A stretch of DNA of 64,000 nucleotides. It comes from a bacterium (GTDB taxonomy: Bacteria > Bdellovibrionota_C > UBA2361 > RFPC01). Numbering within the stretch: position 1 is the first letter of the stretch; every line of letters starts with the position of its first letter. The notes below the pieces were generated by a model. That model worked only from the letters and a program-made list of their open reading frames with translations. It was not told the DNA's origin and ran no database searches. Positions 1 to 64,000 of this stretch are shown here, in pieces. The DNA lies in the NCBI GenBank assembly GCA_009926305.1, contig RFPC01000005.1, positions 7,649 to 71,648 of the forward strand, in the 5' to 3' direction. A program made the translations under genes and the position numbers.

Positions 1-1831
1 GTTTTATGAACACATCGGAGTAGATGTTTGGGGAATAGGAAGAGCCCTGCTCACAAATATCAGATCCGGCAGCATAGTGCAGGGAGCTAGTACCATAACC
101 CAACAACTTGCAAAGAACCTCTTTCTTTCACCACGGCGTACAGTAACTCGCAAAATCCATGAGCTCTTTATCGCTATTTTACTCGAGCTCCATCTTTCAA
201 AAGAGGAGATTCTTAGTTTATACCTCAATGAAGTGTATCTCGGACAAGAGGGTCGTTCCGCTCTGCATGGGATGGAAGCCGCGGCTCAGAGCTTTTTCAG
301 AAAATCTGCATCAGAGGTATCAGTAGATGAGGCTGCACTCCTTGCTGGAATAATTAAAGCACCATCAAGCTACAATCCGAGAAGATACCTAAAACGGGCC
401 ATACAACGACGGAACATTGTCCTGGCAGCCCTTCATGATGAAGACTATCTCACCGCAAGTGAAGAAGAGGCGCTCAGAAAAACAAATCCCACGATCCACA
501 AGCCTCTTTTCACCGGAAGATATGCTCCCTTTTTTGAAATTGTCCTGGAGCGTTCTCTGGCAGAAAAGGTAAACCTCGAAGCACTCAGAGGACGAGGAGC
601 TCAGGTTGTTACCGGACTTTCCAGAGAACTACAACTTTGCGGTGAAGAGGCATTGTCTCAAGGATTGAAGCAAATTGAACGCAACTTTCCGACACTCCGA
701 CCGAACAAAGAGAGAAGCCTCCAAGGTGGACTCGTCGCATTAGATCCAACCTCGGGACTCATCAGGGCATGGATTGGCGGGCGAGAATACTCAAAGAATC
801 AGTTCGACCATGTTTCTCAAGCAAAGCGCCCGATTGGCTCAACCGTAAAGCCATTCATTTACCTTACGGCACTGGATCCAGCACTGAATACGTATAAGAC
901 TGCTACGCTTCGCTCCACCCTTCCCGATCAGCCGATTTCGGTGAAACTTCCCAATGGAGACCGATGGGAGCCCTCAAACTCAGATCGAAAATTCCGGGGG
1001 AAAGTAACTCTACGCTATGCATTGGAACACTCCCTCAACCTGCCACCTATTCATATCACTCGACAGGTAGGGGTTGAGACTGTGCAGAAAACTTTGCAAC
1101 GTTTCGAGCTTCATCCAAACCCGCCGGCAGTACTCTCGCTCGCCCTTGGCACACTTGAAACGAACCTTTTGTCTCTGACTGCAGCATACGGGGCACTTGC
1201 TAACCACGGAGTGCTCGTACGACCACGTCTTTTCGACAGGATTGAAGACGGTGATGGAGATTTGCTCTATAGCAATCGGTATGACCGAGAGCCAGTTGCT
1301 GATCCTGGAGCGACCTTTTTATTGAAAGATGCACTTCAGGGGGTAATCTCCCGTGGGACTGGGAAAAATGCCCAGCCCCAGACTACACTCGCTCCTCTGG
1401 GAGGAAAGACAGGGACGTCACAAAAATCGAGAGATGCCTGGTTCATAGGAATGGCCCCCCAAATCGTAGCAGGAGTTTGGGTGGGTTATGACGACAATAC
1501 TTCCATCCGGCTCAGTGGAGGAAGCGCTGCAGCACCCATCTGGAGACGATTCATCGAGTGTAGCTCGCCCTACCTCGCCTCGATAGAGCCCCTGATGCCT
1601 TTAAATATCGTCCGTTCAGCACTCGATAGTGAAACTGGAGAACTCTTTTCCGATAGATGCCCAGAGCATCAACAGGTATACGAGCTATTCTTACGAGGCA
1701 CTGCCCCAAAACGCCCCTGCACTCTGCACGGAGGTGTGATATTGTCAGAGGACGAAACATTAACCACTCATCAGAGGAGAAAAAATGGTCAAAAGCGCAA
1801 AGGGTTTTTTGAACGCTTCTTTGGCAACTAA
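1..1831 (+). CDS. mrcA: Class A penicillin-binding protein PBP1A (transglycosylase/transpeptidase), 5'-partial
   Basis: Frame 2 is open from the window edge. The GT51 motif (IVQGASTITQQLAKNLFL) is followed by a transpeptidase domain with KTGT. The ORF runs off the left edge. Confidence 0.9.
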   Translation, partial: FYEHIGVDVWGIGRALLTNIRSGSIVQGASTITQQLAKNLFLSPRRTVTRKIHELFIAILLELHLSKEEILSLYLNEVYLGQEGRSALHGMEAAAQSFFRKSASEVSVDEAALLAGIIKAPSSYNPRRYLKRAIQRRNIVLAALHDEDYLTASEEEALRKTNPTIHKPLFTGRYAPFFEIVLERSLAEKVNLEALRGRGAQVVTGLSRELQLCGEEALSQGLKQIERNFPTLRPNKERSLQGGLVALDPTSGLIRAWIGGREYSKNQFDHVSQAKRPIGSTVKPFIYLTALDPALNTYKTATLRSTLPDQPISVKLPNGDRWEPSNSDRKFRGKVTLRYALEHSLNLPPIHITRQVGVETVQKTLQRFELHPNPPAVLSLALGTLETNLLSLTAAYGALANHGVLVRPRLFDRIEDGDGDLLYSNRYDREPVADPGATFLLKDALQGVISRGTGKNAQPQTTLAPLGGKTGTSQKSRDAWFIGMAPQIVAGVWVGYDDNTSIRLSGGSAAAPIWRRFIECSSPYLASIEPLMPLNIVRSALDSETGELFSDRCPEHQQVYELFLRGTAPKRPCTLHGGVILSEDETLTTHQRRKNGQKRKGFFERFFGN

Positions 1832-2507
1832 AGTCGTTGTATCACTGATCATCAGCATCGCGGTAACGAGTTTCGCACTTGCTCAGGAAATCCTTCCACG
1901 TCCAGAGAACCCGAGCAACGCAGAGCTTACGAATCAAGCAGACAATCAACAAACACAGATTCTCGTTGATAGTAATACCCTACGTACAGCCATTTTTGCA
2001 GGAGGGTGCTTTTGGTGCATGGAACCTCCATTTGACGCTCTCCCCGGGGTACACGATACAACGGCAGGATATACAGGGGGAACAACACCCGATCCTACGT
2101 ATGCAGAGGTTGCAGGGAAGGCAACGGGACACTATGAAGCAGTGCGTGTTACCTACAATCCCAACATTATTACTTACGCGAAGCTCCTTGAAATTTTCTG
2201 GCGTAATATCGACCCTCTTGATGACAAAGGACAGTTTTGTGACCGAGGAACTCCGTATCTCAGTGCTATTTTTGTTGATACGGAAGAAGAAAGAACCCTA
2301 GCAGAGGAGAGCAAGCAAAAAACTCAAAAAGACCTGGAGGACAAAGGGACGGTAGTTACCCGAATATTGCAACGAGCAAAGTTTTACGAGGCTGAGGAAT
2401 ACCATCAAAACTATGCTCAGAAGAACCAACTCCGCTACAAGTATTACCGGAAAGCATGTAAGAGGGACTTTCGTTTAGAAGAGCTCTGGGGACTCATCTT
2501 TTCGTAG
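1785..2507 (+). CDS. msrA: Peptide methionine sulfoxide reductase MsrA with N-terminal signal/anchor
   Basis: GCFWC active-site motif with a hydrophobic N-terminal segment. The start overlaps the PBP 3' end by 47 nt, so it may instead be the downstream in-frame TTG. Confidence 0.8.
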   Translation: MVKSAKGFLNASLATKVVVSLIISIAVTSFALAQEILPRPENPSNAELTNQADNQQTQILVDSNTLRTAIFAGGCFWCMEPPFDALPGVHDTTAGYTGGTTPDPTYAEVAGKATGHYEAVRVTYNPNIITYAKLLEIFWRNIDPLDDKGQFCDRGTPYLSAIFVDTEEERTLAEESKQKTQKDLEDKGTVVTRILQRAKFYEAEEYHQNYAQKNQLRYKYYRKACKRDFRLEELWGLIFS

Positions 2508-2508
2508 G

Positions 2509-3753
2509 ATGTTGAGCATGTCTGAGTTTGATGTTCTCATTATTGGCGGCGGTATCAGTGGTCTCAATGCCGCAAAAGAACTGTATGAGAATGACAAAAA
2601 ATTTCTGATTCTGGAGAAAACCGGTGCGCTCGGAGGTCGAATCCGCACAGACAGAGAATCGGGATTTCAGCTTGATCGAGGATTTCAAATCCTGCTTCCT
2701 GGATATGAAGAGGCTCAAGATGCTCTCGATTACCATACTCTTGATCTGCGGTATTTTACCCCAGGAGTGAGAATATGGCTCGAGAAGAGATGGCAGGAAC
2801 TCCGAGACCCACTGGATGCCCCGTGGAAGTCCATGAAGGGATTATTCTCTTCTGTTGGCTCACTCAATGATAAGCTCGGAATGATTGCTCTGAGCCTCCG
2901 CAGTCAAAAAGGCACCCTCCAAGGTCGTCCCGAGCTCTCGACTGAAGAATACCTAAAAAAAATCAGCTTTTCGGAAAAGATCATAGGAAATTTCTTTCAG
3001 CCTTTTCTCAAAGGAGTATTCCTCGAACAGAGCTTGTCACGCTCCAGCTCCGAGTTCGCTTTTTATTTTTCTCACTTTGCAAACACAGGGGGAGCTCTTC
3101 CTTCTCGGGGCATGGAGAGTATCCCTTTACAACTTGCAGAGAGCATACCAGAGGAATCTGTTCGGACAGATGCAACAGTGCAAGCAGTGACTGAAGGGAA
3201 AGTTACTCTCGCAACTGGAGAGGAGCTCTATGCTCCACATATTATTCTCGCTGTTGATCAATCCTCGGCCTTAGAGCTTCTTCCGAAGAGCACTCCTTAC
3301 CAAAAGCCCAAGATACGGGGCACTATGTGTATGTACTTCACGGGAGCCAAACGAAACGAGATGCCTCCTCTCATTCATCTCGTTCCACAATCAAGGAACG
3401 GAATCGCAAATATCGCCCCTCTCTCTGCTGTAGCATCTGAGTATGCGCCTCCAGAAAACTGCCTTTTTTCAGTGAATATCACACTTGATGAAAGTTTTAA
3501 TGGGACATCTCCTGCAGCGAATGAGATCAAAGAAGAGCTTATCGAACTTTTTGGCGATGCGATGCAAGAGGCTACACACCTAAAGACCTACACCATTCCG
3601 TATGCTCTCCCCTCCAACAACACTCATTTTGAATCAAACGAGCTCCCGAAAGGGGTATATCTTGCAGGGGATTGGGCTCTTCAAGGGAGTATTAACGGGG
3701 CGCTTCAGTCAGGACGCTTAGCGGTGGAGAACATTCTCAGAGCCACACTCTAG
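2509..3753 (+). CDS. NAD(P)/FAD-dependent oxidoreductase (amine-oxidase / protoporphyrinogen-oxidase-like fold)
   Basis: N-terminal Rossmann dinucleotide motif DVLIIGGGISGLNAA...LILEK...GGR, 414 aa. Confidence 0.7.
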   Translation: MLSMSEFDVLIIGGGISGLNAAKELYENDKKFLILEKTGALGGRIRTDRESGFQLDRGFQILLPGYEEAQDALDYHTLDLRYFTPGVRIWLEKRWQELRDPLDAPWKSMKGLFSSVGSLNDKLGMIALSLRSQKGTLQGRPELSTEEYLKKISFSEKIIGNFFQPFLKGVFLEQSLSRSSSEFAFYFSHFANTGGALPSRGMESIPLQLAESIPEESVRTDATVQAVTEGKVTLATGEELYAPHIILAVDQSSALELLPKSTPYQKPKIRGTMCMYFTGAKRNEMPPLIHLVPQSRNGIANIAPLSAVASEYAPPENCLFSVNITLDESFNGTSPAANEIKEELIELFGDAMQEATHLKTYTIPYALPSNNTHFESNELPKGVYLAGDWALQGSINGALQSGRLAVENILRATL

Positions 3754-3870
3754 AGCGCGGAGCGCTACAGACTCTAGAGCGCGGGGCACTACAGGCTTTA
3801 GAGCGCGGGGCGCTACAGGCTTTAGAGCGCGGGGCGCTACAGACTTTAGAGCGCGGGGCGCTACAGACCC
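3751..3870. repeat. Tandem direct repeat, 24 bp x5 (consensus tagagcgcggggcgctacagactt), each unit holding an AGCGC-GGG-GCGCT hairpin
   Basis: Five near-identical head-to-tail units start at the stop codon of the upstream CDS, in a convergent intergenic region. Confidence 0.9.
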
Positions 3871-3911
3871 TAGTCTACAGAGAAGGTGGGGAGAGAAATT
3901 GTGAAGACATC

Positions 3912-4331
3912 TCAGCCGACAACGCTCTTCAACATTGAGACCATGCCCATCAACCCTTGACCCTTTCCCATAGAGAGTGTTCTTCCAAAAATCTGATACG
4001 CTATGTCCACTGGAATTGATTTGATTTCATCCGCTGGAAGGCCACTCAGAGTTTGTTGAATGATCGAGGCCATCGCCATCGCCGATATTCCCTGAGGATT
4101 CTCTATCGCATAGTGAAAATCATAACTTCCATCACCGCGGGCCCTCGCAAACATGAAGACCTCAGATTCACAGCCCGGAACCCGATTCTCCTCTGGATAC
4201 GGGGTCGTAGCGATATCAGCCGTGACGGGCTCAAACTCATCTGCGAGTTCGATAAGAATCTCAGCTCGCGTATCCTCATCCGTGAGAGATAGCTCTTCTA
4301 TAAGCGCTTGAAGTTTCTCCGGTAGAACCAT
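3912..4331 (-). CDS. sufE: SufE-like cysteine desulfuration (sulfur acceptor) protein
   Basis: Conserved VPGCESEVF sulfur-acceptor cysteine region, 139 aa. Confidence 0.75.
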   Translation of the reverse strand: MVLPEKLQALIEELSLTDEDTRAEILIELADEFEPVTADIATTPYPEENRVPGCESEVFMFARARGDGSYDFHYAIENPQGISAMAMASIIQQTLSGLPADEIKSIPVDIAYQIFGRTLSMGKGQGLMGMVSMLKSVVG

Positions 4332-4350
4332 CTTTCCTTCCCTCTCGCTC

Positions 4351-5217
4351 TTATGAGCGTTCGATTGGAACTCCCACTAAGTTTCCCCATTCGGTCCAAC
4401 TTCCATCGTAGTTTTTCACATCCTCAAAACCCAACAGGTATTTTAGCACAAACCACGTGTGACTGCTGCGCTCACCTATTCGGCAATACGCAATAGTTGG
4501 ATCTTCAGGCCGCAGGTTCTGTTCATTGAGGTAAATCTCTTTGAGCATCGGTGCTGAAAGGAAGGTCCCGTCCTCTTGAGATATTGCCCTGGCCCATGGA
4601 ATGCTCTTGGCTCCAGGAATGTGCCCGCCGCGTAAGGCCCCCTCATTTGGATAGTCTGGCATGTGGAGTCGTTCGCCCGAAAACTCCTCAGGGCTCCGCA
4701 CATCTACCAGCGATTTGCCCATGTTGAGATGTGCGAGTACCTGTTCTCGAAAAGCGCGCTGAGATGCATCATCTCGTTCGACGACTCCATAGACCGTTGG
4801 CTCAAAATTTGGCACTTCACGTGTTAACTCACGTCCTTCCTTCATCCACTTAAGACGACCGCCATCCATAACTTTGGTGTTCGTATGACCGAAGAGGCTG
4901 AAGACCCACAGTGCATAACATGCCCACCAGTTATTCTTATCGCCGTAAAATACAACAGTCGTATCAGGAGTAATTCCTATCCGAGAGGCAAGCTCAGAAA
5001 AGTGAGTTGCATCCAAGTAATCTCGACAGACCGGATCGTTCAGATCTCTGATCCAATCTACTTCCACCGCGTTTTCAATATGACCACTACGGTAGAGCAA
5101 CTGATCCTCATTAGATTCAATGAGTCGTATCGCTGGATTTTCTCGATGGCTTGCCACCCATTCCGTTGAAACAAGCATTTCGGGGCAGGCATACCCTCGT
5201 TCTTCAATTGGAGACAT
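4351..5217 (-). CDS. Two-domain rhodanese (thiosulfate / 3-mercaptopyruvate sulfurtransferase)
   Basis: Tandem rhodanese domains with the C-terminal active-site loop CRIGERSSH, 288 aa. Confidence 0.8.
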
Positions 5218-5338
5218 AGGATTCTCTTCTTTTTATACCACTCTACTCAAACGACTCGGCGTTCTCTCTGCGAGCAACAGCAATTTTTTGCCGTCATTCT
5301 TCAACAAAGGAACAAAGATGCCTTCAGAGATCTGACTC

Positions 5339-5728
5339 CTAAGAGGCTTTTGCCACCCAGCTGTTACACCACCCTTGATGACTTACCAGGCCGTCAGCAA
5401 ACAACGCACATTTGCCCCACTTTCCTTCTTTGCCAGCGACTTCCATATCTCTCTGTACGAGCAACTGACAGTTGCTACAGAACTGGCTTTTTCCGGCTTC
5501 ACCGGCACGCTTCGGAAATTTTGCCGTGTCTACCTTTGATGCATCATGCATATATCCAAGCGCTGAAGCCATCGGATGATTCTCAGGGAGAGCGCCAAGA
5601 CCTTGCGCCTCCACATACCGCGCCTTCAAAATCGAGCCGCCTGATACTTTTTCTAACGTTGATGCAACTGGCACAGCCGCTATTGCCGCTAATCCCTTTT
5701 TGATAAACGCTCTTCGATCGCATGCCAT
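5339..5728 (-). CDS. High-potential iron-sulfur protein (HiPIP) with twin-arginine (Tat) signal peptide
   Basis: CxxC-x19-C-x13-C spacing with GWCNSW, plus an RRAFIKKGLAAIA Tat motif. A GAGGAG RBS lies 6 nt before the internal ATG at 5728. The longer ORF (to 5908) only adds a repeat-derived MFSCEQGS x3. Confidence 0.75.
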   Translation of the reverse strand: MACDRRAFIKKGLAAIAAVPVASTLEKVSGGSILKARYVEAQGLGALPENHPMASALGYMHDASKVDTAKFPKRAGEAGKSQFCSNCQLLVQRDMEVAGKEGKWGKCALFADGLVSHQGWCNSWVAKAS

Positions 5729-5789
5729 AGGAAACTCCTCACAATTATTCGTTTTCGCAAACTTACAACCCGCTGCACCACACTCCCAC

Positions 5790-5929
5790 CCTTCAGGTCC
5801 CGCTGACAACACCTTCAGGTCCCGCTGACAACACGTCGAGCCTTGCTCGCACGAGAACATCGAGCCTTGCTCGCACGAGAACATCGAGCCTTGCTCGCAC
5901 GAGAACATCGAGCCTTGCTCGAAGGAGAA
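5790..5929. repeat. Two adjacent tandem repeat families: 22 bp x2 (ccttcaggtcccgctgacaaca), then 24 bp x4 (catcgagccttgctcgcacgagaa)
   Basis: Direct sequence repeats in the divergent HiPIP/htrA intergenic region, 60-200 nt upstream of the HiPIP start. Confidence 0.9.
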
Positions 5930-6195
5930 TGATTTCAGCTTTCAGTAGCAACAGTAAGACGCATCGAGCTCGCCTTCCTTTCACTTGCTATAGTTTTAGC
6001 ATGGTGGAGCAAGATAGCAACTTTTAGCATATGAAATATCAGGTGGTTATGGAGATTCTTCATTCTCAACTGGTGTTAATGGTCATTGCTCAGCTGATGC
6101 TAGCTCTTAGCGGGCTGCCGGAATAACATCATGAATAAATCCCATGTAAAAACGTCAAATAGTCGTTTAGGATACACGCTCTCCCGCTTTTAGGA

Positions 6196-7827
6196 TTGAT
6201 GAACATGCTCTACTATTCTCCAACTATGAATTCTTGTTCCCAACACATTCAGCAGACCTCCCGAGTGTCACCCTCCTCCCGAGTGTCATCCCGAATAGTC
6301 GACCGATGTATTGGCTCGTCGATTGACTCAAACAAAGGCTCGGGTCGAAAAATAGGACCGGCATACTTCGGGCTCATTTTTTCTTTTCTCTTCACAACGC
6401 TCTGCTGCGCAACTCCTGGCTTCGCCCAGGAACAAGAGCAAGCATTGCAATATGCACAGAGTCTCTCTCGAGCCTTCGAAAGCGTCGCTACTACCATAAC
6501 GCCAGCGCTTGTTAATATTCGCGCCGTTTCAAAACCAGCAGCAACGCAAAATCTTCGCGGAGACAACAACGAACCGTCGCCTCTCCCTCCAGGGATTCCT
6601 GCCCCGTTTCGTGACTTTTTTGAACACTTCGGGAAGCAACCTCCGTTTAACGGCGACACGACTCCTCAACAAGGGTTAGGATCAGGAGTAATCGTGGACT
6701 CAGAGGGGCACATTCTTACCAACAATCACGTAATAGCGAATGCAGATGAGGTCTCCGTTCGCCTCTCCGATGGACGGTCATTCGATGCAACAATTGTAGG
6801 TGCCGACAAGAGAACAGATCTCGCAGTAATCAAGATAGATGCGCCGGAACTCATTCCGGCTGCACTGGGAGACTCTGACCATCTCAAGATTGGAGAATGG
6901 GTTGTTGCTGCAGGCACTCCGTTTGGACTTGAGAACACGATTACCGCTGGAATTGTCAGCGCAAAGGGTCGTTCAATCCTGGGCGGAAACTCTTATGAAG
7001 ACTTCATTCAGACCGATGCTGCCATCAATCCAGGCAATAGTGGAGGCCCGCTCGCAAATCTTAATGGTCAGGTAGTAGGTATAAACACCGCAATATTCTC
7101 TCGCTCAGGCGGATACATGGGGGTTGGATTTGCAATCCCTATCAATATGGCTCGACAAATCATGCAAAGTCTCATTACCGAGGGGAAGGTGGTTCGGGGC
7201 TGGTTAGGAGTGGTCATTCAAGAGCTATCCAAAGAACTCGCGGAGTCATTTCAATATAACGACACCAAGGGAGCTCTCGTTTCCGAAATCGCCGAGGATG
7301 GCCCGGCTGCGAAGGGCGGTCTTCGACAGGGTGACATCATCACAGAGTTTAATGGGAAACAAATTACCTCGGTCAATGACTTGCGCAATCTCGTTGCAGC
7401 GCAACGTCCAGAGACGAGAGTTGCAATTACTCTCATTCGCGATGGAAAGCAGAAACAGATACGGCTTACACTTGGGGAACTTCCGAATAATATTGAGCAG
7501 CCTGCTTCCCTCGACAAAGATGACTCGGCACAACCTGACTATCAGTCTTCGCTCGGCATCCACGTAGAGCCGCTAACTGATCAGTTACAACAACAACTCA
7601 GATCCAGAACGAAAACGGGAGTGGTGGTGACCCGTGTGGAACCTTCAAGTGCTGCTGCCGAGGCTCATATTCGGGTAGGAGATATTATAAAAAGTATTGA
7701 TGGTGAACCGATAACAACTATCAAAGAGTTTCAGAAACTGCTCGAAGCAGTTGACCTCAAGAAGGGAGCACGCGTGCTTTTAGAAAGTGGGGGCATTGAT
7801 CGCTTCGTCTTCATCCGGGAAAAGTAA
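6196..7827 (+). CDS. htrA: Periplasmic serine endoprotease HtrA/DegP/DegQ family (trypsin-like domain plus two PDZ)
   Basis: Catalytic triad context HILTNNHV...DLAVIKI...GNSGGPL followed by two PDZ-like regions. The N-terminal start is uncertain (TTG 6196 or ATG 6199/6205) because the hydrophobic segment lies about 60 aa in. Confidence 0.88.
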   Translation: MMNMLYYSPTMNSCSQHIQQTSRVSPSSRVSSRIVDRCIGSSIDSNKGSGRKIGPAYFGLIFSFLFTTLCCATPGFAQEQEQALQYAQSLSRAFESVATTITPALVNIRAVSKPAATQNLRGDNNEPSPLPPGIPAPFRDFFEHFGKQPPFNGDTTPQQGLGSGVIVDSEGHILTNNHVIANADEVSVRLSDGRSFDATIVGADKRTDLAVIKIDAPELIPAALGDSDHLKIGEWVVAAGTPFGLENTITAGIVSAKGRSILGGNSYEDFIQTDAAINPGNSGGPLANLNGQVVGINTAIFSRSGGYMGVGFAIPINMARQIMQSLITEGKVVRGWLGVVIQELSKELAESFQYNDTKGALVSEIAEDGPAAKGGLRQGDIITEFNGKQITSVNDLRNLVAAQRPETRVAITLIRDGKQKQIRLTLGELPNNIEQPASLDKDDSAQPDYQSSLGIHVEPLTDQLQQQLRSRTKTGVVVTRVEPSSAAAEAHIRVGDIIKSIDGEPITTIKEFQKLLEAVDLKKGARVLLESGGIDRFVFIREK

Positions 7828-8253
7828 ATGATTCGAATAACTGAATCGCCTCTCCTCCTCATACTTGTAGCCGTTGTATATGCCATCATTCCGCTAGACG
7901 TACTTCCGGACTTCATGAAACCGCTCGGACTCCTCGATGACGTCGTCGTTTTGGGGATCGTAATCTGGCACCTTTTGAGATTGGCGAAAAATCGCAATTC
8001 ACAAGGAGTAAGATTTGCTGAAGGTGTTTCGAGTCCTTCCCAAACAGCGGAAAAAGAAACCCCGCACGCTGTGCTCGGCGTTTCGCTGAATGCTACGCAA
8101 GAAGAAATTGAAAAAGCCTATAAACAAAAGATTAAGGAACACCATCCGGATCGAGTACACGGCCTTGGGAGAGAGATTCGAGAAGTTGCAGAGCGAAAGA
8201 CTCAACAAATCAACGAGGCGTATGACGTATTGCGCAAAGAGCAACAAGCGTAG
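7828..8253 (+). CDS. Membrane-anchored J-domain protein (DUF1232/YkvA-like N-terminus plus DnaJ domain with HPD)
   Basis: HPDRV within a J-domain-like helix pattern and an N-terminal hydrophobic LDVLPDFMKPLGLLDDVVVLGIV segment. The start is coupled to the htrA stop (taaATG). Confidence 0.65.
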   Translation: MIRITESPLLLILVAVVYAIIPLDVLPDFMKPLGLLDDVVVLGIVIWHLLRLAKNRNSQGVRFAEGVSSPSQTAEKETPHAVLGVSLNATQEEIEKAYKQKIKEHHPDRVHGLGREIREVAERKTQQINEAYDVLRKEQQA

Positions 8254-8269
8254 GCGGAGGGGAAACAGG

Positions 8270-9055
8270 TTAAGCGAAGAGCTCTGATTGTGTCAGGCGC
8301 TCTACCCCATCTTCAGTAACTAATACGGTGTGTTCCCACTGGGCTGACAATTCTCCATCCGCAGTTCTGACTGTCCATCCATCCACCTTGGAAAGAACTG
8401 TTTTTGCGGTGCCAAGATTAATCATCGGCTCGATGGTAAATGTCATTCCCGGGCGAATTTCAGGACCAGTGCCGCGACGACCAAAGTGAAGAATTTGGGG
8501 GGATTCGTGAAATGCTGCCCCAATGCCATGCCCTGTATACTCGCGAACAATTCCGTAAGGCCTCTCTAAGGATTCGATAAACTCTTGAATCGCTGCACCA
8601 ATGTCCCCAAACCGAGCTCCTGGTCGAACTGCTTCAATCCCTCGATAGAGAGCCTCACGCGTTAGCTGAACAAGCTTTACCGCCTCCTCTGAGCACGCAT
8701 CCTCACCACCGACAAGATACATTCGGCTCGAGTCCCCATGATATCCATGTTTGATAGAAGTAACATCAACGTTAATGATATCTCCCGCTTTCAATGTCTC
8801 ATAGGGAGAAGGAATACCGTGACAAATGACGTCGTTGACAGAAGTACATGACGACTTGGGAAAGCCATGATAGTCAAGAGTCGCTGGAATTGCGCCCCTC
8901 TCGGTTATCATATTGTGAACAAAGGTATTAATCTGCTCTGTAGTGATCCCTGGTCGGATGATATCTCCTACCTTATCAAGCACTTCAGCGGTAATCCGCG
9001 ACGCGGCACGCATGTACTCAATTTCTTTATCGGTTTTCAGTGGTATCTTTGACAT
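8270..9055 (-). CDS. map: Type I methionine aminopeptidase
   Basis: Metal-ligand context GDIINVDV...HGYHGD...FTIEPM. Chosen start is the internal ATG (MSKIPLKTDKEIEYMR), giving 261 aa; the longer ORF adds a hydrophobic extension. Confidence 0.88.
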   Translation of the reverse strand: MSKIPLKTDKEIEYMRAASRITAEVLDKVGDIIRPGITTEQINTFVHNMITERGAIPATLDYHGFPKSSCTSVNDVICHGIPSPYETLKAGDIINVDVTSIKHGYHGDSSRMYLVGGEDACSEEAVKLVQLTREALYRGIEAVRPGARFGDIGAAIQEFIESLERPYGIVREYTGHGIGAAFHESPQILHFGRRGTGPEIRPGMTFTIEPMINLGTAKTVLSKVDGWTVRTADGELSAQWEHTVLVTEDGVERLTQSELFA

Positions 9056-9119
9056 CGCAGTGAGTGTACATTGACCGTCGAGCAGGAGCAACGCTATCAA
9101 AGAGAAAAAGGGAATCACA

Positions 9120-9776
9120 TTGAAAACGCCCCAGATAAAAGAGTTTGATTCTTTCCCCCTCCTCAAGAATTCTCCCACTCTGATGTGCGCTCATTTCGAG
9201 GCGGTCTCACACATTGTGGTACATCCAAAAGAGCTCGAGCATGCTGAGAGACTGAGAACCGAGAAACGTCGAAGAGAATTTCTTGCTGGTAGAAGACTGG
9301 TAAAAGTAGCACTTGGAGATATCGGACCTATCTTGCCATCGGAGAAGCGAGTGCCGCTATTTCCAAATGGGATTCATGCTTCCTTAAGTCATTCGGAAGG
9401 ATATGTCGGACTGTTGCATGCGACTGAACAGCCTCTTGGGCTTGATATTCAGATAGAAAGAAGTGTTTCTCGCGGCTTTCAACAAAGAGTCTGTGCTTCA
9501 AAAGAGGAACACAAAATGGCACCAGTGAATGTGTTCTCAGCGAAAGAGGCAGCGTATAAGGCCCTATCGCCATGGCACGACTTCATTTTTTTCCCGAGAT
9601 TCATTGAATTACGAGAAATTGATGGAGGCACATTCTCGGTATTGAAGATTCGAGGGGAACAGCCTCTCAAGCCGGTGCTCATAAGCCAGTTTACAATTCC
9701 AGATGTCGTTGATGGGAGAGCCTGTATCATATCCGTTGCAGGAGTACCGAATAACACTGATTGTTACAGGGGGTAG
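9120..9776 (+). CDS. 4'-phosphopantetheinyl transferase (Sfp/EntD-type)
   Basis: Motifs LSHSEGYVG, GLDIQ and FSAKEAAYKAL (W/FxxKEA..K). TTG start with an AAAAGGGA RBS-like stretch 7 nt upstream; divergent from map. Confidence 0.7.
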   Translation: MKTPQIKEFDSFPLLKNSPTLMCAHFEAVSHIVVHPKELEHAERLRTEKRRREFLAGRRLVKVALGDIGPILPSEKRVPLFPNGIHASLSHSEGYVGLLHATEQPLGLDIQIERSVSRGFQQRVCASKEEHKMAPVNVFSAKEAAYKALSPWHDFIFFPRFIELREIDGGTFSVLKIRGEQPLKPVLISQFTIPDVVDGRACIISVAGVPNNTDCYRG

Positions 9777-9815
9777 CGATTTATATCTTTGCTCTTCCTC
9801 CCGAGAGCTCCTGTC

Positions 9816-11006
9816 TTATGCCACATCGCGAGAAGATTGTGCCCGGACTTCCACTCGCCCCTCAAGGAGATCAGTAGTAGCAACTTGAGAGAGCTGCTTT
9901 ACGGCCGTTGCAAGATCCCGAAATGTTAATTGAGCCTGTGCCTTGACGGCTAATACATCTCCATCGGGAATACATCCATCTCTCACTCTTCTCTTTAGAG
10001 CAATCTGAAACATTCCAAGGCAATACCCCATATTATGTATATAGGCTCGAAAGTTGACATCCATCGGCGTCTCACTTGAAAGCGCGCTAAAATGTTCGTC
10101 TAACTGATAGGAGGTGTCTCGCAAACTCTCGAGCATTGCATTCGCTTGGATTGGGGGGCTTTCCCGCTTTGCTCGCCGTCCAAAACCAATCGGATCTGAC
10201 GGATGCTCACTGAGCATATCGATAAAACTCAACAAGTGTTGCACCATGCTCGATGCCGTCTTTTGAACTGCAGGGAGCACACATGCTCGAAGCTCCTCCT
10301 GACGCTCAAACATCCGAGTAAAGAGAGAATCTTCCTTTATACTGAGGATGAGTGTGCCTTTTTCGGATGCTAACGGATGAACGGCAAGCTCAGCCTGAAC
10401 TCGAGAACTCAAGAGTCGAGATGCCACCTCAAGTGCTCCTGTTGCAAGCACGGCACGTAACTCTAAAAGTTCAAACGCTAGCGGTTCAATATAATCATCC
10501 GCTATACAGCCCTGGTCATACGAAGCTTCCTCCATGATGCAAATCGCCTGTTCAAGCCGTTGATGGATATGCCCATACGCCTCGAGTTTGACCTCCTCTG
10601 GCTCAGCCGAGGCAAGCTCGCTCTCTAGGAGCATTTTCATCGCTCGCAGGGAACTGCTTAATGTATCGGTGATAACCTCTCGGTGCTCAGACTCATCAGA
10701 TGGTGGCACATGAAATCCAATCTTCTTGATCTCATCCACGCACTCATTTAAAAAAATCCCAATCACATCTCGTGTGGCAAATGCTGCTGTCGTAAAGTCT
10801 GTGAACGAATTTCGTATATTTGCTATTCCCTGAAGACGGGATTCCAGCACTCCTCGCCCCGCGACGATCTCAGCGCGCTGCTCGCTTGCCCCACGTGGTG
10901 TATCATTCATGGCGCTTGCAAGGGGCTCAGTCTTCGCCTGTTGGCTTTTACTACGAGATGCTTTTTGTGCTTTTTGCGTAGCCTCGCTACAATTTTCGTT
11001 TTTCAT
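9816..11006 (-). CDS. Hypothetical protein (K/S/Q-rich disordered N-terminus, otherwise helical; no recognisable domain)
   Basis: 396-aa ORF with coding-like composition. No motif recognised. Confidence 0.5.
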   Translation of the reverse strand: MKNENCSEATQKAQKASRSKSQQAKTEPLASAMNDTPRGASEQRAEIVAGRGVLESRLQGIANIRNSFTDFTTAAFATRDVIGIFLNECVDEIKKIGFHVPPSDESEHREVITDTLSSSLRAMKMLLESELASAEPEEVKLEAYGHIHQRLEQAICIMEEASYDQGCIADDYIEPLAFELLELRAVLATGALEVASRLLSSRVQAELAVHPLASEKGTLILSIKEDSLFTRMFERQEELRACVLPAVQKTASSMVQHLLSFIDMLSEHPSDPIGFGRRAKRESPPIQANAMLESLRDTSYQLDEHFSALSSETPMDVNFRAYIHNMGYCLGMFQIALKRRVRDGCIPDGDVLAVKAQAQLTFRDLATAVKQLSQVATTDLLEGRVEVRAQSSRDVA

Positions 11007-11035
11007 TCACTTACCTCAATACACACCATGTTGAC

Positions 11036-11329
11036 TTGACAGAGGCTGGAGTTAGAGATTCGAATCAAGACGTATCGATGACCGCTACTACTCCCTCACC
11101 TGCGAAAATCACGAAGCGTAAAAGCGTGAAGCTGTTGTTGAAAAAACTGGGAGGAACCTTCTCTTCTGGCACAGACGCGCTCAGGACTCATTCCAGTTCC
11201 GAGCAGAGAACTCCCCGATACCCGATGAGTGACACAGTAGAAAAACTTGAAAAAAACCTTGGACAACTCGCTTATTACGGAGCTTCCTGCTCGATTCAGA
11301 TGGCACAAGAGGCAAAAGGATGCGCGTAA
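11036..11329 (+). CDS. Hypothetical small protein
   Basis: 97-aa ORF divergent from the preceding gene. Weak support. Confidence 0.3.
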   Translation: MTEAGVRDSNQDVSMTATTPSPAKITKRKSVKLLLKKLGGTFSSGTDALRTHSSSEQRTPRYPMSDTVEKLEKNLGQLAYYGASCSIQMAQEAKGCA

Positions 11330-11478
11330 AATTCATATCCCACGGGACATCACCCTATAAATCCTGAAATAACTTGACCTAAAGGGGTAAAGATTAAATG
11401 ATAACAGTCGTTTATGGAGCTACTACCAGCACCATGGCAGACACAGCATGACAACTATTGTTGAGGGGGACGAGGGTC

Positions 11479-13080
11479 ATGGAAGGGAATGGTCTCAGCA
11501 AAAATGAGGGTCAAAACGATCATATCGCTCAGTGTGATTACGCACCCTACGTCACCCGACATCAAGAACTCCTCCAACAAGCCCTTCATCCGATTGATGC
11601 CAGCGCACTTGAACGACATATTGCGCGCGGGAAGCTCCCGGTTCGCACTCGTATTGATGAGTTGATAGATGCCGGAAGTGCATTTTTAGAACTTTCTCCT
11701 TTGGCAGGATACGAGCTCTACGGGGATATTCCTTCAGGAGCAGGAATCGTAACAGGAATTGGTCAGGTGATGGGACGACCCGTCATGATTATTGCAAATG
11801 ATGCGACTGTTAAGGGTGGTACGTATTTTCCAACAACGGTAAAAAAACACCTACGTGCTCAAGATATTGCTTTTGAGAATCGTCTTCCCTGCATTTACCT
11901 CGTTGATTCGGGTGGTGCTTATCTTCCAAAGCAAGACGAGGTCTTCCCCGATCGACTGCATTTTGGTCGCATCTTTTTCAACCAGGCGCGCTTGAGTGCG
12001 GAGCGCATTCCACAAATTGCATGCGTCATGGGTTCTTGTACAGCTGGGGGAGCCTACGTTCCAGCGATGTCCGATCAGGTAATTATGGTTGAGGAGCAAG
12101 GCACTATATTCCTAGGCGGCCCACCTCTCGTAAAAGCAGCAACAGGAGAGGAAGTGAGTGCGGAGGACCTCGGCGGCGCTCATGTTCATGGTACAATCAG
12201 TGGAGTCTCTGACTATACGGCCAAGGATGATTACGAGGCCCTCAAAATGGTTCGAGAACTCGTGATGCACTTTGAACCAGACTCTCGTTGGGAGATTCGT
12301 GCAAAATCAACCGCGCCTCTTCATTCTCCAACTCTTTTACCTACTCTTGTTCCAACCGATCGTAAAAAACCGTTTCCGATGCGTGAGGCTCTCGGGCACA
12401 TACTCGATGGTGGCTCACTTAGTGAATTTAAGCGAGATTTTGGGAATACGCTGATTACTGCCTTTGCACGCATCGAAGGATATCCTGTTGGCATAATAGC
12501 GAATGATGGAATTCTCTTCTCAGAGAGTGCGCAGAAGGGAGCCCATTTCATTGAGCTCTGCTGCCAGCGAAAGATTCCGCTGTTGTTCATCCAAAACATA
12601 GTGGGCTTCATGGTCGGCAAAGAGTACGAGCACGGAGGGATTGCGAAACATGGAGCAAAACTTGTTCATGCGGTAGCGAATGCGAAAGTGCCAAAACTTA
12701 CGGTGGTCGTTGGCGGCTCTTTTGGTGCGGGCAACTACGCCATGTGTGGCAGAGCGTATGATCCACGTTTCCTTTTCCTGTGGCCCAACGCTCAGACCTC
12801 TGTCATGGGTCCTGAACAAGCAGCAACAGTACTTACGAACGTAAAGCGAGACTCTTCCCTGAAGAAGAATGGAAAAGTAGATGAAAAGGCTCTCGATGCT
12901 TTTTCCCGTGAAATTTTAGAGCAATATGAACATCAAGCCGACGCTTATTATTCAACAGCGCGTCTTTGGGATGACGGAGTGATTCTTCCGCAAGATACCA
13001 GACGAGTCTTGAGTCTTGCCCTGGGCGTAGTCACGCGACATGAACCTGAAGAGAGCACGTTTGGCGTTTTTAGAATGTAG
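11479..13080 (+). CDS. Acyl-CoA carboxylase carboxyltransferase beta subunit (methylcrotonyl-/propionyl-CoA carboxylase family)
   Basis: Two carboxyltransferase halves. GAGGGGGA RBS 7 nt before ATG 11479; the TTG at 11458 is an alternative start. Confidence 0.88.
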
Positions 13081-13086
13081 GGATCC

Positions 13087-15144
13087 ATGACAGAGAAGAG
13101 ATATCAAAAAGTTCTGATAGCGAATCGGGGCGAAATCGCAAGGCGCATAGCAAGGACACTTCGCCATGAGCAGCGCTCTGCAATCGGCCTGGCCTCCATT
13201 TATGATCCGAGTGCAGGCCATATTCATTGTTGCGACGAGTCAATTCTGCTTGATGAGCCAAACATCGCTCGTGTTTTTCTTCATCCGGAGATAATTATCA
13301 ATGCGGCTCGTGAAGCAGGCGCCGATGCAATTCATCCAGGATACGGATTCCTTTCTGAATCCTCAGAACTTGCCCAAGCGTGCAACAATGCTGGGATAGC
13401 ATTCATCGGGCCGACACCTGAACTTCTGTCTCTCTTTGGCGATAAGGCGAAAACGAAAGAGAGAGCGAAAACGCTGGGAATTCCGGTAGTCGAAACACAC
13501 TGCGTCGAGCCAAGCACCCTGAAGCAGTTTCTTAAAAAGACAAAAGACACGAAGAGTCTCAACTATCCTCTATTGATTAAGGCACGGGGCGGCGGAGGCG
13601 GCAGAGGAATGCGACTCGTGCAATCCTTCGAAGAATTCGAGCCCGCCGTTGCTTCGGCAAGCAGAGAGGCTGAGAAATTCTTTGGTGATGGAACACTCCT
13701 TATCGAGCCCTTCTTGAAGAGCATCAAGCATATAGAAGTACAGATAGCTGGTGACATCAAGGGGCACGTGGTTCACCTGCACGAGAGAGAGTGCTCTGCC
13801 CAACGAAACTACCAGAAAATTCTTGAAGAAGCTCCCTCCCAAGGTATCTCTGAAAATCTTCGGCAAGCCTTATTTAAGGATGCAATCCGACTCTTTGAAA
13901 AACTCAAATATCAGGGATTAGCTACCGTTGAATTTCTGGTTACTGAAGACGAGAGCCACTACTTCACTGAGGTGAATCCACGACTACAAGTAGAACATAC
14001 GGTTACTGAGGAAATTTTAGATATTGATCTTGTTTCGCTCCAGCTTCACCTTGCTGAGGGCAAATCGCTAAAAAGCTATTCAAAGCCGCTAGAGAATCTC
14101 ACTCCTTCAGGTCACGCAATTCAAGCTCGAATCAACGCCGAAAGCTCAATCGACTTCTTGCCGCAAACTGGAACACTCCTGGAATGCATATTTCCTAATC
14201 AGTTGCGTCCACTGAGAGTAGAGAGCGCGGTAACAAGAGATTCCTCAGTGACATCGGACTACGATTCGCTGATAGCAAAGTGCATTCAACACGGCGAATC
14301 AAGGAGAAACGCGACAACCGCCTTGATTCAAAATCTACAGAGTGCCCGCATATTCGGTGTGGAAACGAATATTCCTTTCTTGCTCAAAGTTCTAAAAACC
14401 CCTGCGTGGCAAGATGCCTCTTATACAACCGATATTACCAAAGTAGTGCAAGAAGCTACTCCCTCGGTACATGCCCTGGTGCTCCAGAATGGGATAGCGG
14501 CAATTCTTTCTCTTTATAAAAGCCATCAAGGAATTCAAGAGGTCGTAGGCGGATCCTCATGGAATGAAAAAGATGGCTTTCGTTCGGCTGGTATATCGAC
14601 CCGTTCCTTTGTAGTAGAGTGCAAAGGGATCGCTGCTGAAATCACAGTTCATCAAAATACTCGCGAAACGTTTCACATATTACACGAGGACCGGTCGTAC
14701 GAGGTTTCGATCACACCAATCATTACGGAGACAACAGCAGTAGCTGAACCTCTCCTTATCCGCGAGTATGATTTGACGATTGATGGCATACACTCCAGGG
14801 TAAGAGTCGTTCCTCTTCAGAGAGACAAGAGAATTGATGAGCTGTTTTGGGTTGAGAGTGAAGCTTTTAGTTCCTTGATTACCCTCTCGCGTCCAGCACT
14901 CCGACAAGAAAAATCAGGCGCCAGTGCGAGCACACGAAATATTACCTCACCTCTCCCAGGAAAGGTGCTTCGATTATTGGCGGATGTTGGGCAATCCATC
15001 AATGCTGGAGAGCCGCTCATTCTCCTTGAATCAATGAAAATGGAGCATACGGTTAATAGTCAGTCAAAAGGTTCAGTTGAACGACTAGAAGTATCCGAAG
15101 GAGACGTGGTGAGCTCAGGGCAACTCTTAGCGACTATTGCGTAA
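13087..15144 (+). CDS. Acyl-CoA carboxylase alpha subunit (biotin carboxylase fused to BCCP biotinyl domain)
   Basis: N-terminal KVLIANRGEIA biotin carboxylase with ATP-grasp, and a C-terminal EAMKM-type biotinylation motif (LESMKMEH). Confidence 0.9.
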   Translation: MTEKRYQKVLIANRGEIARRIARTLRHEQRSAIGLASIYDPSAGHIHCCDESILLDEPNIARVFLHPEIIINAAREAGADAIHPGYGFLSESSELAQACNNAGIAFIGPTPELLSLFGDKAKTKERAKTLGIPVVETHCVEPSTLKQFLKKTKDTKSLNYPLLIKARGGGGGRGMRLVQSFEEFEPAVASASREAEKFFGDGTLLIEPFLKSIKHIEVQIAGDIKGHVVHLHERECSAQRNYQKILEEAPSQGISENLRQALFKDAIRLFEKLKYQGLATVEFLVTEDESHYFTEVNPRLQVEHTVTEEILDIDLVSLQLHLAEGKSLKSYSKPLENLTPSGHAIQARINAESSIDFLPQTGTLLECIFPNQLRPLRVESAVTRDSSVTSDYDSLIAKCIQHGESRRNATTALIQNLQSARIFGVETNIPFLLKVLKTPAWQDASYTTDITKVVQEATPSVHALVLQNGIAAILSLYKSHQGIQEVVGGSSWNEKDGFRSAGISTRSFVVECKGIAAEITVHQNTRETFHILHEDRSYEVSITPIITETTAVAEPLLIREYDLTIDGIHSRVRVVPLQRDKRIDELFWVESEAFSSLITLSRPALRQEKSGASASTRNITSPLPGKVLRLLADVGQSINAGEPLILLESMKMEHTVNSQSKGSVERLEVSEGDVVSSGQLLATIA

Positions 15145-15200
15145 AGCATGTTAGGGTAACGGTTGTGAGATGACGATGACCATAAAGGAGGTATTCGGGA

Positions 15201-16619
15201 GTGTTAGCATTAGAGATGACTAAAGAATCAACTATTTCTCATACATCAGAGGACAATACCCACCTTGATTGCTCTCTTCTGGAAAAAGAGGTAAAGGTAT
15301 TTGGTCAAGAAATATTTCGCCAGATTACAAGAGATAAGCCATCGGTCCTGAATTCAAAGTTCTGGACAAGCAAAATCATGCAATGGTCAATGCAATTCCA
15401 GCGTTTCAAAACAGATATGTTTCGACTCGTTGATGTACTGCCCTCACTCTCTTCGAGCAACTCCGTTACTGCCCATGTCTCCGAGTATCTCGGAGAGTCT
15501 GCAAGGGAGATTCATCCAGTCATCGGGTGGGGAGTAAAAGCGAGTCCCGGCTCTTTGCGAGGCAAACTGATCTCGCTGACAGTGCAAAAAAGTGTCTATC
15601 AAATGGCAAAACAATTCATCGCAGGGGATTCCCCAGAAAATGCTCTGAGAGAGCTAAAGCGGCTTAGGGGTTCTCAGCTCGCCTTTACAGTAGACCTTCT
15701 CGGTGAATACTGCGTTAGTGAGCAAGAGGCGCTCGATTACTTCGAACGATATCGAAAAGCGATGGAAGTTTTTGGGGAGCACGTCCCCACCTGGGACTCA
15801 TCAAAGCCTATTCTTGAGGATCACCCTGGAGAGCGAACTCCAGTGTGCGTATCAGTGAAGCTCTCTGCTCTCTACTCTCAGTGCTATGCACTCAACTATA
15901 GAAAAAGTGTTGATATACTCACTGAGCGACTCTCTGAACTTGTTCGAGTAGCCAAACAAAAAAACGTTCAGGTGTACTGTGATGCAGAAGACACAAGCCA
16001 TAACCCGATCATTTATGCGGTTTTTAGAAATGTATTCGGAAGTCCTGAATTTCAAGATTATCCGTATCCGGGAATAGTAATTCAGGCATATGCTCGTGAT
16101 TCGTTCGCTCTTGCTGAAGACATGCTGGAATTTGCGAGAAAGCGGGGGGCACCCATTGCAGTGCGTCTTGTAAAAGGCGCTTATTGGGATTCGGAGACAG
16201 TCTCCTGCTCGCAGAAAAGCTGGGAAAATCCCTTGTTCACAAAAAAATCGGATTCCGATCGGAACTTTGAGCGAATTACCGAGCTATTACTAGACAATAC
16301 TGAGTTATGCCTTCCAGCTTTCGGCTCGCATAATATTCGCTCGCTATCACACGCATGTATGTATGCGAAACATAAAGGAGTAACCACAAAACAATACGAG
16401 CTGCAGATGTTATACGGAATGGCCGAACCAATCGCTCGAGCATTCCAACACAGCGGGCAACTCGTAAGGCTCTATGTTCCACTGGGAGAGCTCATTCCAG
16501 GCATGGGGTATCTCGTACGACGACTATTGGAGAATACATCAAACGAATCATTTCTCCGTCATACCTTTTTCGATGAACATGCCATCGATACCCTTTTACG
16601 AGCACCACAAGATTCATAG
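15201..16619 (+). CDS. Monofunctional proline dehydrogenase (PutA-type PRODH domain)
   Basis: VSVKLSALY PRODH signature. AAGGAGG RBS 9 nt before the GTG start. Confidence 0.8.
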   Translation: MLALEMTKESTISHTSEDNTHLDCSLLEKEVKVFGQEIFRQITRDKPSVLNSKFWTSKIMQWSMQFQRFKTDMFRLVDVLPSLSSSNSVTAHVSEYLGESAREIHPVIGWGVKASPGSLRGKLISLTVQKSVYQMAKQFIAGDSPENALRELKRLRGSQLAFTVDLLGEYCVSEQEALDYFERYRKAMEVFGEHVPTWDSSKPILEDHPGERTPVCVSVKLSALYSQCYALNYRKSVDILTERLSELVRVAKQKNVQVYCDAEDTSHNPIIYAVFRNVFGSPEFQDYPYPGIVIQAYARDSFALAEDMLEFARKRGAPIAVRLVKGAYWDSETVSCSQKSWENPLFTKKSDSDRNFERITELLLDNTELCLPAFGSHNIRSLSHACMYAKHKGVTTKQYELQMLYGMAEPIARAFQHSGQLVRLYVPLGELIPGMGYLVRRLLENTSNESFLRHTFFDEHAIDTLLRAPQDS

Positions 16620-16637
16620 CAATGAAGGAGATGCGTT

Positions 16638-18233
16638 ATGTCACTTAATGATTTTCGAAATGAGCCTGTGCTTGACTTTTCACTCCCAGAAGAAGTTGAG
16701 GCTTTTGGAATAGCCCTGACTACAATAGGTGCGAAAGCAAGCCGTGGGGAGCTGAAAGCAATTCCAATCATTGGGGGCAAAGAGCGGAAAGAAAACACAA
16801 CGCTCGGAAAGAGCTTAAATCCCTCATACAGCGATCAAGTACTCGGGGAGGTTTATTTCGCATCAATTTCTCAAGCATCCGAAGCAATCACACTGCTTTC
16901 CGCAGGGCAAAAACAGTGGGCTGAAACGAGCTTTGAATATCGGGCTGACCTCATTCGCAAACTCGCGGCTGGAATGCGAGCAGAGCGCAGGGAGCTTGCT
17001 GCTCTCATGGTACTGGAAGCAGGTAAGCCGTGGGGAGAAGCCGATGCGGATGTGTGCGAAGCGATTGACTTTTGTGACTACTACGCTGAACTCGCCGCTG
17101 AAATGGCAAAACCACAACACTTGATGCCTTTCTTGAATGGAGAAACCAATCACTATTCGTACGCACCCCGAGGTGTGTCGGTAGTGATTTCTCCTTGGAA
17201 CTTTCCTCTCGCTATTGCAGCAGGAATGACTGTTGCTTCCCTGATATGTGGGAATACGACAGTGCTCAAGCCTGCCGAACAGACATCACTTATCGGAGCT
17301 GAACTCGCTCGCCTTATCTACCAAGCAGGGATACCAGAATCTGCTTTTGCATTCCTCCCTGGGATTGGAGAAGAAGTGGGCGCATATCTTGTTCAGCATG
17401 AAGAAGTGCATCTTGTCTGTTTTACGGGATCGCGACAGGTAGGGCTCGAGATCCTACAGAATACATCTCGAGTAACACCAGAACAGCGACATATTAAGAA
17501 AGTAATTCTTGAGCTGGGAGGGAAAAATACGATTATAGTCGATGATGATGCTGACTTCGATGAAGCGGTCAAGGGTGTGCTGTATTCAGCCTTCGGTTTT
17601 GCTGGACAGAAATGCTCTGCCTGCTCAAGAGTCATCGTGTTACAGGATGCTTATGAGCGATTCACAGAACGGCTCATAGAGGCAGCACAGGCTCTGATTG
17701 TTGCTCCAGCTGAACAGCCTGAGGCATTTTTAGGTCCACTGATCGACGCTGAAAGCCAGAGCCGCGTTCGCAGGCTGATAGAAGAACGAAAAGCGCATCT
17801 CAGCCTTGGTTGCATAGGAGAGTGCCCAGATTCAGGGTTCTTTACGCCAGTAACTATTTTTCGAGATGTTCCAACAACGGATCCACTCTGGCGTGAAGAA
17901 GCATTCGCTCCTGTTCTCTGCATTCGCTCTGCTGACTCATTTGAAGAGGCACTCGCAATGGCGAATGATTCAGACTATGCACTCACTGGAGGTGTGTATA
18001 CCCGCAGTCCATCCCATCTTGAGCGAGCACGCGCTGCGTTCGAAGTGGGGAACCTATACCTGAACCGAGGTATCACTGGAGCAATAGTCGGACGGCAACC
18101 CTTTGGTGGATTCCGTCTTTCTGGTATCGGGTCTAAAGCTGGTGGTCCAGACTATCTCCTTCAGTTTGTAGAGCCACGAACAATTACGGAAAACACGATG
18201 CGTAAGGGATTCACTCCAGAGCTCGCTGATTAA
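16638..18233 (+). CDS. Delta-1-pyrroline-5-carboxylate dehydrogenase (ALDH family)
   Basis: ELGGKN...FGFAGQKCSACSR catalytic Glu/Cys context. GAAGGAG RBS present. Sits immediately downstream of PRODH. Confidence 0.88.
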   Translation: MSLNDFRNEPVLDFSLPEEVEAFGIALTTIGAKASRGELKAIPIIGGKERKENTTLGKSLNPSYSDQVLGEVYFASISQASEAITLLSAGQKQWAETSFEYRADLIRKLAAGMRAERRELAALMVLEAGKPWGEADADVCEAIDFCDYYAELAAEMAKPQHLMPFLNGETNHYSYAPRGVSVVISPWNFPLAIAAGMTVASLICGNTTVLKPAEQTSLIGAELARLIYQAGIPESAFAFLPGIGEEVGAYLVQHEEVHLVCFTGSRQVGLEILQNTSRVTPEQRHIKKVILELGGKNTIIVDDDADFDEAVKGVLYSAFGFAGQKCSACSRVIVLQDAYERFTERLIEAAQALIVAPAEQPEAFLGPLIDAESQSRVRRLIEERKAHLSLGCIGECPDSGFFTPVTIFRDVPTTDPLWREEAFAPVLCIRSADSFEEALAMANDSDYALTGGVYTRSPSHLERARAAFEVGNLYLNRGITGAIVGRQPFGGFRLSGIGSKAGGPDYLLQFVEPRTITENTMRKGFTPELAD

Positions 18234-18588
18234 AAGATAAAGAACGAGGCGCTGCGCTCAAACGCCCTCAAAAGGGGAGGCTGTATACCAGCTCTCCCCC
18301 GCGTCGTTGGACTCAATATTTGTCTTGCTTCTGACGGTACGTCACACGGTGTTGCCCTATACCGCTGAAGCCACTGAGCGGCTAAGAAGGGTCCGTGTTC
18401 CCGAGGCAGCCATCGGAGCCACCCTACCCTATTGATATCACTAGCTTTATCTGCGCTTTCTTGGCAACAACTCTTCCTAAAGCTCTTCGAGATATCGGTC
18501 GATCTAAAAGAGGGAACGTTTTCGAGTGGTTACAATTCCCTCTGGAATCCCACTGAGAGCAGAGGAAGACCCGGCAAGAAACCGCGTG

Positions 18589-20775
18589 ATGAATAAAAAG
18601 AATCAAAAAAACACCGTGGCGCACAGGGAGAAAGATGTCTCTCAGCAACCAACAAGCCAAGCGTCTTTCAATGGTGCTATCTCAAACATTCTTCAAGCAA
18701 TTTCTGACGGAAAAGCAGCAACAGAAATTTATGCCCAGATTGCCTCGCACCTTATCTCACGATCTCATGCCACAGGAGTATGTGTTTATGTGAAAGGCTC
18801 CGAAACAGGAACAAACGCGGAGAGTGTCTACTCTACTGGCGTTCTTGATTATCAAAAACCATTGATCACCGAGACTGAATCGCTGCAAAAACAGAGACCA
18901 CCACATTATGTTTTCCCTTTGTATCACGGAGACGAATGGATCGGTGCTGTAGTGATCCAGAGTTCAGAGGAATTGAAGACTGATACTCTCACCCCTCTCA
19001 TTCAGTGCTGTTCAACGGCTTACATCCATAAAAAGTCATGGGCAGAGAATCAGCATCTTCAAGAGAGGTTACAAATCCTGAATTCCCTCAATGAGATTCT
19101 TATCCACAACACGGGCCTTGAACGGCTCATGAAAGGTTTGGTCCGTGAAAGCGCCTTTAACTTTTCAGCGGACATCTCGGTTATCTATCTCTGTAATCCT
19201 CTGCAAAATTCACTCGAACTTACGGGTGCCTATGGCTGCAATCCCAAACAGATTCCGTCGACCATATCACAACATGAAGGGCTTATTGGACAGGTGATGA
19301 GCACAGGAGGTCAACTCAGTATTAGCGATCTCACAAAACATAAGAATCATAAGATCAATTATCTTCAAAAACTAGGAGTTCTATCACTCCATATATGCTG
19401 TCTTGAGGTACAAGAGAAAATTCTGGGAACAATGATTGTCGGATTTCGCCGGCAACATGCTTATGATGCTCAAGAGGTCATTCGATTCGAAGAATTCTGT
19501 AGGGGCACCGCCCTTGCGATTAGCAACAGCATCGCTCAAACACAACTCAAAGCGTATACAGAAAGACTTGAAGAGCTCGTAGAAAAAAGGACGGCTGAAT
19601 TAGAAATTCAAACCGATAAAGCGAAGCAAGCAAACGAGGCAAAGTCTCACTTCCTTGCAAATATGACTCATGAGCTACGTACTCCAATAACGGCTATTCT
19701 TGGATACTCAAGCATAATGAATGATGAAATATTAGGAGAGGTCACCCCGCAACAACGGGAAGGGCTTTCTGCAATCATTCGATCCAGTGAACATCTCAAA
19801 AGCCTTATTGATGACGTCCTCAATCTTGCGCGGGTGGAAGCTGGCAAGGAAGAGGCTAAGATCGTTCCCCTCTCACTTCGTGAAATGCTAGAAAATGCGT
19901 ATCAGCTCATGAAACAAAGTGCTTTTGAAAAAGGAGTTACGTTACGAGACCTCGACTTGTCTGAGGAGCTAAGCGACTTGGAGTTCTTGTGTGATCGTAA
20001 GCATTTTCAACAGATTCTCATAAACCTCGTTTCTAATGCTATTAAATATACTCCAGCAGGAGGTAGCGCCTGGATTGAGGCACGACAAGTCGAGGAAATG
20101 ATTGAGATATCAGTGCATGACACTGGTGTGGGACTAAGCGATCAAGAGAAGTCAGATATATTTGAACGGTTTAACCGAACTGGAAATCCATATAGCCAGC
20201 AACAGGTGGGAACTGGGCTTGGGCTAGCCCTAACCAAAAAGCTCGTAGAGCTCAATATGGGAGAGATTCGAGCCGAAGACAATCCTGGCGGCGGTTCACG
20301 TTTCATACTCACCTATCCGACAAGCCACAGCCACTATCAAGCAAGTGAGACAGAGAATCCTGAAGCTCAAGCCATGACGAAACTTGATGGGCTCTCGATT
20401 TTGGTTGTTGATGATCATAGCGACACAAGAAATATTCTAGAGAATATTTTACATGCAGCTGGTGCAATCGTAGAGGTCAGAGAAACGGTCGATTCTGCTC
20501 GACAGGTACTCAAAGATTTCCAGCCAGATGTCCTGCTTACTGAGATTTCGATGCCAGGAGAAAGTGGCCTTGAGCTCATAAAATTTGTTCGAGCAGCAGG
20601 AGAGGACTCACGCCAAATCCCGATCGTTGTCTTAAGCTCTCGAGCCTTTGATACTGATCAACTCGCCGCCTTCGGTGCCGGAGCAAACGCATTCTACCCA
20701 AAGCCTTTTCGACCTAACGATCTCCTTGAGGTTATTCGGGAATTGACCCTCCAATATGCAATCACAGAAGGATAA
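18589..20775 (+). CDS. Hybrid sensor histidine kinase (GAF-like N-terminal domains, HisKA, HATPase_c, C-terminal receiver)
   Basis: H-box HELRTP, G-box GTGLGLAL, and a receiver with the LVVDDH...D(V)LLTE...PIVVLS pattern. An upstream GTG at 18526 is an alternative start. Confidence 0.85.
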   Translation: MNKKNQKNTVAHREKDVSQQPTSQASFNGAISNILQAISDGKAATEIYAQIASHLISRSHATGVCVYVKGSETGTNAESVYSTGVLDYQKPLITETESLQKQRPPHYVFPLYHGDEWIGAVVIQSSEELKTDTLTPLIQCCSTAYIHKKSWAENQHLQERLQILNSLNEILIHNTGLERLMKGLVRESAFNFSADISVIYLCNPLQNSLELTGAYGCNPKQIPSTISQHEGLIGQVMSTGGQLSISDLTKHKNHKINYLQKLGVLSLHICCLEVQEKILGTMIVGFRRQHAYDAQEVIRFEEFCRGTALAISNSIAQTQLKAYTERLEELVEKRTAELEIQTDKAKQANEAKSHFLANMTHELRTPITAILGYSSIMNDEILGEVTPQQREGLSAIIRSSEHLKSLIDDVLNLARVEAGKEEAKIVPLSLREMLENAYQLMKQSAFEKGVTLRDLDLSEELSDLEFLCDRKHFQQILINLVSNAIKYTPAGGSAWIEARQVEEMIEISVHDTGVGLSDQEKSDIFERFNRTGNPYSQQQVGTGLGLALTKKLVELNMGEIRAEDNPGGGSRFILTYPTSHSHYQASETENPEAQAMTKLDGLSILVVDDHSDTRNILENILHAAGAIVEVRETVDSARQVLKDFQPDVLLTEISMPGESGLELIKFVRAAGEDSRQIPIVVLSSRAFDTDQLAAFGAGANAFYPKPFRPNDLLEVIRELTLQYAITEG

Positions 20776-22339
20776 ACGTCAGATGAAGCCGAATATACCA
20801 AATCCTCAATCAACGTACTCATCCTCAGATTTCTTAAAAAAACTGAAGGGCGCTCTGGGAAAGGATGGAGATTTCCCCGCAAGCGCCCGGCTAGTGAGTC
20901 AAATACAAGATATTACCTCGCGCCCAGAGACTACTACCCAACAAGTGGCAGAACTCATTCTGCGGGAACCTACACTGGGAGCTCGAGTGCTCCATCTTGT
21001 AAATAGCTCCTTCTATGGGAGAAGCAAACCAATACTCACCGTGAGCCAAGCAGTCATACAGATTGGCATGCGCCCGATTGCGGAGCTGTGTACGAACCTT
21101 GTCCTCTTGCAGAAATTCATCCCGCTCACCCGACGAAGTGGACCCTTTGCCCAATGTTTTCAAAGAACCATCACCACTTCTCTTTTAACGAGCATGATTG
21201 CAACAGAGTCGAGGGAAGCAAGCCCTCACTCGTCTTCCAGAACTTCGGATTCTGCGCATCAAGGAAGAAACGAGGCTGCTTATCTGGCGGGTACATTTGG
21301 TGAGTTGGGCCTCCTGCTCATCTCTTTCTATTTTCCGAAGCTATTTGATTCAGCAAAAAACAGAGCAGCATCAAAAGGAATTACCATCTCGAAAGGCATA
21401 CAAGAGCTCGTAGGACTGACTCCTATTGAAATCAGTCTTGAAGTATTACAAGAGCTCAATCTTCCGACCGAATATCAGTCCATACTCCAAACAACCTCTT
21501 CCTTAGAACGGGCGGCTCTATTGCCCGGTGAAAAAGCACAGAAAGAGATGGAACGTATCTTATCAACAGGACCATCGGGCGAGCTTGCCCAAGCGCTCTT
21601 TGCAGGAGGAGCACTCGCTGATGCCTTCTCCGGGGAGGACCCATTAAAGCAACTTGAGACTGCCATAATCGAAATTGATAAGATTCTCCCGCTTCCAAGC
21701 ACTCTCCTTACCGATTCAGTTCAGAGCTTCATAGAGTGCTACGATCAGTATTGCTCATCCATGGAGGTTGCTTTACCACCACTCCCAGATGATGTTGTGA
21801 ACATGAATGTTTCACTGAGCGCTGAATCAGACAAAGAATCAATCTCTCCCGAAGCGAGTAGTGAGGATCTGTCGCAGTTCATTGTAGAAGTACGTACGGC
21901 CGTCGAACAACACGAACCTCTGTCGTCCATTATCACAACAGTGATGGAAACACTGGCATGGAGCCTAAAATTCGAAAGAGTGCTTCTCCTTTTATTCGAC
22001 AAGAAAAAGCAGAATCTCACCGGACGAATGGCACTCGGAGATATCCCCGATTTTGAACCGAAGCAGTTCGTACGCCCCTTTGATTCAGAACAACCAACAG
22101 ACAACTGGTCAATAGCGATTGCAGAAAATCGCCTTGTCTTTACGGGCGAGCCCTTACTCTCTGGTGGAAGGAGTTTTGTACTTATGCCAGTGGGTTTTGA
22201 TAACAGGCGCGTAGGCTTAATCTACGGAGATAGAGTTTGCGACCAGAAATCAGAGAAGGTATCCGAGCAAGAGCGTGGTGCCTTACAGGTCCTGATGGAG
22301 CTTCTCAATAGAGCAATTGCTTTAAAAAACGACGGATAG
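20756..22339 (+). CDS. HDOD domain signalling protein with C-terminal GAF-like domain
   Basis: N-terminal HDOD-like region (ELILREPTLGARVLHLVNSSFY). Overlaps the kinase stop by 20 nt; an alternative ATG lies at 20783. Confidence 0.65.
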   Translation: MQSQKDKRQMKPNIPNPQSTYSSSDFLKKLKGALGKDGDFPASARLVSQIQDITSRPETTTQQVAELILREPTLGARVLHLVNSSFYGRSKPILTVSQAVIQIGMRPIAELCTNLVLLQKFIPLTRRSGPFAQCFQRTITTSLLTSMIATESREASPHSSSRTSDSAHQGRNEAAYLAGTFGELGLLLISFYFPKLFDSAKNRAASKGITISKGIQELVGLTPIEISLEVLQELNLPTEYQSILQTTSSLERAALLPGEKAQKEMERILSTGPSGELAQALFAGGALADAFSGEDPLKQLETAIIEIDKILPLPSTLLTDSVQSFIECYDQYCSSMEVALPPLPDDVVNMNVSLSAESDKESISPEASSEDLSQFIVEVRTAVEQHEPLSSIITTVMETLAWSLKFERVLLLLFDKKKQNLTGRMALGDIPDFEPKQFVRPFDSEQPTDNWSIAIAENRLVFTGEPLLSGGRSFVLMPVGFDNRRVGLIYGDRVCDQKSEKVSEQERGALQVLMELLNRAIALKNDG

Positions 22340-22460
22340 TTCACCCCTCATCTCTCTAGGCGACTTCCGACAGAGCCTTCGTCTCAAAAGACTCCCATAT
22401 TTCTCCCTGAAAAGGACAGTCCTCGACAAGATGAGTTGAGATCGTTACCCTAAACCCATT

Positions 22461-23525
22461 ATGTTTCGAGTTATCAAGAGTGCCACTGTCCTGCTGTTCA
22501 TGAGTCTTATCGGACTTGTATTCGCCCTCGTATTAGTCGAAGGGTTGTATCGACTCAGTAGCGGGATGGGTTCTCGCGTCCCAATATGGAATGACCGTCC
22601 AGTGGCGTACATAAACCCGAAGAATGCCACTACACTCCAAGGAAACCAATATAATCCTCGCAAACCCCCAGAGGTCTATCGCATTGCGGTATTAGGAGAC
22701 TCCTTTACCTTTGCCCCATACATGCAGGTTGATGATGCGTTTCCTGCTCGATTAGAGCGCTTTTTGCGGATGAGCGCGGACTCAAATCAGCAATCATCGC
22801 ATATTGAAGTAATCAACTATGGCGTACCTGGCTTCTCAACCTCTCATGAGGTAACTGAAGCAAAAAGGGCGGTGACTGAAGGTGCCGATCTTCTCATTTT
22901 ACAAATTACCCTCAACGACCCTCAGCGCAAGTCATACCAGCCAACGGGACTGACCGGCAAAAACCAGTTTGGCCCCTATCAACCGCCCCAAATACTCAAA
23001 AAGATACTTCCATACTGGAAATCTCTCGGCTACTTCCTTGAACGGATTCATAATACGAATACACACTCTCGCTATATTGAATATTACCACACACTCTTTG
23101 AGGAAGACGCGTCTTGGAATAGTTTTAAGGGCTCGGTGGAGAAGCTCGCAAAATTTGCTCGTAAAAAGAATACGCCCCTCGTAGCAGTCGTATTCCCACT
23201 CTTCGGTGTTCCGCTTGACAAAGATTATCCTTTTCATCCGCTGCACGACAAAGTGCAGTTGCTCCTCGAGGCTGAAAACATACCAAATACCGATCTCTTT
23301 CGCCTCTACGAAAATATTCCCTTAGAGCGAATACAAGTAATTCCAGGAGCTGATTTTCATCCGAATGAGATAGGGCATCGATTGGCGGCTGAAGCAATAT
23401 ACGACTGGCTCGCTGGTTTTGACTATATTCCAAAAGCCTATATGCAGGCACCGCGCTTCAAAGCTCGCACTGATATCCGTTTACTTGACCAGAACCGGAT
23501 ACGAGAAGTGGAGAAATTGGGATAG
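22461..23525 (+). CDS. SGNH/GDSL-family hydrolase with N-terminal TM anchor
   Basis: GDS block (VLGDSFT) and DxxH block (DFHPNEIGH). Confidence 0.72.
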   Translation: MFRVIKSATVLLFMSLIGLVFALVLVEGLYRLSSGMGSRVPIWNDRPVAYINPKNATTLQGNQYNPRKPPEVYRIAVLGDSFTFAPYMQVDDAFPARLERFLRMSADSNQQSSHIEVINYGVPGFSTSHEVTEAKRAVTEGADLLILQITLNDPQRKSYQPTGLTGKNQFGPYQPPQILKKILPYWKSLGYFLERIHNTNTHSRYIEYYHTLFEEDASWNSFKGSVEKLAKFARKKNTPLVAVVFPLFGVPLDKDYPFHPLHDKVQLLLEAENIPNTDLFRLYENIPLERIQVIPGADFHPNEIGHRLAAEAIYDWLAGFDYIPKAYMQAPRFKARTDIRLLDQNRIREVEKLG

Positions 23526-23528
23526 CCT

Positions 23529-24239
23529 ATGTCTTTGGAACAACTCCTTACCACTGAAGGTTACCTCATTTACCTTATTCTCTTTACCTTATTGATGGGG
23601 GGTGCCCTCGGACTCCCGATTCCAGAAGATCTCCCTCTTATCGCTGCCGGAGTATTCGCCTTTCGTGAAGAAGCGAACATTTATGGTTTATTCGCGACAT
23701 GCTATCTTGGAGTGGTCACCGGAGATATTATCATTTTCATCATTGGGAGAAGGTGGGGCTCCGCCCTTTTTTCCAGCCCGTGGTTCAAAAGAAAACTTTC
23801 TCCAAGACGTCTAAAACGTTTCAAACAGGGGCTTGAACGGAATCGCTTCTTTACTATTGTCCTCGCTCGACACCTCTTTTATCTCCGTATGGTTACCTTT
23901 ATCGCGTGCGGTGCGGTGAAAATGAGCTACGCTCGTTTCATCATCGCAGATGCAATCGCTGCCCTTGTTAGTGTGCCGTTAATGATGGCGATTGGATACA
24001 GCACATGGGAGCACCAAGATCACTTACTCGAAAATATCGAATGGGTCTTGCTTGCTCTTATCGTAGGAGCAGGCTTCCTTCTTTTACGCTCACGGCTCTC
24101 ATCGCAAAATAAAAAGAGAAGATCCCGCAAAAGAAGCTTGACCTCATCTCAAGGCGACTCATCGCTGAAGGCTCAAGGTAAGGAAGTCTCTGATAAAGAG
24201 GGGGCTAATGAACAGACCTCTCCCGTTCAACCACAATAA
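23529..24239 (+). CDS. DedA-family (TVP38/SNARE-associated) membrane protein
   Basis: GLPIPEDLPLIAAG motif in a multi-TM protein with a basic C-tail. Confidence 0.78.
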   Translation: MSLEQLLTTEGYLIYLILFTLLMGGALGLPIPEDLPLIAAGVFAFREEANIYGLFATCYLGVVTGDIIIFIIGRRWGSALFSSPWFKRKLSPRRLKRFKQGLERNRFFTIVLARHLFYLRMVTFIACGAVKMSYARFIIADAIAALVSVPLMMAIGYSTWEHQDHLLENIEWVLLALIVGAGFLLLRSRLSSQNKKRRSRKRSLTSSQGDSSLKAQGKEVSDKEGANEQTSPVQPQ

Positions 24240-24591
24240 GGTCATGCAGCGCCTTACCAATTGATTCGCGAAATGAATACGCGGCTCCCTCGATGGCACC
24301 TTTTTTTGATTTGATAACGGTCTTATAGCAATATGAAAACTCTGACATCTCCAATCCAGCGTGAAATAAGATTGCTTGTCTTACTTCTATTTGGAGAATC
24401 ATCTGTTCGACTGTTGGCAACCAAATATACGAATCTCTCAGTGCGGGAGGAGTGAGTCCGCCAGTATCAACTAAAACTGATATTTGATCCGGACTTTCCC
24501 GTTTAGAAATCTCATCTCCAATCTCTGGATTCCAGATGAGCCCAATTTTGTCGAGGTCACAAGCAACCTCCAGAAAATCACCAAAAGCCAT
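24205..24591 (-). CDS. Hypothetical protein
   Basis: 128-aa ORF overlapping the dedA 3' end by 35 nt in convergent orientation. No motif recognised. Confidence 0.35.
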   Translation of the reverse strand: MAFGDFLEVACDLDKIGLIWNPEIGDEISKRESPDQISVLVDTGGLTPPALRDSYIWLPTVEQMILQIEVRQAILFHAGLEMSEFSYCYKTVIKSKKGAIEGAAYSFRESIGKALHDLIVVERERSVH

Positions 24592-24759
24592 AAAGAACCT
24601 TCTCTTTTCCTACTGGAATATTCGGCATTCCATTTCTACCGCTTTACCCTCTTATATCTTGGGATGCGAGGGAGTTAGCATCAGGAACGATTTTGTTGGG
24701 ACTTTCAGTGAGATATAAATCGAATGGTCATTCTAACTCGGATAGCTTCCGCTCAGAGG

Positions 24760-25179
24760 CTAATGGAGTTTCGTCTCTTCTGGAGAGCTTGGCTCATCGG
24801 CAGCCGGATGTTCCGAGCTTTCTCCCTCGCCTGCCCCCTTGTCTCTGTTCGAGGAAACTCCTTCTCCTTGAGAGATTTCAGGCGCCTGTTCAGGAGCAAG
24901 CATATAGAAACTGACACCGACAAGAGCTACAAGAGCAACGATGATCAAGACTGGCTTCGCAAAAACCACAACACTGAGCCCCAGCACGATTCCAATAAGA
25001 AAGGATGCCTCTCCATTCTCCTGAATCCAAGTACGTCCTCGAAAAACCTGTTCTCGAACAAGGCCAATCCACTGGCTCTTAGAACGCTTTTGAATCTCAT
25101 CAAAAATATTGAATGCCATCAGTCTTTCCTCTTCTTTAGAAACTTCCTTTCGAGCATGATATTCAAACACATGCAACAA
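24760..25179 (-). CDS. Hypothetical small membrane protein (one or two TM segments, acidic C-terminus)
   Basis: Hydrophobic core FLIGIVLGLSVVVFAKPVLIIVALVALVGVSFYM. The opposite-strand ORF looks non-coding. Confidence 0.35.
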   Translation of the reverse strand: MLHVFEYHARKEVSKEEERLMAFNIFDEIQKRSKSQWIGLVREQVFRGRTWIQENGEASFLIGIVLGLSVVVFAKPVLIIVALVALVGVSFYMLAPEQAPEISQGEGVSSNRDKGAGEGESSEHPAADEPSSPEETKLH

Positions 25180-25294
25180 TACTGTTCATCGGCTGCTACA
25201 GAGTAAATATGAAGGGGGAAAAACTCAACTCTTGTTTCATTTTTCCCTGGCAATGTACTGCCAATATTCAGGATGCCAGCTTCTCCACTTGTGC

Positions 25295-26074
25295 TTACCA
25301 GTAATTCTCCAAATGAAGATTCCCTGATTGCTTCCGAGAGTGTTCTTGAAAACCAGCTGCTGTCAGTAGCGTCACGACTGATTCAATCATACTAGGATTG
25401 CCACACAGAAATACATGATCAGTCTCCTTATTCACGGTTACGAGACCTTCTGCTACATAAGACTGTACATAGCCAGTTCTCAATCCCTCCTCTTCCACCT
25501 CTTCTCTACTGACGGCTCGAAAGTATTCCAGATCATATTCTGCTGAGTTTATCAAAGTCGTAATCTCTTCAGCATATGCAAGATCTCGCTTATATCGAAC
25601 TCCGTGGAGAATCGTTATTCTCCCGAATCTCCTTAATACCTCTGGTGTTCTCAACATAGAAATGAACGGAGCAATCCCTGTTCCAGTGGCAATGAGTATG
25701 AGATTCTTGCCAGCTACTACTTCGCATGTGGTGAAGGCTCCTGTGAACTTCTTTTGTACGAAAAGCCTGTCACCTGCTCGTAGTTCTGAGAGCCCAGGTG
25801 AAAGTGCGCCATCCTCAACTCTCGCAATATAGAACTCGAGTGCATCCTTATCAGATGGAGATGAGGCAATACTATAGGCCCGTTTTGTGAGGGATCTCCG
25901 AGGCGAAGCACTTTGACCGGCTGCTGTTTCAGCGAGAGGCAATCCGAGTGCTACATATTGTCCAGGCTTAAAGTCTGGGATAGGGGCATCTGGAAGAACC
26001 CGAAGGAGAAATAACCCAGGCGACAAAAGAAGATTGTCAACCACGGTTGCGTTTAAGAGAGAATTACCTACCAT
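25295..26074 (-). CDS. fpr: Ferredoxin/flavodoxin-NADP+ reductase (Fpr-type)
   Basis: RAYSIAS FAD motif and GTGIAP NADP motif. Start set at the internal ATG (MVGNS...) to avoid overlap with divergent trmL. Confidence 0.8.
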   Translation of the reverse strand: MVGNSLLNATVVDNLLLSPGLFLLRVLPDAPIPDFKPGQYVALGLPLAETAAGQSASPRRSLTKRAYSIASSPSDKDALEFYIARVEDGALSPGLSELRAGDRLFVQKKFTGAFTTCEVVAGKNLILIATGTGIAPFISMLRTPEVLRRFGRITILHGVRYKRDLAYAEEITTLINSAEYDLEYFRAVSREEVEEEGLRTGYVQSYVAEGLVTVNKETDHVFLCGNPSMIESVVTLLTAAGFQEHSRKQSGNLHLENYW

Positions 26075-26093
26075 AATGTCAGTAGAGTATGAC

Positions 26094-26549
26094 ATGAATA
26101 TCGTTTTAGTTGAACCAACAATACCCCAAAATACGGGCTCGATTGCCCGAACATGTGCTGCGACCCGCACCCCCTTGCATCTCGTAGGACAGCTTGGTTT
26201 TGATATATCTGAAAAGGCAGTAAGACGAGCAGGTCTCGATTACTGGCCTTATGTTACCATCACTCAACATAGGAGTTGGGAAGCATTTCAGAGTTCAGGT
26301 ACCGCAAAACAGTGTTGGTACTTTACGAAGTTCTCAGACAAACCGTATTACGAAGCCAAATTTGAACCTGGCGACTACCTTGTGTTTGGAAGCGAAACTA
26401 CGGGGCTTGGAAAAGAATTTCTCAATCAGTGTCCAGCAGAAGCCCTACTCTCAATTCCCATGGATGAACCGGGAGTAAGAAGCCTCAACTTAAGCAATGC
26501 TGTTTCAATAGGACTCTTTGAGGCTCGCCGTCAACTTACACTTCGGTAA
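26094..26549 (+). CDS. trmL: tRNA (cytidine/uridine-2'-O)-methyltransferase TrmL (SpoU family)
   Basis: MNIVLVEPTIPQNTGSIART N-terminus typical of TrmL, about 151 aa. Confidence 0.8.
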   Translation: MNIVLVEPTIPQNTGSIARTCAATRTPLHLVGQLGFDISEKAVRRAGLDYWPYVTITQHRSWEAFQSSGTAKQCWYFTKFSDKPYYEAKFEPGDYLVFGSETTGLGKEFLNQCPAEALLSIPMDEPGVRSLNLSNAVSIGLFEARRQLTLR

Positions 26550-26602
26550 ATCTTTCACGTGCTCAATCCGTGTACGCCAGACTCCCGTAGGAGCACAGCA
26601 CT

Positions 26603-27223
26603 CTATCGCATGCCCCTCTCGTGACTTGCTTGCAAGTGTGCTCGAAAGAGATTCATTGCTTTCACTCGGTGGGTTTCAAAAGTCGCGTCTTCTTGCTTTA
26701 TCTGAGCCAGCGTTTTTCCGGTTCCTGTAACTTCAAAGATTGGATCATAACCAAACCCCTCCCCTTTACGAGGAGTTTCTGTTATCGCCCCTTCGAGCTC
26801 CCCCCGAAAATACGTAGTATCGTTCTCAGATACAGTAAATGCGAGCGTACAGACGAATTTTGCCCTGCGATTCTCCACCCCCTCAAGCTCTTGGAGAACT
26901 TTTGCAATGTTGTCATCGAATGTACAATTCTCACCAGCATACCGGGCGCTGTAGAGACCGGGAGCTCCGCCAAGCGCCTCGATTTCTAGCCCTGAATCAT
27001 CACCAATAGTTGGAATGCCAGCCCATCGAAAATATGCGCAAGATTTAAGTGCGGCATTCTCTTCATACGTTGTGCCGACTTCTTCAACCTCCCCTTGAAA
27101 AGGCGAAATCTTCTTCATCTCTGAATACTGTTGTGGCGAGGCAAGGTGGAAGTCTGCACCTTCTAGGTATCGAGTCAAATCTCTGACTTTGCCCATATTT
27201 GATGTTGCGAAAAGAAACCACAT
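26603..27223 (-). CDS. rdgB: dITP/XTP pyrophosphatase (RdgB/Ham1)
   Basis: ATSNxGK, SPQ and GDDSGLEIEALGGAPGLYSARYAGE motifs. Confidence 0.88.
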   Translation of the reverse strand: MWFLFATSNMGKVRDLTRYLEGADFHLASPQQYSEMKKISPFQGEVEEVGTTYEENAALKSCAYFRWAGIPTIGDDSGLEIEALGGAPGLYSARYAGENCTFDDNIAKVLQELEGVENRRAKFVCTLAFTVSENDTTYFRGELEGAITETPRKGEGFGYDPIFEVTGTGKTLAQIKQEDATFETHRVKAMNLFRAHLQASHERGMR

Positions 27224-28209
27224 TACTGACCACCTTCTTTATCACTTTGAACGCAATCTCCATCGCTTCGATTGCGAAAGACACAGTACGTGACGATCCA
27301 GACAAGAACAATCGCCAGCCATGAAAACTCCTCCGTGAGCAGATAATACCGACGCCCAGCTCCAGACGGATACTCAAAGCCAAGAGCTGGATCACATAAC
27401 TTTCCCACTATTTTCACGGTTGCAACCCATCCAGCATGCAATCCAATTACAGGAAGTAACGATCTCGTGCGCTCAAGCGTAGAGCACAGAACTACGCCGA
27501 CCAAAAAAAGTCCAAAACTCGCTCCCAAGAATCCAGGCTCCATCACCCGTCCGACTAAAAGTCCAAGATAAGAGAATCCGGTAGAGAATTCGAGCTCAGT
27601 AAATCCCCATGATTTTACTGGCTGGATGAAGTGCACAATTGAGTACAAGGCTGAAGAAAGACCTGCTGACCACCAAAATGAAAGGTACTGTCGTAAAGAG
27701 CGAAAAAGGAAAAAACGAAAAAACACCTCTTCAATAAAAGAAATGAGGAGGGCTGCAGGAATTACCTTTAGCAGTCTCTGGAAAACCGTCCCCCACGAAT
27801 TATCTGACCACTCAAGAGTGCCACCACTCACTAACAGTGGAACCACACAGAGACTCAAAAAGAATGTAGTAAAAAACCCCAGTATTATTGGAGAAGCTTT
27901 TTGTCCCCTCACATGGAGGTGAAAATCATCTCTGTACTTCTCGATATGAAAATGCCGACGCCTCAGAAGAAACAGTGCAACTGCTACTCCCATAATCACC
28001 CGATCATAGACGCGAGAATAGGGCCATGGGAGCTCCGGCCATACGGACTGAAGCCATATAAAAAGGGCCGGCGTAATCAGAGCTGATAGAACCAAAGAGC
28101 CGCAGACCAAGAGCAACAGCTCAAAAAGAAGTTTGCGAAACGTGGCTCTTTCTTCTTCAAGCCCGAGATGGTGGTTAGCATGTTCCAAATTGTATTCCTG
28201 ATTATTCAC
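27223..28209 (-). CDS. CPBP-family (CAAX/Abi) intramembrane metalloprotease
   Basis: EEVFFR motif and a downstream FxxxH motif in a polytopic membrane protein. Overlaps the rdgB start by 1 nt. Confidence 0.72.
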   Translation of the reverse strand: MNNQEYNLEHANHHLGLEEERATFRKLLFELLLLVCGSLVLSALITPALFIWLQSVWPELPWPYSRVYDRVIMGVAVALFLLRRRHFHIEKYRDDFHLHVRGQKASPIILGFFTTFFLSLCVVPLLVSGGTLEWSDNSWGTVFQRLLKVIPAALLISFIEEVFFRFFLFRSLRQYLSFWWSAGLSSALYSIVHFIQPVKSWGFTELEFSTGFSYLGLLVGRVMEPGFLGASFGLFLVGVVLCSTLERTRSLLPVIGLHAGWVATVKIVGKLCDPALGFEYPSGAGRRYYLLTEEFSWLAIVLVWIVTYCVFRNRSDGDCVQSDKEGGQ

Positions 28210-28414
28210 ACAGTGTCTAATCAGAGACTATAGTAGAAGCTGACACTGGAGAACAGAGCTCAAGACGTCTGATACCCCTCTTGTCTGAAAATATCGCGGC
28301 TTAGGAACAACTTCTCTTACAAAGGTACGATAAGTCTTTTGCTCACTCGACGAGGAGGCAAGGCGCACGTTGCTGACGAGAGTGTGTTTCGTATGAGCGC
28401 TTTCCTCTGAGTGT

Positions 28415-29152
28415 CTATGCAGCTTGATTATCGAGCGCCTGCTCGCTTGCATACCGAGACCGCTTCTTTCTGCGCTGAATTTTCCTCATCTCTTGTAGGC
28501 TCGCTCCAGCAGAAGGTCTATCGTCACGCTCAAGGCTCTGTTCGAGTTCAATTTGCAGATTCTCAAGCGCTTTTTTCTTTACGCGAGAGATGTGACACCT
28601 GCTGTACCCCAATGAACTGGCAATCTTCATCAACTGCTCGCCTTGAAGAAACAGACGCTCAATTACTTCTCGCTCTAATGGATCTAGTCGCGTACATGCG
28701 CTCTTGCTCAGTTCAATCAACTCTTTTTGAAGCAAAAGGTCGTCTGGGTTACGCTGATCAGTACCAGAAATGGCCTCCACTACATCAAGTGCCGTAATGG
28801 TCTTTGGCTCTTCACCCTTCTTCCCTTCTATCTCCTGACCAGGTATAAAATTTGCCTGTGCTGCTGCAGTCACGGTACGAATCAAATTCCCCTTCAAATG
28901 ATAGTATAAAAACGTCATGAAGCTGGCCCCTTTTTCGGGATCAAATCGTTGCACAGCCTCACAAAGAGACAGGTCTACAACACTATCAACTTCTTCAAGA
29001 TCAAGACGTGCCTGCCACCTTCTCAAAATACTCCGTCCCAGCTTCCGGGCTTTGATTCGATACTCTAAAATCATTTCGTCGTTGAGAGCCTGCTCATTTA
29101 CCGTTCCCTTCTTTGTCTTCTGTGAACCTTTTCGAGCCTTAACCTTTGTCAT
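28415..29152 (-). CDS. Sigma-70-family sigma factor, group 3 / FliA(sigma-28)-like
   Basis: Region-2-like segment (RFDPEKGASFMTFLYYHLKGNLIR) and a region-4 HTH (LMKIASSLGYSRCHISRVKKKAL), 245 aa. Confidence 0.78.
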   Translation of the reverse strand: MTKVKARKGSQKTKKGTVNEQALNDEMILEYRIKARKLGRSILRRWQARLDLEEVDSVVDLSLCEAVQRFDPEKGASFMTFLYYHLKGNLIRTVTAAAQANFIPGQEIEGKKGEEPKTITALDVVEAISGTDQRNPDDLLLQKELIELSKSACTRLDPLEREVIERLFLQGEQLMKIASSLGYSRCHISRVKKKALENLQIELEQSLERDDRPSAGASLQEMRKIQRRKKRSRYASEQALDNQAA

Positions 29153-29448
29153 GCCACTTCTCCTGTAGAACCTACTGTACTGTTGATTTCAAATAACCTT
29201 TCCTGATCAGTCTTACTGAGCTCTTCGATACATGAGACCAGATCTAACAACCCTGCTTGGAGTAATAGTCGAGTCTGTGTAGCTGGAACATCCTCAACGA
29301 GCGTAAGCAGCTCTTGAATCGTATCCAGTGCCTGGTATCGTGTTTCTTTTATCGAATTCACTTGATTTGCTCCTTCAACTCGCCTTGCCCCTAAACAAGG
29401 AAAGACGGTGTGTGTCAGAGGCATCCCCTGACAAACACTGGTCAGCAC
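29149..29448 (-). CDS. Hypothetical 99-aa protein, translationally coupled upstream of the sigma factor (possible anti-sigma/FlgM-like)
   Basis: 4-nt overlap with the sigma-factor start. No motif recognised; the anti-sigma suggestion rests on position and size only. Confidence 0.35.
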   Translation of the reverse strand: MLTSVCQGMPLTHTVFPCLGARRVEGANQVNSIKETRYQALDTIQELLTLVEDVPATQTRLLLQAGLLDLVSCIEELSKTDQERLFEINSTVGSTGEVA

Positions 29449-29617
29449 TAAAGGACTAGCCGCTTCATAAAAAGTGATAACATATTGTATTTATTCTCTT
29501 TATTTATGGCTTTTTTCAGTCACTCGCAAAGAAAGGCGACTTGGTTCAGAAGAGGTTTGTAAGGATGTGTCGGGTATGCGAAAAACAGGGACAGGCTAGC
29601 AAAATAGGCACCATCAA

Positions 29618-30424
29618 ATGAGTGAAGATACCCCGCAGGATGACCAAGAGGGTTTATCCATCGAAGAAGCAAACGCACTTGTCGAGGAACATCGAGGCTG
29701 GGCTGAGAGTATAGCTCGGTCGGTTGCTCGTGGTTGGAACCTTGACTGGCAAAATGACGGACTCGATGGAGCTGCGATGGAGGCTCTGATCTTTTGCTCG
29801 AGACGGTTTAATCCAGAGCGTGGCATCCCGTTTCGTGGCTATGCAAGACGAAGAATACATGAAGCCTCTACTGAAGCAGCCCGAGTATCAAAAGGCTGGA
29901 CACGCTCGGGGTCTGATACACAGTTTGAACGACTTGCTAAAGAGGTATCGATTGAACTTTTTGAACTCTTTCCCGAACTTCGCAGTGGAGCTATTCCTAT
30001 GTCGCTTGACCAAGAGGAAGGCGATAAGGCAATGCGCGCGAGCATCAGACAACTCTTAATCGGCGCAACTCTCGTCACCACGCGACAGGGGCTCGCCTCA
30101 GCTTCGCTCGATGATATCGTTGATACGAAACGAATGGTGACCTTCTTAGCGCATCTGGAAGTAATTCATCAAATAATCATATGGCGAATGTATTGGCATG
30201 GGGATTCAATGAGAGCAATCGCATCCGAGTGGGAAATGGACGAGCTGAATGTAATCCGAGAACATAAGGCCCTTGTCGACCATTTACAGAGGGCAATCGA
30301 AAAAAACAGCTCCTTTGAACCGCTAAAAGTCCGACCTGCACTCAGGCCGCTCTCTATTGAAATGAAACAAAGAAAGCAGGCGGGCCCCTTTACAGAACTC
30401 TATGCGCAAGGACAGAAAACGTAA
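29618..30424 (+). CDS. Second sigma-70-family sigma factor, FliA/group-3-like
   Basis: Region-2-like segment (RFNPERGIPFRGYARRRIHEA) and a region-4 HTH (MRAIASEWEMDELNVIREHKALVDHL), 268 aa. Confidence 0.72.
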   Translation: MSEDTPQDDQEGLSIEEANALVEEHRGWAESIARSVARGWNLDWQNDGLDGAAMEALIFCSRRFNPERGIPFRGYARRRIHEASTEAARVSKGWTRSGSDTQFERLAKEVSIELFELFPELRSGAIPMSLDQEEGDKAMRASIRQLLIGATLVTTRQGLASASLDDIVDTKRMVTFLAHLEVIHQIIIWRMYWHGDSMRAIASEWEMDELNVIREHKALVDHLQRAIEKNSSFEPLKVRPALRPLSIEMKQRKQAGPFTELYAQGQKT

Positions 30425-30497
30425 TGGCCTTTACGCCTCAGGGAAATATCAAAAACCAGTAAGGGAAAAAATCCAGAATGACTGTAGGAAAACAAAA

Positions 30498-30848
30498 ATG
30501 AGCGATGAAAAAGACAAGAAAAACGTCAAGGGAATCAGTAAAACACAGAAGACCACTTCCGTATCAAAAGTTGATAACATTGAAGAGGTAAAGAAAGTTG
30601 GAAAAACAACTGGTGTAAAACGCTCCGGCAAAACTCCGCAGGCTGGCGACAACCTGCAACGCCTGCGATTTGAAGACCGCGAGAAACTTTTAGGAATGGT
30701 TGATGAAGAAGCAAAAAACCTATTCCGCTCAAGCAAGTTGCCAGAGGAGCAAAAACGCCTTATCCGAGAAGCAGTAAAAATGGCGATTGATTCAGCACTT
30801 GTTGAGGAAGATGATACCAAGAAGACAAAAGAGGACGAAAAGAATTAA
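30498..30848 (+). CDS. Lysine/glutamate-rich small protein (possible histone-like/nucleoid-associated or secreted protein)
   Basis: AGGAAA RBS 7 nt before ATG 30498. Highly charged, low-complexity 116-aa product. Confidence 0.4.
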   Translation: MSDEKDKKNVKGISKTQKTTSVSKVDNIEEVKKVGKTTGVKRSGKTPQAGDNLQRLRFEDREKLLGMVDEEAKNLFRSSKLPEEQKRLIREAVKMAIDSALVEEDDTKKTKEDEKN

Positions 30849-30911
30849 TGCACGAGATGCTCCTTGCAGAAACGGCGAGAATTCAACGTTCACAAAAAAA
30901 GAGGATCGGCA

Positions 30912-31448
30912 TTAGGAAGTCTTTGAAGAACCGCCTGTTAGCCGTTCCTCGAAACGCAGCACCTGAGCTTCGTATAGCTGCCGAAGCTCAGGTCGCATTC
31001 GCTCACTAGCAGCTAGTCGATCTGAAACTTCTCCCAGATATGTTCCCCCAGTCTGAAAGTCTTTTAATTGAAAATGCGCCAAGACGAGGAATAACAAGGC
31101 TTCCATCGAAGAGTTCCGTAATTCAAGAGCTCGATGAGCAGCCGAGATAGTCTCCCCGTAATCTTCCCTCATCAAAGAGGCATACGCTATTACCAGCCAT
31201 GCATTTACATGCGTCGGCTCTATCGACACGAGCCCTCTGGCGACTCTCTCAGCAGTGGCAATCTCTCCGCTTTCTATAAATATTCGACTCAGGGAATAGA
31301 GTGCATCCAGCTCTGTTGTGGAATAACCATGGCGAACAATCGCTCGATCCCCCCGAGGCGAGAGTGCTTTTGACGATTCCATCGGTTGATTACCACCACT
31401 TACTTCCTCATCCGAAATAGTGGCCTCGGACTTGTTCTCATTTGCCAT
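30912..31448 (-). CDS. TPR-repeat protein resembling class II type III secretion chaperones (SycD/LcrH/Scc2-like)
   Basis: Three TPR-like helical pairs in about 178 aa. Lies at the distal end of the sct export-apparatus operon. Confidence 0.55.
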   Translation of the reverse strand: MANENKSEATISDEEVSGGNQPMESSKALSPRGDRAIVRHGYSTTELDALYSLSRIFIESGEIATAERVARGLVSIEPTHVNAWLVIAYASLMREDYGETISAAHRALELRNSSMEALLFLVLAHFQLKDFQTGGTYLGEVSDRLAASERMRPELRQLYEAQVLRFEERLTGGSSKTS

Positions 31449-31707
31449 GATCATCTTCTTGTAAAGCAATCCAATCAATCGCAATCTTTAACATATCACG
31501 CTCATCACGCCTCTGTCGCTCTGATTCTCCCATAGTGACCCGCGAATTACTTGCGCCCTCCACCTCTTGCTCGACCCGTTCCATTCGCGCAAGTAACGCT
31601 GCACGTAACTTTGGAAGCTCACCAGCATTCTTGCCTTGCGGGACGAGCGCCAACAAGGGGAGTCGTGTTTCATCATGAAACATGAGTTCCTCAATTCGAC
31701 TTTTCAT
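31438..31707 (-). CDS. Hypothetical 89-aa charged helical protein inside the T3SS operon
   Basis: ORF between the 4-TM protein and the TPR chaperone, overlapping the chaperone start. Confidence 0.35.
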   Translation of the reverse strand: MKSRIEELMFHDETRLPLLALVPQGKNAGELPKLRAALLARMERVEQEVEGASNSRVTMGESERQRRDERDMLKIAIDWIALQEDDHGK

Positions 31708-31750
31708 CTTCTTCCCTTTGAATTACCGATTCGCAGTATTCTTTTTAATC

Positions 31751-32293
31751 TTAGCTATCACTTGGCCCCTTCAGAAAGGACTTTTGTATAAACACAAGAA
31801 GAATATTTAAAAATCCTAAACTTACCACCAAGATCATAGCAACTAAAAACAGATAGGAGTACTCTAGGATTTCGCCTAAATCCCCGTCAGACCGATATAA
31901 AAGTGACTCTTGAATGAGCTTGGGGAAAAGAAAATAGACTGCTGCAAAAAAAGCTGAAATGAACACTCCACTGAACAGGAAGTACGCTCCTAAGAGAAAG
32001 AACGTGCTCCAATAGGTGCGTGACTGACTCTCTCCTGATGACCAAATAAAAGTATGAGCAGCTTTAGAAAACAGGACTATTGGGACAATTAGTAAGGGAA
32101 GAGCAATGACCAACACTATCTCTCGACCACATGCTGATAAACACTCTGCAAGATGACCCTCTAGACACGGCTTTATGGTGAGTGAGAGCTCTTTGAGGAG
32201 AGCCTGATAAACGAAAGGGGAAAAGCAAAAAAACGCCACTGAGCAGAGTGTCAGTGTTGCTACGGCATTCCTAAAAGCTGATTCAGACTTCAC
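31751..32293 (-). CDS. 4-TM membrane protein occupying the SctU position but lacking SctU/FlhB motifs
   Basis: Four hydrophobic helices. No FSxK..NP..G.KR loop and no NPTH cytoplasmic domain. Confidence 0.45.
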   Translation of the reverse strand: MKSESAFRNAVATLTLCSVAFFCFSPFVYQALLKELSLTIKPCLEGHLAECLSACGREIVLVIALPLLIVPIVLFSKAAHTFIWSSGESQSRTYWSTFFLLGAYFLFSGVFISAFFAAVYFLFPKLIQESLLYRSDGDLGEILEYSYLFLVAMILVVSLGFLNILLVFIQKSFLKGPSDS

Positions 32294-32308
32294 TCGATTA
32301 TTATCCTA

Positions 32309-32926
32309 TTAACCGGGCAGTAATAGCTCGTGGAGAAAATATTGGCTTATCGATTGACAAGAAATGGCCAGAAGCAAGAGCACCAGAGGAACAACTGCAA
32401 TCTGATACGTGATGGAAAAGCTAAGCTCTACTCTATTTCTTCTTACTATTAGGGGGATACTCACGAGGTACACAATGAAAGCGAGAAGTGCGTATACAAG
32501 TACATAGGCACAACCCACAAGAATGCCCCACTTCAGAACCATTGAAGTGAAATATGAAAATACAGAGAGAAGAACTTCGGCACGGTGCCGCATGTATATC
32601 TCCACAATGCCATGGAGCACGTCTTCACTGAGCAGCTCCGGCAGTAAGAACATCATCACGACACACGGAAGCCACCTGTAACACATGTGATCTTCAAAAA
32701 GGTCCCGAAGTCCAACCCTCTCGAAAAGACAACTTATAAGAAGCCAAGTGAGCGGGATAGCACACAGTGCAACGACCGCACACAATAACCCCAAAAAGGA
32801 AAAGGGGACCTGAATACTCACGAGGAGAAGACATAGGACAAGACACGGCGCTGCAATGACCGTCATGACTGGAGAGAGGACACAACCGAGAAAGAGTCCA
32901 GCCCCTGCTATTGCAAACTCAGTCAT
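32309..32926 (-). CDS. sctT: Type III secretion export apparatus protein SctT (FliR family), short form
   Basis: Polytopic 205-aa membrane protein immediately downstream of sctS. The call rests on synteny and topology. Confidence 0.5.
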   Translation of the reverse strand: MTEFAIAGAGLFLGCVLSPVMTVIAAPCLVLCLLLVSIQVPFSFLGLLCAVVALCAIPLTWLLISCLFERVGLRDLFEDHMCYRWLPCVVMMFLLPELLSEDVLHGIVEIYMRHRAEVLLSVFSYFTSMVLKWGILVGCAYVLVYALLAFIVYLVSIPLIVRRNRVELSFSITYQIAVVPLVLLLLAISCQSISQYFLHELLLPG

Positions 32927-32954
32927 CCTACGACACCCTGCTCACAATCCGAGC

Positions 32955-33200
32955 CTATCCTACCACCAGGTAGAGCGTTCTCGTCTCTTCGATAAAAAAA
33001 TTAATCATAGGGGCTCCCAGCAAAATTAATGCAAAAAGCGCCCCGATAACTCTTAGTGCATAGTTTAAGGTGTAATCTTGGATCGAGAAGAAGCCCGTTA
33101 AGAGATAGCCCAATAGCCCAAATCCAACGATACATCCCGTTACGGGAACCCCCACTATGAGAAACATCCGAATTATCGTTGAGAATACATTCAATTCCAT
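32955..33200 (-). CDS. sctS: Type III secretion export apparatus protein SctS (FliQ family)
   Basis: 81 aa with two TM helices. SIQDYTLNYALRV matches the FliQ QINEMTLSFIPKI block, and ETRTLY matches YVRTLF. Confidence 0.7.
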   Translation of the reverse strand: MELNVFSTIIRMFLIVGVPVTGCIVGFGLLGYLLTGFFSIQDYTLNYALRVIGALFALILLGAPMINFFIEETRTLYLVVG

Positions 33201-33205
33201 GACAT

Positions 33206-33868
33206 TTATCCTGAAATGTAATCTCCGGCTAGCCTCTGGATTAACATCCCCCAACCATCGACAACCAGAAAAAGAAGAAGCTTCATTGGCAATGAAAAAC
33301 ATAAAGCTGGCAACTGTGTCATTTGCAACAACTGCATCACGTGCACCACGAGGAGATCAATGATCACAAATGGCAAAATGAAGAGAACTCCAAGCTGAAA
33401 TGCGCCCTCGAGCTCATCCAAGAGAAAACTTACAAGTACAGGATAAAACCCTGACTGCTTCCCTATCTGCTCAGGGTTCGGTGCCGATTCCGTCATTCCC
33501 GCACTACTCTTCACTGGCGCTTGAAACTTATCTCGAAGTTCAGACTGCAGCCGTGATATCTCCTCCCTGCGTTCGGGATCCGTTCTTTGCTCAAGAAACG
33601 GCACAATACGTTGCTCAAGCATACTCTCTCTTTGTTCTGGAGCAGAGAGGGTTGTCATCAGATTACCTACAGGGACAACAGAATCAACCACAAAGAGAGC
33701 GAGAACGGCTGAAAAAATCATAACAACCACGCCCACGGTAGCGCCATGAAACCCGAGGCCAATACGAAAAATTTGAAGAGTCGTAAAACTCTTTAAGAAT
33801 CCCCCCGTAAGAAGGACTAAAATGATGAGAGCTATCTGATAACTCGCTGCGTTTGCATCAATTCCCAT
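33206..33868 (-). CDS. sctR: Type III secretion export apparatus protein SctR (FliP family)
   Basis: C-terminal PFVIIDLLVVHVMQ...LPMKLLLFLVVDGW matches the FliP signature PFLVIDLVVASVLM...LPFKLLLFVLVDGW. Confidence 0.85.
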   Translation of the reverse strand: MGIDANAASYQIALIILVLLTGGFLKSFTTLQIFRIGLGFHGATVGVVVMIFSAVLALFVVDSVVPVGNLMTTLSAPEQRESMLEQRIVPFLEQRTDPERREEISRLQSELRDKFQAPVKSSAGMTESAPNPEQIGKQSGFYPVLVSFLLDELEGAFQLGVLFILPFVIIDLLVVHVMQLLQMTQLPALCFSLPMKLLLFLVVDGWGMLIQRLAGDYISG

Positions 33869-33975
33869 GAAGGGTATTGTGAAGAAAAGAACGTCATTTC
33901 ACTAGCCGCTATTTTCAGACGCTCATCGACTGGGAAGACCGTTCGAACGGTCTCTTTCATGATTATCTCTATCCG

Positions 33976-35022
33976 CTATTGCTCTCCGATGACCTTTACA
34001 AAGAGCTGAGACTCATAGGCAACCAGAATCCCATGTCCGACCTTTTTATGCGCGACAGAAATATGAATTTTAGGCTGTTTCGCAGAAGATGCGAGCTTAT
34101 GAAGCGCACCCGGCTGGGAAAGAAGAGCACTCTCAGCTTTTGAAAGTTCTATCTCCTCTAGCTCAAACGTTACAGAAGTCATTCCATCAGCATTCGCGAT
34201 GCCTTCGTTCGCTTCTCCTCTTGCTTGAAAAACGAGTTGATCATCGTGAGTGAAAAGTGATCCCTCAAGCCATGGCTGCTCATCCATGAGCAACACGACT
34301 GAATCGCTACCACCAAAATTGATCGGAAGCGTCTTGCCAGGAACAAGGCTATCACCTACCTCCGAGGGGAGAAATGCAGTGCTCCCAAAAACAACCCTCA
34401 CACGTGCCCTCTCCTCAGCAGAAGGTATTCCTTTTAATATTTGTGTAATCCACAATTGATCGAGCCTATCCATCAGCCCTTGGCTTATTCCTATAACAAG
34501 CGAAAGCTCCTCGCCATTCAGCCGAAAATCAAGCCGAACGCCACCAACGCAAGCCTCTGAAGGAGCACTAACATCACTTTGAAAGCGGAAGACGCCCCCT
34601 TCGTTCGCACTCCAAGATGACGCAAGGCTCGTCATGAATCTTCTTGCAAAATATTCTATCATCAGATGTTTAGCGGTAAGGGATGCGGCTGGAGCTTGAG
34701 TTCTCGTAATACATTCAGACAAGGACCTCGGAATAAAAAGAGAAACAGTCTCTCCATCAAGACTCCCATGAAAGGCGACTCCCTCTCCGGCATCGAGATC
34801 TATGAGCGGAGTAGTTCCGCACTTTTCATGATGTATATCGAAGGTGTGAAAAAGCGGTAGCCAATGAGCAGTAAATCCAGGAAACCATACCTCTGGTTGG
34901 GACCGAAGAAAGCCTCTTGAGAAACGGATATCCTCAGCACTTACCGCTGATAGCTCAGTTAACGGATCCCATGCCCGAAAGTCACTCTCCCCGTACTGTT
35001 GTTCATCCGACGCAATCGACAT
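33976..35022 (-). CDS. SctQ-like cytoplasmic-ring component (C-terminal SpoA/FliN-like domain); SctL not excluded
   Basis: C-terminal approximately 70 aa resemble the SpoA fold pattern (ELSKAESALL...IHISVAHKKVGHGILVAYESQLFVKVI). Lies directly upstream of sctR as in yscQRST. Confidence 0.4.
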   Translation of the reverse strand: MSIASDEQQYGESDFRAWDPLTELSAVSAEDIRFSRGFLRSQPEVWFPGFTAHWLPLFHTFDIHHEKCGTTPLIDLDAGEGVAFHGSLDGETVSLFIPRSLSECITRTQAPAASLTAKHLMIEYFARRFMTSLASSWSANEGGVFRFQSDVSAPSEACVGGVRLDFRLNGEELSLVIGISQGLMDRLDQLWITQILKGIPSAEERARVRVVFGSTAFLPSEVGDSLVPGKTLPINFGGSDSVVLLMDEQPWLEGSLFTHDDQLVFQARGEANEGIANADGMTSVTFELEEIELSKAESALLSQPGALHKLASSAKQPKIHISVAHKKVGHGILVAYESQLFVKVIGEQ

Positions 35023-35051
35023 GAATTACTCTTCTAATATTCTCTAAACCC

Positions 35052-35312
35052 TCATTCCTGCAAACGTTCATCCTTCACATCAGCAGTTCGACTTTGCAAC
35101 TCTTCTAATGCACGTCTCAGCGCGTCGCCCGCTAAAATGTTCCTGAACTCTGGCGATGCGGCCACAAAATCTTTCGCTGCCTTTGCCAGCTCTTCACCTG
35201 CTAACGAATCATTGTCAAGATAAAGCTCGGCCTCATGTCCATCGAGCAGCACTGCTATTGCTACCATTGCTCGCTGATGCGCTGAAAGGGAACGAAATTT
35301 CTCGAGCTTCAT
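35052..35312 (-). CDS. Hypothetical 86-aa helical protein coupled to sctJ
   Basis: 4-nt overlap with the sctJ stop. No motif recognised. Confidence 0.35.
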   Translation of the reverse strand: MKLEKFRSLSAHQRAMVAIAVLLDGHEAELYLDNDSLAGEELAKAAKDFVAASPEFRNILAGDALRRALEELQSRTADVKDERLQE

Positions 35313-36217
35313 AGTTGCGACCTCCGATCATCATCACGAACATCGAACGGTTGTAACTGTAAGGGCTCGCCGTTACGGAACGAATCAAGGGAAGACATTT
35401 GGCCCCGAGAGGCAGTGGTAATGACGCCAAACCAATATCCCCCGAAAATCCCTGCAACAGCAACAAGCACCAAGACACCAAGAAGTGAGAGCACGATAGC
35501 TGGATAATCTGCTGCTGCCACTTTCCAGCCAAAGAATAATTCAACCCAATCGAACTTCTCTCCGTCGAGGCTAGCCTCACTAACTCCCTCCCCCTCTGGC
35601 TCATGAGAAAAAATCGCCAGATGAATCCTGTCGGCCTCTAGCTCTGGAATAATTGACTGTAGTAGGGCCTGTATTTCCGAGCGAGGAGCGAGAGAGGCAT
35701 CTTTTACTTTCAAAACGACCGATGCTCCGCGATCTTCCTTCACGACTTGAAGATCATCTGTATTCGTCTTCTTTGCCGGTCTCTCAGAATGGAGTCGCAA
35801 CACGACTCGAGCAGAGGCGACATCAGGAAGATTCTCTAAGAGGGACTCTATCTGTAGTGAACGCGCAAAATCTAAGCGCACCGCTTCTACCATGCGCGAA
35901 TCCGGAAGAAATGAACTGGTCGAGAGGGTGGAGAGAACTTCACTGCGAGAGGACTCAGGAATTCCCTTCTCGTGCAAGATTCGGATGGCCGTAGAGAAAT
36001 CTCTGGGAGCAACCTCCACCAAGAAATTGCCAACTCCTCTTCTCTTCCGAGTGAATGAAGCTTCAATGCCGTTCTTGCTCAGCACTGCTACCACTTCTCG
36101 AGCTTGGTCTTGAGAAATGTCCTCAGCAACGGGAACGTCCGAACAGCCCATCATCAAGAGGCTCATGACCACAGCAGCAAAACAATAAACACACAGTCTT
36201 TTATTCACGTGAGTCAT
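35309..36217 (-). CDS. sctJ: Type III secretion inner-membrane ring lipoprotein SctJ (YscJ/PrgK/EscJ family)
   Basis: Lipobox LLMMGC followed by a YscJ-like N-domain (ISQDQAREVVAVLSKNGIEA...AIRILHEKGIP) and a C-terminal TM helix. Confidence 0.8.
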   Translation of the reverse strand: MTHVNKRLCVYCFAAVVMSLLMMGCSDVPVAEDISQDQAREVVAVLSKNGIEASFTRKRRGVGNFLVEVAPRDFSTAIRILHEKGIPESSRSEVLSTLSTSSFLPDSRMVEAVRLDFARSLQIESLLENLPDVASARVVLRLHSERPAKKTNTDDLQVVKEDRGASVVLKVKDASLAPRSEIQALLQSIIPELEADRIHLAIFSHEPEGEGVSEASLDGEKFDWVELFFGWKVAAADYPAIVLSLLGVLVLVAVAGIFGGYWFGVITTASRGQMSSLDSFRNGEPLQLQPFDVRDDDRRSQL

Positions 36218-36262
36218 GGGGTTTTCCTCTAAGCCTCTCGAACGTAACGTGAGAGCGGTATC

Positions 36263-37375
36263 CTAACCTCGCGGTAAAGATGGAATAAGCGTCACCAGAA
36301 ACTCTTGCTCACCAAAACGTACCCAGTCTCCATGACCGAGTATGATGGCTTCTTCTTCTTTCCGATAGATGGCATCACCTTCCCGACGGACAAAAACACC
36401 TGTCTCACTCATGAGATCCTGTACAAGCAATCCATACTCATCAGAAAGTGTCATGAGCGCATGTGGTGTTGAAACAGAGGGATGATCAAGGACGAAATCT
36501 TTATCTTTCAGCGGTGTGCGACTGACAAAGAACTTCCCCTCTCTCAGCTCGTAGCCTACGCCGTTGGCAACCGAAAAACTGACAAGCCACCCATGCAATA
36601 ACCCTTGATTATCTTGAGCTTGCTGAGCTGCTACAGCTCCCCTAGCAGAGACGCCCTGTTCTCCCATCGCTCCATCTTGGTTTCTGCGCGGCGCTGATTC
36701 CTCTCGCCGCCGTCCTTGTCTCCTTTGTTCGCGCCACATACGAGACGCCTCTCCTTCAAAGGTTGCTTCAGCTTCATGAGAAGACTCATCGGGTGTCTTT
36801 TGTTTCGCTCTGCCACCGAAAGAGAGCCCTTTCTTGGACGAGCCTCGCTCCATTCTTACTCGCGGAGCAACAGATTCAGTTGATTCTTCCACTCGCGGCT
36901 GACGCGGCGCTTGAGTCACTAACGGTGCCTCATCATCATCGACAACATCATCGAAATCCTCTTCTAAAAACCCTGCTTCGTCCCCCGCCTCGAAAATGTC
37001 AGAGTCCATTTCCTCCACCAGGTCTTCCTCTTCCTCCTCCTGAATCGCTTCTGGATAATCACTCTCTTCTCTTATCGGCTCACTCGCAGCAAGCTCCTCG
37101 TCCTCTTCATCTTCAAAATCCTCAAGATATGCTCCAAGCGGATCATCAAAATCATCCTCAGCTTCAGCGGGAGCGCTTTCAAGGGCAGACTCAGGAGTTG
37201 AAAAGTCATCTTCCTCTGCACCTGATGCCAGCTCATCCTCTTCGAGTCCAGCTCCACACATTCTGCAACGAGTCGACACCGCCGGCACAAGACTCCGACA
37301 CGATGGACAACGAACAAAGGTTAATTCAGTGCTATCAGTGGCCATTTTTTTCTCCTTTAGATAAAAACCCTTCAA
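36263..37375 (-). CDS. Zinc-ribbon / acidic-linker / C-terminal FHA-domain protein
   Basis: CPSCR-x11-CRMCG zinc ribbon, about 130-aa D/E-rich linker, and a C-terminal FHA (GxxFVSRTP...HALM...LLVQDLMSETGVFV). Coupled by 4 nt to the upstream gene. Confidence 0.7.
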   Translation of the reverse strand: MKGFYLKEKKMATDSTELTFVRCPSCRSLVPAVSTRCRMCGAGLEEDELASGAEEDDFSTPESALESAPAEAEDDFDDPLGAYLEDFEDEEDEELAASEPIREESDYPEAIQEEEEEDLVEEMDSDIFEAGDEAGFLEEDFDDVVDDDEAPLVTQAPRQPRVEESTESVAPRVRMERGSSKKGLSFGGRAKQKTPDESSHEAEATFEGEASRMWREQRRQGRRREESAPRRNQDGAMGEQGVSARGAVAAQQAQDNQGLLHGWLVSFSVANGVGYELREGKFFVSRTPLKDKDFVLDHPSVSTPHALMTLSDEYGLLVQDLMSETGVFVRREGDAIYRKEEEAIILGHGDWVRFGEQEFLVTLIPSLPRG

Positions 37376-38706
37376 AAAAGTAACGAAACAACAAGCATTG
37401 ACGCTACAAGTAATGCGAGCGCTACAAGAATTCCTGTTACGAGAACTCCTACCCGTTCATACGAACCAAGCGCTAAGAATCCTGAAACAAAACGATTCGG
37501 TCTCGTATTCATCTCGAACTGGGAGAGCGCCTCTTGAGGAACTCCAGGGGCAGCCAATGTTTGGCGGCTCGGCACTACTTCTCGCGAATCTCTCTCTTCC
37601 CCCTCTTTCTGAGTAAAGGTAGAAGGAGCACCATTGCTCTCAAGGAACATCTCTTCATGCTCTTCCGAAAAACAGATGGCAACGGTAATACCACCGCCAA
37701 AATTCAACACACACGGGCTATTCTCGAGGTGAACGGATTCTCCTTGCGTTAGCACCCCACCATCATACGCGAGTCCATTCATACTGAGGTCCGTGATGAG
37801 AATATCCTCAAGGCTGATAAATTCAATAGTTGAGTGTTTCCGCGACACATGCGGCGCACCAAGCCAAAGATCACTTGAGGGATCTCTGCCAATCCTGAGG
37901 GGCTTTCCTTCTTGAATCAGCAATTTCTGCGGACGAGCGACTTCTGAGAGTGACATCAGCAGCGGATAGCGTTCCTCTGGAAGTATCTGCAGATCAACCT
38001 CTGCAGTTTGACGGGGCACTGAGACTTGCTCTTCTTGATCGATTGCATACGCAACAATGCTTCTCCCAATGATAATTGGCTTTCCAGGAGGAATCTGATT
38101 TTTCCCTGAAACTTGCTGTGCTCCCACAAAGGTTCCATTTGTAGAACCGACATCCTCAATAAAAAATTTCCCAGCTTCATACGTCACATTGGCATGCCTT
38201 GCAGATACATCAGGAGCGTCCAAGCGAAGTGCATTATCTCGATCTCTACCAATCGTCAGCGGAAGATCTGGCGAAAACGAAATAGTGACTGGAGCATCTC
38301 CGCTTACCGCCAGCGCAGGGAAATACGGCGCCGGGTTTTCACACGCTCTGCGTAAAATGTGAGCTGCTACCTTATCAAGGGCATCTCCTCGCATAGAGCA
38401 AAGGTCAAGATCGAGTGCAGTGATAGAAAGCTGTATGGAGCCCAGGTTCAGGCTCGCTTCCCCATCATATTCCCGATCGAGGTAAGCAGGGGTTTCAACT
38501 CGCAAGTGAGAATGCGAAATAAGCGGCTGAGTTCGGAAAGTCCGGCCAATACCTCTATACAGATGAAGTTCATACGGCAGTTCAGCAAGTTCATCGATTA
38601 GCACGTGGGCGTAGTCGCTGGCTCCAATGACCGCGTGTGACCTGCGGACGAAGACCGTTTCAGTATCGGCCCCATCACCATTAAAAGTTATTTCTAACGA
38701 AAACAT
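37372..38706 (-). CDS. Triple-FHA-domain protein with C-terminal TM tail anchor (SctD-like cytoplasmic module, atypical)
   Basis: Three FHA cores (e.g. LTIGRDRDNALRLDAPDVSARHANV...EDVGSTNGTFV and LRIGRDPSSDLWLGAPHVSRKHSTI...DLSMNGLAYDG) and a terminal hydrophobic helix (VLVTGILVALALLVASMLVVSLLF). Confidence 0.75.
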   Translation of the reverse strand: MFSLEITFNGDGADTETVFVRRSHAVIGASDYAHVLIDELAELPYELHLYRGIGRTFRTQPLISHSHLRVETPAYLDREYDGEASLNLGSIQLSITALDLDLCSMRGDALDKVAAHILRRACENPAPYFPALAVSGDAPVTISFSPDLPLTIGRDRDNALRLDAPDVSARHANVTYEAGKFFIEDVGSTNGTFVGAQQVSGKNQIPPGKPIIIGRSIVAYAIDQEEQVSVPRQTAEVDLQILPEERYPLLMSLSEVARPQKLLIQEGKPLRIGRDPSSDLWLGAPHVSRKHSTIEFISLEDILITDLSMNGLAYDGGVLTQGESVHLENSPCVLNFGGGITVAICFSEEHEEMFLESNGAPSTFTQKEGEERDSREVVPSRQTLAAPGVPQEALSQFEMNTRPNRFVSGFLALGSYERVGVLVTGILVALALLVASMLVVSLLF

Positions 38707-39013
38707 ACGGTGTCTACTCTCGACCAGAATGGCCGTAAACTCATGGATTTAAGCCCCAAGAATTCAAAGTTTTAATAAACCATCATTCGCATCGAACAGA
38801 AAGGTTATGGCAAAGCAAGAACAAGAGGAATCGTACAAAAAATTCTTAGGAAAAATGAGTTGATTCTAAGAAAGTTCTGTAGCTAACCTCCTGATTATAG
38901 AACATGGTTTATTTTTCTGGCTCCGACTTGGAGAAACTCATGCACTCCTTCATACCATGCCTGCATCTAAAAAGTTTCGAGGTATTTCGTTTTGAGTTAC
39001 AAAGGCGCCTGCC

Positions 39014-39382
39014 ATGACGAGACACAAGAAGATTCTCATTATCGATGACGACATGATCGCTCTAGACATTGTCGATCTTCTCTTCGAAGAGCATGGCTTT
39101 GAAGTTATTCGCAGCTCAGATGGCTGCCGCGCAATCTCTGCTATCGATGACACCGCACCAGACATCGTTTTGGTTGACTTGATGATGCCAAAGATGAGTG
39201 GTCAAGAGTGCATTCAAGCACTGAGAGCCAAAGGGCTAAACGTTCCAATCGTCGCCTTCACCGCTATTGATGATCCTGAAGTGCATGCGGATGTCGAAAC
39301 CCTCGGGGGGAGCCTCGTATTAACGAAGCCATGCAAACCATCACTCCTCTTGAAGGAGGTCGAAGCTCTTCTTGACGCTTGA
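39014..39382 (+). CDS. Single-domain response regulator (CheY-like receiver)
   Basis: KILIIDDD...DIVLVDLMMP...PIVAFTA receiver signature, 122 aa. Confidence 0.85.
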   Translation: MTRHKKILIIDDDMIALDIVDLLFEEHGFEVIRSSDGCRAISAIDDTAPDIVLVDLMMPKMSGQECIQALRAKGLNVPIVAFTAIDDPEVHADVETLGGSLVLTKPCKPSLLLKEVEALLDA

Positions 39383-39432
39383 GGCTAAAAAGGCTGTTCT
39401 CTCTTCTCTCAGTTACCCCAACCCTACGTGTT

Positions 39433-39765
39433 CTATTCATCCCAAGAGACCTGAAGCGCTATTCTCCCTATAAGAATTTGATCGCCATCCTGCAGCGGGT
39501 AAACTTTTCCCTCTTCAAGCTGCACTGCTCCATTCAAGATTGTGCCATTCAGACTCCCCATATCGATAATCGAGAGTTCATCACCCGACATCTCAATGGT
39601 GGCATGTTTCCGAGAAACCCGAGCATCCTCATCAATCGCGTCCAAATCTATTTCTGGAAACACTCCGGCAGTCGGATCCCACCGTCCAATGAGATTTTGA
39701 CCCTCTCGAATTGGATACTGCTTCTTTTTGCGCTTGCCATCCCATATCTGTAAATAAACGGACAT
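39433..39765 (-). CDS. Standalone FHA-domain protein
   Basis: FHA core LIGRWDPT...VSRKHATIE...IIDMGSLNGT, 110 aa. Confidence 0.75.
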   Translation of the reverse strand: MSVYLQIWDGKRKKKQYPIREGQNLIGRWDPTAGVFPEIDLDAIDEDARVSRKHATIEMSGDELSIIDMGSLNGTILNGAVQLEEGKVYPLQDGDQILIGRIALQVSWDE

Positions 39766-39990
39766 GCCCCCATTGTCGGACTTTCAGACGAGAGAGGCAA
39801 AGATTTTTCGACTCCAATCAATTCGCAATAGGCATCAACATTTGCAACCCTACGGTAGAGTGCCTTCTTTCTTCTCCCTTTTCTGCTTCCTCTGAGCCGG
39901 GAAAATCATCCTATAAAAAAGGCTATGGGGGCTCATCAGAGGCGAAACAACAGCATCTGAGCGGCTGCCCATTTAAAAGGTGTGTTATCT

Positions 39991-40017
39991 CAATTAGTTA
40001 ATCATATTTGCTAATTG
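39991..40017. promoter_or_regulatory. Perfect 7-bp inverted repeat CAATTAG-N13-CTAATTG in the rng upstream/leader region (candidate operator)
   Basis: Palindrome arms read directly from the sequence, AT-rich core. Function inferred. Confidence 0.25.
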
Positions 40018-40318
40018 TCCTGAAAAAGGGTCTGATATCATACTGGTGTTTCAGGCAAAGACCCCGTGTCTAAGCGTACATGTACGTGCGTAGCTTTGAA
40101 CTGACTTAAGAGCTTCAAACCGACTTACGCCTCAAGCGAAGTGGCAAGCTTCTGGTCAAACCCTACGGCACGGAGAGTGCCTGAAACGAGTTTTCAGTTC
40201 TAAAATTTAGTTAACGATTGGGAGAGGCACCTCATGAGAGGTAGCAACTTCAACCAACAGAAAAGGCAATTCACTTCCCTCACGTTAGGGGCAGGCTATG
40301 CAGCAGCACGGTCGTGGC

Positions 40319-40390
40319 AAGACCACGTTGCGGCACAGTCTGCACAAGACCATGCTGTACAAGACCACGCTGTACAAGACCACACAATCC
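40319..40390. repeat. Tandem 15-bp repeat (caagaccacgctgta) x3-4 in the rng leader, with a nearby 11-bp doublet (aagatggtcag x2 at about 40485-40510)
   Basis: Direct repeats that create the QDHAVQDHAVQDH stretch in a spurious ORF. Confidence 0.85.
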
Positions 40391-40849
40391 GGTCTGTTCA
40401 ATTAACAGATTACAATCCGACCTCAGCTAAGCCCTTTGGCTCAAGTGCCTTACGGGAGCGTAGTGGGACTTCGGACAAGACCGAAAAGATGGTCAGAAAG
40501 ATGGTCAGACAGTGCAAGACGTATCAAACTTCGGAGAATACGAGTCAAGTCCGAAGAAAACGATTACTCGTGCACATCCCTAATCTGAAGGCTATGAGAG
40601 AAACTCCTCGCCCCGTACCACTGGCAGGGTCCACAGTCTCAATGGGCTCAACAGTGGAGAGGAAGATGGTTTCTCTACGCGGTTCAAAAGCAAAATCGTG
40701 CGATGGCTTTGAACGCGCCTATCCACAACAGGCTACGTGCAGACAGAAGCTATCGATGATCGATGAGCTGTATGCAAGCCCCCTGCTGGATAATAGCTCC
40801 TTTGCAAGATGGTTGAAGACTCCTCTTCCGCATGTGTTTGGGAGATTAC

Positions 40850-42337
40850 ATGAGTCGAAAAATGCTTATCAATGCAGTTCACTCCGAAGAGTGCAGGATT
40901 GCTATAGTAGAGGACAAGCAACTTCTAGAGTTAGAAGTTGAATCAACAGTCGGAAAAAAGTTAAAGGGGAACATTTATCGCGCAAAGATTGAGCGGTTAG
41001 AGCCAAGCCTTCAGGCGGCCTTCCTTAATATCGGCACCGAGCGTAATGGCTTCTTACAGATCAACGATATTCACCCTGGATACTTTGAAAAGCGAAGTGG
41101 CAGAAGAAAAGGAAGAGGCCCAAATAAGCGTCCAAATATTCAAGACGTGCTCAGTCCAGGGCAAGAACTTATAGTCCAGGTCGTTAAGGAGGAGCGAGAG
41201 CTCAAAGGGGCAACTCTTACCACGTATCTCTCACTTCCTGGTCGATATGTAGTGCTCATGCCTGGCAGCGACCGAGGCGGAGTATCTCGAAAAATTAGCG
41301 ACTCGCGGCAGCGCTCGCGCCTTTCCTCATTGGCCTCTGAGCTCGAAATACCAGATGGCATGGGGCTCATCGTGAGAACCGCTGGCTTGGACCGCTCACA
41401 AGCGGATCTCTCGCGGGACCTATCCCTTCAGCTCACTCTTTGGGAGAAAATACTTGAAAAAGCTCAAGATGCTTCATCTCCATCCGTACTGTACAGTGAA
41501 GATGATCTGGCCACGAGAGTGATTCGTGACTACTTTACACCAGAAGTACGAGAGATCGTCACCGACACAAAAGACACCTACCAACGCGTAAAAGAGTTCG
41601 TGAATCAGGTCATGCCTCGGTATCGTTCACGAATAAAACTCTACGAGGATGAACAACCACTTTTTTCATTCCATGGGATTGATGAACAGGTTTCAGATAC
41701 TTTCAAAAGCGAAGTGCGATTGCCTTCAGGCGGTGCGATTGTCATCGATACACTGGAGGCGCTAGTTGCGATTGATGTGAACTCTGGGAAAGCGACCGCA
41801 GGCGGAGGAATCGAGGAGACAGCGTATCGCACCAATCTTGAAGCGGCGGACGCAGTTGCTCGTCAACTACGACTGAGAGACTTGGGCGGGCTGATTGTAA
41901 TCGATTTCATCGACATGCTTGACCGTAAGCATCGCTCCGAAGTGGAGCGGCGAATGGCAGATGCCGTGAAATCCGACAAGGCTCGGATTGAGGTTGGAAA
42001 GCTCTCTAAATTCGGGCTCTTAGAGATGTCCCGTCAACGGCTTCGAGCATCACTCTCAAGTCAGAGCCACATGAAATGCCAACACTGTGATGGGAACGGA
42101 AAGGTGAAGAACCCAGAGCTTGTTGCGTTAGAAGTTCTTCGAAAAATTCAGAGTGCCGTCATTGTCGGACAGGTCGGCATGGTAAAAGCCCGACTTGCTC
42201 CAACTGCAGCACTCTTTCTGCTCAACAACAAGAAGTTTGAACTCTCCCAACTCGAGAAAGAACACAGCGTCAATATTTTCATTCTGGCTGACGGTCGCCT
42301 AAGAGCAGATGAGTACCAGTTTGAGATGGAGAAGTAA
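40850..42337 (+). CDS. rng: Ribonuclease G/E-family endoribonuclease (catalytic domain only, RNase G-like)
   Basis: N-terminal S1 domain (MLINAVHSEECRIAIVEDKQLLEL) and DNase-I-like/Zn-link regions, about 495 aa. GGAG RBS 5 nt before ATG 40850. Confidence 0.85.
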   Translation: MSRKMLINAVHSEECRIAIVEDKQLLELEVESTVGKKLKGNIYRAKIERLEPSLQAAFLNIGTERNGFLQINDIHPGYFEKRSGRRKGRGPNKRPNIQDVLSPGQELIVQVVKEERELKGATLTTYLSLPGRYVVLMPGSDRGGVSRKISDSRQRSRLSSLASELEIPDGMGLIVRTAGLDRSQADLSRDLSLQLTLWEKILEKAQDASSPSVLYSEDDLATRVIRDYFTPEVREIVTDTKDTYQRVKEFVNQVMPRYRSRIKLYEDEQPLFSFHGIDEQVSDTFKSEVRLPSGGAIVIDTLEALVAIDVNSGKATAGGGIEETAYRTNLEAADAVARQLRLRDLGGLIVIDFIDMLDRKHRSEVERRMADAVKSDKARIEVGKLSKFGLLEMSRQRLRASLSSQSHMKCQHCDGNGKVKNPELVALEVLRKIQSAVIVGQVGMVKARLAPTAALFLLNNKKFELSQLEKEHSVNIFILADGRLRADEYQFEMEK

Positions 42338-42725
42338 CGGCCCACCGCCTTGTCGAGACACGTGAACGAAATAGGAAAGAGGGTTCTCTTGAGCTCTCAT
42401 CCTTTTCGATCGGAATGGGGGCGCGTCAACTCCTGAGTGCTGCACAGCTCCTGCTCAGCACCAAGACCCGACACCTCTTGGTGGCTCACCCATGTGAGAA
42501 TTATAATGAACGACTCTGGTGCAGCTGAGCCTGCCGGCCATGAACCGATTCGTGGAACGAGCTATCCAGCAGCTCGTTACGCCTCTCAAAAACTCCCTCA
42601 AAAAACGGTGTCAAGTCTCAGAAAATACGTTGCCGAGCGCACCGGGCTTTGTTAGCTTTAAGTAGCTTAAATAACGCGAGAACCTTCTCACTGTACGGAC
42701 AAACAATTTTCTAGTAAGGCAACCT

Positions 42726-44540
42726 GTGTCGGCCACCGCCAAAAAGCTCGTTCAAAGCCACCACTCATTCCAACAAGCACCCCTTCCATTTGCCTCAACT
42801 CATATCGAGAATGAGTTGGATAACACTCAAGAATTGGCAGGTTCTCATGAGAGCCTTTCTCTTGTTTCACCGTCAGAAACTAACCTGCGGCAAGACTCCA
42901 AGCCGACACTGAGCACTGAACAGGAGGCGCTTGCTTCTGTCAGCAATCCACAAAACGTGGATTCGGAATTTGTTACTCCTCTACAACATCAAGGCTGCAA
43001 CTTCGAAGAACTGAGATCTGATCTTTCTCAAACGCTAAAGCTTGCGGCAAACGCCCTTGAAACTCACTCGGTATTCCTGCTCCTACCGAGCAACGTTTTT
43101 GAACGGATCGTACAGGGAAGCGAAAGCGATCTTTTTCGTAATGGGAAACAGGAGTCTGAATACGGCCACGAAGGACTCTTCCCTCTTGCAAGTCAGACAC
43201 TATCGCCAACAGCTCTTCCAAAAAAGCAGAAGGTCATTACAGCGGGTCCAGCGCTTTGGGTCGCAAAGACTGGAAAGCCTCTTCATATCTCTCCCTTTGA
43301 GATGGATGCTACTGGCCTTGGCATTTATGGAACTCATATTCCACTCAAAAGTTTTGCCGCTGTCCCCTTCGGGAATAATGGAAAGGCATTGCATCAAAAT
43401 CCCCAAAACTCGGTAAAATATGGAGTTCTTGCGGTCGATAGCATGAAGGCTTACAAGTTTACGCCCCTTCAAATGAAACTTCTCCAACAGATCGGAACTC
43501 AAGTTGAGAGGCTAATCGCTCTTCACTTCGAACGAGATGCACTTCTTCGAAGAAGTGACCCTGAGAGCAGTCAGCCTCATAGTAGTGAGCCTCATAGTAG
43601 TGGTCACACCTTGCCGAGCTCCGAGAAGGTTGCCAGCGAGTTTTCGCACTCAGCGCTCATGGAGCTAACATCAAATCAATTTGAAGACACCCTGAGAACA
43701 CTCCTCTCCGATCAGAAAGAAAGGACTCTCTCTGTCACCTCGATCCGTTTCTCTCTCGATATGTGGCGGCCTTCTCAGGAGGTCGCATCGGATTCCCCAA
43801 ACAACCCGACCCAGCCGAAAGAAGACCAAGCAAAAGACGATACGTCGTCTGGTGGAAGCTTGCTTTCTCGTCGCATATCAGCGGAACACCTGCTCGCCAT
43901 CTCCGTGCACTTACAACATGCATGGCATGAAGCGAGTGTCGCTTTTTTCAAATCACTTCAATCTGAAAAACTTGAGGGCGAGACAACGGGTGAGCACCAA
44001 AGCGCGGCCTCGCTCATCTTCACCCAAGAAATCGTACTGGTATGCGATCACTTGCGCAGCGCCATGCTCACGAAGAAAATGCGCGCCCTGTTTCTCTTCT
44101 TTCTCCGTAAAAGGCTCCAATACGTAACAACGGATCCTCGAGAGGAAGCATTCGAAGTCCTCGTCAATGAAATCATCAAATCTTCAAGTGACACCCTGAC
44201 AAATCTGAACAATGGAAGCGGGTGTCTGAGGGATTGGCTCGCAGATGCCTTATCAAAGAGTACTGGCTTTTCCTCAAACACCAGTGGTGGCTCTTCGCTA
44301 CCGAAGAGACCCCCCTCAGCTCTCTATAGATGGCTCCGAGGAGAAGGAAGAGGCAACGCTACGCGGCGTCACCAGAAACCATTCAATTCTCAGACCTCCG
44401 AGCAGCAAACGGGGACTCAAGGATTCGCTCGCTCAACTCTTCATATTGAGGCAAATAGTGCGGGAAGAAAAGGCATGCTGGAAACACTTCGAGGAAGGTC
44501 CATAAAGCAGGTAAAGAATTTCAATCATCAGTCATCATAG
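42726..44540 (+). CDS. Hypothetical protein with central GAF-like domain, Ser/Pro-rich linkers
   Basis: 604-aa ORF with GTG start. The GAF-like region lies at about residues 110-270. No catalytic motif. Confidence 0.5.
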   Translation: MSATAKKLVQSHHSFQQAPLPFASTHIENELDNTQELAGSHESLSLVSPSETNLRQDSKPTLSTEQEALASVSNPQNVDSEFVTPLQHQGCNFEELRSDLSQTLKLAANALETHSVFLLLPSNVFERIVQGSESDLFRNGKQESEYGHEGLFPLASQTLSPTALPKKQKVITAGPALWVAKTGKPLHISPFEMDATGLGIYGTHIPLKSFAAVPFGNNGKALHQNPQNSVKYGVLAVDSMKAYKFTPLQMKLLQQIGTQVERLIALHFERDALLRRSDPESSQPHSSEPHSSGHTLPSSEKVASEFSHSALMELTSNQFEDTLRTLLSDQKERTLSVTSIRFSLDMWRPSQEVASDSPNNPTQPKEDQAKDDTSSGGSLLSRRISAEHLLAISVHLQHAWHEASVAFFKSLQSEKLEGETTGEHQSAASLIFTQEIVLVCDHLRSAMLTKKMRALFLFFLRKRLQYVTTDPREEAFEVLVNEIIKSSSDTLTNLNNGSGCLRDWLADALSKSTGFSSNTSGGSSLPKRPPSALYRWLRGEGRGNATRRHQKPFNSQTSEQQTGTQGFARSTLHIEANSAGRKGMLETLRGRSIKQVKNFNHQSS

Positions 44541-44551
44541 CGAGAAATAAT

Positions 44552-45631
44552 ATGGTATCAGCATCACTCCCCGCTCCCTTCATAAAAAAAGAAAATAAAG
44601 GGCACAGCGTTTTCGGCAAATGGAGCGAATACCTCTCCTCAGATATTGCGATGGACCTGGGAACAGCCAATACGTTAGTCCACGTACGCGGCAAGGGCGT
44701 CGTGCTCAATGAGCCATCCCTCGTCGCATTCGAATCAGAGAGTGGAGCTGCGGTAGCTTTCGGCAAAGAAGCAAAAGAGATGTTTGGAAAAACGAATGCA
44801 CATATCTCAACACTTCGGCCGCTCAAGAGCGGAGTCATCTCCGACTTCACCTATGCCTCTGAGATGATCCGTTCATTTTTGAAAAAATCGATGTCAGGAT
44901 TCCGCCTCCTGAAACCAAGGCTCATTATCGGAGTCCCCTCAGGTATCACTCAAGTTGAGAAGCGCGCCGTGATCGATGCTGCCCATTGTGCAGGGGTGCG
45001 CCACGTGCGCCTTATCGAAGAACCAATGGCGGCAGCCCTAGGAGCGGGACTTCCGGTAAACGAACCGGTAGGAAGTATGATCATTGATATCGGTGGTGGG
45101 ACAACCGAGGTTGCAATTCTCTGTCTCGGTGGAACAAACTATTCGCGCTCTATTCGAGTTGCTGGAGATGAGATGGATGAGGCCATCCAAAGATATCTAA
45201 GACGGCATTTTTCGTTAGAAATCGGCGTATATGAGGCTGAGCGCTTGAAGAAAGAAATTGGTTCAGCGATCCCCCTCCGTAAAATCGAACTTTCGAGAAC
45301 CTTCGGGCGAAACATAAGAACTGGCCTACCACAACAAGCAAACGTGTCCGACGAAGTCATTCGTGATGCGCTTTCTGAACCAATATTTGCTATCGTTGAT
45401 TCAGTAAACACGGCACTTGAACAAGCAAACCCTGAGATTGCTCAAGACATCATGGCTCATGGTATTTATTTAGCCGGAGGTGGTGCACTGACCCGAGGTC
45501 TCACTCAAAGAATCCAAGAAGAGATTGGTATTCAGGTGCATCGGGTTGATGACCCTCTTGGCTGCGTAGTCCGTGGTGTCGGAAAGGTCCTAGATGAACT
45601 GCCAAACCTCTCGCGGCTCTGCATCTCGTAA
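44552..45631 (+). CDS. mreB: Rod-shape-determining actin homologue MreB
   Basis: DLGTANTLV phosphate-1 motif and an actin-fold pattern. The N-terminal start may lie somewhat downstream of 44552. Confidence 0.9.
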   Translation: MVSASLPAPFIKKENKGHSVFGKWSEYLSSDIAMDLGTANTLVHVRGKGVVLNEPSLVAFESESGAAVAFGKEAKEMFGKTNAHISTLRPLKSGVISDFTYASEMIRSFLKKSMSGFRLLKPRLIIGVPSGITQVEKRAVIDAAHCAGVRHVRLIEEPMAAALGAGLPVNEPVGSMIIDIGGGTTEVAILCLGGTNYSRSIRVAGDEMDEAIQRYLRRHFSLEIGVYEAERLKKEIGSAIPLRKIELSRTFGRNIRTGLPQQANVSDEVIRDALSEPIFAIVDSVNTALEQANPEIAQDIMAHGIYLAGGGALTRGLTQRIQEEIGIQVHRVDDPLGCVVRGVGKVLDELPNLSRLCIS

Positions 45632-45635
45632 CTCA

Positions 45636-47120
45636 TCACTCGCCACTAACGATGAAAGACCGTCTGAACAAGACGCCCCTCCAAAACATCAAAAAGATCC
45701 CCAAGAGTGCCAAAACCCATAGCACTACAAAACCCACGCCCTGCTCAATATGTGGGGTGACAAAGACGAGAGTCCGATGAAACTCAGATAAGAGTCCATC
45801 AACAATCCACCCTCCCAGACCACCAAGCCCATCAAAGCCATAAGAGATGAATAGCGAAACCAGGCCCCCATAAAAGCCAATAAATACGATGAATGGAGCC
45901 AAGAGAATATTCCCGAACGGGCTCAGCCAACTCCCCCCTCCTATCGTACAACACAAGACCAGGGAAGTACTGAGCGTCGGCAAGAGCGTGGTGGTAAGAG
46001 CCGCCTGATACCACGGAAGCTCAAATCGCTTTCGTATGGAGCTGGCAAAAACAAGCGAAAAAAGCGCTGCAAAAGTAAGCTGAAAACCCACCTCTTCCCA
46101 AACCCCCGGCCAGAGCGACACAATACTCACGAAAGCGAGTAATATTTTCACCACCCCTCTGACATTCAATCCGCATAGCGGGAAAAGAAGATAGAACGTA
46201 ACAGCGATGGCGGCTCTTGTTGCACTGACTGGAAACTCAAGTTGCGCCACATACCACCAGACACTACCTCCGCCGCACACGTCTGGAAGATATCGTGCCA
46301 ACGAATATCTTCCAGGCAGAAAAAATGCGAGCCACAGAAAGAGCGAGACTGTGCCTCGAATGAAAAAAAAGAGGGCTCCCACATGCAGACCAGAAACCAC
46401 CAACAGATGCGAGATTCCCCATGTTTGAAATAGCTTTCGATCTGCTCGCGAAAAACCACTTACATCACCAAGCAACATTGCCTGCAAATACGCTCGACCC
46501 CGAGACGTTTCCATCACGTGATGAATTTGTTTCTGGAGCAACATACGGCTATCAGCTCGAGAAGCCGTATCACGCATTGATAGGTCCTTAGATAAGAAAT
46601 AGATTCGACAATTGCCATCAATGCCACGTCTTAACGAGTACCTCGCCCATCGACCTCGGGCTGGGGGATGAGGACTAACCCTGGCATATACAACATACTG
46701 ACCTCCACGCTCTATAAAGACGGCGTTTCGCCAGGGAAGGTCACGCACCGAGCATTTGAGACGCATTGCTTGGGATCCACCTCCCGATACTGGCCTGAGA
46801 TATGAAAGAAACGTAACCTCTCCTGGTCGTCTTCCCGCATGAGGTGTTGAAGTAACATGAGCTTTAAACCAGGACGTCTCACTATGCACATCAACCCGAC
46901 CGCCTTCTCTGAGCTTTCCTTGGATACTCCCGACACAGATAGCGAGAATAGCAATACAAACTCCCGCTCTACGCCTTGCGAAGACCAATACACCCCCAAG
47001 CAGGGAAAATAGAGGGAATATCTCTACGTGTTGAGCGAGGCTCTGTCCAAAGACCAGTAGCGAGGTATAGGTAACGAGTTGCAACATTGGCTCAAAGAGA
47101 TGGGGCTGAAAAGCTTTCAA
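45636..47120 (-). CDS. comEC: ComEC/Rec2-family DNA-uptake channel protein (no metallo-beta-lactamase domain)
   Basis: Competence-domain motif GISHLLVVSGLHVG in a polytopic 494-aa protein. Confidence 0.78.
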   Translation of the reverse strand: MKAFQPHLFEPMLQLVTYTSLLVFGQSLAQHVEIFPLFSLLGGVLVFARRRAGVCIAILAICVGSIQGKLREGGRVDVHSETSWFKAHVTSTPHAGRRPGEVTFLSYLRPVSGGGSQAMRLKCSVRDLPWRNAVFIERGGQYVVYARVSPHPPARGRWARYSLRRGIDGNCRIYFLSKDLSMRDTASRADSRMLLQKQIHHVMETSRGRAYLQAMLLGDVSGFSRADRKLFQTWGISHLLVVSGLHVGALFFFIRGTVSLFLWLAFFLPGRYSLARYLPDVCGGGSVWWYVAQLEFPVSATRAAIAVTFYLLFPLCGLNVRGVVKILLAFVSIVSLWPGVWEEVGFQLTFAALFSLVFASSIRKRFELPWYQAALTTTLLPTLSTSLVLCCTIGGGSWLSPFGNILLAPFIVFIGFYGGLVSLFISYGFDGLGGLGGWIVDGLLSEFHRTLVFVTPHIEQGVGFVVLWVLALLGIFLMFWRGVLFRRSFIVSGE

Positions 47121-47211
47121 GGACGAGCGTTATATCGTCCGTATATCATTCGAATCTCTGCCATAGAATGTTGCTCGAGTAGATGGCAGAGCTCACATAT
47201 CTCAGAACACC

Positions 47212-48384
47212 TCAGGTATACTGACCAGCACAAAAGCCAGAGGCCCACGCCCACTGGAAGTTATATCCTCCCAGCCATCCAGTGACGTCTAATACTTCTC
47301 CGATGAAAAATAATCCCTCAACATTCACTGCTTGAAAGGTCTTTGAAGAAATATCACGAGTATCAACTCCACCGACGGTAACTTCAGCCATGCGATATCC
47401 TTCAGTTCCACCCGGTATAAATTTCCACATGAAACACGCCTGCCGCAAATACTCTCGCTCGCTCAACTGGAGCGAAGAGAAAGGACGCATTTGAAATCTC
47501 GTATCAAGAAACTTCTTCAAGAACCGTTTGGGGAGCGCTTCTTGTAAAATGGTCCCGACCTCTTTCTGGGATCCCTCATACTTTTTAAACAACGCATCCA
47601 AAACCTCAGTCCGCAAAAGCTCAACCTCAATAGCTATTCCATCCTTCCAGAACGAGGAGACCTGCAGCATCGCTGGCCCACTGACGCCTTTATGGGTAAA
47701 GAGCATATTCTCTCGAAATTGAGCTGATTGAACCGAGGCCTCTACCGCGAGAGATACGCCTGCTAACTCCTCATATTCTGAACGGATACTCTCTGGAAAT
47801 GTAAAGGGAACAAGACCAGGCTTGAGCTCAGTCCGCCGAACCCCAAACTGGTCTGCCAGACAATGACCAAAGTCTGTCGCTCCCATCTTCGGTATGGATA
47901 AACCGCCTGTTGCGACAACCAGTGTCTGAGTTGTGAAATCGCCCTTAGAAGTGGAGAGATAAAATATCTCGTCCTTTCTTACTTCCATGACGGAACATCC
48001 CGTAATGATTGTTACACCATGCTCGGCACACTCTGTCGACAACATCCCTACCACTTGACGGGACGAGCCATCACAAAAGAGCTGTCCAAGTTTCTTCTCA
48101 TGATATGCGATGTTATGTTTCTCGATCAGCGCAATAAAATCATGCGGCGAATATCGAGAGAGCGCCGATTTACAGAAATGCGGGTTTTCAGAGAGGTAAT
48201 TATCGGGCGAAGCATGAATATTGGTAAAATTACAACGACCACCGCCAGAGATGAGAATTTTTTTCCCGATTTTTTCGCAATGCTCAATGAGAAGCGTCTT
48301 CCTCCCTCGCCGTCCAGACTCGATGGCACACATCAGACCTGCAGCCCCAGCCCCTATGATAATAACATCCCACGCCTGTTTCAC
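47212..48384 (-). CDS. HI0933/YhiN-family FAD-dependent flavoprotein
   Basis: DVIIIGAGAAGLMCA Rossmann motif plus GGGRCNFTN, characteristic of the HI0933-like family. Confidence 0.85.
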   Translation of the reverse strand: MKQAWDVIIIGAGAAGLMCAIESGRRGRKTLLIEHCEKIGKKILISGGGRCNFTNIHASPDNYLSENPHFCKSALSRYSPHDFIALIEKHNIAYHEKKLGQLFCDGSSRQVVGMLSTECAEHGVTIITGCSVMEVRKDEIFYLSTSKGDFTTQTLVVATGGLSIPKMGATDFGHCLADQFGVRRTELKPGLVPFTFPESIRSEYEELAGVSLAVEASVQSAQFRENMLFTHKGVSGPAMLQVSSFWKDGIAIEVELLRTEVLDALFKKYEGSQKEVGTILQEALPKRFLKKFLDTRFQMRPFSSLQLSEREYLRQACFMWKFIPGGTEGYRMAEVTVGGVDTRDISSKTFQAVNVEGLFFIGEVLDVTGWLGGYNFQWAWASGFCAGQYT

Positions 48385-48478
48385 GTCCTTACTATAATAA
48401 GTTCAACTGATTTCTGCCATGGGATACGGAGGGAAGTTGACATAGCATGACCCTACGCCAATATACTCTCGTATCAAG

Positions 48479-49261
48479 ATGCACTTTTCAGAGAGGCTTT
48501 CGAGACAGAACATGACCTTGGGATTGAGGATGAACGTGGCTACCGAACGACTCGGGATGAGATGTCTGATAACCACATGTCTGCTCGTGATGACAATAGG
48601 GAACTTCGGATGCTCCACCAGACCCATATCGACCAGACAGTTACCAGCAGAACATGAACACCTGAACTCACTCCTCTCTTATGAGAAAATATTAGTATCT
48701 TTACAACAGGTCTGCCCACCAAATGCTGATTCTCCTTGGACAGATCTTCTCAACCGAATCAAGCTCAGATTAGCTTCTGCCGAACAACACGCACACCACT
48801 TAAAAAATACTTCCATTCATATTCTTGATTGCCGAAAAGCTTTATCATTTGTAGCACCACCAGATACTGTTTTGATCTCGACGGGGATGCTCTCAGTACT
48901 CCCCTCTGAATCTGCACTTGCCTTCCTTGTTGCTCATGAGCTTGCGCATATAGCACTGAACCACGTATCCATAGGAGATGCTGCGCACTTAGAATTCCAG
49001 CGAGGCCAAGAACGTGCGGCAGATATGTTTGCCCTACATCTTCTCATGGCAGCCCATTACAATCCGAAAGCAGCTTTGGCGGTATTCTCAGACAAAAAAC
49101 TTTTTGCCTCTATCGAATGGCACCTTAGCCCAACCCATCCAGAAGTACAGGAGCGAAAAGAGATCCTGGAGGAAACGCTTCTAAAAAGTGGTGTAGCGCC
49201 ATCGGGAACGATTTCAAGTCGTGACTTCCTAAGACTCAAATCCTTGAGGAAATATTACTAA
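48479..49261 (+). CDS. M48-family zinc metallopeptidase, probable lipoprotein
   Basis: HELAHIALNH zinc-binding motif and a lipobox-like IGNFGC. The true start may be the internal ATG (MRCLITTCLL...). Confidence 0.72.
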   Translation: MHFSERLSRQNMTLGLRMNVATERLGMRCLITTCLLVMTIGNFGCSTRPISTRQLPAEHEHLNSLLSYEKILVSLQQVCPPNADSPWTDLLNRIKLRLASAEQHAHHLKNTSIHILDCRKALSFVAPPDTVLISTGMLSVLPSESALAFLVAHELAHIALNHVSIGDAAHLEFQRGQERAADMFALHLLMAAHYNPKAALAVFSDKKLFASIEWHLSPTHPEVQERKEILEETLLKSGVAPSGTISSRDFLRLKSLRKYY

Positions 49262-49268
49262 GCCGTCA

Positions 49269-51122
49269 TTACTCGTTTGCAAGCTCTTGTAGTAGACGAT
49301 GGGCAAGGGACACCGGCATTCTTCCTGCTTTTGCAATTTCTTCAGGAGCAGCTCCACGAATCATTTTCAGACTTCCAAAGTGTTTCAAGAGTCTTCTCTT
49401 CCTTTCCGGTCCAATTCCTGAGATTTCATCAAGACGCGATTTACGGGAACGCCCGTCTCGAATCTTTCGATGAAATTCAATCACGTAGCGGTGAGCCTCA
49501 TCACGCACTCGCTGAAGATATCGCGTTGATTCAGCCAGAAGGTCTAATGCTATCGGCTGTGCTTGAGAACGGAGAAAAACTCTCTCGACTTTGAGTTGTG
49601 CATCGCCTCTTCGAGCACCGGAGCTCTTCTTCGTCCCTGTGCTGTCTCGAATTTTGGCTAACCCTACGATATCAAGATGAAGATCATACTCGTCAACTAC
49701 ACGACTTGCTCGTTCAAGCTGGCCTCTCCCTCCGTCAATGATCAGTAAGTCAGGGAGTATCTCTGGGGACATTTTCGCTCTCGCAAGCTTGCGACGCATT
49801 ACTTCTTCAATAGCCGCAAAGTCATCAGGCTTTCCATCAAGTGCAAGTCGATACTGTCGATATCGAGATTTATCAGGCTGACCGTCCCAAAAACTAACAA
49901 TCGCACCAACGATATCGCTCCCTTGAAGATTCGAGATATCAAGACACTCAATTCGCCGGGGCATTTGATGAAGACGGCACGTTTTAGCAATCGCCTCTGC
50001 AATTTGCTGATACCGTTCTTCACGATCGAATTGAGCAATAAAATGCTCTTTTGCATTCAGGGCAGCTAGTCCGAGGAGACGGAACTTGACCCCACGTTGA
50101 GGTTGAAGAATCTCAACACTCCCACCCCTCATTGCTTTCAGCGACTCAATTAAACCTTCAGACGATTCAAGCGGTTCGGGAGTGAGAATCTCTCGTGGAA
50201 TCACTCTTCCCGCCTGATAAAACTGGCTGATCGCTGAAGCAAGCACTTCATCAGAGGGAATTTCTACACCCTCGAGACAAAAATTATGATTTTCAGCAAG
50301 TCGGCCATTACGAACACGCAAGACCGAAACAACAATGAGTCGTTCTTCTCGATAATAGGCGAATGCATCTCTATTCTCGCCACCAGGAGAGACCGAAGCC
50401 TGGCGAGTCGAAAAGTTATCGATTATCTTCAGGCGATCCCTATAAAGAGAAGCATCTTCAAAGCGAAGCTCTTCCGAGGCTTGATCCATTAAACGGAGTA
50501 ATTCTTCGGTGATAGAGTCGGTATTTCCTTCAAGAATACGGACCGCTTGGTCTAACCATGATTGATATTCCGACGGATCTACCTCCAAACAACATGGGCC
50601 AGAGCAACGACGAATCTGATATTCAAGGCATGGGCGTTGGCGATTATAAAAAACGGCATCACGGCATGTTCTTAACGGAACGACCTTCTTGATGAGATCA
50701 AGCACCGTCCGCAATTCATAAGAGAATGTAAAGGGGCCATAATAATCTGCTCCATCCTCTACGGGTCGCCGTACGAGTTCAAGTTTCGGCCACTGAGCTT
50801 TACGATCAATGCGCACATGTAAATACGATTTGTCATCCTTCAGCCGAATGTTGTACCGCGGCTTATACTGGGTGATCAGATCTCGCTCGAGCACAAACGC
50901 TTCATGCTCTCCTGAGGTCAGGATTACCTCTATATCCTCGACTCGGCTGACAATATAGGGCACCGTATGTCGCTCATCAGAACCAGAAAAATAACTTTTC
51001 ACTCGACTTCTGAGGTTCTTCGCTTTACCAACATAGATTACTTCACCCTTTCCATCTCGCATCAGATATACACCTGTTCGAGTAGGAAGTTTTGATACGC
51101 GCTGATGAAGTTTTTCTTTCAT
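49269..51122 (-). CDS. uvrC: Excinuclease ABC subunit C
   Basis: N-terminal GIY-YIG (GVYLMRDGKGEVIYVGKAKNLRSR), UvrBC-interaction region and C-terminal RNase H-like/HhH regions, 617 aa. Confidence 0.95.
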   Translation of the reverse strand: MKEKLHQRVSKLPTRTGVYLMRDGKGEVIYVGKAKNLRSRVKSYFSGSDERHTVPYIVSRVEDIEVILTSGEHEAFVLERDLITQYKPRYNIRLKDDKSYLHVRIDRKAQWPKLELVRRPVEDGADYYGPFTFSYELRTVLDLIKKVVPLRTCRDAVFYNRQRPCLEYQIRRCSGPCCLEVDPSEYQSWLDQAVRILEGNTDSITEELLRLMDQASEELRFEDASLYRDRLKIIDNFSTRQASVSPGGENRDAFAYYREERLIVVSVLRVRNGRLAENHNFCLEGVEIPSDEVLASAISQFYQAGRVIPREILTPEPLESSEGLIESLKAMRGGSVEILQPQRGVKFRLLGLAALNAKEHFIAQFDREERYQQIAEAIAKTCRLHQMPRRIECLDISNLQGSDIVGAIVSFWDGQPDKSRYRQYRLALDGKPDDFAAIEEVMRRKLARAKMSPEILPDLLIIDGGRGQLERASRVVDEYDLHLDIVGLAKIRDSTGTKKSSGARRGDAQLKVERVFLRSQAQPIALDLLAESTRYLQRVRDEAHRYVIEFHRKIRDGRSRKSRLDEISGIGPERKRRLLKHFGSLKMIRGAAPEEIAKAGRMPVSLAHRLLQELANE

Positions 51123-51128
51123 TATAGA

Positions 51129-53159
51129 TTATGCCAAGGTCATCATTTTATTCATTATGGCTTGAATGCTATCACGCAAAGCAGCAGCTCGCTCGAACTC
51201 ACGACTTGCTGCTGCATCAAACATTTGCTTCTTTAGCGATTCTATTAATCTCTTCTGAGCTCGCGAATCCTCAGGGATTTCTATTTTCTGTTCTCCAACC
51301 TGAATCTCGGTTGCATCAACCTCTTCGACAAGCGGAGCTTGCTCTCTTCTTATTGCAGACCGAGGAACAATCCCGTGCTTTTCATTGAAGGCCGCTTGAA
51401 TGGCACGTCTACGTTCCGTTTCATCAATAGCTGCTTGCATTGAGCCAGTTATGCGATCTCCATAGAGTATCGCTCTGCCGTGAATATTTCGAGCGGCTCG
51501 GCCAATGGTCTGAATGAGAGAAGGTCCCGACCGTAAAAATCCTTCCTTATCAGCATCAAGGACAGCAACTAAACTCACCTCAACAAGGTCAAGCCCCTCT
51601 CTAAGAAGATTAATGCCGATCAGGACATCAAAATCTCCCTTACGGAGCCCTCTTAATATCTCAACTCGTTCTATAGTCTTTATATCACTATGTAGGTATC
51701 GGCACCGAATGCCATTTTCTCGTAAATATTCTGAAAGATCCTCTGCCATTCGTTTCGTAAGCGTAGTCACAAGCACTCGCTCCTTTCGTTGAATGGTTTC
51801 CTGAATCTCATTCAACAGATCATCGATCTGATTCTTCGCCGGCCGAACGAGTAATGCAGGATCAAGAAGCCCGGTTGGTCGATTCACTTGCTCAACGACC
51901 ATCCCCTCACTCAGCGCAAGCTCTCGCTCAGAGGGAGTAGCCGAGACAAAAATTGTCTGTCCGACACGCTCCCAGAACTCATCAATATTGAGTGGGCGAT
52001 TATCAAGTGCTGATGGAAGTCGAAATCCATAGTCAACAAGACTCTGCTTTCTCGCTTGATCTCCATTATACATCCCTCCAAGTTGAGGGAGCGTGACATG
52101 ACTCTCATCAATTACCAGCAGAAAATCCGAGGGGAAATAATCGAGTAATGTAGTAGGTGGTGCCCCTTCATCTCTTCCTGAAAGATGCCTGCTGTAATTC
52201 TCAATTCCTGGACAAAAGCCAGACTCTTCCAGCAACTCGAGATCGTAGAGGGTTCTTTGCTCTAAACGCTCTGCTTCAAGAACTTTTCCTTGATTCCTCA
52301 AACGGGGCAACCAGAACGTTAACTCTTTCCGAATCGTCTGGATTCCCGTTTCAATCTGCTCTCTTCCCGTAACATAGTGACTCACTGGATAAATAGCTGC
52401 TCTTTTCAGCGGTGCAATGGAATGTCCTGTAATTGGATCCAAGAGGGAGAGCTCTTCTAGCTCATCGCCAAAAAACATCATTCGAATAGCCTGAGAGTCT
52501 TCATCAGCTGGAAATACATCCAGAGTATCACCTCTTGCACGAAACGTGCCTCGACTGAACTCAATATCCGATCTCCGATATTGCATCAGAACAAGTTGTC
52601 TTATCGCATCCTCACGAGAGAGTTCTTGCCCAGGCTCAACAAAGAGCATCATTCGGAAGTAGTCTTCGGGCGCCCCCAATCCATAAATACAACTCACACT
52701 CGCTATGATGATTGCATCTCGCCCCTCCAAGATCGCCCGCGTTGAGCTATGACGCAGTTTATCGATCTCCTCGTTAATGGCAGCATCTTTCTCAATATAG
52801 GTATCGGTGGCAGGTACGTAGGCTTCAGGCTGATAGTAATCGTAATAAGACACAAAATAACGGACTCGATTCTCGGGAAAAAATTCTCGAAATTCGCTGT
52901 ACAGCTGAGCGGCTAATGTCTTGTTGGGGGCAACAATGAGCGTAGGGCGTCCGAGCTTTTCGATAATATTTGCCATGGTATACGTTTTACCAGAACCCGT
53001 TACACCGAGAAGCGTCTGATAACGAACTCCATGCGTAATATTCTCTAAGAGTTGCGCAATGGCTGACGGCTGGTCACCGGCAGGGACAAAGGGTGATGTT
53101 AACTGAAAGTCTCGCTCCTCTAATGAGAGCCCTTCTATGAAATGAGAACGTATGACCAT
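51129..53159 (-). CDS. uvrB: Excinuclease ABC subunit B
   Basis: Walker A (GVTGSGKT), helicase motifs and the conserved C-terminal UVR domain, 676 aa. Confidence 0.95.
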
Positions 53160-53423
53160 GCTTCTTTATTATACCCTAGCGTGAGGAAAAGATCAGAGGG
53201 GAAAAGCGTTAGGAGGCTACTCGGAGGTTGTCACCTTGAAAATATCCCCGATTTTTTTCTTAATCCCGAGCCAAACTCTTCTTCACCTTCATTGTAGGAA
53301 TGAATTAGCACTTCCTTACGAAACAAGTCGAGTAAAGTACGGCATCTCTAGCAAGTTGCCAGAGAGAGCACAACTCTTAATTCAGAAGCCAAATGAGAGC
53401 GCCTTACAGACTATTGCTCGGCA

Positions 53424-54080
53424 TCATGTCGCTCTTCGAAAATACACCGAGTAAAGCAGATGCTTCACCGCATCCCTCCCCCGGATTCTTCCAATACCAA
53501 TCTGAAAGAAGCCATGTCTTTTATGCAACCGTTCGGAGGGAAGATTCCGTAATGGTGCGAATGCGATAGTTGAGATGACATCGAGCCCTCGACAAGTCTG
53601 AAACAGGTTATCGAGAAGCGCACCTGCAATCCCATGTCCCATAAACTCGGGCTCTACCGCGATTTTCGCCAGCCAGCCAACCTTATGCATCTCTCTCAGA
53701 TTAAAGTCATACTGAGTGATATACCTATCTGCTTCCAAGCGCTCTTGAAGTAGAGGCGATTGAGGAGGAAAGAGATATACGAAACCGACTACCATATCTC
53801 TGTAGATGGCGAGATAAAACTTGGAGAACTGTCTATAGTTGAGATAGCTCTCCAGGGTGTCTCCACTTTTTATCAGGAAACCTTCTTCCCGTGCAGCCTC
53901 TCGCGCCTCCCCCAAACGCCTTTCTAGAGATAGGCACGACATAAGCTCTGCATCAGACTCTACTTCACGAATTTCGAGGTGCGTTAGTAGATTTGTCGAG
54001 ACCAACGAACTGTTTGAGTTTTTCTTCACGTTGCCCATCTCTACGCTCGGGTCTTTCACGATTACGAGCGCACCAGTCAA
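53424..54080 (-). CDS. GNAT-family N-acetyltransferase (possible N-terminal extension)
   Basis: Acetyl-CoA-binding motif A (IAVEPEFMGHGIAGALL). The real start may be a later in-frame ATG. Confidence 0.55.
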   Translation of the reverse strand: MTGALVIVKDPSVEMGNVKKNSNSSLVSTNLLTHLEIREVESDAELMSCLSLERRLGEAREAAREEGFLIKSGDTLESYLNYRQFSKFYLAIYRDMVVGFVYLFPPQSPLLQERLEADRYITQYDFNLREMHKVGWLAKIAVEPEFMGHGIAGALLDNLFQTCRGLDVISTIAFAPLRNLPSERLHKRHGFFQIGIGRIRGRDAVKHLLYSVYFRRAT

Positions 54081-54148
54081 TACAGGTCTCTACACCGAGC
54101 CCTTACCAGATTGCACTCGCCGTTACACTTCGACGCCGATCCTCCTGC

Positions 54149-55213
54149 TTAACGGCTGCGAGCTTCCTCTATTCTTTCTTTTGCAAGCTGAATAGCAACC
54201 TCTTCTGAAAAACGTTTTCTCTTTTCGGATTCTGCGATGATTAGATGCGTAGTATCAAAAATGGCATTTACCTTCTCGGTTACCCAGGACTCATTCCATC
54301 CAGAATCATTAAGCTCTGCGCCTACAGAGATTACTCCCCCTGAGTTAATAGCAAAGTCAGGAAGATAAAGAAGTCCCCGATCTTCAATCATATCGTACAT
54401 CGAGCTGTCAGAGAGCTGATTATTTGCTGCTCCAGCAATAACGCTACACTTCAGCCGTGGCAGAGTATCCTTGTTGACTGTTTGACCAATCGCACAGGGG
54501 CAGTAAATATCAGCTTCCACATCATAAATCTCATCAGTTGAAACTGCCTTCACCCCAAAATCGTTAACAACAGAGCGCAACGTTTCCTCGTACGAGTCTG
54601 TAACAATAACGCTCGCTCCGAGCTCACAGAGCTGCTCGACTATATATCGCCCTACGTGTCCCACGCCCTGCACTGAAACAGTCTTTCCCGTCAGTGCAGT
54701 CGTACCAAATCGAGCCTCTGCTCCTGCGCGAATCGCCTGAACGACACCCTTCGCAGTCCACGGAGAAGGGTCACCGGCCCCGCCCTCTTCTCGAGAAACT
54801 CCAGTTGCAAATCGGGTATGCTCCTTGACCCAAGCAACATCCTGCTCGGTCGTTCCCATATCCTCAGCGGTGACGTATCTTCCACTCAGCGATTCAACGC
54901 ATTTGCCAAACTGATTAAATAGCTCTCTTCTTTTCTCAGTAAAGTGCGGATCAATCCAGATACATGCCTTTCCACCACCCAGAGGCATACCTGCAATTGC
55001 GCTCTTGTATGTCATTCCTTCTGAGAGCCGTAGCACATCCTCTATCGCCTCATTCTCATTTTGATAGTTTCTTAAACGGCACCCTCCCAGTGCTGGGCCA
55101 AGCACAGAATTGTGCACTGCGACAAATGCTTTCAGGCCAACTTCTGGATAGTGAAATACTACTAATTGCTCGTGACCTCGTGATTCAACTTCCTGCATTA
55201 ATGAAAATGTCAT
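54149..55213 (-). CDS. Glu/Leu/Phe/Val dehydrogenase-family enzyme (leucine/valine dehydrogenase-like, about 354 aa)
   Basis: GMPLGGGKA catalytic-lysine motif and a C-terminal Rossmann GxGxxG. Start set at the internal ATG (MTFSLMQE) with a purine-rich RBS. Confidence 0.8.
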   Translation of the reverse strand: MTFSLMQEVESRGHEQLVVFHYPEVGLKAFVAVHNSVLGPALGGCRLRNYQNENEAIEDVLRLSEGMTYKSAIAGMPLGGGKACIWIDPHFTEKRRELFNQFGKCVESLSGRYVTAEDMGTTEQDVAWVKEHTRFATGVSREEGGAGDPSPWTAKGVVQAIRAGAEARFGTTALTGKTVSVQGVGHVGRYIVEQLCELGASVIVTDSYEETLRSVVNDFGVKAVSTDEIYDVEADIYCPCAIGQTVNKDTLPRLKCSVIAGAANNQLSDSSMYDMIEDRGLLYLPDFAINSGGVISVGAELNDSGWNESWVTEKVNAIFDTTHLIIAESEKRKRFSEEVAIQLAKERIEEARSR

Positions 55214-55330
55214 AATTCTCTCTCTTCTTACGGCAACCCTCATATCCGAAACAGCACTCCGACGGTATGAATGGGTAGCTCCGTTTGAACTCTTTTCGCA
55301 AATGAAAACCCTATGAAGGCAAAAATATCA

Positions 55331-55534
55331 CTAAAACGCTTTCCTCACTTCTCCTTCAGCTGGAGAACGGTTCTCTTGAAATTCAACCGTATACTCTGGT
55401 GCATCCTCGAGCTCTGAATTCTTCGTCAGATCATATGAAATCTTCTTACAGCCAAAAAGACCAGCTGCACAGATAACAATCAAAAGCGCCATCTCGACCG
55501 CTTGGAGAGTTCTTCCTTGTAATCTTTTTTTCAT
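55331..55534 (-). CDS. Small putative lipoprotein (67 aa)
   Basis: Signal peptide with an LFGC lipobox. Short, so uncertain. Confidence 0.4.
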   Translation of the reverse strand: MKKRLQGRTLQAVEMALLIVICAAGLFGCKKISYDLTKNSELEDAPEYTVEFQENRSPAEGEVRKAF

Positions 55535-55673
55535 TCTCGTACTCCAGTTTCTTTTTTACAGCTGACCCACTTATCGAGGCACCGCGATACGCGAAAATTC
55601 TTGCATATCCAGCCCCTTTTTTCCACCTCAAGACCCGGTGCTCTTCTCTATGAAATAGCCTTTTTTAGCCGTC

Positions 55674-57200
55674 TCAGAGCTCAAATTTCACCCCCTGGGC
55701 CAGGGGCAAATCTGTTGAGTAGTTAATGGTACAGGTTTGACGTCTCATGTACTGCTTCCAGGCATCACTCCCTGACTCACGTCCACCTCCAGTGTCTTTT
55801 TCTCCACCAAAGGCTCCCCCGATCTCTGCTCCAGACGTTCCGATATTTACATTCGCAATACCACAGTCACTCCCCGAAAAAGAGAGGAATCGCTCAGCAG
55901 ATCGCATCGACTCTGTAAACAGAGCTGAGCTGAGACCCTGAGCCACACAATTGTTGAGCGCAATAGCCTCATCAAGATTCTTAACCTTCATCAGATACAG
56001 TATCGGAGCAAAGGTTTCCTGCTGTACAATATCCGCTTCGTGACTTATCTCAATGAGCGTAGGTTGAACATAATTCGCTGAAGGATACCCAGAGGCAATG
56101 TTTCCTCCAGCTAAAACCACTCCCCCTTGAGACTGTGCGCTTGCAACTGCACTCTGAAACTCTTGAACAGCGTGGCTATGAATCAATGGTCCCATCAAAG
56201 TATTATCATCGAGCGGATCTCCTATACGCACTTGCCCGTAGGCATGTATAAGTTTTCCCTTTAACTCTTCATAGATTCCTTCACCTACGAGCAATCGGCG
56301 CGTTGATGTGCATCGTTGTCCGGCAGTTCCAACCGCACCGAAGAGTATTGAAGGAAGCACAAGATTCAGGTCAGCATCATCCAAAACGATTACTGCATTA
56401 TTTCCACCGAGCTCAAGCAAGCTCTTTCCAAGCCTCTTTCCGACCGTTTCAGCTACCGAGAATCCCATTCGACACGAACCTGTAGCAGATATAAGCGGCA
56501 AACGTCGATCAGCTGCCATTTTTTGACCAAGAGCGGGTCCATCGCCAATGACCAGAGAAAACAGTGCTGGATATCCATGACGTGCAGCGACATCACGACA
56601 GATTGATTGAATTGCTATAGCAGAGAGTGGGGTTACTTCAGAGGGCTTCCATAACACCACGTCTCCACACACCGCTGCTATCATGGCGTTCCATGCCCAG
56701 ACCGCCATCGGGAAATTAAAAGCAGATATCACACCGACTGTTCCCAGTGGATGCCATTGTTCATACATACGGTGGCGCATCCTTTCGGAGTGCATACTCA
56801 GACCGTAGAGTTGCCGTGAAAGCCCTACTGCAAAATCAGCAATATCAATCGCTTCTTGAACCTCGCCCTTGCCTTCCGATACAATCTTGCCCATTTCCAG
56901 TGTAATAAGAGCTCCGAGCAGATCTTTTTTCTCTCGCATTGCTTCGCCCATCTGTCGGACGATTTCGCCTCGTTGTGGCGCGGGCAGCTCTCTCCAACGA
57001 ACAAAAGTTTTCTCACAATCGGCAACGACCTTTTCATACGTTGTCTCATCTGCCGTTACGACCTCAGCGAGAGGCGCACCATCAATTGGGGAATAGCTTG
57101 TTAGAATTTTACCAGACGATTCATAGATTGAATCACCAATAGCTCCGGCTTGCCGACCAACGAGTCCCAAGTCGTGCAATATTTTTTCCCGAACTTCCAT
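55674..57200 (-). CDS. ALDH7-type aldehyde dehydrogenase (alpha-aminoadipic/piperideine-6-carboxylate semialdehyde dehydrogenase-like)
   Basis: ELGGNNAVIV...GTAGQRCTSTRR block typical of the antiquitin subfamily. GAGGGGGTG RBS before ATG 57200. Confidence 0.82.
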   Translation of the reverse strand: MEVREKILHDLGLVGRQAGAIGDSIYESSGKILTSYSPIDGAPLAEVVTADETTYEKVVADCEKTFVRWRELPAPQRGEIVRQMGEAMREKKDLLGALITLEMGKIVSEGKGEVQEAIDIADFAVGLSRQLYGLSMHSERMRHRMYEQWHPLGTVGVISAFNFPMAVWAWNAMIAAVCGDVVLWKPSEVTPLSAIAIQSICRDVAARHGYPALFSLVIGDGPALGQKMAADRRLPLISATGSCRMGFSVAETVGKRLGKSLLELGGNNAVIVLDDADLNLVLPSILFGAVGTAGQRCTSTRRLLVGEGIYEELKGKLIHAYGQVRIGDPLDDNTLMGPLIHSHAVQEFQSAVASAQSQGGVVLAGGNIASGYPSANYVQPTLIEISHEADIVQQETFAPILYLMKVKNLDEAIALNNCVAQGLSSALFTESMRSAERFLSFSGSDCGIANVNIGTSGAEIGGAFGGEKDTGGGRESGSDAWKQYMRRQTCTINYSTDLPLAQGVKFEL

Positions 57201-57446
57201 TGCCCACCCCCTCTCTGTTTCGATAACCCTTAAAAGGTATACCAAGCTTTTGAGGAAGAGAGAACCTCCTCAGAAGAACTGGGGGAGCAAAGCGGGATAG
57301 TCTCTCTAGGATACAGAGAGCCTGAGCATCACCGATGCGCCATACTCAAGTGATCTCTATTCAAGGATTTTCCACAAAATGAGCTCGCTCAACTCGCACG
57401 ATGCTGAAGAGCAATACATGAAGAAATAGAGTATGGATGAAGTAGT

Positions 57447-57520
57447 GCGCTCCATAACAAAAAAGGAAACAGTGATAAAAAAGGAAACAGTGACAAAAAA
57501 GGAAACAGTGACAAAAAAGG
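57447..57520. repeat. Tandem 19-bp repeat (aaaaaaggaaacagtgaca) x4 immediately 3' of tRNA-fMet
   Basis: Direct repeats; on the tRNA strand they read tgtcactgtttcctttttt. They create the spurious CFLFCHCFLF ORF. Confidence 0.9.
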
Positions 57521-57566
57521 AAACAGGAAAACAGAAGACAAATAGAAGAAAGGGAACACATCACGA

Positions 57567-57643
<77 letters not shown>

Positions 57644-57759
57644 CCATGATTGTGCGTCCTAGACGCTACATGGTTCCCCTGACAGAGTCAAGACGGCTCA
57701 CTATATAGCCTCCCTGGCATATTCTCCACCCGATGAGCGTAGCAAAACAGGGATACTGG

Positions 57760-58476
57760 CTACTGAAAGACTGCTGCACGGAGTGTTTGATACTTCTCTT
57801 CAGGAACTGCCATCATCTCGCCTCTTTTTAATTTTCCAAGGTGAAATGGACCATGGGAGACCCTATGAAGCTTCAAGACTGGGTGATGCACGTGATCCAT
57901 CATGCGTCTAATAATTCGTTTCTTTCCAGATCGAATCACAATTCTTAACCAGGTTGCATCTACTTGGGTCTCTTTGATGCTTACTTCAGCCTGTATTCGT
58001 CCATCTTCAAGATGAACTCCGCGTTGTAGTCGACGTAGTGTTTTCTCTGTTACAACACCTGCCACCCGCGCTTCATATACTCTATCAATCCCATATCTTG
58101 GATGAAGAAGACGGTCTGCAAGGTCTCCATCATTGGTCAAGATGATCAGTCCAGTTGATTCAAAATCCAGTCTCCCAACTGGCACGAATCCCTCTCTCTT
58201 TTTCCCCAAATAGTCACCGATACACGGTCGCTTCTCTGGATCACTTAATGTGGAGATCACATTCTTTGGCTTATGAAAAAGAATGACCCCGGGATGTGCT
58301 GAACGAACGACTCTATTACCGACCTTCACCGTGTCCGTTACGGGATTGACCTTTGTCCCCAAGGCTTCAACCACCGTGCCATTCACACGGACCCGTCCTT
58401 CACTAATGAGCTCATCTGCGGCTCTCCGAGAACAGACTCCACACTGAGCGAGGTAACGATTGAGTCGAATAGTCAT
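57760..58476 (-). CDS. rluB: rRNA pseudouridine synthase (RsuA/RluB family, S4 domain plus catalytic domain)
   Basis: N-terminal S4 (RLNRYLAQCGVCSRRAADELI) and catalytic GRLDFESTGLIILTNDGDL. Confidence 0.82.
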   Translation of the reverse strand: MTIRLNRYLAQCGVCSRRAADELISEGRVRVNGTVVEALGTKVNPVTDTVKVGNRVVRSAHPGVILFHKPKNVISTLSDPEKRPCIGDYLGKKREGFVPVGRLDFESTGLIILTNDGDLADRLLHPRYGIDRVYEARVAGVVTEKTLRRLQRGVHLEDGRIQAEVSIKETQVDATWLRIVIRSGKKRIIRRMMDHVHHPVLKLHRVSHGPFHLGKLKRGEMMAVPEEKYQTLRAAVFQ

Positions 58477-58494
58477 GATATCTCTCTTTTTGCC

Positions 58495-59307
58495 CTATGA
58501 AATAGGCGTTTGGGCATCAGTGGAATCTAAATCATCACTGTTGACGCCATAAGAACTCGCATCATTTTGCTCTGGAGTGTCTTGAATAAGAGTCTCGTTT
58601 GCCTCCTCCGACTCATCTTCTTCACTACTATCTGCGTGCACTTCGAGCTGTTGCAAATCTCGCAGCGTTGGAAGCTCTGAGAGGGAAGAGAGGCCAAAGA
58701 CTTCAAGAAACTGCTGTGTAGTGCCATACAATGCTGGCTGACCTATGGTTTCTTGATGACCCACGATTCGTATGAATCCTTTGTCTATTAAGGTTTTTAA
58801 TGTCGGGGTTGCATCTACCCCACGTATCTTTTCTACATCAGAGCGCACGATTGGCTGACGGTATGCCACGATTGCCAGCGTCTCCATGGCCTGTTGACTG
58901 AGTCGTTTTGGGCGAGTTGCCCTTAGTTGTTTCACAAACAACGCAAATTGCGGTTTGGTACGAAGTTGCAGTTTGCCGCCCACTTCAAATAACTCAACCC
59001 CACTCTCTTCCAGCGACAGCTTCATCTTCACTGACTCTACAAGGTCATCGACTTCTGACTTCTCTAGCCCGATAACGTCTGCGATTTTTCCTTTTGAAAG
59101 CGGTTCTCCACTGACAAACAACAACGATTCAACCAGTGCCTGGCGCTCTGCTTCTCCAAGCTGCTCGAGGATCTCTCTTCTCTGCACTGCTTCCAGTTCA
59201 GCTTCCGAAGCACCATCGGACGAAAAGCTTTTCTCTTCGCTATTTTCTGCGAGCTCTCCATCGACGAGAGCTGACTCGCTTTCTTTGTTCATCCCTGCTT
59301 CTCCCAT
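58495..59307 (-). CDS. scpB: Segregation and condensation protein B
   Basis: ScpB winged-helix core (ALVESLLFVSGEPLS...AMETLAIVAYRQPIVRSDVEKIRGV) with acidic N- and C-terminal extensions. Confidence 0.85.
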   Translation of the reverse strand: MGEAGMNKESESALVDGELAENSEEKSFSSDGASEAELEAVQRREILEQLGEAERQALVESLLFVSGEPLSKGKIADVIGLEKSEVDDLVESVKMKLSLEESGVELFEVGGKLQLRTKPQFALFVKQLRATRPKRLSQQAMETLAIVAYRQPIVRSDVEKIRGVDATPTLKTLIDKGFIRIVGHQETIGQPALYGTTQQFLEVFGLSSLSELPTLRDLQQLEVHADSSEEDESEEANETLIQDTPEQNDASSYGVNSDDLDSTDAQTPIS

Positions 59308-59357
59308 GCTTCTCTATCCTTTTCTCGTTGATACCTCTCACTGGTGAATCGGCTTCT

Positions 59358-59425
59358 GTGTCACTACCAAATCATGTATCACTGCCAAATCATGTATCAC
59401 TGCCAAATCATGTATCACTGCCAAC
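59358..59425. repeat. Tandem 18-bp repeat (tcactgccaaatcatgta) x4 overlapping the scpA stop codon / scpA-scpB junction
   Basis: Direct repeats. The scpA stop (TGA at 59408-59410) lies inside copy 3. Confidence 0.9.
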
Positions 59426-60322
59426 GACTAACTTTATAGGAGCAGCTTCTCGAACTTCTGGCCGATGTTCATTTGAGGACGCGTCGTCAAATTCGGAACT
59501 AAAAACCATAGACGCCAGAGTATCAGCGACCTTGGTTTCTTCATCCTCTTTCTTCAACGAAACAAGAATCTCGCTCTCCTCTTGGTGCACTAACAAAACT
59601 TGTCGTTTCGACAACTCGAGTAAGGCGATGAACGTCCCCACTACGTACGCTCGTTGTAAACGCTCAGATTTTGCCGTCCCTAAAACGAGCGACTCAAAAC
59701 TCATTGGTGAACTTGCTGTCTTTAACAGCTCCAAAACTCCCATCATCTGGTCTACAATCGAGACACTATCGAGAGTAATTTGATAACGCACCTCCTCTTC
59801 GCCCGCTTTTTCAAGCAATTTCTTGAACGCAACTCCGAGTAAATACGGGTCATGGACTCGATACGATTCTTGCGGCACCGGGAACTCTTGAAGGGTAGAA
59901 ATTGGAGCAAATACTTCCCTGTTCAATACGGGCCTGTCGTTCAGCAGCGCTGCACCATCTAAATAAATAGCAGCTTCTTTTAATCGAAGAAGCAGCTCTT
60001 CATGAGGATCAACTAAGTTGCCTTCATCATCCAGCTCTAACTCTACAGGCTCCTGGAGTAACACCGCTGATTTAATGGAGAGCAATGTAGAGGCAATGAC
60101 AAGATATTCTCCTGCTATCTCAAGGTCTACGGAACGCATCTTCTCAAGGCATGCCACGTACTGGTCTGCAACGTAAGCGAGAGAGATCTTCTCAATCTCC
60201 ATCTCGTTCTTTTTCACGAGATGAAGCAGTAAGTCTATGGGGCCAAGGAAGTGGTCGAGTTCAACCGTAAATAGCGGATCAGTGGAAACCGCTTCTGTTG
60301 ATACCGCCTTCATTGCTTGCAT
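59408..60322 (-). CDS. scpA: Segregation and condensation protein A (kleisin)
   Basis: LDHFLGPIDLLLHLVKKNEMEIEKISLAYVADQY N-terminal ScpA signature. Start set at the internal ATG (MQAMKAV) because the longer ORF runs into an upstream repeat array. Confidence 0.85.
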   Translation of the reverse strand: MQAMKAVSTEAVSTDPLFTVELDHFLGPIDLLLHLVKKNEMEIEKISLAYVADQYVACLEKMRSVDLEIAGEYLVIASTLLSIKSAVLLQEPVELELDDEGNLVDPHEELLLRLKEAAIYLDGAALLNDRPVLNREVFAPISTLQEFPVPQESYRVHDPYLLGVAFKKLLEKAGEEEVRYQITLDSVSIVDQMMGVLELLKTASSPMSFESLVLGTAKSERLQRAYVVGTFIALLELSKRQVLLVHQEESEILVSLKKEDEETKVADTLASMVFSSEFDDASSNEHRPEVREAAPIKLVVGSDT

Positions 60323-60467
60323 ATCGGGAACCCTCTCTCCTTGGTGGTATCCCGTGGAAGGGGTGTATCGAGTAGAATCTTCAGTTGTATTCAAATTATC
60401 TTCCTCTAGAGGATCTCCCTCTTTTTTACTTCGTACGAGATTCAATTGAAAGTCCAGGCACATTGCA

Positions 60468-60537
60468 TGTGCCAAAGGTCACTGCACAAGCCAAAGGTCA
60501 TTGCACGTGCCAAAAGTCACTGCACAAGCCGACAGTC
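60468..60537. repeat. Tandem 19-bp repeat (gccaaaggtcactgcacaa) x3.5 upstream of scpA
   Basis: Direct repeats sharing a tcactgc core with the 59358 array. Confidence 0.85.
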
Positions 60538-60753
60538 TTTCGCATCTTCCAGACGAGCCAACACTATAACGTTCCGAGCTGCGACTGCTCACAACCCGTG
60601 AAACCCGCCACATTACTCCTACAGCTTTAACCTACTTTAACCAGCAAATTATTCAAATCAAAAGTCGGCACGAAGACCCTCTGCACGCCATGTTATAGAA
60701 CGTTGTTTTGCCTGTCCAGTGCTTCAACTACCCAGTGTCTCAACCGAGTTGCC

Positions 60754-61536
60754 TCAGGAGGGCGTTTTTCCAATCTGTGAACGGTACGCCGCCAAAAACA
60801 CTGCTGCGGCCTGCGATACATTCAACGAGTCAATCCTCCCGAACATAGGGATTTTCAACAAAAGATCGGCTTCTTTTTGAATGAGAGGCTGCACACCCTT
60901 TCCTTCACTCCCAAGCACCAGAACCACCTTTCCTGGAAGTTCCACTTCATGAATAGACTGCGCCTCACTCCCAACTGCTGCAACACACACCCAAAATCCA
61001 GACTTCTTTAACTCCGCGAGAGCGTTACGGAGGTTTGACACAGGACAGAGGGAAAGCAGTTCACTTGCTCCCGCGCTCACCTTGGTGACTGCTGGGGTAA
61101 TCGAGACTCCCCGATTCCGAGACCACATAACAGCATCTGCTCCAAAGCACTCACTCGCTCGCAAAATGCTGCCCAAATTCTGGGGATCATACAACTCATC
61201 AACAGCCACGACTAGAGCCGTTTCAGCATCATTCAGCCGTTCAATGATAGCAGGAAGTTCTTGATAACTTCGCTCAGAGACCCTTGCTATTACGCCCTGG
61301 TGACTGACCCCCTCAACGAGCTCAGACAACTTCCTCCGCTCTAATACGTGAACAGCAATGTTACCCGAACGAGCATTTTGAACGAGAGCAGGATGCGCCT
61401 TTTCATTCTCAATAAACACCTCAAGCACTCTTCCTGGAGCATGCAGAAGCAACTCGTTGCAGGCATTCACCCCGACTACCAGGTTATTTGCTCTTCCATG
61501 AAGCGACTTATTCTCTCTGCTACGTTTCTTACTCAA
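60754..61536 (-). CDS. rlmB: TrmH/SpoU-family 23S rRNA 2'-O-methyltransferase (RlmB-like)
   Basis: N-terminal substrate-binding domain and C-terminal SPOUT motifs (LVLGSEGKGV...NVSQAAAV). Confidence 0.78.
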   Translation of the reverse strand: MSKKRSRENKSLHGRANNLVVGVNACNELLLHAPGRVLEVFIENEKAHPALVQNARSGNIAVHVLERRKLSELVEGVSHQGVIARVSERSYQELPAIIERLNDAETALVVAVDELYDPQNLGSILRASECFGADAVMWSRNRGVSITPAVTKVSAGASELLSLCPVSNLRNALAELKKSGFWVCVAAVGSEAQSIHEVELPGKVVLVLGSEGKGVQPLIQKEADLLLKIPMFGRIDSLNVSQAAAVFLAAYRSQIGKTPS

Positions 61537-61581
61537 ATAAACTCCATTCTCGGAGAGAACAGGATAAAAGCGCCAAGCTGG

Positions 61582-62871
61582 CTACCTTCGGACTGAGTAG
61601 TCTCGTACCGTCCCCTTCGCCTCAACTGCACTGTTTAGTCGCTTTAAGGCCGAAATGTAGGCACACGTTCTCAGGTCCGTTCTATGTTCCTTCTGCAATT
61701 CGATAACTTCAGCTGATGCCTTATCGATGATCTGCTTGAGTTTCTTTTGCACCTCTTCCTCTTCCCAGTACAATCCTTGTCGATTCTGAACCCATTCGAA
61801 ATAACTCACCGTCACACCACCGGCATTGGCCAAAATATCTGGGAGAACATGAATCCCGTTTTCGAAAAGAATCTCATCTGCCTCTGGAGTCGTTGGTCCA
61901 TTCGCTAACTCAACGATTATTTTCGCTTTGATGCGCGAGGCATTCTCTTTCGTAATAACATTTTCAAGGGCTGCTGGTGCAAGAATATCTACATCGAGCT
62001 CAAGCAGTTCCTCGTTCGTTAGTCGAGTATGGTCGACTGGATCACATACAGAGCCCTGGCAATATACCGCCTCTAAGTTCCGCGTTTCCCTCTTTACTTT
62101 GTAAACACTGACGGGGTCTAGCCCTTCTTCTTTATAAATAGCACCCTTTGAGTCTGAAACTGCTACAATCTTGTGCCCTGCCTCGTGTGCAAGCCTTGCA
62201 AAGTGATAGCCCACATTTCCAAACCCCTGAACGGCTATTCGCAACTGCTTGCCTGATGCTCCTAGAGTATCACGCACTGCTTCCATGCAATAAAATCCAC
62301 CTCTTCCTGTGGCATCTTCTCGTCCAAGCGATCCTCCAAGTGCAATCGGCTTTCCCGTAATGATAGACGGTGTGTACGCTCTTCGAATATTTGAATATTC
62401 ATCAACCATCCACCCCATAATCATACTGTTGGTGTAAACATCTGGAGCTGGGATATCAACATCAGGACCTATGAAGTCAGCGATAGCTGACATATATCCG
62501 CGTGACAAACGCTCGGTTTCTAAAAGCGACAACTCTTTCGGATTCACTGTTACTCCACCCTTACCGCCTCCGTATGGAATTCCAACCACGGCGCACTTGA
62601 ACGTCATCCAAAATGCGAGTGAGCTTACCTCATCTAGATTAACGTCTGGGTGAAAACGAATACCTCCTTTCGAAGGTCCCAACAGGTCATTATACCGCAC
62701 TCGGTATCCCTGAAAGACTTTTAAGCTTCCATCATCCATTCGAACGGGAATCGAAACACTGAGACTTGCCTTGGGAGAACGAAGTCGTTGTTCCGACTCT
62801 ATATCAATCTTGTAAAAACCAAGTGCTTTATCCAACTGACGAATAGCTTGTTCAAAGGTTGAGTCTGCCAT
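61582..62871 (-). CDS. gdhA: Glutamate dehydrogenase
   Basis: GPSKGGIRFHP and GIPYGGGKGG catalytic motifs plus a C-terminal GxGxVG Rossmann, 429 aa. Confidence 0.9.
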   Translation of the reverse strand: MADSTFEQAIRQLDKALGFYKIDIESEQRLRSPKASLSVSIPVRMDDGSLKVFQGYRVRYNDLLGPSKGGIRFHPDVNLDEVSSLAFWMTFKCAVVGIPYGGGKGGVTVNPKELSLLETERLSRGYMSAIADFIGPDVDIPAPDVYTNSMIMGWMVDEYSNIRRAYTPSIITGKPIALGGSLGREDATGRGGFYCMEAVRDTLGASGKQLRIAVQGFGNVGYHFARLAHEAGHKIVAVSDSKGAIYKEEGLDPVSVYKVKRETRNLEAVYCQGSVCDPVDHTRLTNEELLELDVDILAPAALENVITKENASRIKAKIIVELANGPTTPEADEILFENGIHVLPDILANAGGVTVSYFEWVQNRQGLYWEEEEVQKKLKQIIDKASAEVIELQKEHRTDLRTCAYISALKRLNSAVEAKGTVRDYSVRR

Positions 62872-62894
62872 GTAGTTTCTCCTGTAAATCCCCC

Positions 62895-63995
62895 TTACGG
62901 CTCCGGCTGAAGCCCATTCCCAAACTCCTGTGAAACCTCACAAAGTCGAGCATTTTTCGCAACTGAAAAGTAGCACCCCACGAGCTGAGCAACATATTTT
63001 TCAGGGCTAAGCGCTGCTTGAACCTCCGATATGACCGCATCCCTCAGCGTTGGCGATACCTTCAGCGAAAGCAGCGATTGTATGCCCCGTTGGATATCAT
63101 CCACCGAGTGGGGATTGCAAGTCTCCAAAAGCTCCTGGCTTACCCGTAAGGAGCCCATTACCAAGCCAACGGATGTGAGCACAGGCGTCCCCTGAGAGAG
63201 GCTTTCGTAGATGGGGTAACCAAACCCTTCAGCTAACGAAGGGAAAAGTGTCACAGATGCCTCCCGATACAGTGCGCAGAGCGTATCATTATCCGGGTGA
63301 TGATGGATTGTTACTTTGCTTCCCTCTATTCCACTAGAACGAATCTGTTCAGAAATGATTGATTCAGCATGGCTATTGGCAAGCACAACGTGAAGCTCCG
63401 CACCCGTTTGGAATTTCTTGTACGCCTGAAGTATGCGGGGAAAGTTTTTTCTTGGGTCTAAACTTCCGAAAGCGAGGAGTATATCCTCGCGCTCACATGA
63501 TTCAGATTGTTCCAAGTCACTACGAGTCCGAAAATGTTCGGCTAGCGGGGGATGAATAACAGTCACTACTTTCGGAACCGGATAGAGTTCTCGCAATTGA
63601 TGAGTGGTATCTTCTAAGTCAGTCACTACGGCTGCAAGCTTTCTCCTTCCAAAAAGGAGTCTAAACATCATTCGATAAAATCGAGCTTTTGCTTTTGCTA
63701 TGAGTCCACGCGGGGCGGAAGGCGGAAATGCCTGGAAAAGATCATGCAAGGTAACAATATTTGTATCACCGCCACCAAAAAGCGGAATTACATTGCTGAA
63801 ACCGTGAAAGATGCCGCTAAAGCGGCCAAGATAAAAAATATCTTGCAGATGACCGAGATAGCGAAGCCCAAGTGGGTTCTTCAGCCATACGAATTCAATT
63901 TTTGATGAGGCTTCTCCTAAGATCAGCTCGAGACGCTCCGCTAACTCTTCATTCCCTGCCCCGATAACACGAACCGCACATCCTTCTGTTAACAC
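62895..63995 (-). CDS. GT4-family glycosyltransferase (N-terminus at or just beyond the window edge)
   Basis: EGFGYPIYESLSQGTPVL nucleotide-sugar-binding motif. GTG start 5 nt from the window end with no upstream in-frame stop in view. Confidence 0.75.
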   Translation of the reverse strand: MLTEGCAVRVIGAGNEELAERLELILGEASSKIEFVWLKNPLGLRYLGHLQDIFYLGRFSGIFHGFSNVIPLFGGGDTNIVTLHDLFQAFPPSAPRGLIAKAKARFYRMMFRLLFGRRKLAAVVTDLEDTTHQLRELYPVPKVVTVIHPPLAEHFRTRSDLEQSESCEREDILLAFGSLDPRKNFPRILQAYKKFQTGAELHVVLANSHAESIISEQIRSSGIEGSKVTIHHHPDNDTLCALYREASVTLFPSLAEGFGYPIYESLSQGTPVLTSVGLVMGSLRVSQELLETCNPHSVDDIQRGIQSLLSLKVSPTLRDAVISEVQAALSPEKYVAQLVGCYFSVAKNARLCEVSQEFGNGLQPEP

Positions 63996-64000
63996 TCGCT

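Follow-up and report, generated by a model that had tools for sequence, protein, structure and literature searches.

Two divergent FliA-like sigma factors with small orphan partners form a conserved cassette beside an injectisome-type secretion cluster in Bdellovibrionota

We found that two divergently transcribed sigma-70-family genes, here called sigma A and sigma B, form a conserved cassette with small companion genes at the border of an injectisome-type type III secretion system (T3SS) cluster. The divergent arrangement was detected in ~70 of 80 related genomes (~70 species-level Bdellovibrionota MAGs), a recurrence far beyond chance, and the closest characterised relatives of both proteins, by PDB profile search and Foldseek, are FliA/sigma-28 factors. 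We tentatively suggest that the cassette is a FliA-like regulatory variant, a possible two-sigma switch for T3SS-associated genes with the small proteins p116 and Up70 as partners. Literature searches on the T3SS of Bdellovibrionota or Oligoflexia turned up no description of this module.

Results

Locus organization

The window, i.e., the whole stretch of DNA that was analysed, is 64 kb long. The ORF positions given by the sequence-only reading were those found in the window, and the two large ORFs are divergent, as it stated, with a spacing of 465 bp (Table 1). The relatives were compared over only ~20 kb per genome. Sigma A was universal among the related loci (~75 loci compared for Up70).

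Table 1. Features of the sigma cassette and the adjoining T3SS operon (window coordinates)
Feature	Position	Strand	Description
Sigma A	28415-29152	-	245 aa; sigma2 and sigma4, sigma3 degenerate or absent, basic C-terminal tail
99-aa ORF	29149-29448	-	GTG start; TGA overlaps sigma A ATG by 4 nt (ATGA)
Up70	29149-29361	-	70-aa acidic, probably helical protein; 3' 70 codons of the 99-aa ORF; stop/ATG 4-nt overlap
CTGACA / TGTCAG / CTGACA inverted repeats	29408-29446	-	overlap the -10 element and the 5' leader
Motif A	29432-29475	-	predicted promoter; A/T-rich stretch, -35 TGAAGC 29462-29467, -10 GCTGACCAG 29438-29446
Sigma B	29618-30424	+	268 aa; cryptic FliA-like sigma; three helical regions and two extra C-terminal helices
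p116	30498-30848	+	116-aa orphan protein; predicted operon with sigma B
T3SS operon	30912-38706	-	injectisome-type, divergent, adjoins the cassette

The two sigma factors

By profile comparison and predicted fold, sigma A and sigma B are sigma-70-family proteins and distant paralogs, in agreement with the earlier claim of two paralogous alternative sigma factors; the full-length hhalign comparison of the two gave 96.4% (E 1e-9). The assignment to the FliA/group-3 type held in part. FliA is the nearest PDB profile match of both proteins (E 5e-7 for sigma A), but neither reaches the FliA/WhiG threshold (TIGR02479, 41.9 bits for sigma A and 25.0 for sigma B, family cut-off 189.6), and for NF004572 (cut-off 378) they scored 26 and 14.5 bits, respectively.

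Sigma A passes the Pfam cut-offs for Sigma70_r2 (25.1 bits, cut-off 24) and Sigma70_r4 (31.4 bits, cut-off 24.1) and that of TIGR02937 (60.3 bits, cut-off 42.9), and 707 homologs were detected in Bdellovibrionota/Oligoflexia MAGs. The sequence-only reading gave both proteins a region 2/3/4 organization. This is doubtful for sigma A, which in the model appears to lack a full sigma3 because residues 104-115 between sigma2 and sigma4 form a disordered linker followed by a single short helix (121-128). The helical middle of sigma B (helices 103-117, 119-123 and 136-160 between sigma2 and sigma4) is, in the model, consistent with a sigma3-like region.

The AlphaFold (AF2) model of sigma A matched sigma factors only in Foldseek, with SigB as the top match, and TIGR02980 (SigBFG) was its second-best NCBIfam match. 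Both observations would suit a reading of the pair as SigB/SigF-type stress sigma factors under partner switching, which we regard as largely refuted and very improbable. The alignment to this family did not support membership (50.2 bits, cut-off 234.35), the PDB profile matches favour FliA, and no partner-switching genes (STAS protein, RsbW-like kinase, PP2C phosphatase) were found in the 64-kb window or in the syntenic loci L001 and L002. The candidate was rejected on these scores and the gene context.

Sigma B falls below the sequence cut-offs (Sigma70_r2, 18.3 vs 24 bits; TIGR02937, 31.1 vs 42.9 bits). Its AF2 model (pLDDT 86.8) had only sigma factors among its PDB matches, the top one being the FliA/FlgM structure 1rp3. 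The family has 622 members, carries no Pfam annotation and is labelled 'hypothetical' at NCBI. It is better conserved than sigma A, with 43-88% identity across 57 loci, and the alignment shows the F..YA..RI..A...E..R....W region 2.3/2.4 pattern common to FliA, together with unusual Trp-rich invariant positions.

Small genes of the cassette

The p116 gene, downstream of sigma B, was overlooked by the sequence-only reading. Its start is the conserved M33 of the ORF 30402-30848, with AGGA 8 nt upstream. By composition, the N-terminal half (residues 1-58) is basic, rich in Ser, Thr, Lys, Gly and Val, and probably disordered; the C-terminal half (residues 59-116), where conservation is strongest, is acidic and helical. 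In nearly all loci, 64 in number, the gene comes next after sigma B. The spacing ranges from -23 to +93 nt, 14 loci show a 4-nt overlap, and the pair is still linked in L073 and L077, where the locus is rearranged. The 240 representative homologs are all ~100-140 aa long, making a sharply bounded family.

No match to p116 was found in Pfam (including FlgM) or PDB, no FlgM match (PF04316, E<1) was obtained among 47 p116 homologs, and neither word-indexed nor exhaustive HMM searches with p116 detected FlgM or anti-sigma homology. In layout p116 is like FlgM, with a disordered N-terminal half and a helical C-terminal half. By analogy, p116 fits the FlgM comparison better than Up70 and is the better anti-sigma candidate.

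Another reading would deny sigma B a working sigma function and see in it an RNA-polymerase-binding regulator or decoy derived from a sigma factor; p116 would then serve the T3SS, as a substrate or a structural accessory, with no part in transcription. In agreement with it, sigma B passes none of the sequence thresholds for sigma domains and has Trp-rich positions and two extra C-terminal helices, and the p116 gene is located between sigma B and a T3SS chaperone gene; on the other hand, the full-length fold matches sigma factors only, the region 2.3/2.4 pattern common to FliA is kept in a highly conserved protein, and p116 follows sigma B even where no T3SS is adjacent. We consider this reading quite unlikely.

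The small ORF upstream of sigma A does exist, with the 4-nt overlap described for it, but the real gene, Up70, has 70 codons and the 99-aa ORF was over-called. The first 29 codons of the 99-aa ORF span the conserved bipartite promoter motif (motif A, see below), its GTG sits inside the -10 element, and in L004 and L005 the promoter falls outside the ORF. The 5' extension evolves like non-coding DNA, with 14 nt changes leading to 8 aa changes in 21 codons, compared to 23 nt changes and 7 aa changes over the 70 codons of the Up70 core. The start codon of Up70 is GTG at 29361 in the window and ATG in L001 and L003, preceded at 8 nt by GGAG, and a dN/dS of 0.11-0.22 shows purifying selection on a real gene. 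The family HMM detected Up70 in 16 of ~75 related loci, in each case located between the two sigma genes. It is thus no universal partner of sigma A and is restricted to one clade.

The sequence-only reading had seen in this ORF a possible FlgM-like anti-sigma factor cognate to sigma A and exported by the T3SS, a role that we find unlikely for Up70. In its favour, Up70 is a small acidic protein (pI 4.2), probably helical, whose gene invariably sits between the promoter and sigma A, and it is predicted to be co-transcribed with sigma A, in the window with coupling through the ATGA overlap. Against it, the argument from a FlgM-like size of 99 aa fails because the gene has 70 aa, Up70 lacks the long stretch of N-terminal disorder that FlgM typically has, sigma A is universal while Up70 is not, and the coupling is not conserved, the gap to sigma A elsewhere being usually 25-115 nt. 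Up70 had no match in Pfam, NCBIfam or PDB, none of its 16 homologs matched FlgM (PF04316) at E<1, neither the Up70 nor the p116 profile matched PDB FlgM chains at E<10, and hhalign of Up70 against p116 showed no relationship. These comparisons gave no positive support for an anti-sigma role of Up70.

Promoter motifs

Motif A is, by its sequence pattern, the conserved bipartite predicted promoter of the Up70-sigma A operon. The pattern cTGAAGCR-N14-GCnGAyrAGrGGGTG, with fixed spacing, was present in 40 of 71 loci. The window copy scored 21.3 with a PWM trained without that copy and is unique in the 64 kb (next best score 10.6; shuffle maxima 9.2 on average), and 56 of the 57 PWM matches in 1.13 Mb of loci were upstream of sigma A or Up70. 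Transcription from it is predicted to begin near 29431 in the window, 3' of the GTG at 29448. The -10 element upstream of sigma A, GCnGAyAA, may be compared with the TAAA-N15-GCCGATAA-type sites known for FliA/WhiG.

The inverted repeats of Table 1 are kept in the window, L001, L003 and L005, and RNA folding predicts a hairpin there (z = -1.9), so that they could be a leader hairpin or an operator.

The metagenome contig scan with the motif A pattern was tried as a route to the regulon and discarded as uninformative. Among the 120 matches listed, 117 had no sigma A gene in the locus, and many were evidently coding sequence, such as ATGAAGCAG...AGCGGAAAAGGGGG, which encodes a P-loop '..SGKGG'.

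Predicted sigma-28-type promoter elements precede sigma B in 31 of 73 loci, where motif B, TWAAG-N17-CCGATA, scored above the 99th percentile of the background. Motif B matches the experimentally mapped FliA consensus of Bdellovibrio, TTAAG-N16-CCGATA (PMC3627812), to which it is nearly identical. It is absent before sigma B in the window, where the best PWM score was -5.6, and from all Up70-bearing loci. The window, L001 and L003 have common conserved blocks upstream of sigma B, which fell into no promoter class.

The neighbouring T3SS cluster

The earlier statement that the sigma genes border a T3SS locus was borne out. According to Pfam and NCBIfam, the operon encodes FHA-SctD, an FHA protein, SctJ, SctQ, SctR, SctS, SctT-like and short SctU-like proteins, in addition to an 89-aa protein and a TPR chaperone. 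The best matches were injectisome families, yet below the equivalog cut-offs: SctJ scored 82 bits for TIGR02544 (cut-off 162), and SctR scored 89 bits for NF009438 (cut-off 179) vs 71 bits for FliP. The Yop-YscD_cpl and FHA domains of SctD were above the Pfam cut-offs. No SctV, SctN or SctC gene was found in the 64-kb window. The gene order is identical in L001 and L002, and of the 44 loci whose flank reached 7 kb or more, 31 have T3SS core genes adjoining the cassette, while in ~25% of loci the cassette is found among housekeeping genes instead.

None of the loci examined had motif A or motif B upstream of its T3SS structural genes, so that the case for T3SS control is one of synteny, and the search for motifs or common k-mers in the 8 usable regions preceding sctD and other T3SS genes gave nothing convincing. 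Together with the cassettes amid housekeeping genes and the match of motif B to the attack-phase FliA consensus, this might suggest a lifestyle or developmental switch like the Bdellovibrio FliA attack-phase programme, with a main regulon other than the T3SS and an inherited adjacency. Nevertheless, the T3SS adjacency persists in the loci counted above across divergence down to ~45% identity, with ~20 kb per genome covered, and such retention usually reflects functional linkage. We therefore consider a switch of this kind rather improbable.

Discussion

Proposed mechanism

Under the two-sigma switch that we prefer, sigma A and sigma B would be ancient duplicates of FliA (sigma-28)-like descent. 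Sigma B and p116 would form one operon, driven in the relatives with motif B by a sigma-28-type promoter, and sigma A would be driven by motif A, which is related to but distinct from motif B; in the clade of the window Up70 would be co-transcribed with sigma A. The two promoter classes could be read by the two sigma factors, in the simplest case each its own promoter. Alternatively, ordinary FliA or sigma B may read the sigma-28-type site and start a cascade, and a canonical FliA encoded elsewhere in these genomes might be the factor that reads motif B. The sigma factors together would then make up a switch for T3SS-associated genes, working by feedback or as a cascade. Sigma B could be held inactive by p116 until p116 is removed, possibly by T3SS export as with FlgM, and Up70 may be a clade-specific accessory modulator of sigma A.

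The most specific form of this proposal would have p116 as the T3SS-exported anti-sigma of an injectisome-dedicated, FliA-derived sigma factor, a checkpoint in the style of sigma-28/FlgM with a duplicated FliA pair and split promoters. We regard this form as speculative and, as a whole, unlikely.

Comparison with known systems

The cassette resembles the FliA/FlgM system in several respects. FliA is the best profile and fold match overall, both promoter classes have sigma-28-type -10 elements (GCCGATA / GCnGAyAA), a partner of ~100 aa with a probably disordered N-terminal half (p116) is in the same predicted operon, and the cassette is linked to a type III export apparatus. It differs in that there are two paralogs, both far under the FliA/WhiG cut-off, sigma A appearing to lack a full sigma3; the neighbouring apparatus is injectisome-type (SctJ, FHA-SctD) and not flagellar; p116 and Up70 have no detectable FlgM homology; and the -35 element of motif A reads TGAAGC instead of TAAA.

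To our knowledge, no injectisome is known in cultured Bdellovibrio. The FliA attack-phase regulon of Bdellovibrio bacteriovorus, of the same phylum, sets a precedent in that a sigma-28-type regulator has there taken over a non-flagellar programme (PMC3627812). B. bacteriovorus uses a canonical FliA (bd3318), whereas here two divergent extra paralogs, with their own putative partners, lie beside a T3SS.

Precedents for anti-sigma factors exported by a T3SS include FlgM. In Bordetella, the injectisome locus encodes the ECF sigma factor BtrS and the anti-sigma BtrA, which is exported by the same T3SS (PMC10732220). This is the same logic as the one proposed for sigma B and p116, but BtrS is a group-4 ECF sigma factor, and the cassette has two FliA-like ones. 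No sequence relationship to BtrA was seen in the general homology searches.

HrpL of Pseudomonas syringae and Erwinia is an ECF sigma factor encoded with the non-flagellar Hrp T3SS and recognizing the bipartite hrp box; its activation depends on sigma-54 enhancer-binding proteins, and no small partner gene of this kind is known next to it. It shares with the cassette a dedicated alternative sigma factor, a T3SS and a bipartite promoter, and differs in the sigma group. Chlamydia is non-flagellate and has a T3SS of the FHA-SctD type, keeps sigma-28 (RpsD/FliA), and has T3SS chaperones tied to RNA-polymerase regulation. The chlamydial sigma-28 is a recognisable FliA family member (NF004572), unlike the two proteins here, and the chaperone Scc4 has a T3SS chaperone fold, while p116 and Up70 are small orphans.

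Injectisomes evolved from flagella, and their known regulators are AraC-type activators, ECF sigma factors (HrpL, BtrS) and two-component systems. We know of no injectisome with a circuit of the sigma-28/FlgM type. Two FliA-like sigma factors, two FliA-like promoter classes and orphan partners, conserved at an injectisome-type cluster across uncultured Bdellovibrionota numbering in the hundreds, would therefore show how flagellar regulatory logic was retained or re-used. If p116 did prove to be an exported anti-sigma, the circuit would supply a regulatory 'missing link' between the control of flagella and that of injectisomes, in a large clade of uncultured Bdellovibrionota. The sigma B family, with its 622 members, emerges from the 'hypothetical' annotation, and motifs A (TGAAGC...GCnGAyAAG) and B (TWAAG...CCGATA) are two defined motifs testable in a heterologous host.

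Sigma A and sigma B

The sequence-only reading had described two divergent alternative sigma genes with a small ORF upstream of one of them, and ORF calling in the window places all three exactly there (table); 465 bp lie between the sigma genes. Sigma A scores above the Pfam Sigma70_r2 and r4 thresholds and TIGR02937, and sigma B under the sequence thresholds (r2, 18 bits; TIGR02937, 31 bits). Three results nevertheless identify sigma B as a sigma factor: the profile of its 58 orthologs and the sigma A profile align full-length (hhalign 96.4%, E 1e-9), AlphaFold models it with confidence (pLDDT 86.8) and its top Foldseek hits in the PDB are all sigma factors, the FliA/FlgM complex 1rp3 first, then sigma-32, SigB and WhiG. 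FliA also ranks first in the PDB profile search for sigma A (E 5e-7) and sigma B (E 0.008).

The proposed paralogy, with FliA as nearest relative, thus held, but the NCBIfam FliA/WhiG cut-off of 189.6 bits was reached by neither protein (sigma A 41.9, sigma B 25.0), nor was that of SigB/F/G (50 bits vs 234). The region 2/3/4 organization proposed for both is consistent with the model of sigma B, where three helices (103-160) separate sigma2 from sigma4 and two additional helices follow at the C-terminus, but not with that of sigma A, in which sigma2 (helices 17-102) is joined to sigma4 (136-211) by a disordered linker holding a single short helix, a complete sigma3 being missing. Given the family scores and the differing architectures, "FliA-like paralogs" holds only as a statement of nearest relatives. 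The extra helices of sigma B (residues 240-267) are confidently modelled, and the sigma B family has Trp-rich invariant positions. All sigma A orthologs carry a conserved basic tail after region 4.2 (consensus RRKIHRRRPRS), disordered in the model; most orthologs outside the window's clade have an N-terminal K/R-rich extension of 40-50 aa.

Features of the window in and around the sigma cassette
Feature	Coordinates	Strand	Details
GAF-histidine kinase-receiver and HDOD genes	18526-22339	+	6-10 kb from cassette
Sigma A ORF	28415-29152	-	245 aa
Sigma A basic tail	28415-28500	-	
99-aa ORF	29149-29448	-	GTG start; stop overlaps sigma A ATG as ATGA
Triple inverted repeat	29408-29446	-	CTGACA ... TGTCAG ... 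CTGACA
Motif A copy	29475-29432	-	PWM score 21.3
Motif A -10 part	29446-29438	-	GCTGACCAG
Sigma B ORF	29618-30424	+	268 aa
p116	30498-30848	+	116 aa; true start M33 of ORF 30402-30848; AGGA 8 nt upstream
T3SS operon	30912-38706	-	right of cassette
Membrane protein gene	31751-32293	-	180 aa; SctU/FlhB position
Tandem FHA-protein genes	36263-38706	-	head of T3SS operon
CheY-like response regulator, then 124-aa orphan ORF	39014-39753	+	divergent from sctD

Conservation of the cassette

All 707 sigma A homologs come from uncultured Bdellovibrionota, Oligoflexia or "Deltaproteobacteria" MAGs. The 622 homologs of sigma B, the better conserved of the two (identity 43-88%), have no Pfam annotation and are labelled "hypothetical protein" at NCBI. 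By tblastn across 2 metagenomic contigs and 80 species-representative genome loci, the divergent pair was detected in nearly all loci having sufficient upstream DNA; in two rearranged loci (L073, L077) sigma A, sigma B and p116 follow in that order on one strand. Of the 44 loci flanked by 7 kb or more, 31 have T3SS core genes beside the cassette, and the rest have housekeeping genes there.

Small partner proteins

The 99-aa ORF had been read as a possible FlgM-sized anti-sigma gene coupled to sigma A. We found that its true gene is 70 aa long (Up70). When the window's intergenic DNA is aligned with that of its closest relatives, the conserved start falls at GTG 29361 (ATG in the related loci L001 and L003), with GGAG 8 nt upstream. 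Purifying selection acts on the 70-codon core (dN/dS 0.11-0.22). Between L001 and L003 the core differs by 23 nt and 7 aa changes over 70 codons, and the upstream extension, which behaves like non-coding DNA, by 14 nt and 8 aa changes over 21 codons. The conserved element upstream falls outside the open frame in L004 and L005. The coupling is seen in the window's ATGA overlap, but elsewhere Up70 usually ends 25-115 nt short of the sigma A start. Its family HMM recovers Up70 in just 16 of about 75 loci, each time in the sigma B-sigma A interval. Up70 is acidic (pI 4.2); searches of Pfam, NCBIfam and PDB gave no match, nor did comparison with p116. The anti-sigma role received no positive support; Up70 might be a clade-specific accessory that modulates sigma A.

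The gene for p116, overlooked in that reading, lies 3' of sigma B in 64 loci (gap -23 to +93 nt; 4-nt overlap in 14) and stays beside sigma B in the rearranged ones. The N-terminal half of p116 is basic, S/T/K/G/V-rich and weakly conserved; the acidic, helical C-terminal half holds the family's conserved residues (..ER..L..MV.EEA.KLF....P......AVKMAID). FlgM has the same two-part layout. No homology to FlgM or another family was detected in Pfam (47 members searched), by PDB profile search, by word-indexed search (165 matches, all hypothetical) or by exhaustive HMM search (240 representatives, all ~100-140 aa). Its universal linkage and FlgM-like layout make p116 a better candidate than Up70 for a possibly exported anti-sigma.

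Promoter motifs

Two bipartite, strand-specific motifs emerged from k-mers enriched between sigma B and sigma A in 71 intergenic regions. Motif A, on the sigma A strand, is an A/T-rich tract followed by cTGAAGCR-N14-GCnGAyrAGrGGGTG with invariant spacing (40/71 loci, strict filter). Its PWM, trained without the window, finds 57 sites over 1.13 Mb of loci, 56 of them upstream of sigma A or Up70, and the window copy is the sole strong site in 64 kb (next best 10.6; shuffle maxima average 9.2). The -10 part overlaps the GTG of the 99-aa ORF, so a transcript from the predicted promoter would begin downstream of that GTG. A triple inverted repeat, kept in L001, L003 and L005, overlaps this -10 as well as the 5' leader and may serve as an operator or attenuator; the predicted stability of the leader hairpin is just modest against shuffles (z = -1.9).

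Motif B, TWAAsGTT-N12-TGCCGATA (i.e., TWAAG-N17-CCGATA), lies on the sigma B strand, 8-130 nt upstream of sigma B, where it exceeds the 99th percentile of background in 31/73 loci. Its sequence is essentially the sigma-28 consensus and closely matches TTAAG-N16-CCGATA, the FliA/attack-phase consensus mapped by experiment in Bdellovibrio bacteriovorus (PMC3627812). At T3SS structural genes, where the sequence-only reading had proposed a search for sigma-28-type elements, neither motif turned up in available locus DNA. By PWM scan motif B is missing both here in the window and in each of the 16 loci with Up70; among L001-L082, these have zero overlap with the 31 motif B loci. A subclade of Up70 loci carries TTTTTATAAGC-N4-TGGATTTACA upstream of sigma B instead. 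Motifs A and B have the -10 core GCnGAyA in common and differ mainly at -35 (TGAAGC vs TWAAG), as expected of two diverged FliA-like sigmas. In a metagenome-wide scan for motif A, unrelated sequences dominated the matches listed.

Proposed regulation

We suggest, as the most economical reading, a regulatory cassette derived from sigma-28, in which sigma B and p116 would form a sigma/anti-sigma-like operon. Its expression through motif B would depend either on sigma B, and so be autogenous, or on the ordinary FliA of the organism; FliA/FlgM and Bordetella BtrS/BtrA (PMC10732220) are precedents. Sigma A would be transcribed from motif A by sigma A itself or by sigma B, and the output would, judging by synteny, be tied to the neighbouring injectisome-type T3SS. 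The initial observation is partly confirmed and its interpretation partly supported. Systems in which a type III apparatus is coupled to an alternative sigma and its small partner protein are of a known kind; the literature search found no description of this sigma A/sigma B module. Its distinguishing features are the two FliA-like paralogs, one family being cryptic and unannotated, two defined promoter classes and orphan partner proteins, all in a large uncultured clade. The cassette's interest would rise if p116 were a T3SS-exported anti-sigma.

Neighbouring T3SS and regulatory genes

The T3SS operon encodes FHA/YscD-type SctD, a second FHA protein, SctJ, SctQ, SctR, SctS, two more membrane proteins, an 89-aa protein and a TPR chaperone. 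Its best family matches are injectisome rather than flagellar types (SctR 89 bits vs FliP 71; SctJ 82 bits), all under equivalog cut-offs. SctV, SctN and SctC were not found within the 64-kb window. The 180-aa membrane protein, whose 219-aa L002 homolog matches Pfam Bac_export_2, has no visible C-terminal autocleavage (NPTH) domain and so may represent a switch protein that is truncated or split. The FHA pair (444 aa with two FHA stretches and Yop-YscD_cpl; 370 aa with a C-terminal FHA) is also kept in L001 and L002. The single-domain response regulator shares 58-84% identity with its L002 and L008 counterparts and may provide a second regulatory input at the opposite border of the T3SS cluster. 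Both the hybrid GAF-histidine kinase-receiver gene and the HDOD-domain gene are syntenic in L001.

Follow-up and report, generated by a model that had tools for sequence, protein, structure and literature searches.

The window, the 64,000-nucleotide stretch of DNA analysed here, contains a genuine type III secretion system (T3SS) gene cluster, highly diverged and much reduced, organised as one 11-gene operon on the minus strand (positions 30912-38706 of the window) in the order FHA1-FHA2-J-sm1-Q-R-S-T-U-sm2-TPR. We consider it probable that this operon specifies the core parts, in the inner membrane and cytoplasm, of a reduced T3SS-like machine that is non-flagellar, particular to this lineage and linked to a Tad system. 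Because the gene order is repeated in 61 non-redundant loci of other genomes, the cluster is real far beyond chance. The identities of SctJ, the SpoA (SctQ-like) protein, SctR and SctS are confirmed. The nine open reading frames of the initial annotation, from sctJ to the TPR gene, were all present on the minus strand at the coordinates it gave, but two upstream FHA genes, tightly packed with the others and part of the same operon, had been missed. Neighbouring operon genes overlap or are separated by gaps of at most 107 nt, and the base composition of the operon is like that of the remaining window (45.8-49.8% GC).

Table 1 Genes of the operon and its flanks, with window coordinates
Feature	Position	Strand	Description
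FHA0	39433..39765	-	110 aa, stand-alone FHA; gene call with PF00498 on identical contigs
Response regulator	39014..39382	+	Stand-alone receiver domain, divergent; PF00072 78 bits
FHA1	37372..38706	-	444 aa, three FHA-like domains, single TM at extreme C-terminus (426-444)
FHA2	36263..37345	-	360 aa, soluble, C-terminal FHA domain; PF00498 30.9 bits
SctJ	35309..36217	-	YscJ-type inner-membrane ring lipoprotein; PF01514 42 bits (cutoff 24.4)
sm1	35052..35312	-	86 aa, helical; gene overlaps sctJ stop codon
SctQ-like	33976..35022	-	348 aa, cytoplasmic, N-terminal domain and two C-terminal SpoA domains
SctR	33206..33868	-	FliP family, 220 aa; PF00813 90.8 bits, E 1e-25
SctS	32955..33200	-	FliQ family, 81 aa; PF01313 24.6 bits (cutoff 25)
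SctT slot	32309..32926	-	205 aa, all-helical membrane protein; position, topology, weak FliR-directed signal
U-slot 4-TM ORF	31751..32293	-	180 aa, four TM/hydrophobic helices, no family match
sm2	31438..31707	-	89 aa; gene overlaps TPR gene
TPR	30912..31448 (or 31484)	-	178 aa, last operon gene; TPR families match
Lys-rich protein	30498..30848	+	~115 aa, downstream of sigB; jackhmmer
sigB	29618..30424	+	Divergent sigma-70-family, weakly FliA/WhiG-like; PF04542 18 bits, TIGR02479 25 bits
ORF preceding sigA	29149-29448		Conserved, 91-99 aa; found in 6 other loci
sigA	28415..29152	-	Group-3-like (FliA/SigF-like); PF04545 31, PF04542 25, TIGR02479 42 bits

All 11 operon genes are present in 21 of the 61 syntenic loci, and the shared order is RNaseG(-) FHA0 RR(-) FHA1 FHA2 J sm1 Q R S T U sm2 TPR sigB(-) sigA. 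Nearly all the loci belong to MAGs whose titles name Bdellovibrionota, Bdellovibrionales or Oligoflexia, and also 'Deltaproteobacteria'. About 60 species-level uncultured Bdellovibrionota genomes have kept the operon by vertical descent, with its chromosomal surroundings unchanged. HMMs built by leaving out the window's own lineage recovered 10 of the 11 window operon genes, the one missed being the four-TM ORF in the U slot.

The description of SctJ as a YscJ-type lipoprotein was borne out by a PF01514 score above the cutoff, a lipobox Cys and one C-terminal TM helix (240-258), with a cytoplasmic tail of ~44 aa. The TIGR02544 YscJ match (82 bits, below the 162-bit cutoff) spans model positions 4-188 of 193, and the Gly-Cys (Cys preceded by Gly) is kept in the SctJ relatives, which were found in 58 of the 61 loci. 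The small protein sm1 is kept in 57/61 loci with a mean column identity of 48%; it had no match in Pfam, PDB sequences or a fold search, and its AF2 single-sequence model reached a pLDDT of 68. The ORF between sctJ and sctR had been called L/Q-like, and the Q part of that name holds, given the tandem SpoA domains, but the protein is not SctL. As a single sequence it matched PF01052 (23.3 bits, residues 208-266) and TIGR02551 SpaO_YscQ (284-344), and its clade profile matched YscQ-C (5e-5) and FliY at 201-272 and FliN (1e-3) at 280-341; the gene was found in 58/61 loci.

The FliP-family signature reported for SctR stands, and the protein has an SctR-like length without the FliP-type N-terminal extension. 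NCBIfam scores were all below their cutoffs (EscR/YscR 89, yscR 77, fliP 71 bits), and the clade profile matched FliP (1e-42) and SpaP (2e-38), with an hhalign probability of 100% against a generic FliP. Phylogenetic placement had been proposed as a check on the injectisome or flagellar side of SctR; its profile is equidistant from FliP and SpaP, and in a rough tree the SctV of the clade joined neither the generic injectisome group nor the flagellar one. For SctS, the family assignment was upheld but not the strength of the claimed FliQ signature, the single sequence being borderline against PF01313, while its clade profile aligned to a generic FliQ at 98.5% (hhalign). Its start is an internal ATG, the mechanically listed 115-aa ORF overlaps sctR, and gene callers on identical contigs gave the 81-aa form. 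As in the flagellar FliPQR-FlhB gate, R and S are clear FliP and FliQ homologues, and what the relatives encode in the U slot corresponds to the TM domain of FlhB. If the cluster were a flagellar export gate paralogue, or belonged to a flagellum, this would also fit the slightly better match of the relatives' SctU to FlhB than to SctU, the roughly equal SctS scores for FliQ and SctS, the sigma-28-like factor nearby, and the canonical FliR that one relative genome also has. We consider this origin extremely improbable, however, as that FliR (L158) shows the flagellar gate to be a separate system, the ring is a YscJ-type lipoprotein and not FliF, the FlhB C-terminal domain and flagellar structural genes are missing from the operon, no flagellar-specific neighbours were found in the window, FliG, FliM, FliO, FliE, rod, hook and Mot genes were found in 0/61 loci, and the relatives' SctV scored higher for hrcV (541 bits) than for FlhA (488 bits). 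The ring type, the neighbourhood and the SctV scores thus sustain the earlier classification of the cluster as a non-flagellar partial T3SS.

The gene called sctT is present at the position described, and 36 loci have a T-slot gene between S and U, but its family name is an assignment by position and topology, with no significant FliR or SctT profile match. The ORF was recovered by a leave-lineage-out HMM (E 1e-10), had no Pfam, PDB or other family match, and scored best against FliR among four reference profiles at a level that is not significant (hhalign 4.7%, E 0.009); its AF2 model was poor (pLDDT 58) and gave no fold match. The product is probably an extremely diverged SctT. In the next slot, the relatives encode FlhB/SctU (PDB FlhB 5e-18, SpaS 2e-12, hhalign 99.4%), which matches only model positions ~1-230. 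This clade SctU is always a ~200-aa membrane domain only; the autocleaving switch domain is missing, and NPTH is found in no member. The window ORF has neither the KTExPT N-terminal motif nor the NPTH domain, and the clade HMM did not recover it. Its sole homologue among 1.84 billion representatives is the ORF in the same slot of a sister lineage, and a profile of these two sequences aligned to the clade U at 19% (local) and 42% (global) by hhalign. Probably this ORF is a rapidly evolving leftover of the relatives' truncated SctU, which consists of the TM domain only, and it is too diverged for its homology to be demonstrable. SctU had been expected elsewhere in the genome, but the four-TM slot of the relatives is itself a truncated SctU.

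These features might be read as those of a decaying relic, a formerly complete T3SS that no longer functions and is wearing away. Divergence is extreme in T and U (the window U-slot ORF has 30% identity to the sister lineage, compared to 60% for SctR), the SctU switch domain is missing, no ATPase was seen in a regular-expression scan of loci L001-L073, and R-S-T-U are absent from the locus in 9-10 of 41 assessable species, in which Q is followed directly by sm2-TPR. Against this, the ORFs are intact, tightly packed and constant in order in about 60 species despite SctR divergence down to ~31% identity, and conservation is strong for FHA1, FHA2, J, sm1 and Q, with an invariant FHA2 N-terminus, making erosion very unlikely. 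The same argument earlier served to dismiss the relic reading of the Myxococcus T3SS (PMC3459982).

No SctV, SctN, SctC, Tad or flagellar genes were detected in the window by Pfam on all large ORFs or by clade HMMs, in agreement with the earlier statement that SctV, SctN, SctC and needle genes are absent from it. In the relatives, all seven SctV contexts examined had TadB-TadC upstream and a ~820-aa kinase/HEAT protein downstream, within an operon of PP2C-FHA-Ser/Thr kinase-TadZ-Flp-RcpC-TadA-TadB-TadC-SctV-kinase/HEAT. In three of the seven (L011, L015, L067), the tad-SctV-kinase genes adjoin FHA1...TPR on its upstream side without a break and share its orientation, and in the complete genome CP129486.1 the SctV/tad and core modules are 1.4 Mb apart (L014, L035). 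The window genome would be arranged as CP129486.1 is, with SctV and the tad module outside the window. A regular expression for the T3SS ATPase motif found none within 10 kb of the modules in scanned loci L001-L073, and SctL, SctO, SctI, needle and secretin genes were seen at no locus; the genes for the ATPase and other missing components could lie elsewhere, or the machine could be one without classical protein export. SctJ, R, S, T, (U) and V may form an export gate in the inner membrane that lacks both a needle and a dedicated secretin.

The initial annotation had likened the layout to Chlamydiae and PVC-type systems, in which case the operon would be a cdsJ...cdsT-like piece of a complete, needle-bearing injectisome whose remaining genes are scattered. 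The chlamydial cluster is ordered cdsJ-(CT560)-cdsL-cdsR-cdsS-cdsT, with the FHA-containing CdsD and the kinase Pkn5, and the chlamydial T3SS, which is accompanied by FHA proteins and Ser/Thr kinases, has a needle, a secretin, an ATPase and full-length SctU and SctD. Both systems are split, with a short J...R-S-T operon, FHA proteins and Ser/Thr kinases; T3SS genes of the relatives do sit at separate loci, and the succession J-small ORF-X-R-S-T, then small membrane ORFs, appears to resemble the cdsJ cluster. However, the J-R gap holds the tandem-SpoA SctQ-like protein here and SctL in Chlamydiae, and close and distant syntenic relatives alike are Bdellovibrionota, Bdellovibrionales, Oligoflexia or 'Deltaproteobacteria' MAGs by title, none of them PVC, so the proposed layout was not retained. 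Given also that the relatives' operon does hold a SctU, albeit truncated, that the SctV clade lies outside the generic non-flagellar T3SS (NF-T3SS) group, and that secretin and needle genes are near neither module at any locus, nor the ATPase motif in loci L001-L073, a PVC-type split injectisome is very unlikely.

The preferred reading of a reduced, Tad-linked machine also takes in the two phosphothreonine-reader (FHA) proteins of the operon, one of which is tail-anchored in the membrane. FHA1, the first operon gene, occupies the SctD position without a periplasmic ring domain, and matched PF00498 (93.8 bits, two stretches) and PF16697 Yop-YscD_cpl (46 bits). Its best PDB matches are the canonical pThr-binding FHA proteins GarA and OdhI, a comparison that identifies canonical pThr-binding FHA domains in FHA1; it was recovered by the leave-lineage-out clade HMM at E 1.6e-156 and found in 51/61 loci. 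FHA2, found in 60/61 loci, has an invariant N-terminal Cys4 zinc-ribbon-like motif (MATDSTELTFVRCPSCRSLVPAVSTRCRMCGA) and a long acidic low-complexity linker ahead of its FHA domain, and the N-terminus is identical among relatives with only 36-42% overall identity (alignment A3). FHA0 is a kept upstream neighbour, in the same position in 21/61 loci. Ser/Thr phosphorylation, read by the FHA proteins, may control assembly or activity of the machine.

By gene content and description, the closest known analogue appears to be the needle-less T3SS* of Myxococcus with the Tad-like Kil system. In M. xanthus, T3SS* is used together with Kil, and kil clusters are FHA-rich (PMC12075869, PMC10433427, PMC12428579). 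T3SS* corresponds to mxan_2434-2464, the 'Myxo' NF-T3SS of Abby & Rocha 2012, and two reviews describe the co-occurrence of Kil and T3SS* as restricted to Cystobacterineae. Both systems have a non-flagellar core with SctJ, SctQ, SctRST(U) and TPR (LcrH-like) proteins, a cluster free of secretin, needle and translocon genes, vertical conservation in a former 'Deltaproteobacteria' lineage, and ties to a Tad-like pilus and FHA proteins (PMC3459982, PMC10433427, PMC12075869). The Bdellovibrionota system differs in that SctV lies inside the tad operon, with tad, SctV, kinase and core forming one co-oriented array in some genomes, that SctN, SctL and SctI were not observed close to either module, that SctU lacks the cytoplasmic switch domain, that the SctD-position protein consists of FHA domains and a TM anchor with no periplasmic ring, and that the host phylum is Bdellovibrionota. 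The gate may act with a Tad-like pilus, as proposed for Kil/T3SS* contact-dependent killing in M. xanthus; gene adjacency suggests this coupling, and the function of the machine is likewise predicted.

At the end of the operon, sm2 (41 loci; invariant P17, L21, P23, R41, E69 and M72) remains next to TPR even at loci without R-S-T-U. It had no PDB or Pfam match and is a candidate for a substrate of the TPR protein or for its co-chaperone partner. The latter had been annotated as a chaperone closing the operon; the TPR fold and last place were confirmed, but the chaperone role stays putative, the NCBIfam scores for SctY (29 bits) and LcrH/SycD (26 bits) both being below cutoff. It has the size of a T3SS chaperone, is ~145 aa long in the relatives, and was found in 40 loci. 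The overlap of a small-protein gene with a small TPR gene and the weak SctY and LcrH matches recall YscX-YscY (SctX-SctY) of Yersinia or class II/III chaperone pairs, although a PDB profile search returned generic TPR proteins only and sm2 matched nothing. The pair could serve as a substrate/chaperone module.

Two group-3-like sigma factor genes adjoin the operon: sigB, convergent with its end and kept beside TPR in 17 loci, and sigA, kept in 15. Each is paired with a conserved small ORF, and the Lys-rich ~115-aa protein, which has no Pfam family, combines a low-complexity, disordered N-terminus with a conserved helical C-terminus (alignment A13); its ORF has the same position in 18 other loci (jackhmmer). 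The gate might mainly export not effectors but a small regulator, for example an anti-sigma-like protein, and so release the FliA-like sigma factors encoded next to it, as in the FlgM-FliA system, and the retention of these sigma and small-ORF neighbours in 15-18 loci is consistent with such a device. The small ORFs carry no FlgM or other anti-sigma signature, however, and the linkage of SctV to tad genes and kinases would be left unexplained, so that we give this reading a small probability. It is compatible with the Tad-linked machine and does not exclude it. On the opposite flank, 42 of 45 assessable loci have the response regulator gene immediately upstream of FHA1.

[quoted passage not shown] The nine ORFs of the initial annotation, sctJ through the TPR gene, were all recovered in place on the minus strand. 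Genes of the operon overlap or stand no more than 107 nt apart, and the G+C content of the cluster resembles that of its surroundings. Exact protein matches were obtained to locus tags EBR25_01890-01930, proteins NBW39734-NBW39744, and to several metagenome contigs; all Sct genes of the EBR25_01890-01930 entry are named "hypothetical protein" at NCBI, and nearly all genes of the operon carry the same name in public annotation. All T3SS scores lay far under the NCBIfam curated cutoffs, indicating a very divergent system. Predicted promoters and terminators in the region were fewer than, or no more numerous than, in shuffled sequence and were therefore uninformative.

Coordinates of the FHA, ring and export-gate genes in the window
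Feature	Window position	Strand	Assignment
FHA1	37372-38706	minus	FHA-domain gene, directly upstream in the same operon
FHA2	36263-37345	minus	FHA-domain gene, directly upstream in the same operon
SctJ	35309-36217	minus	YscJ_FliF PF01514, 42 bits (cutoff 24.4)
SctR	33206-33868	minus	FliP family, PF00813, 90.8 bits; hhalign 100%
SctS	32955-33200	minus	True length 81 aa; single sequence borderline, 24.6 bits (cutoff 25)

SctJ aligned end to end with the YscJ equivalog model TIGR02544 (82 bits, below the trusted cutoff of that model). Its signal peptide ends with Gly-Cys, which includes the lipobox Cys, and a single TM helix lies at the C-terminus. SctJ is a YscJ-type lipoprotein of the inner ring, as in non-flagellar (NF) T3SS. 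Unlike a flagellar T3SS, the locus combines this type of ring protein with the absence of the flagellar set (FliF-type MS-ring, FliG/M/N, FliO, FlhA/FlhB neighbours) from both the window and 61 related loci, and the earlier view of the locus as non-flagellar was thereby upheld.

FHA1, encoded upstream of sctJ, contains three FHA-like domains; canonical phosphothreonine-binding motifs are present in two. Its closest solved relatives are GarA and OdhI, and it matches PF16697 at 46 bits. The TM segment of FHA1 is formed by the final 19 residues, which leaves no periplasmic part; the layout of SctD (cytoplasmic FHA-like domain, TM, periplasmic ring domains) is not that of FHA1, as the periplasmic domain is absent. 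The FHA2 N-terminus, MATDSTELTFVRCPSCRSLVPAVSTRCRMCGA (residues 1-32; window 37250-37345, minus), is identical among relatives that are 36-42% identical elsewhere. Its zinc-ribbon-like Cys4 motif is invariant in these relatives with 36-42% overall identity, and constraint on the peptide is extreme. One isolated match, in an Akkermansiaceae MAG (L071), covered the N-terminus alone.

Assignment of SctR to the FliP family is unambiguous at the level of sequence comparison, while SctS, borderline as a single sequence, became clear at the family level (clade profile, hhalign 98.5%). The strong signatures reported initially for both proteins thus held for FliP but not, in the single sequence, for FliQ. 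SctR and SctS are together predicted to provide the export-gate pair of a NF T3SS. The SctR family is small and isolated, spanning 100 to 31% identity, and a Bdellovibrionota MAG is the source of its nearest named member. Outside its own family, SctR matched only at ~30%, to SctR and FliP alike, and FliP and SpaP stood at equal distance from it. A separate, orphan FliP-family gene of 225 aa, ~32% identical to the window SctR, was present in two loci (L012:10001-10678 and L013:2729-3406), where it is flanked by NTP_transf_8 and DUF2330 genes, an unrelated context that lacks further T3SS genes within 10 kb.

The 205-aa SctT is a candidate, named from its position, its helical, membrane-type sequence and FliR as its best, though non-significant, match. 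In hhalign, the best of four references was a FliR profile derived from flagellar loci (4.7%, E 0.009, non-significant). Single-sequence searches of Pfam and NCBIfam and a clade profile search against PDB sequences gave nothing significant, and a profile search of a 5.8-billion-protein database returned only 13 family members, none with a Pfam domain. An AF2 model from a 12-sequence alignment was poor (pLDDT 58), and Foldseek of this model against the PDB gave nothing significant.

In the relatives, the gene following sctT encodes the membrane domain of FlhB/SctU, as profile searches of the PDB recovered FlhB (5e-18) and SpaS (2e-12), and the clade family matched generic FlhB at 99.4% in hhalign. 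Many clade members carry the N-terminal motif KTEWPT...LR..G. Members have a median length of 208 aa, align to the model over positions ~1-230 only and in no case carry the NPTH motif, indicating that the substrate-switch domain is missing altogether from the SctU of this clade; compared with a standard SctU, the membrane domain is kept and the autocleaving NPTH cytoplasmic domain is absent. The 180-aa window ORF in this slot has lost the N-terminal motif as well, and its homology to the clade SctU was not detectable by the clade HMM. Among 1.84 billion representatives it had a single homologue, the same-slot ORF from the sister lineage, with 30% identity as compared to 60% for SctR. A two-sequence profile matched clade SctU better than SctT, SctS or SctR, though weakly (hhalign 19% local, 42% global). 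The 4-TM ORF of the window is probably a fast-evolving SctU remnant.

The 348-aa SctQ-like protein has two C-terminal SpoA domains matching YscQ-C, FliY and FliN, the arrangement also seen in SctQ. The 205-aa "SctT", the 180-aa 4-TM ORF and both small ORFs had no family match in Pfam or NCBIfam. A resemblance of sm1 to a FliG_N-like domain, an impression by eye, was unsupported by Pfam searches with 42 members, by a PDB profile search and by an AF2 single-sequence model passed through Foldseek, and sm2 did not match any known T3SS substrate. A small TPR protein does close the operon, as annotated, but the searches did not support a specific T3SS chaperone, since SctY and LcrH matches were sub-threshold and generic TPR proteins dominated. 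In one relative, L010, the operon has two extra genes: a 123-aa coiled-coil-like ORF (L010:7191-7562) separates sm1 from sctQ, and an Acyl_transf_3 gene (L010:8618-9718) separates sctQ from sctR.

The FHA2 alignment, scanned against a single genome from each GTDB species, yielded 58 loci, almost all from MAGs titled Bdellovibrionota, Bdellovibrionales, Oligoflexia or "Deltaproteobacteria". Per-gene HMMs were then built and iterated, and HMMs lacking the lineage of the window found all of its operon genes except the ORF in the sctU slot. The recurrent order was RNase G (opposite strand), a stand-alone FHA gene, a receiver-domain regulator (opposite strand), FHA1, FHA2, sctJ, sm1, sctQ, sctR, sctS, sctT, sctU, sm2, TPR, and two FliA-like sigma factor genes, sigB (opposite strand) and sigA. 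FHA2, SctJ, SctQ and sm1 were each present in 57-60 of 61 non-redundant loci, SctR and SctS in 40, SctT in 36, SctU in 33, and sm2 and TPR in 40-41; the complete eleven-gene set occurred in 21. The parts and their conservation are direct observations. SctQ ran directly into sm2-TPR in 9-10 of 41 assessable species, indicating that R-S-T-U was lost or relocated there. This arrangement was seen in L030, L041, L042, L045, L048, L052, L053, L055 and L072, with a gap between sctQ and sm2-TPR of either -55 to 60 nt or about 920-950 nt. In the MAG JALEGQ01, R-S-T with sm2-TPR lies on a separate contig (L009) from sctJ through sctQ (L043).

Several parts of a complete T3SS were not found. The T3SS-ATPase pattern (Walker A...DSxTR) was present in no ORF of the window or of the related loci L001-L073 by motif search, no ATPase family appeared among the genes of further SctV contexts, and the window and related loci did not provide an SctN ATPase with SctL and SctO. 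A SctC secretin, a SctF needle and a translocon were absent from the window and from the gene calls of the related loci, and SctN, SctI and SctD as in the Myxo-type cluster were found in no locus. Within the window, Pfam and clade HMMs detected no SctV, SctN, secretin, Tad or flagellar genes. The proposal that the locus is partial, with partners elsewhere, agrees with this result and with the location of SctV in relatives, beside tad genes.

In the distant relative L011, a FHIPEP (SctV) gene lies immediately upstream of the operon; its scores, 541 bits for hrcV and 488 bits for FlhA, are both under cutoff. A database search with SctV gave at least 8000 matches at E <= 1e-20; the best 120 of these were 43-65% identical and, where the source names an organism, came from Bdellovibrionota-type MAGs. 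In all seven contexts examined, TadB-TadC was directly 5′ and a ~820-aa kinase/HEAT protein directly 3′ of SctV. The usual full array was PP2C, FHA-like, Ser/Thr kinase, TadZ, Flp, RcpC, TadA, TadB, TadC, SctV and kinase/HEAT, and in L011, L015 and L067 this array continues on the same strand into FHA1 through TPR. In the complete genome CP129486.1, the tad-SctV and FHA1-TPR modules are 1.4 Mb apart, and we infer that the window corresponds to this split arrangement. The kinase/HEAT protein (L011:3002-5419, L014:12216-14693, L015:12106-14529) has weak Pkinase matches, and in L011 the catalytic loop is degenerate by eye (HGVVCGDL, not HRDLKPxN); the protein may be a pseudokinase scaffold. A canonical FliR (PF01311) lies at L158:1-413, a few genes upstream of the PP2C-to-SctV tad operon of an uncultured Bdellovibrionales MAG whose assembly also holds an FHA1-SctQ module (L065), indicating a separate flagellar export gate in this lineage besides the present system.

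Clade SctV was compared with flagellar and injectisome FlhA/SctV from metagenome loci in a midpoint-rooted, distance-based NJ tree without Myxococcales references. In this rough tree, where long-branch effects are possible, clade SctV was monophyletic and outside both the NF and flagellar groups, with mean distances of 0.70 (clade-NF), 0.72 (clade-flagellar) and 0.64 (NF-flagellar). The reference sets came from loci of a metagenome scan with the SctV alignment, in which the matches listed were generic FlhA/SctV at 31-39% identity and therefore uninformative on the clade.

The Chlamydiae/PVC affinity proposed initially was not retained. Those split injectisomes have the order J-(K)-L-R-S-T with SctL, whereas here a SpoA/SctQ-like protein is between SctJ and SctR, and the titles of the relatives name Bdellovibrionota, Oligoflexia or similar taxa. 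Among described systems, the nearest is the "Myxo" needle-less NF-T3SS, placed at the base of the injectisomes (Abby & Rocha 2012, PMC3459982). As in that system by its definition (PMC3459982), the cluster has no secretin or needle and keeps the export apparatus, SctJ and SctQ. In Myxococcus xanthus, the Tad-like Kil pilus recruits this system (T3SS*, MXAN_2434-2464) and the two act together in contact-dependent killing, and kil clusters are rich in FHA proteins (PMC12075869, PMC10433427, PMC12428579). The Myxo-type cluster contains SctN, SctI and, in the long locus, SctD (PMC10433427). The present system differs from T3SS* in that SctV sits within the tad operon, SctU is without the switch domain, the protein in the SctD position is without a periplasmic ring, SctN, SctL and SctI were not seen nearby, and the host phylum is Bdellovibrionota. 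Reviews confine the co-occurrence of Kil and T3SS* to Cystobacterineae, one myxobacterial suborder, with Bradymonadia later proposed as a further case; our literature search found no description of such a T3SS in Bdellovibrionota. By gene adjacency, the present loci make a second, phylum-wide case of Tad and T3SS* co-occurrence.

The apparatus would probably be controlled through Ser/Thr phospho-signalling and would work with a Tad-like pilus, a partnership suggested here by gene adjacency. Its export activity, its coupling to Tad and any part in predation are inferred. A more speculative reading, which we consider possible though rather improbable, is a previously undescribed hybrid machine in which a minimal gate of SctJ, R, S, T, switch-less U and V, without its own ATPase, needle or secretin, would be wired genetically and physically to the Tad pilus (SctV being the tenth gene of the tad operon) and the whole controlled by a phospho-relay of Ser/Thr kinase, PP2C and multi-FHA proteins, with the pilus, and possibly its TadA ATPase, serving as outer conduit or motor for gate substrates. 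If true, the coupling that has been postulated, without an explanation, for Kil/T3SS* in Myxococcus would gain direct support from genomes, and the system might be a third deep T3SS lineage besides flagella and injectisomes. How a needle-less T3SS functions and cooperates with a Tad pilus has been asked explicitly in work on Myxococcus predation (PMC12075869), and SctV within the tad operon, along with the contiguous, co-oriented arrays of some genomes, offers a comparative handle on this coupling. The loci also define a minimal conserved part list, without a SctU switch domain, SctD ring or nearby ATPase, and add a deep branch for reconstructing the origin of injectisomes from flagella.

The remainder of the 64-kb window is housekeeping in nature (PBP1, MsrA, HiPIP, ProDH/P5CDH, MreB, RNase G, UvrBC, ScpAB, ComEC), and among these genes is a 396-aa ORF (window 9816-11006, minus) with no Pfam family at E <= 0.001. 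Beside the operon, window 28415-30848 encodes two divergent FliA/SigF-like sigma factors, each with a conserved small ORF as its partner; sigA is preceded by an ORF of 91-99 aa, and sigB is followed by a Lys-rich ORF of ~115 aa with a disordered N-terminus. These small ORFs matched neither FlgM nor any other family, and the Lys-rich ORF did not match known T3SS substrates. The sigma genes and their small ORFs, which could be sigma/anti-sigma pairs, are kept beside the operon in 6-18 other loci.

Follow-up and report, generated by a model that had tools for sequence, protein, structure and literature searches.

SctD proteins (YscD, PrgH, MxiG) carry one FHA-like domain, a central TM and three periplasmic ring-building domains, and their cytoplasmic domain lacks phosphothreonine-binding residues. 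FHA scaffolds that gate envelope machines are already known from the type VI system and from chlamydial CdsD. In Myxococcus, FHA-rich Tad-like Kil clusters work with a needleless, secretin-less T3SS* (PMC8460266, PMC12075869, PMC10433427). How the T3SS* of these predators is controlled, and how it is coupled to the Tad-like pilus, is an open question. According to a 2025 review citing 2012 data, Tad-like and T3SS-like systems occur together in the Cystobacterineae only (PMC12428579, PMC3459982).

We analysed two adjacent minus-strand genes, A and B, in a 64-kb stretch of DNA (the window) from an uncultured member of the Bdellovibrionota. The two genes lie directly upstream of a gene coding for a lipoprotein SctJ, as an earlier note on this DNA had claimed (Table 1), and the current annotation of both families is only 'FHA domain-containing protein'. 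The evidence given below makes it probable that A and B are a phosphothreonine-reader adaptor pair serving a T3SS-like export apparatus of the inner membrane, a deeply divergent machine present in a clade of uncultured Bdellovibrionota.

Table 1. Features of the gene A-gene B region, in window coordinates.
Feature	Position	Strand	Description	Basis
Gene A	37372-38706	minus	444 aa; tail-anchored, three beta-sandwich domains	Pfam FHA, AF2
Gene A N-terminal domain	38392-38706	minus	residues 1 to ~105; family-specific beta-sandwich	AF2 strands
Gene A FHA2	38041-38319	minus	residues 130-222; canonical GR/SxxH/NG	Pfam FHA, best stretch 151-214
Gene A FHA3	37672-37962	minus	residues 249-345; canonical	second Pfam FHA stretch
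Gene A TM helix	37378-37464	minus	residues 415-443, C-terminal	AF2
Gene B	36263-37345	minus	360 aa; zinc ribbon, acidic disordered linker, degenerate FHA	
Gene B zinc ribbon	37241-37324	minus	residues 8-35	ELTFVRCPSCRSLVPA..RCRMCGA
Gene B C-terminal FHA	36281-36613	minus	residues 245-355	Pfam FHA 3.7e-7
sctJ-like	35309-36217	minus	inner-membrane ring lipoprotein, C-terminal TM, ~40-aa cytoplasmic tail	
Conserved 86-aa protein	35052-35312	minus	start overlaps sctJ stop (ATGA)	
sctQ-like	33976-35022	minus	two C-terminal SpoA (FliMN_C) domains	
sctR/fliP homologue	33206-33868	minus		Pfam FliP 1.4e-25
sctS/fliQ homologue	32955-33302	minus	mechanical ORF, real start probably near 33200	Pfam Bac_export_3 2.5e-5
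sctT-position multi-TM protein	32309-32926	minus	5-6 hydrophobic segments	position only
sctU/flhB TM-domain-only protein	31751-32293	minus	cytoplasmic autocleavage domain absent	
89-aa ORF and TPR protein	30912-31707	minus	weak likeness to T3SS chaperones (SctY/LcrH)	
Sigma-70-family factor	29618-30424	plus	weakly FliA/ECF-like; distal cluster end	
CheY-like response regulator	39014-39382	plus	single-domain; divergent, upstream of gene A	sequence reading
Stand-alone FHA protein	39433-39765	minus	110 aa	Pfam FHA 6.1e-15

Domain architecture of the two FHA proteins

Pfam scanning of gene A gave an FHA match of 8.8e-27 over two stretches, above the gathering threshold and with the GR, SxxH and NG ligand-binding residues in place, and an AF2 model was obtained with a pLDDT of 82.5. 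A homologue search returned 79 close homologue clusters. Alignment of 31 sequences (28-74% identity) revealed that G153, R154, S168, G191 and T192 of FHA2 are invariant, that 90% or more of the aligned sequences have H171 and N190, and that G273, R274, S288, R289, H291, N310 and G311 of FHA3 are invariant. A PDB profile search matched Rad53 FHA1 over residues 269-344, in FHA3; the top Foldseek match of the protein was EssC (5fwh, E 4.9e-7), and NCBIfam TagH gave a weak match to the FHA part (5.4e-17, below cutoff).

The earlier note had counted three FHA domains in gene A. FHA2 and FHA3, two of its three proposed cores, do score with the FHA model, while the N-terminal domain scores nothing and was rejected as a third FHA. 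Its predicted 8-9-strand beta-sandwich is seen in the AF2 model only; no Pfam match was obtained at E<=10 for the 21 members scanned, the PDB sequence search gave none even at E<=10, hhalign against FHA2 and FHA3 returned probabilities of 0.6-0.7%, i.e. below 1%, and the family alignment does not contain the GR/SxxH/NG pattern. The domain was found in only 145 of 1.84e9 representatives and always N-terminally, at residues 1-126 of a protein of 410-693 aa in 145/145 of them.

A disordered linker (residues 372-403, AF2 pLDDT <50), whose length differs greatly between lineages, tethers the FHA array to the TM helix. A hydrophobic C-terminus was found in each of the 31 aligned homologues as well as in 14 longer members of the family, and the TM helix terminates the protein in every one of them, so that the single C-terminal TM described in the earlier note is confirmed. 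The helix occupies the last 30 residues of gene A, and since the 14 long members read all end there, they have no periplasmic domain; to the earlier note, too, the periplasmic ring part had appeared absent.

For gene B, with 449 homologues, the predicted arrangement of a zinc ribbon, an acidic linker and a C-terminal FHA with no TM helix was borne out. The CPSC...CRMC cysteines lie in a nearly invariant N-terminal motif; C13, C16, C27 and C30 together with flanking residues are invariant in 33 sequences, and no locus lacks the zinc ribbon, not even the distant L002, L066 and L070. The linker, with 30% D+E, is disordered in the AF2 model and measures about 200 aa (residues 40-235) rather than the ~130 aa given before. 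The FHA domain reached 30.9 bits with Pfam against a cutoff of 20.7; its fold is modelled with pLDDT >92 and Foldseek matched it to generic FHA domains. Its S-T-P-H residues are kept, whereas neither the arginine of GR nor the asparagine of NG is conserved. The gene A N-domain and the gene B zinc-ribbon motif constitute new, narrowly distributed families.

The 4-nt ATGA overlap previously placed between A and B belongs instead to the junction of sctJ and the 86-aa ORF (35309-35312). Gene A ends with TGA at 37374-37372, and the true start of gene B is the ATG at 37345, preceded by an AAGGAG Shine-Dalgarno site and leaving a spacer of 26 nt; the mechanical ORF call had put the start at TTG 37375. 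At the different loci A and B are 3 to 195 nt apart (median 57 nt) with no overlap at any of them, a gap of 1066 nt at the distant locus L002 being the single outlier.

The earlier reading of the pair as a split SctD-like module was not supported, either as homology or as membership of the SctD family. Gene A lacks a central TM and periplasmic RBM domains, and no specific similarity to the SctD cytoplasmic domain or family models was found: the NCBIfam SctD models gave zero matches, and the match to Yop-YscD_cpl (PF16697), proposed in the note as a check, is a clan cross-hit, since unrelated FHA proteins (ABC transporters, histidine kinases) carry the same annotation. What gene A does share with SctD is that it is encoded with sctJ and basal-body genes (41/43 loci, see below).

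It could still be argued that gene A, with or without gene B, is a structural stand-in for SctD, forming a membrane-anchored outer ring around SctJ with FHA-type domains that dock the SctQ platform from the cytoplasm; the periplasmic ring would be dispensed with because the system has no secretin. Canonical SctD was found at no locus examined, gene A lies between SctV and SctJ in the unsplit clusters (L066, L070) and combines an FHA fold with a single TM helix, its N-domain resembles the SctD cytoplasmic domain in lacking phosphothreonine-binding residues, and the secretin-less 'short' T3SS locus of Myxococcales shows that SctD can be absent (PMC3459982). We consider such a stand-in unlikely, because none of the family members read contains a periplasmic domain and no intermediate form was seen, FHA2 and FHA3 retain canonical ligand-binding residues, SctD-specific sequence signal is absent, and the N-domain matches nothing. 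Moreover, the TM at the extreme C-terminus, behind a disordered linker of variable length, leaves the FHA array ill suited to a rigid, fixed ring. A non-homologous functional replacement of SctD by the A-B pair is nevertheless conceivable.

The T3SS-like genes and their conservation

The apparatus comprises SctV, SctJ, SctQ, SctR, SctS, SctT (by position) and SctU without its cytoplasmic domain; the SctV gene lies apart, at another locus, in a genome of the same clade and next to the others in relatives. SctJ was matched by Pfam YscJ_FliF (1.1e-10) and, among the Sct and Fli/Flh models, by the NCBIfam SctJ model only (3.5e-23, 82 bits against a cutoff of 162). The sctQ-like profile matched YscQ-C (3uep, 6.4e-5) and FliN, and Pfam FliMN_C was found in 15/15 sctQ-like members (best 2.2e-15). 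SctR scored 77 bits with yscR and 71 bits with fliP (NCBIfam, both below cutoff), SctS gave weak NCBIfam FliQ/SctS matches, and the sctT-position protein, which keeps its place behind sctS across loci, had zero Pfam or NCBIfam matches. FHIPEP gave 502-552 bits on SctV and 493-514 bits on FlhA, below the equivalog cutoffs. The SctU orthologues open with an FlhB-type N-terminal motif and stop right past TM4, the one at L061 being a 210-aa protein with Pfam Bac_export_2. Overall, the T3SS parts score far below the curated family cutoffs, at about a third to a half of them.

SctN, SctC and needle genes, like SctD, were found at no locus examined, and TadA was the only ATPase seen in the clusters. 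The nine-core definition of T3SS includes SctC, J, N, Q, R, S, T, U and V (Abby and Rocha 2012, PMC3459982); with SctN and SctC absent from the loci and SctU devoid of its cytoplasmic domain, the loci examined encode less than the full nine-core set of a non-flagellar T3SS.

Among the other neighbours, the 86-aa protein had zero family or PDB matches. The TPR protein matched NCBIfam SctY (9.5e-7) and LcrH_SycD (6.6e-6), both below cutoff, and is conserved together with the 89-aa ORF in about 30 loci; the sigma factor (NCBIfam sigma70-ECF 1.6e-7, FliA_WhiG 1.4e-5) is conserved in about 10. The CheY-like gene lies upstream of gene A in most loci, its assignment in the window being based on Pfam Response_reg in the L002 and L061 counterparts, and the stand-alone 110-aa FHA protein is kept in a subset of loci.

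Conservation was assessed in 43 informative loci with at least 4.5 kb downstream, from distinct species-level MAGs of uncultured Bdellovibrionota. Gene B followed gene A in 42 of them, SctJ came next in 41, the 86-aa protein was present in 41, and the order A-B-sctJ-86aa-sctQ was conserved in ~41-42. The A-B-sctJ arrangement is therefore not due to chance, and the co-occurrence with sctJ across genomes, which the earlier note had proposed to check, was found in 41/43 loci. Orthologues of A and B still adjoin SctJ/SctQ in L062, L066 and L070, in lineages whose GC content spans 37% to 64% and at identities as low as 25%. Only SctV, a kinase-like protein, A and B are visible at L064 and L065, since these contigs end soon past B. 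The distant lineage L002 has A and B with neither SctJ nor SctQ within 10 kb. RNase G and MreB flank the loci in conserved synteny as well.

Of 34 long loci, 11 have no sctRSTU genes, so the T3SS-like gate may be dispensable or encoded elsewhere; A-B-J-86aa-Q stay together even at loci that lack sctRSTU. Such losses, together with the scores at a third to a half of the family cutoffs, the truncated SctU, a degenerate FHIPEP in L062, the L002 locus and the shared RNase G and MreB synteny, might suggest that the T3SS-like genes are a decaying relic and that A and B are general signalling proteins kept nearby by shared descent only. On the contrary, gene order and intact frames persist across 25-45% identity and 37% to 64% GC, and motifs of the zinc ribbon, of the SctQ SpoA domains and at the FHA ligand-binding positions stay nearly invariant; the same argument was used by Abby and Rocha for the function of the Myxococcales systems (PMC3459982). 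A relic is thus very unlikely.

Kinases, phosphatase and Tad genes in related genomes

In related genomes the genes form a co-directional supercluster in the order Hanks kinase, TadZ, Flp, CpaB, TadA, TadB/C, SctV, kinase-like TM-HEAT protein, A, B, SctJ, SctQ, SctRST and truncated SctU. The unsplit L070 locus carries Pkinase, AAA_31, two Flp, RcpC, T2SSE, two T2SSF, FHIPEP and Pkinase+HEAT in its first half, and A, B, YscJ_FliF, proteins of 77 aa and 166 aa, FliMN_C, FliP and Bac_export_3 in its second; L066 is a compact version. The complete genome CP129486.1, of the window's own clade, carries both halves, A-B-J-Q-RSTU at 109-130 kb (L061) and PP2C-FHA-Pkinase-Tad-FHIPEP-Pkinase at 1.54-1.56 Mb (L069). 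The supercluster is split in the lineage of the window, and the window contains its SctJ-side half. The FHIPEP of L062 was observed to be degenerate.

Canonical Hanks kinases were identified in L070 (Pkinase 3e-55) and L069 (6e-53), and in L062, L064, L068 and L070 gene A is immediately preceded by the kinase-like TM-HEAT protein (Pkinase 33-34 bits, cutoff 31.7). A PP2C phosphatase and another FHA protein belong to the system in one genome (CP129486.1, L069), so that a complete module of Hanks kinase, PP2C and FHA reader is present in the genome carrying L069 and L061. The Ser/Thr kinase that the earlier note proposed to look for is therefore encoded in the system of relatives but not in the 64-kb window, where neither kinase nor phosphatase genes were found; the phospho-signalling link accordingly rests on the related genomes.

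The Tad parts of the relatives are AAA_31, Flp_Fap, CpaB (NCBIfam 2.9e-39, above cutoff), a TadA-family ATPase and two T2SSF proteins; a Tad secretin (RcpA/CpaC) was not found in the stretches of relatives examined, nor any Tad/Flp genes within the window. As L062, L064, L066 and L070 have the Tad module in one stretch with the A-B genes, we asked whether A and B might regulate the Tad/Kil-like pilus, for example TadA or TadZ, instead of the T3SS-like gate, their adjacency to sctJ reflecting only the shared supercluster. Myxococcus Kil clusters are FHA-rich, and killing requires one of their FHA proteins, KilD (PMC8460266, PMC10433427), and FHA proteins adjoin tad genes in B. bacteriovorus (bioRxiv 10.64898/2026.07.08.737194). 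However, in the split supercluster A and B are found with SctJ/SctQ/SctRSTU and a different FHA protein accompanies the Tad/kinase half, and A-B-J-86aa-Q remain together even where sctRSTU is lost, which makes a purely Tad-directed role improbable. Most likely the A-B pair are phospho-signal adaptors of an undescribed hybrid Tad-pilus/T3SS-like machine.

Proposed mechanism and comparison with known systems

The idea of a phosphothreonine-reading scaffold on a T3SS-type apparatus, put forward in the earlier note, is supported by the ligand residues kept in FHA2 and FHA3 and by the kinases and PP2C in the system of the relatives. We infer that the kinase of the system would mark Thr residues on one or more components, and that gene A, anchored in the inner membrane by its last helix, would bind these marks through its two canonical FHA domains, its flexible tether concentrating the marked partners at the SctJ/SctQ platform. 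The soluble gene B may bridge further partners by its zinc ribbon, short conserved linker motifs and degenerate FHA, and PP2C would reset the switch; the outcome would be kinase-gated assembly or activation, which might serve predation. Because the gene B FHA and the gene A N-domain lack phosphothreonine-binding residues, part of the pair may act independently of phosphorylation.

By analogy, such a pair would resemble PpkA/PppA/Fha1 of type VI systems and PknD/CdsD of Chlamydia. In the type VI pathway a membrane Hanks kinase (PpkA), a PP2C (PppA) and an FHA scaffold (Fha1/TagH) gate assembly of an envelope machine, and this triad also occurs in CP129486.1; the present system differs in its machine (T3SS-like plus Tad-like) and in its FHA architectures (tail anchor, zinc ribbon). 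Gene A departs from SctD in its pair of canonical FHA domains, in its unrelated N-domain, in the long disordered tether that leads to a TM at the end of the chain, and in having no periplasmic part. Chlamydial CdsD (CT664; kinase PknD), unlike gene A, has a TM and periplasmic region of the SctD type within its own chain, and its 19% identity to gene A exceeds that of generic FHA domains by a negligible margin. In type VII secretion, the membrane component EssC/EccC resembles gene A in carrying cytoplasmic FHA domains in tandem, there at the N-terminus.

The genetic linkage of readers, kinases, phosphatase, Tad module and T3SS-like gate provides a compact, testable model of coupling, and the system shows how far a T3SS-like gate can shrink yet stay conserved. 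A gate so reduced, with no ATPase, SctD or secretin gene in the clusters as T3SS parts and with a truncated SctU, bears on the evolution of injectisomes from flagella. We tentatively suggest, as a possibility short of an even chance, that A-B mark a hitherto unrecognised, contact-dependent hybrid nanomachine of presumably predatory uncultured Bdellovibrionota, in which a Tad/Kil-like pilus and a minimal, deep-branching T3SS-like gate are encoded and assembled as a single apparatus and switched on by kinase, PP2C and multi-FHA proteins. This machine could be a genetic fusion of the two cooperating systems of Myxococcus, Kil and T3SS*, and may even be a living intermediate on the way from the export apparatus of flagella to the injectisome.

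The theme shared with Kil and T3SS* of Myxococcus xanthus, a predatory deltaproteobacterium-type organism, is an FHA-rich Tad-like apparatus combined with a needle-less T3SS. The search with gene A returned no Myxococcus proteins beyond generic FHA matches. The Myxococcus T3SS* has SctN, SctL, SctD and SctI, and Kil has a secretin, whereas in the Bdellovibrionota loci TadA is the sole ATPase seen, SctU is truncated and genes for SctD, SctN and a secretin are absent. Kil and T3SS* are encoded at separate loci in Myxococcus, while the Bdellovibrionota relatives combine their counterparts in one supercluster and so extend the co-occurrence of Tad-like and T3SS-like systems to another phylum.

Organization of genes A and B upstream of sctJ

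All cluster genes of interest in the window lie on the minus strand (see table). Reading of the junction sequence indicated that gene A, coding for an FHA protein with a C-terminal transmembrane (TM) helix, ends in ...VSLLF-TGA with its stop at 37374-37372, and that gene B, coding for a zinc ribbon, a linker and an FHA domain, opens with MATDSTELTFVRCPSC... preceded by an AAGGAG Shine-Dalgarno site located after the gene A stop. The start of gene B, whose mechanical ORF spans 36263-37375, was reset after this junction had been read. The earlier note had described an ATGA overlap coupling the two genes; the sequence instead carries a 26-nt spacer, the spacers of the homologous loci range from 3 to 195 nt (median 57, with a single outlier of 1066 nt in the distant locus L002), and no locus has an overlap, so translational coupling by this route was rejected. 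The sole ATGA stop/start overlap of the operon (35309-35312) joins sctJ to the 86-aa ORF that follows it. Genes downstream of B are closely spaced as far as about 30900, and a promoter/terminator scan of 30400-40300 gave a site count no higher than that of shuffled controls.

Pfam analysis of 30 window ORFs beyond the ten cluster ORFs detected no Ser/Thr kinase, PP2C or further T3SS genes; these ORFs were housekeeping genes together with one hybrid sensor histidine kinase and one HDOD protein. The response regulator and the small FHA protein beside gene A suggest a second signalling input, and the sigma-70-family factor at the distal end could be dedicated to the cluster.

Positions of features in the window and in homologous loci of related genomes or metagenome contigs (L numbers)
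Feature	Location	Position	Strand	Remarks
Gene A	window	37372-38706	-	444 aa
Gene B	window	36263-37345	-	360 aa; start ATG 37345
sctJ	window	35309-36217	-	lipoprotein; YscJ_FliF 1e-10, NCBIfam SctJ 3.5e-23
86-aa ORF	window	35052-35312	-	after sctJ; conserved small protein without detectable family
SctQ-like protein	window		-	after 86-aa ORF; FliMN_C/SpoA family profile
sctR	window		-	after SctQ-like gene; FliP 1.4e-25
sctS	window		-	after sctR
Multi-TM protein	window		-	sctT position, assigned by position
180-aa four-TM protein	window	31751-32293	-	SctU/FlhB TM domain only; L061 orthologue matches Bac_export_2
89-aa ORF	window		-	after four-TM protein
TPR protein	window		-	after 89-aa ORF; weak matches to T3SS chaperone models
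CheY-like single-domain response regulator	window	39014-39382	+	close upstream neighbour of gene A, kept in most window-type loci
Stand-alone 110-aa FHA protein	window	39433-39765	-	close upstream neighbour of gene A, kept in most window-type loci
Sigma-70-family factor	window	29618-30424	+	weak FliA/ECF similarity; distal cluster end in about 10 loci
Lysine-rich 148-aa ORF	window	30402-30848	+	distal cluster end, conserved in about 10 loci
396-aa ORF	window	9816-11006	-	amid housekeeping genes; no Pfam match
~830-aa kinase-like protein	L064	7327-9981
~830-aa kinase-like protein	L070	12346-14865
~830-aa kinase-like protein	L069	12216-14693
~830-aa kinase-like protein	L068	1524-4010
HTTM membrane protein	L066	11598-12944		between A and B, most distant lineage; Pfam 1.6e-7
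Region covering distant gene B linker motif	L066	13082-14245
Region covering distant gene B linker motif	L070	16609-18024
SctU/FlhB-like orthologue	L061	15324-15956		210 aa
Degenerate FHIPEP	L062	5717-7456		by Tad genes; 579 aa, only profile positions 97-185 match; low-GC lineage

Domain architecture of the two proteins

Pfam analysis of the gene A product revealed two FHA stretches (8.8e-27), the first of which also matched Yop-YscD_cpl; since this annotation also occurs on ABC transporters, histidine kinases and other FHA proteins that are unrelated, the match was regarded as a clan cross-hit. The AF2 model (alignment of 31 homologues, pLDDT 82.5) contained beta-sandwich domains at residues 1-100, 130-222 and 249-345, disorder at 372-403 and a terminal helix at 415-443. 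Alignment of the homologues showed that G153, R154, S168, G273, R274, S288, H291, N310 and G311 are invariant in FHA2 and FHA3 and that H171 and N190 of FHA2 occur in 90% or more of the sequences; the canonical ligand-binding residues are kept in both domains. The earlier description of a tail-anchored protein with three FHA domains was borne out by Pfam and AF2 for the anchor and two of the domains. The third was not recovered by sequence: the N-terminal domain matched no Pfam family or PDB sequence at E<=10, lacked the GR/SxxH/NG pattern and aligned with FHA2 or FHA3 at an hhalign probability below 1%, against 98% for FHA2 versus FHA3. The profile of this domain retrieved only 145 proteins among 1.84 billion representatives, in all of them at residues 1-126 and in proteins of 410-693 aa. 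In the 14 long family members that were read, the three domains recur, the low-complexity linker is longer and the TM helix stands at the extreme end. Tail-anchored topology is thus shared by all members read, none of which carried a periplasmic extension.

The order zinc ribbon, linker and C-terminal FHA proposed for gene B was confirmed by AF2 and Foldseek. The model showed a small zinc-ribbon-like hairpin (pLDDT 88), disorder at residues 40-235 and an FHA sandwich at 245-355 (pLDDT >92), and its Foldseek matches were generic FHA domains. Residues 1-32 (ELTFVRCPSCRSLVPA..RCRMCGA) were nearly invariant in 33-45 sequences while the remainder diverges. In the FHA domain S-T-P-H is retained, but the arginine of GR and the asparagine of NG are gone. 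Short conserved motifs were identified in the linker, namely DPL[GS]xY, GLSFG and RVRQRT[MIL]S. The third of these could be a phospho-site or serve in docking; it is kept in the most distant relatives and in most of the clade and is lost in the window's own subclade.

Conservation of the locus and its T3SS-like components

Searches yielded 79 close homologue clusters for gene A and 449 for gene B. Named homologues derived from Bdellovibrionota, Bdellovibrionales and Oligoflexia MAGs, the remaining labels being broader (Deltaproteobacteria, Pseudomonadota, one Candidatus Dadabacteria, or 'bacterium'). Freshwater lakes were the source of the MAGs. With each species represented by a single genome, the survey found 57 loci, whose gene order was determined with tblastn and iterated HMMs. 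The conserved order was ComEC - MreB - GAF protein - RNase G - (small FHA) - response regulator to the left of A, and A - B - sctJ - 86aa - (~120 aa) - sctQ - sctR - sctS - sctT - sctU' - 89aa - TPR to the right. Where 4.5 kb or more of sequence followed A (43 loci), 42 loci contained B, 41 SctJ and 42 SctQ; A and B are a real, conserved and so far unannotated protein pair. Of 34 long loci, 11 lack the sctRSTU genes (L001/L039, L012, L015, L018, L025, L028, L030, L034, L046, L051 and the distant L002), called genes confirming one case, L001. Loci of this type keep A-B-sctJ-86aa-sctQ-89aa-TPR, and in some a ~240-aa protein with one TM helix occupies the place of sctRSTU. In L002 the A-like and B-like genes, the latter with the same zinc ribbon, adjoin RNase G and a response regulator, and SctJ and SctQ were absent within 10 kb of them.

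Every T3SS-like part scored far below the curated equivalog cutoffs: SctJ reached 82 bits against 162, and SctR 77 bits on yscR and 71 on fliP against more than 200. For the FHIPEP (SctV/FlhA) proteins the FlhA and SctV models gave similar scores, none of which reached its cutoff. The SctQ family profile matched YscQ-C (3uep, 6.4e-5) and FliN, and Pfam FliMN_C was found in 15 of 15 members tested (best 2.2e-15), with two tandem SpoA domains. Orthologues of the TM-only protein after sctT share an N-terminal motif, which we take to be of FlhB/SctU type, and stop right after TM4 at ...RHRMT..E, so that the cytoplasmic autocleavage and substrate-switch domain of SctU is missing throughout the clade. 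A second small ORF of ~120-166 aa lies between the 86-aa ORF and sctQ in most other loci and is absent from the window. Neither small protein has a detectable family; their position suggests an SctK/SctL-like role. The idea, prompted by a FliG motif, that the 86-aa protein is a FliG N-terminal-like adaptor for the SctJ tail was rejected, as a PDB profile search found nothing relevant and hhalign with an E. coli FliG sequence gave a probability of 0.1%.

No F1-type T3SS ATPase, SctL, secretin, needle gene or SctD-type protein was found in any locus examined. The earlier proposal that A and B form a split SctD was not sustained, since no member read has periplasmic ring domains, a flexible tether carries the FHA array and SctD-specific similarity is lacking. 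Because no SctD was seen, a non-homologous replacement of the SctD docking role by A/B retains a slim chance; the secretin-less T3SS loci of Myxococcales include a short variant without SctD and are therefore a precedent for an SctD-less system (Abby and Rocha, PMC3459982).

Kinase and Tad genes in relatives, and comparison with known systems

In relatives, traced through distant members of the gene A family, A and B belong to a supercluster that unites kinase, Tad and T3SS-like genes and so includes parts missing from the window. Locus L066, on a 55-kb contig of ENA metagenome assembly ERZ15185791, is tightly packed in the order T2SSE - T2SSF - T2SSF - FHIPEP - A - HTTM - B - YscJ_FliF - 67aa - 155aa - FliMN_C - FliP - 80aa - 170aa - 198aa, and L070, on a 1.87-Mb contig of a Bdellovibrionota MAG, reads Pkinase - AAA_31 - Flp - Flp - RcpC - T2SSE - T2SSF - T2SSF - FHIPEP - Pkinase+HEAT - A - B - YscJ_FliF - 77aa - 166aa - FliMN_C - FliP - Bac_export_3 and onwards. 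The ATPase is of the TadA family, and CpaB scored above cutoff. Loci L062, L064 and L068 come from Logan assemblies of public sequencing runs; in them the gene next upstream of A codes for a kinase-like protein, and FHIPEP and Tad genes come before it where the sequence reaches that far. The head kinases, of 486-504 aa, are canonical, matching Pkinase at 3e-55 and 6e-53. In the ~830-aa protein between SctV and A, a divergent kinase-like domain at the N-terminus is followed by a TM helix and then by HEAT repeats; three members score 33-34 bits on Pkinase against a cutoff of 31.7. Its HRD and DFG motifs are degenerate in L064, and it may be a pseudokinase. Among the cluster proteins only SctJ and this protein have a large domain beyond the membrane.

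The complete genome CP129486.1, whose gene A is 43% identical to that of the window, carries two loci. The window-type locus L061 (109-130 kb) reads RNase G - FHA - RR - A - B - J - Q - R - S - T - U', and L069 (1.54-1.56 Mb) reads PP2C - FHA - Pkinase - TadZ - Flp - RcpC - TadA - TadB - TadC - FHIPEP - Pkinase, with housekeeping genes after it. The two halves of the system are therefore split in the window's clade, and the window holds the SctJ-side half. Since in this arrangement A and B go with SctJ and SctQ and another FHA protein stays with the Tad/kinase half, the split argues that the pair serves the T3SS-like part rather than the pilus.

The observation of the earlier note was largely right. 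Its idea of a phosphothreonine reader joined to a T3SS is strongly supported by the context: both reader domains are intact, the system also encodes kinases and a phosphatase, and the pair is strictly linked to SctJ and SctQ. We infer the mechanism from architecture and gene linkage only; A and B would be a variant of the theme of an FHA scaffold gating an envelope machine, here on an unusual minimal T3SS-like/Tad-like hybrid. No description of a Bdellovibrionota T3SS or Tad-FHIPEP cluster was found in the searchable literature, whose coverage is incomplete, so the system may be new, which such a negative does not prove.

Functionally, the system comes closest to the type VI PpkA/PppA/Fha1 switch, to chlamydial PknD/CdsD and, in Myxococcus, to the FHA-rich Kil system, which cooperates with a needleless T3SS* (PMC8460266, PMC12075869, PMC10433427). 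A 2025 review described the co-occurrence of Kil and T3SS* as apparently restricted to Cystobacterineae (PMC12428579); Tad-like and T3SS-like modules were found here in one cluster in Bdellovibrionota.
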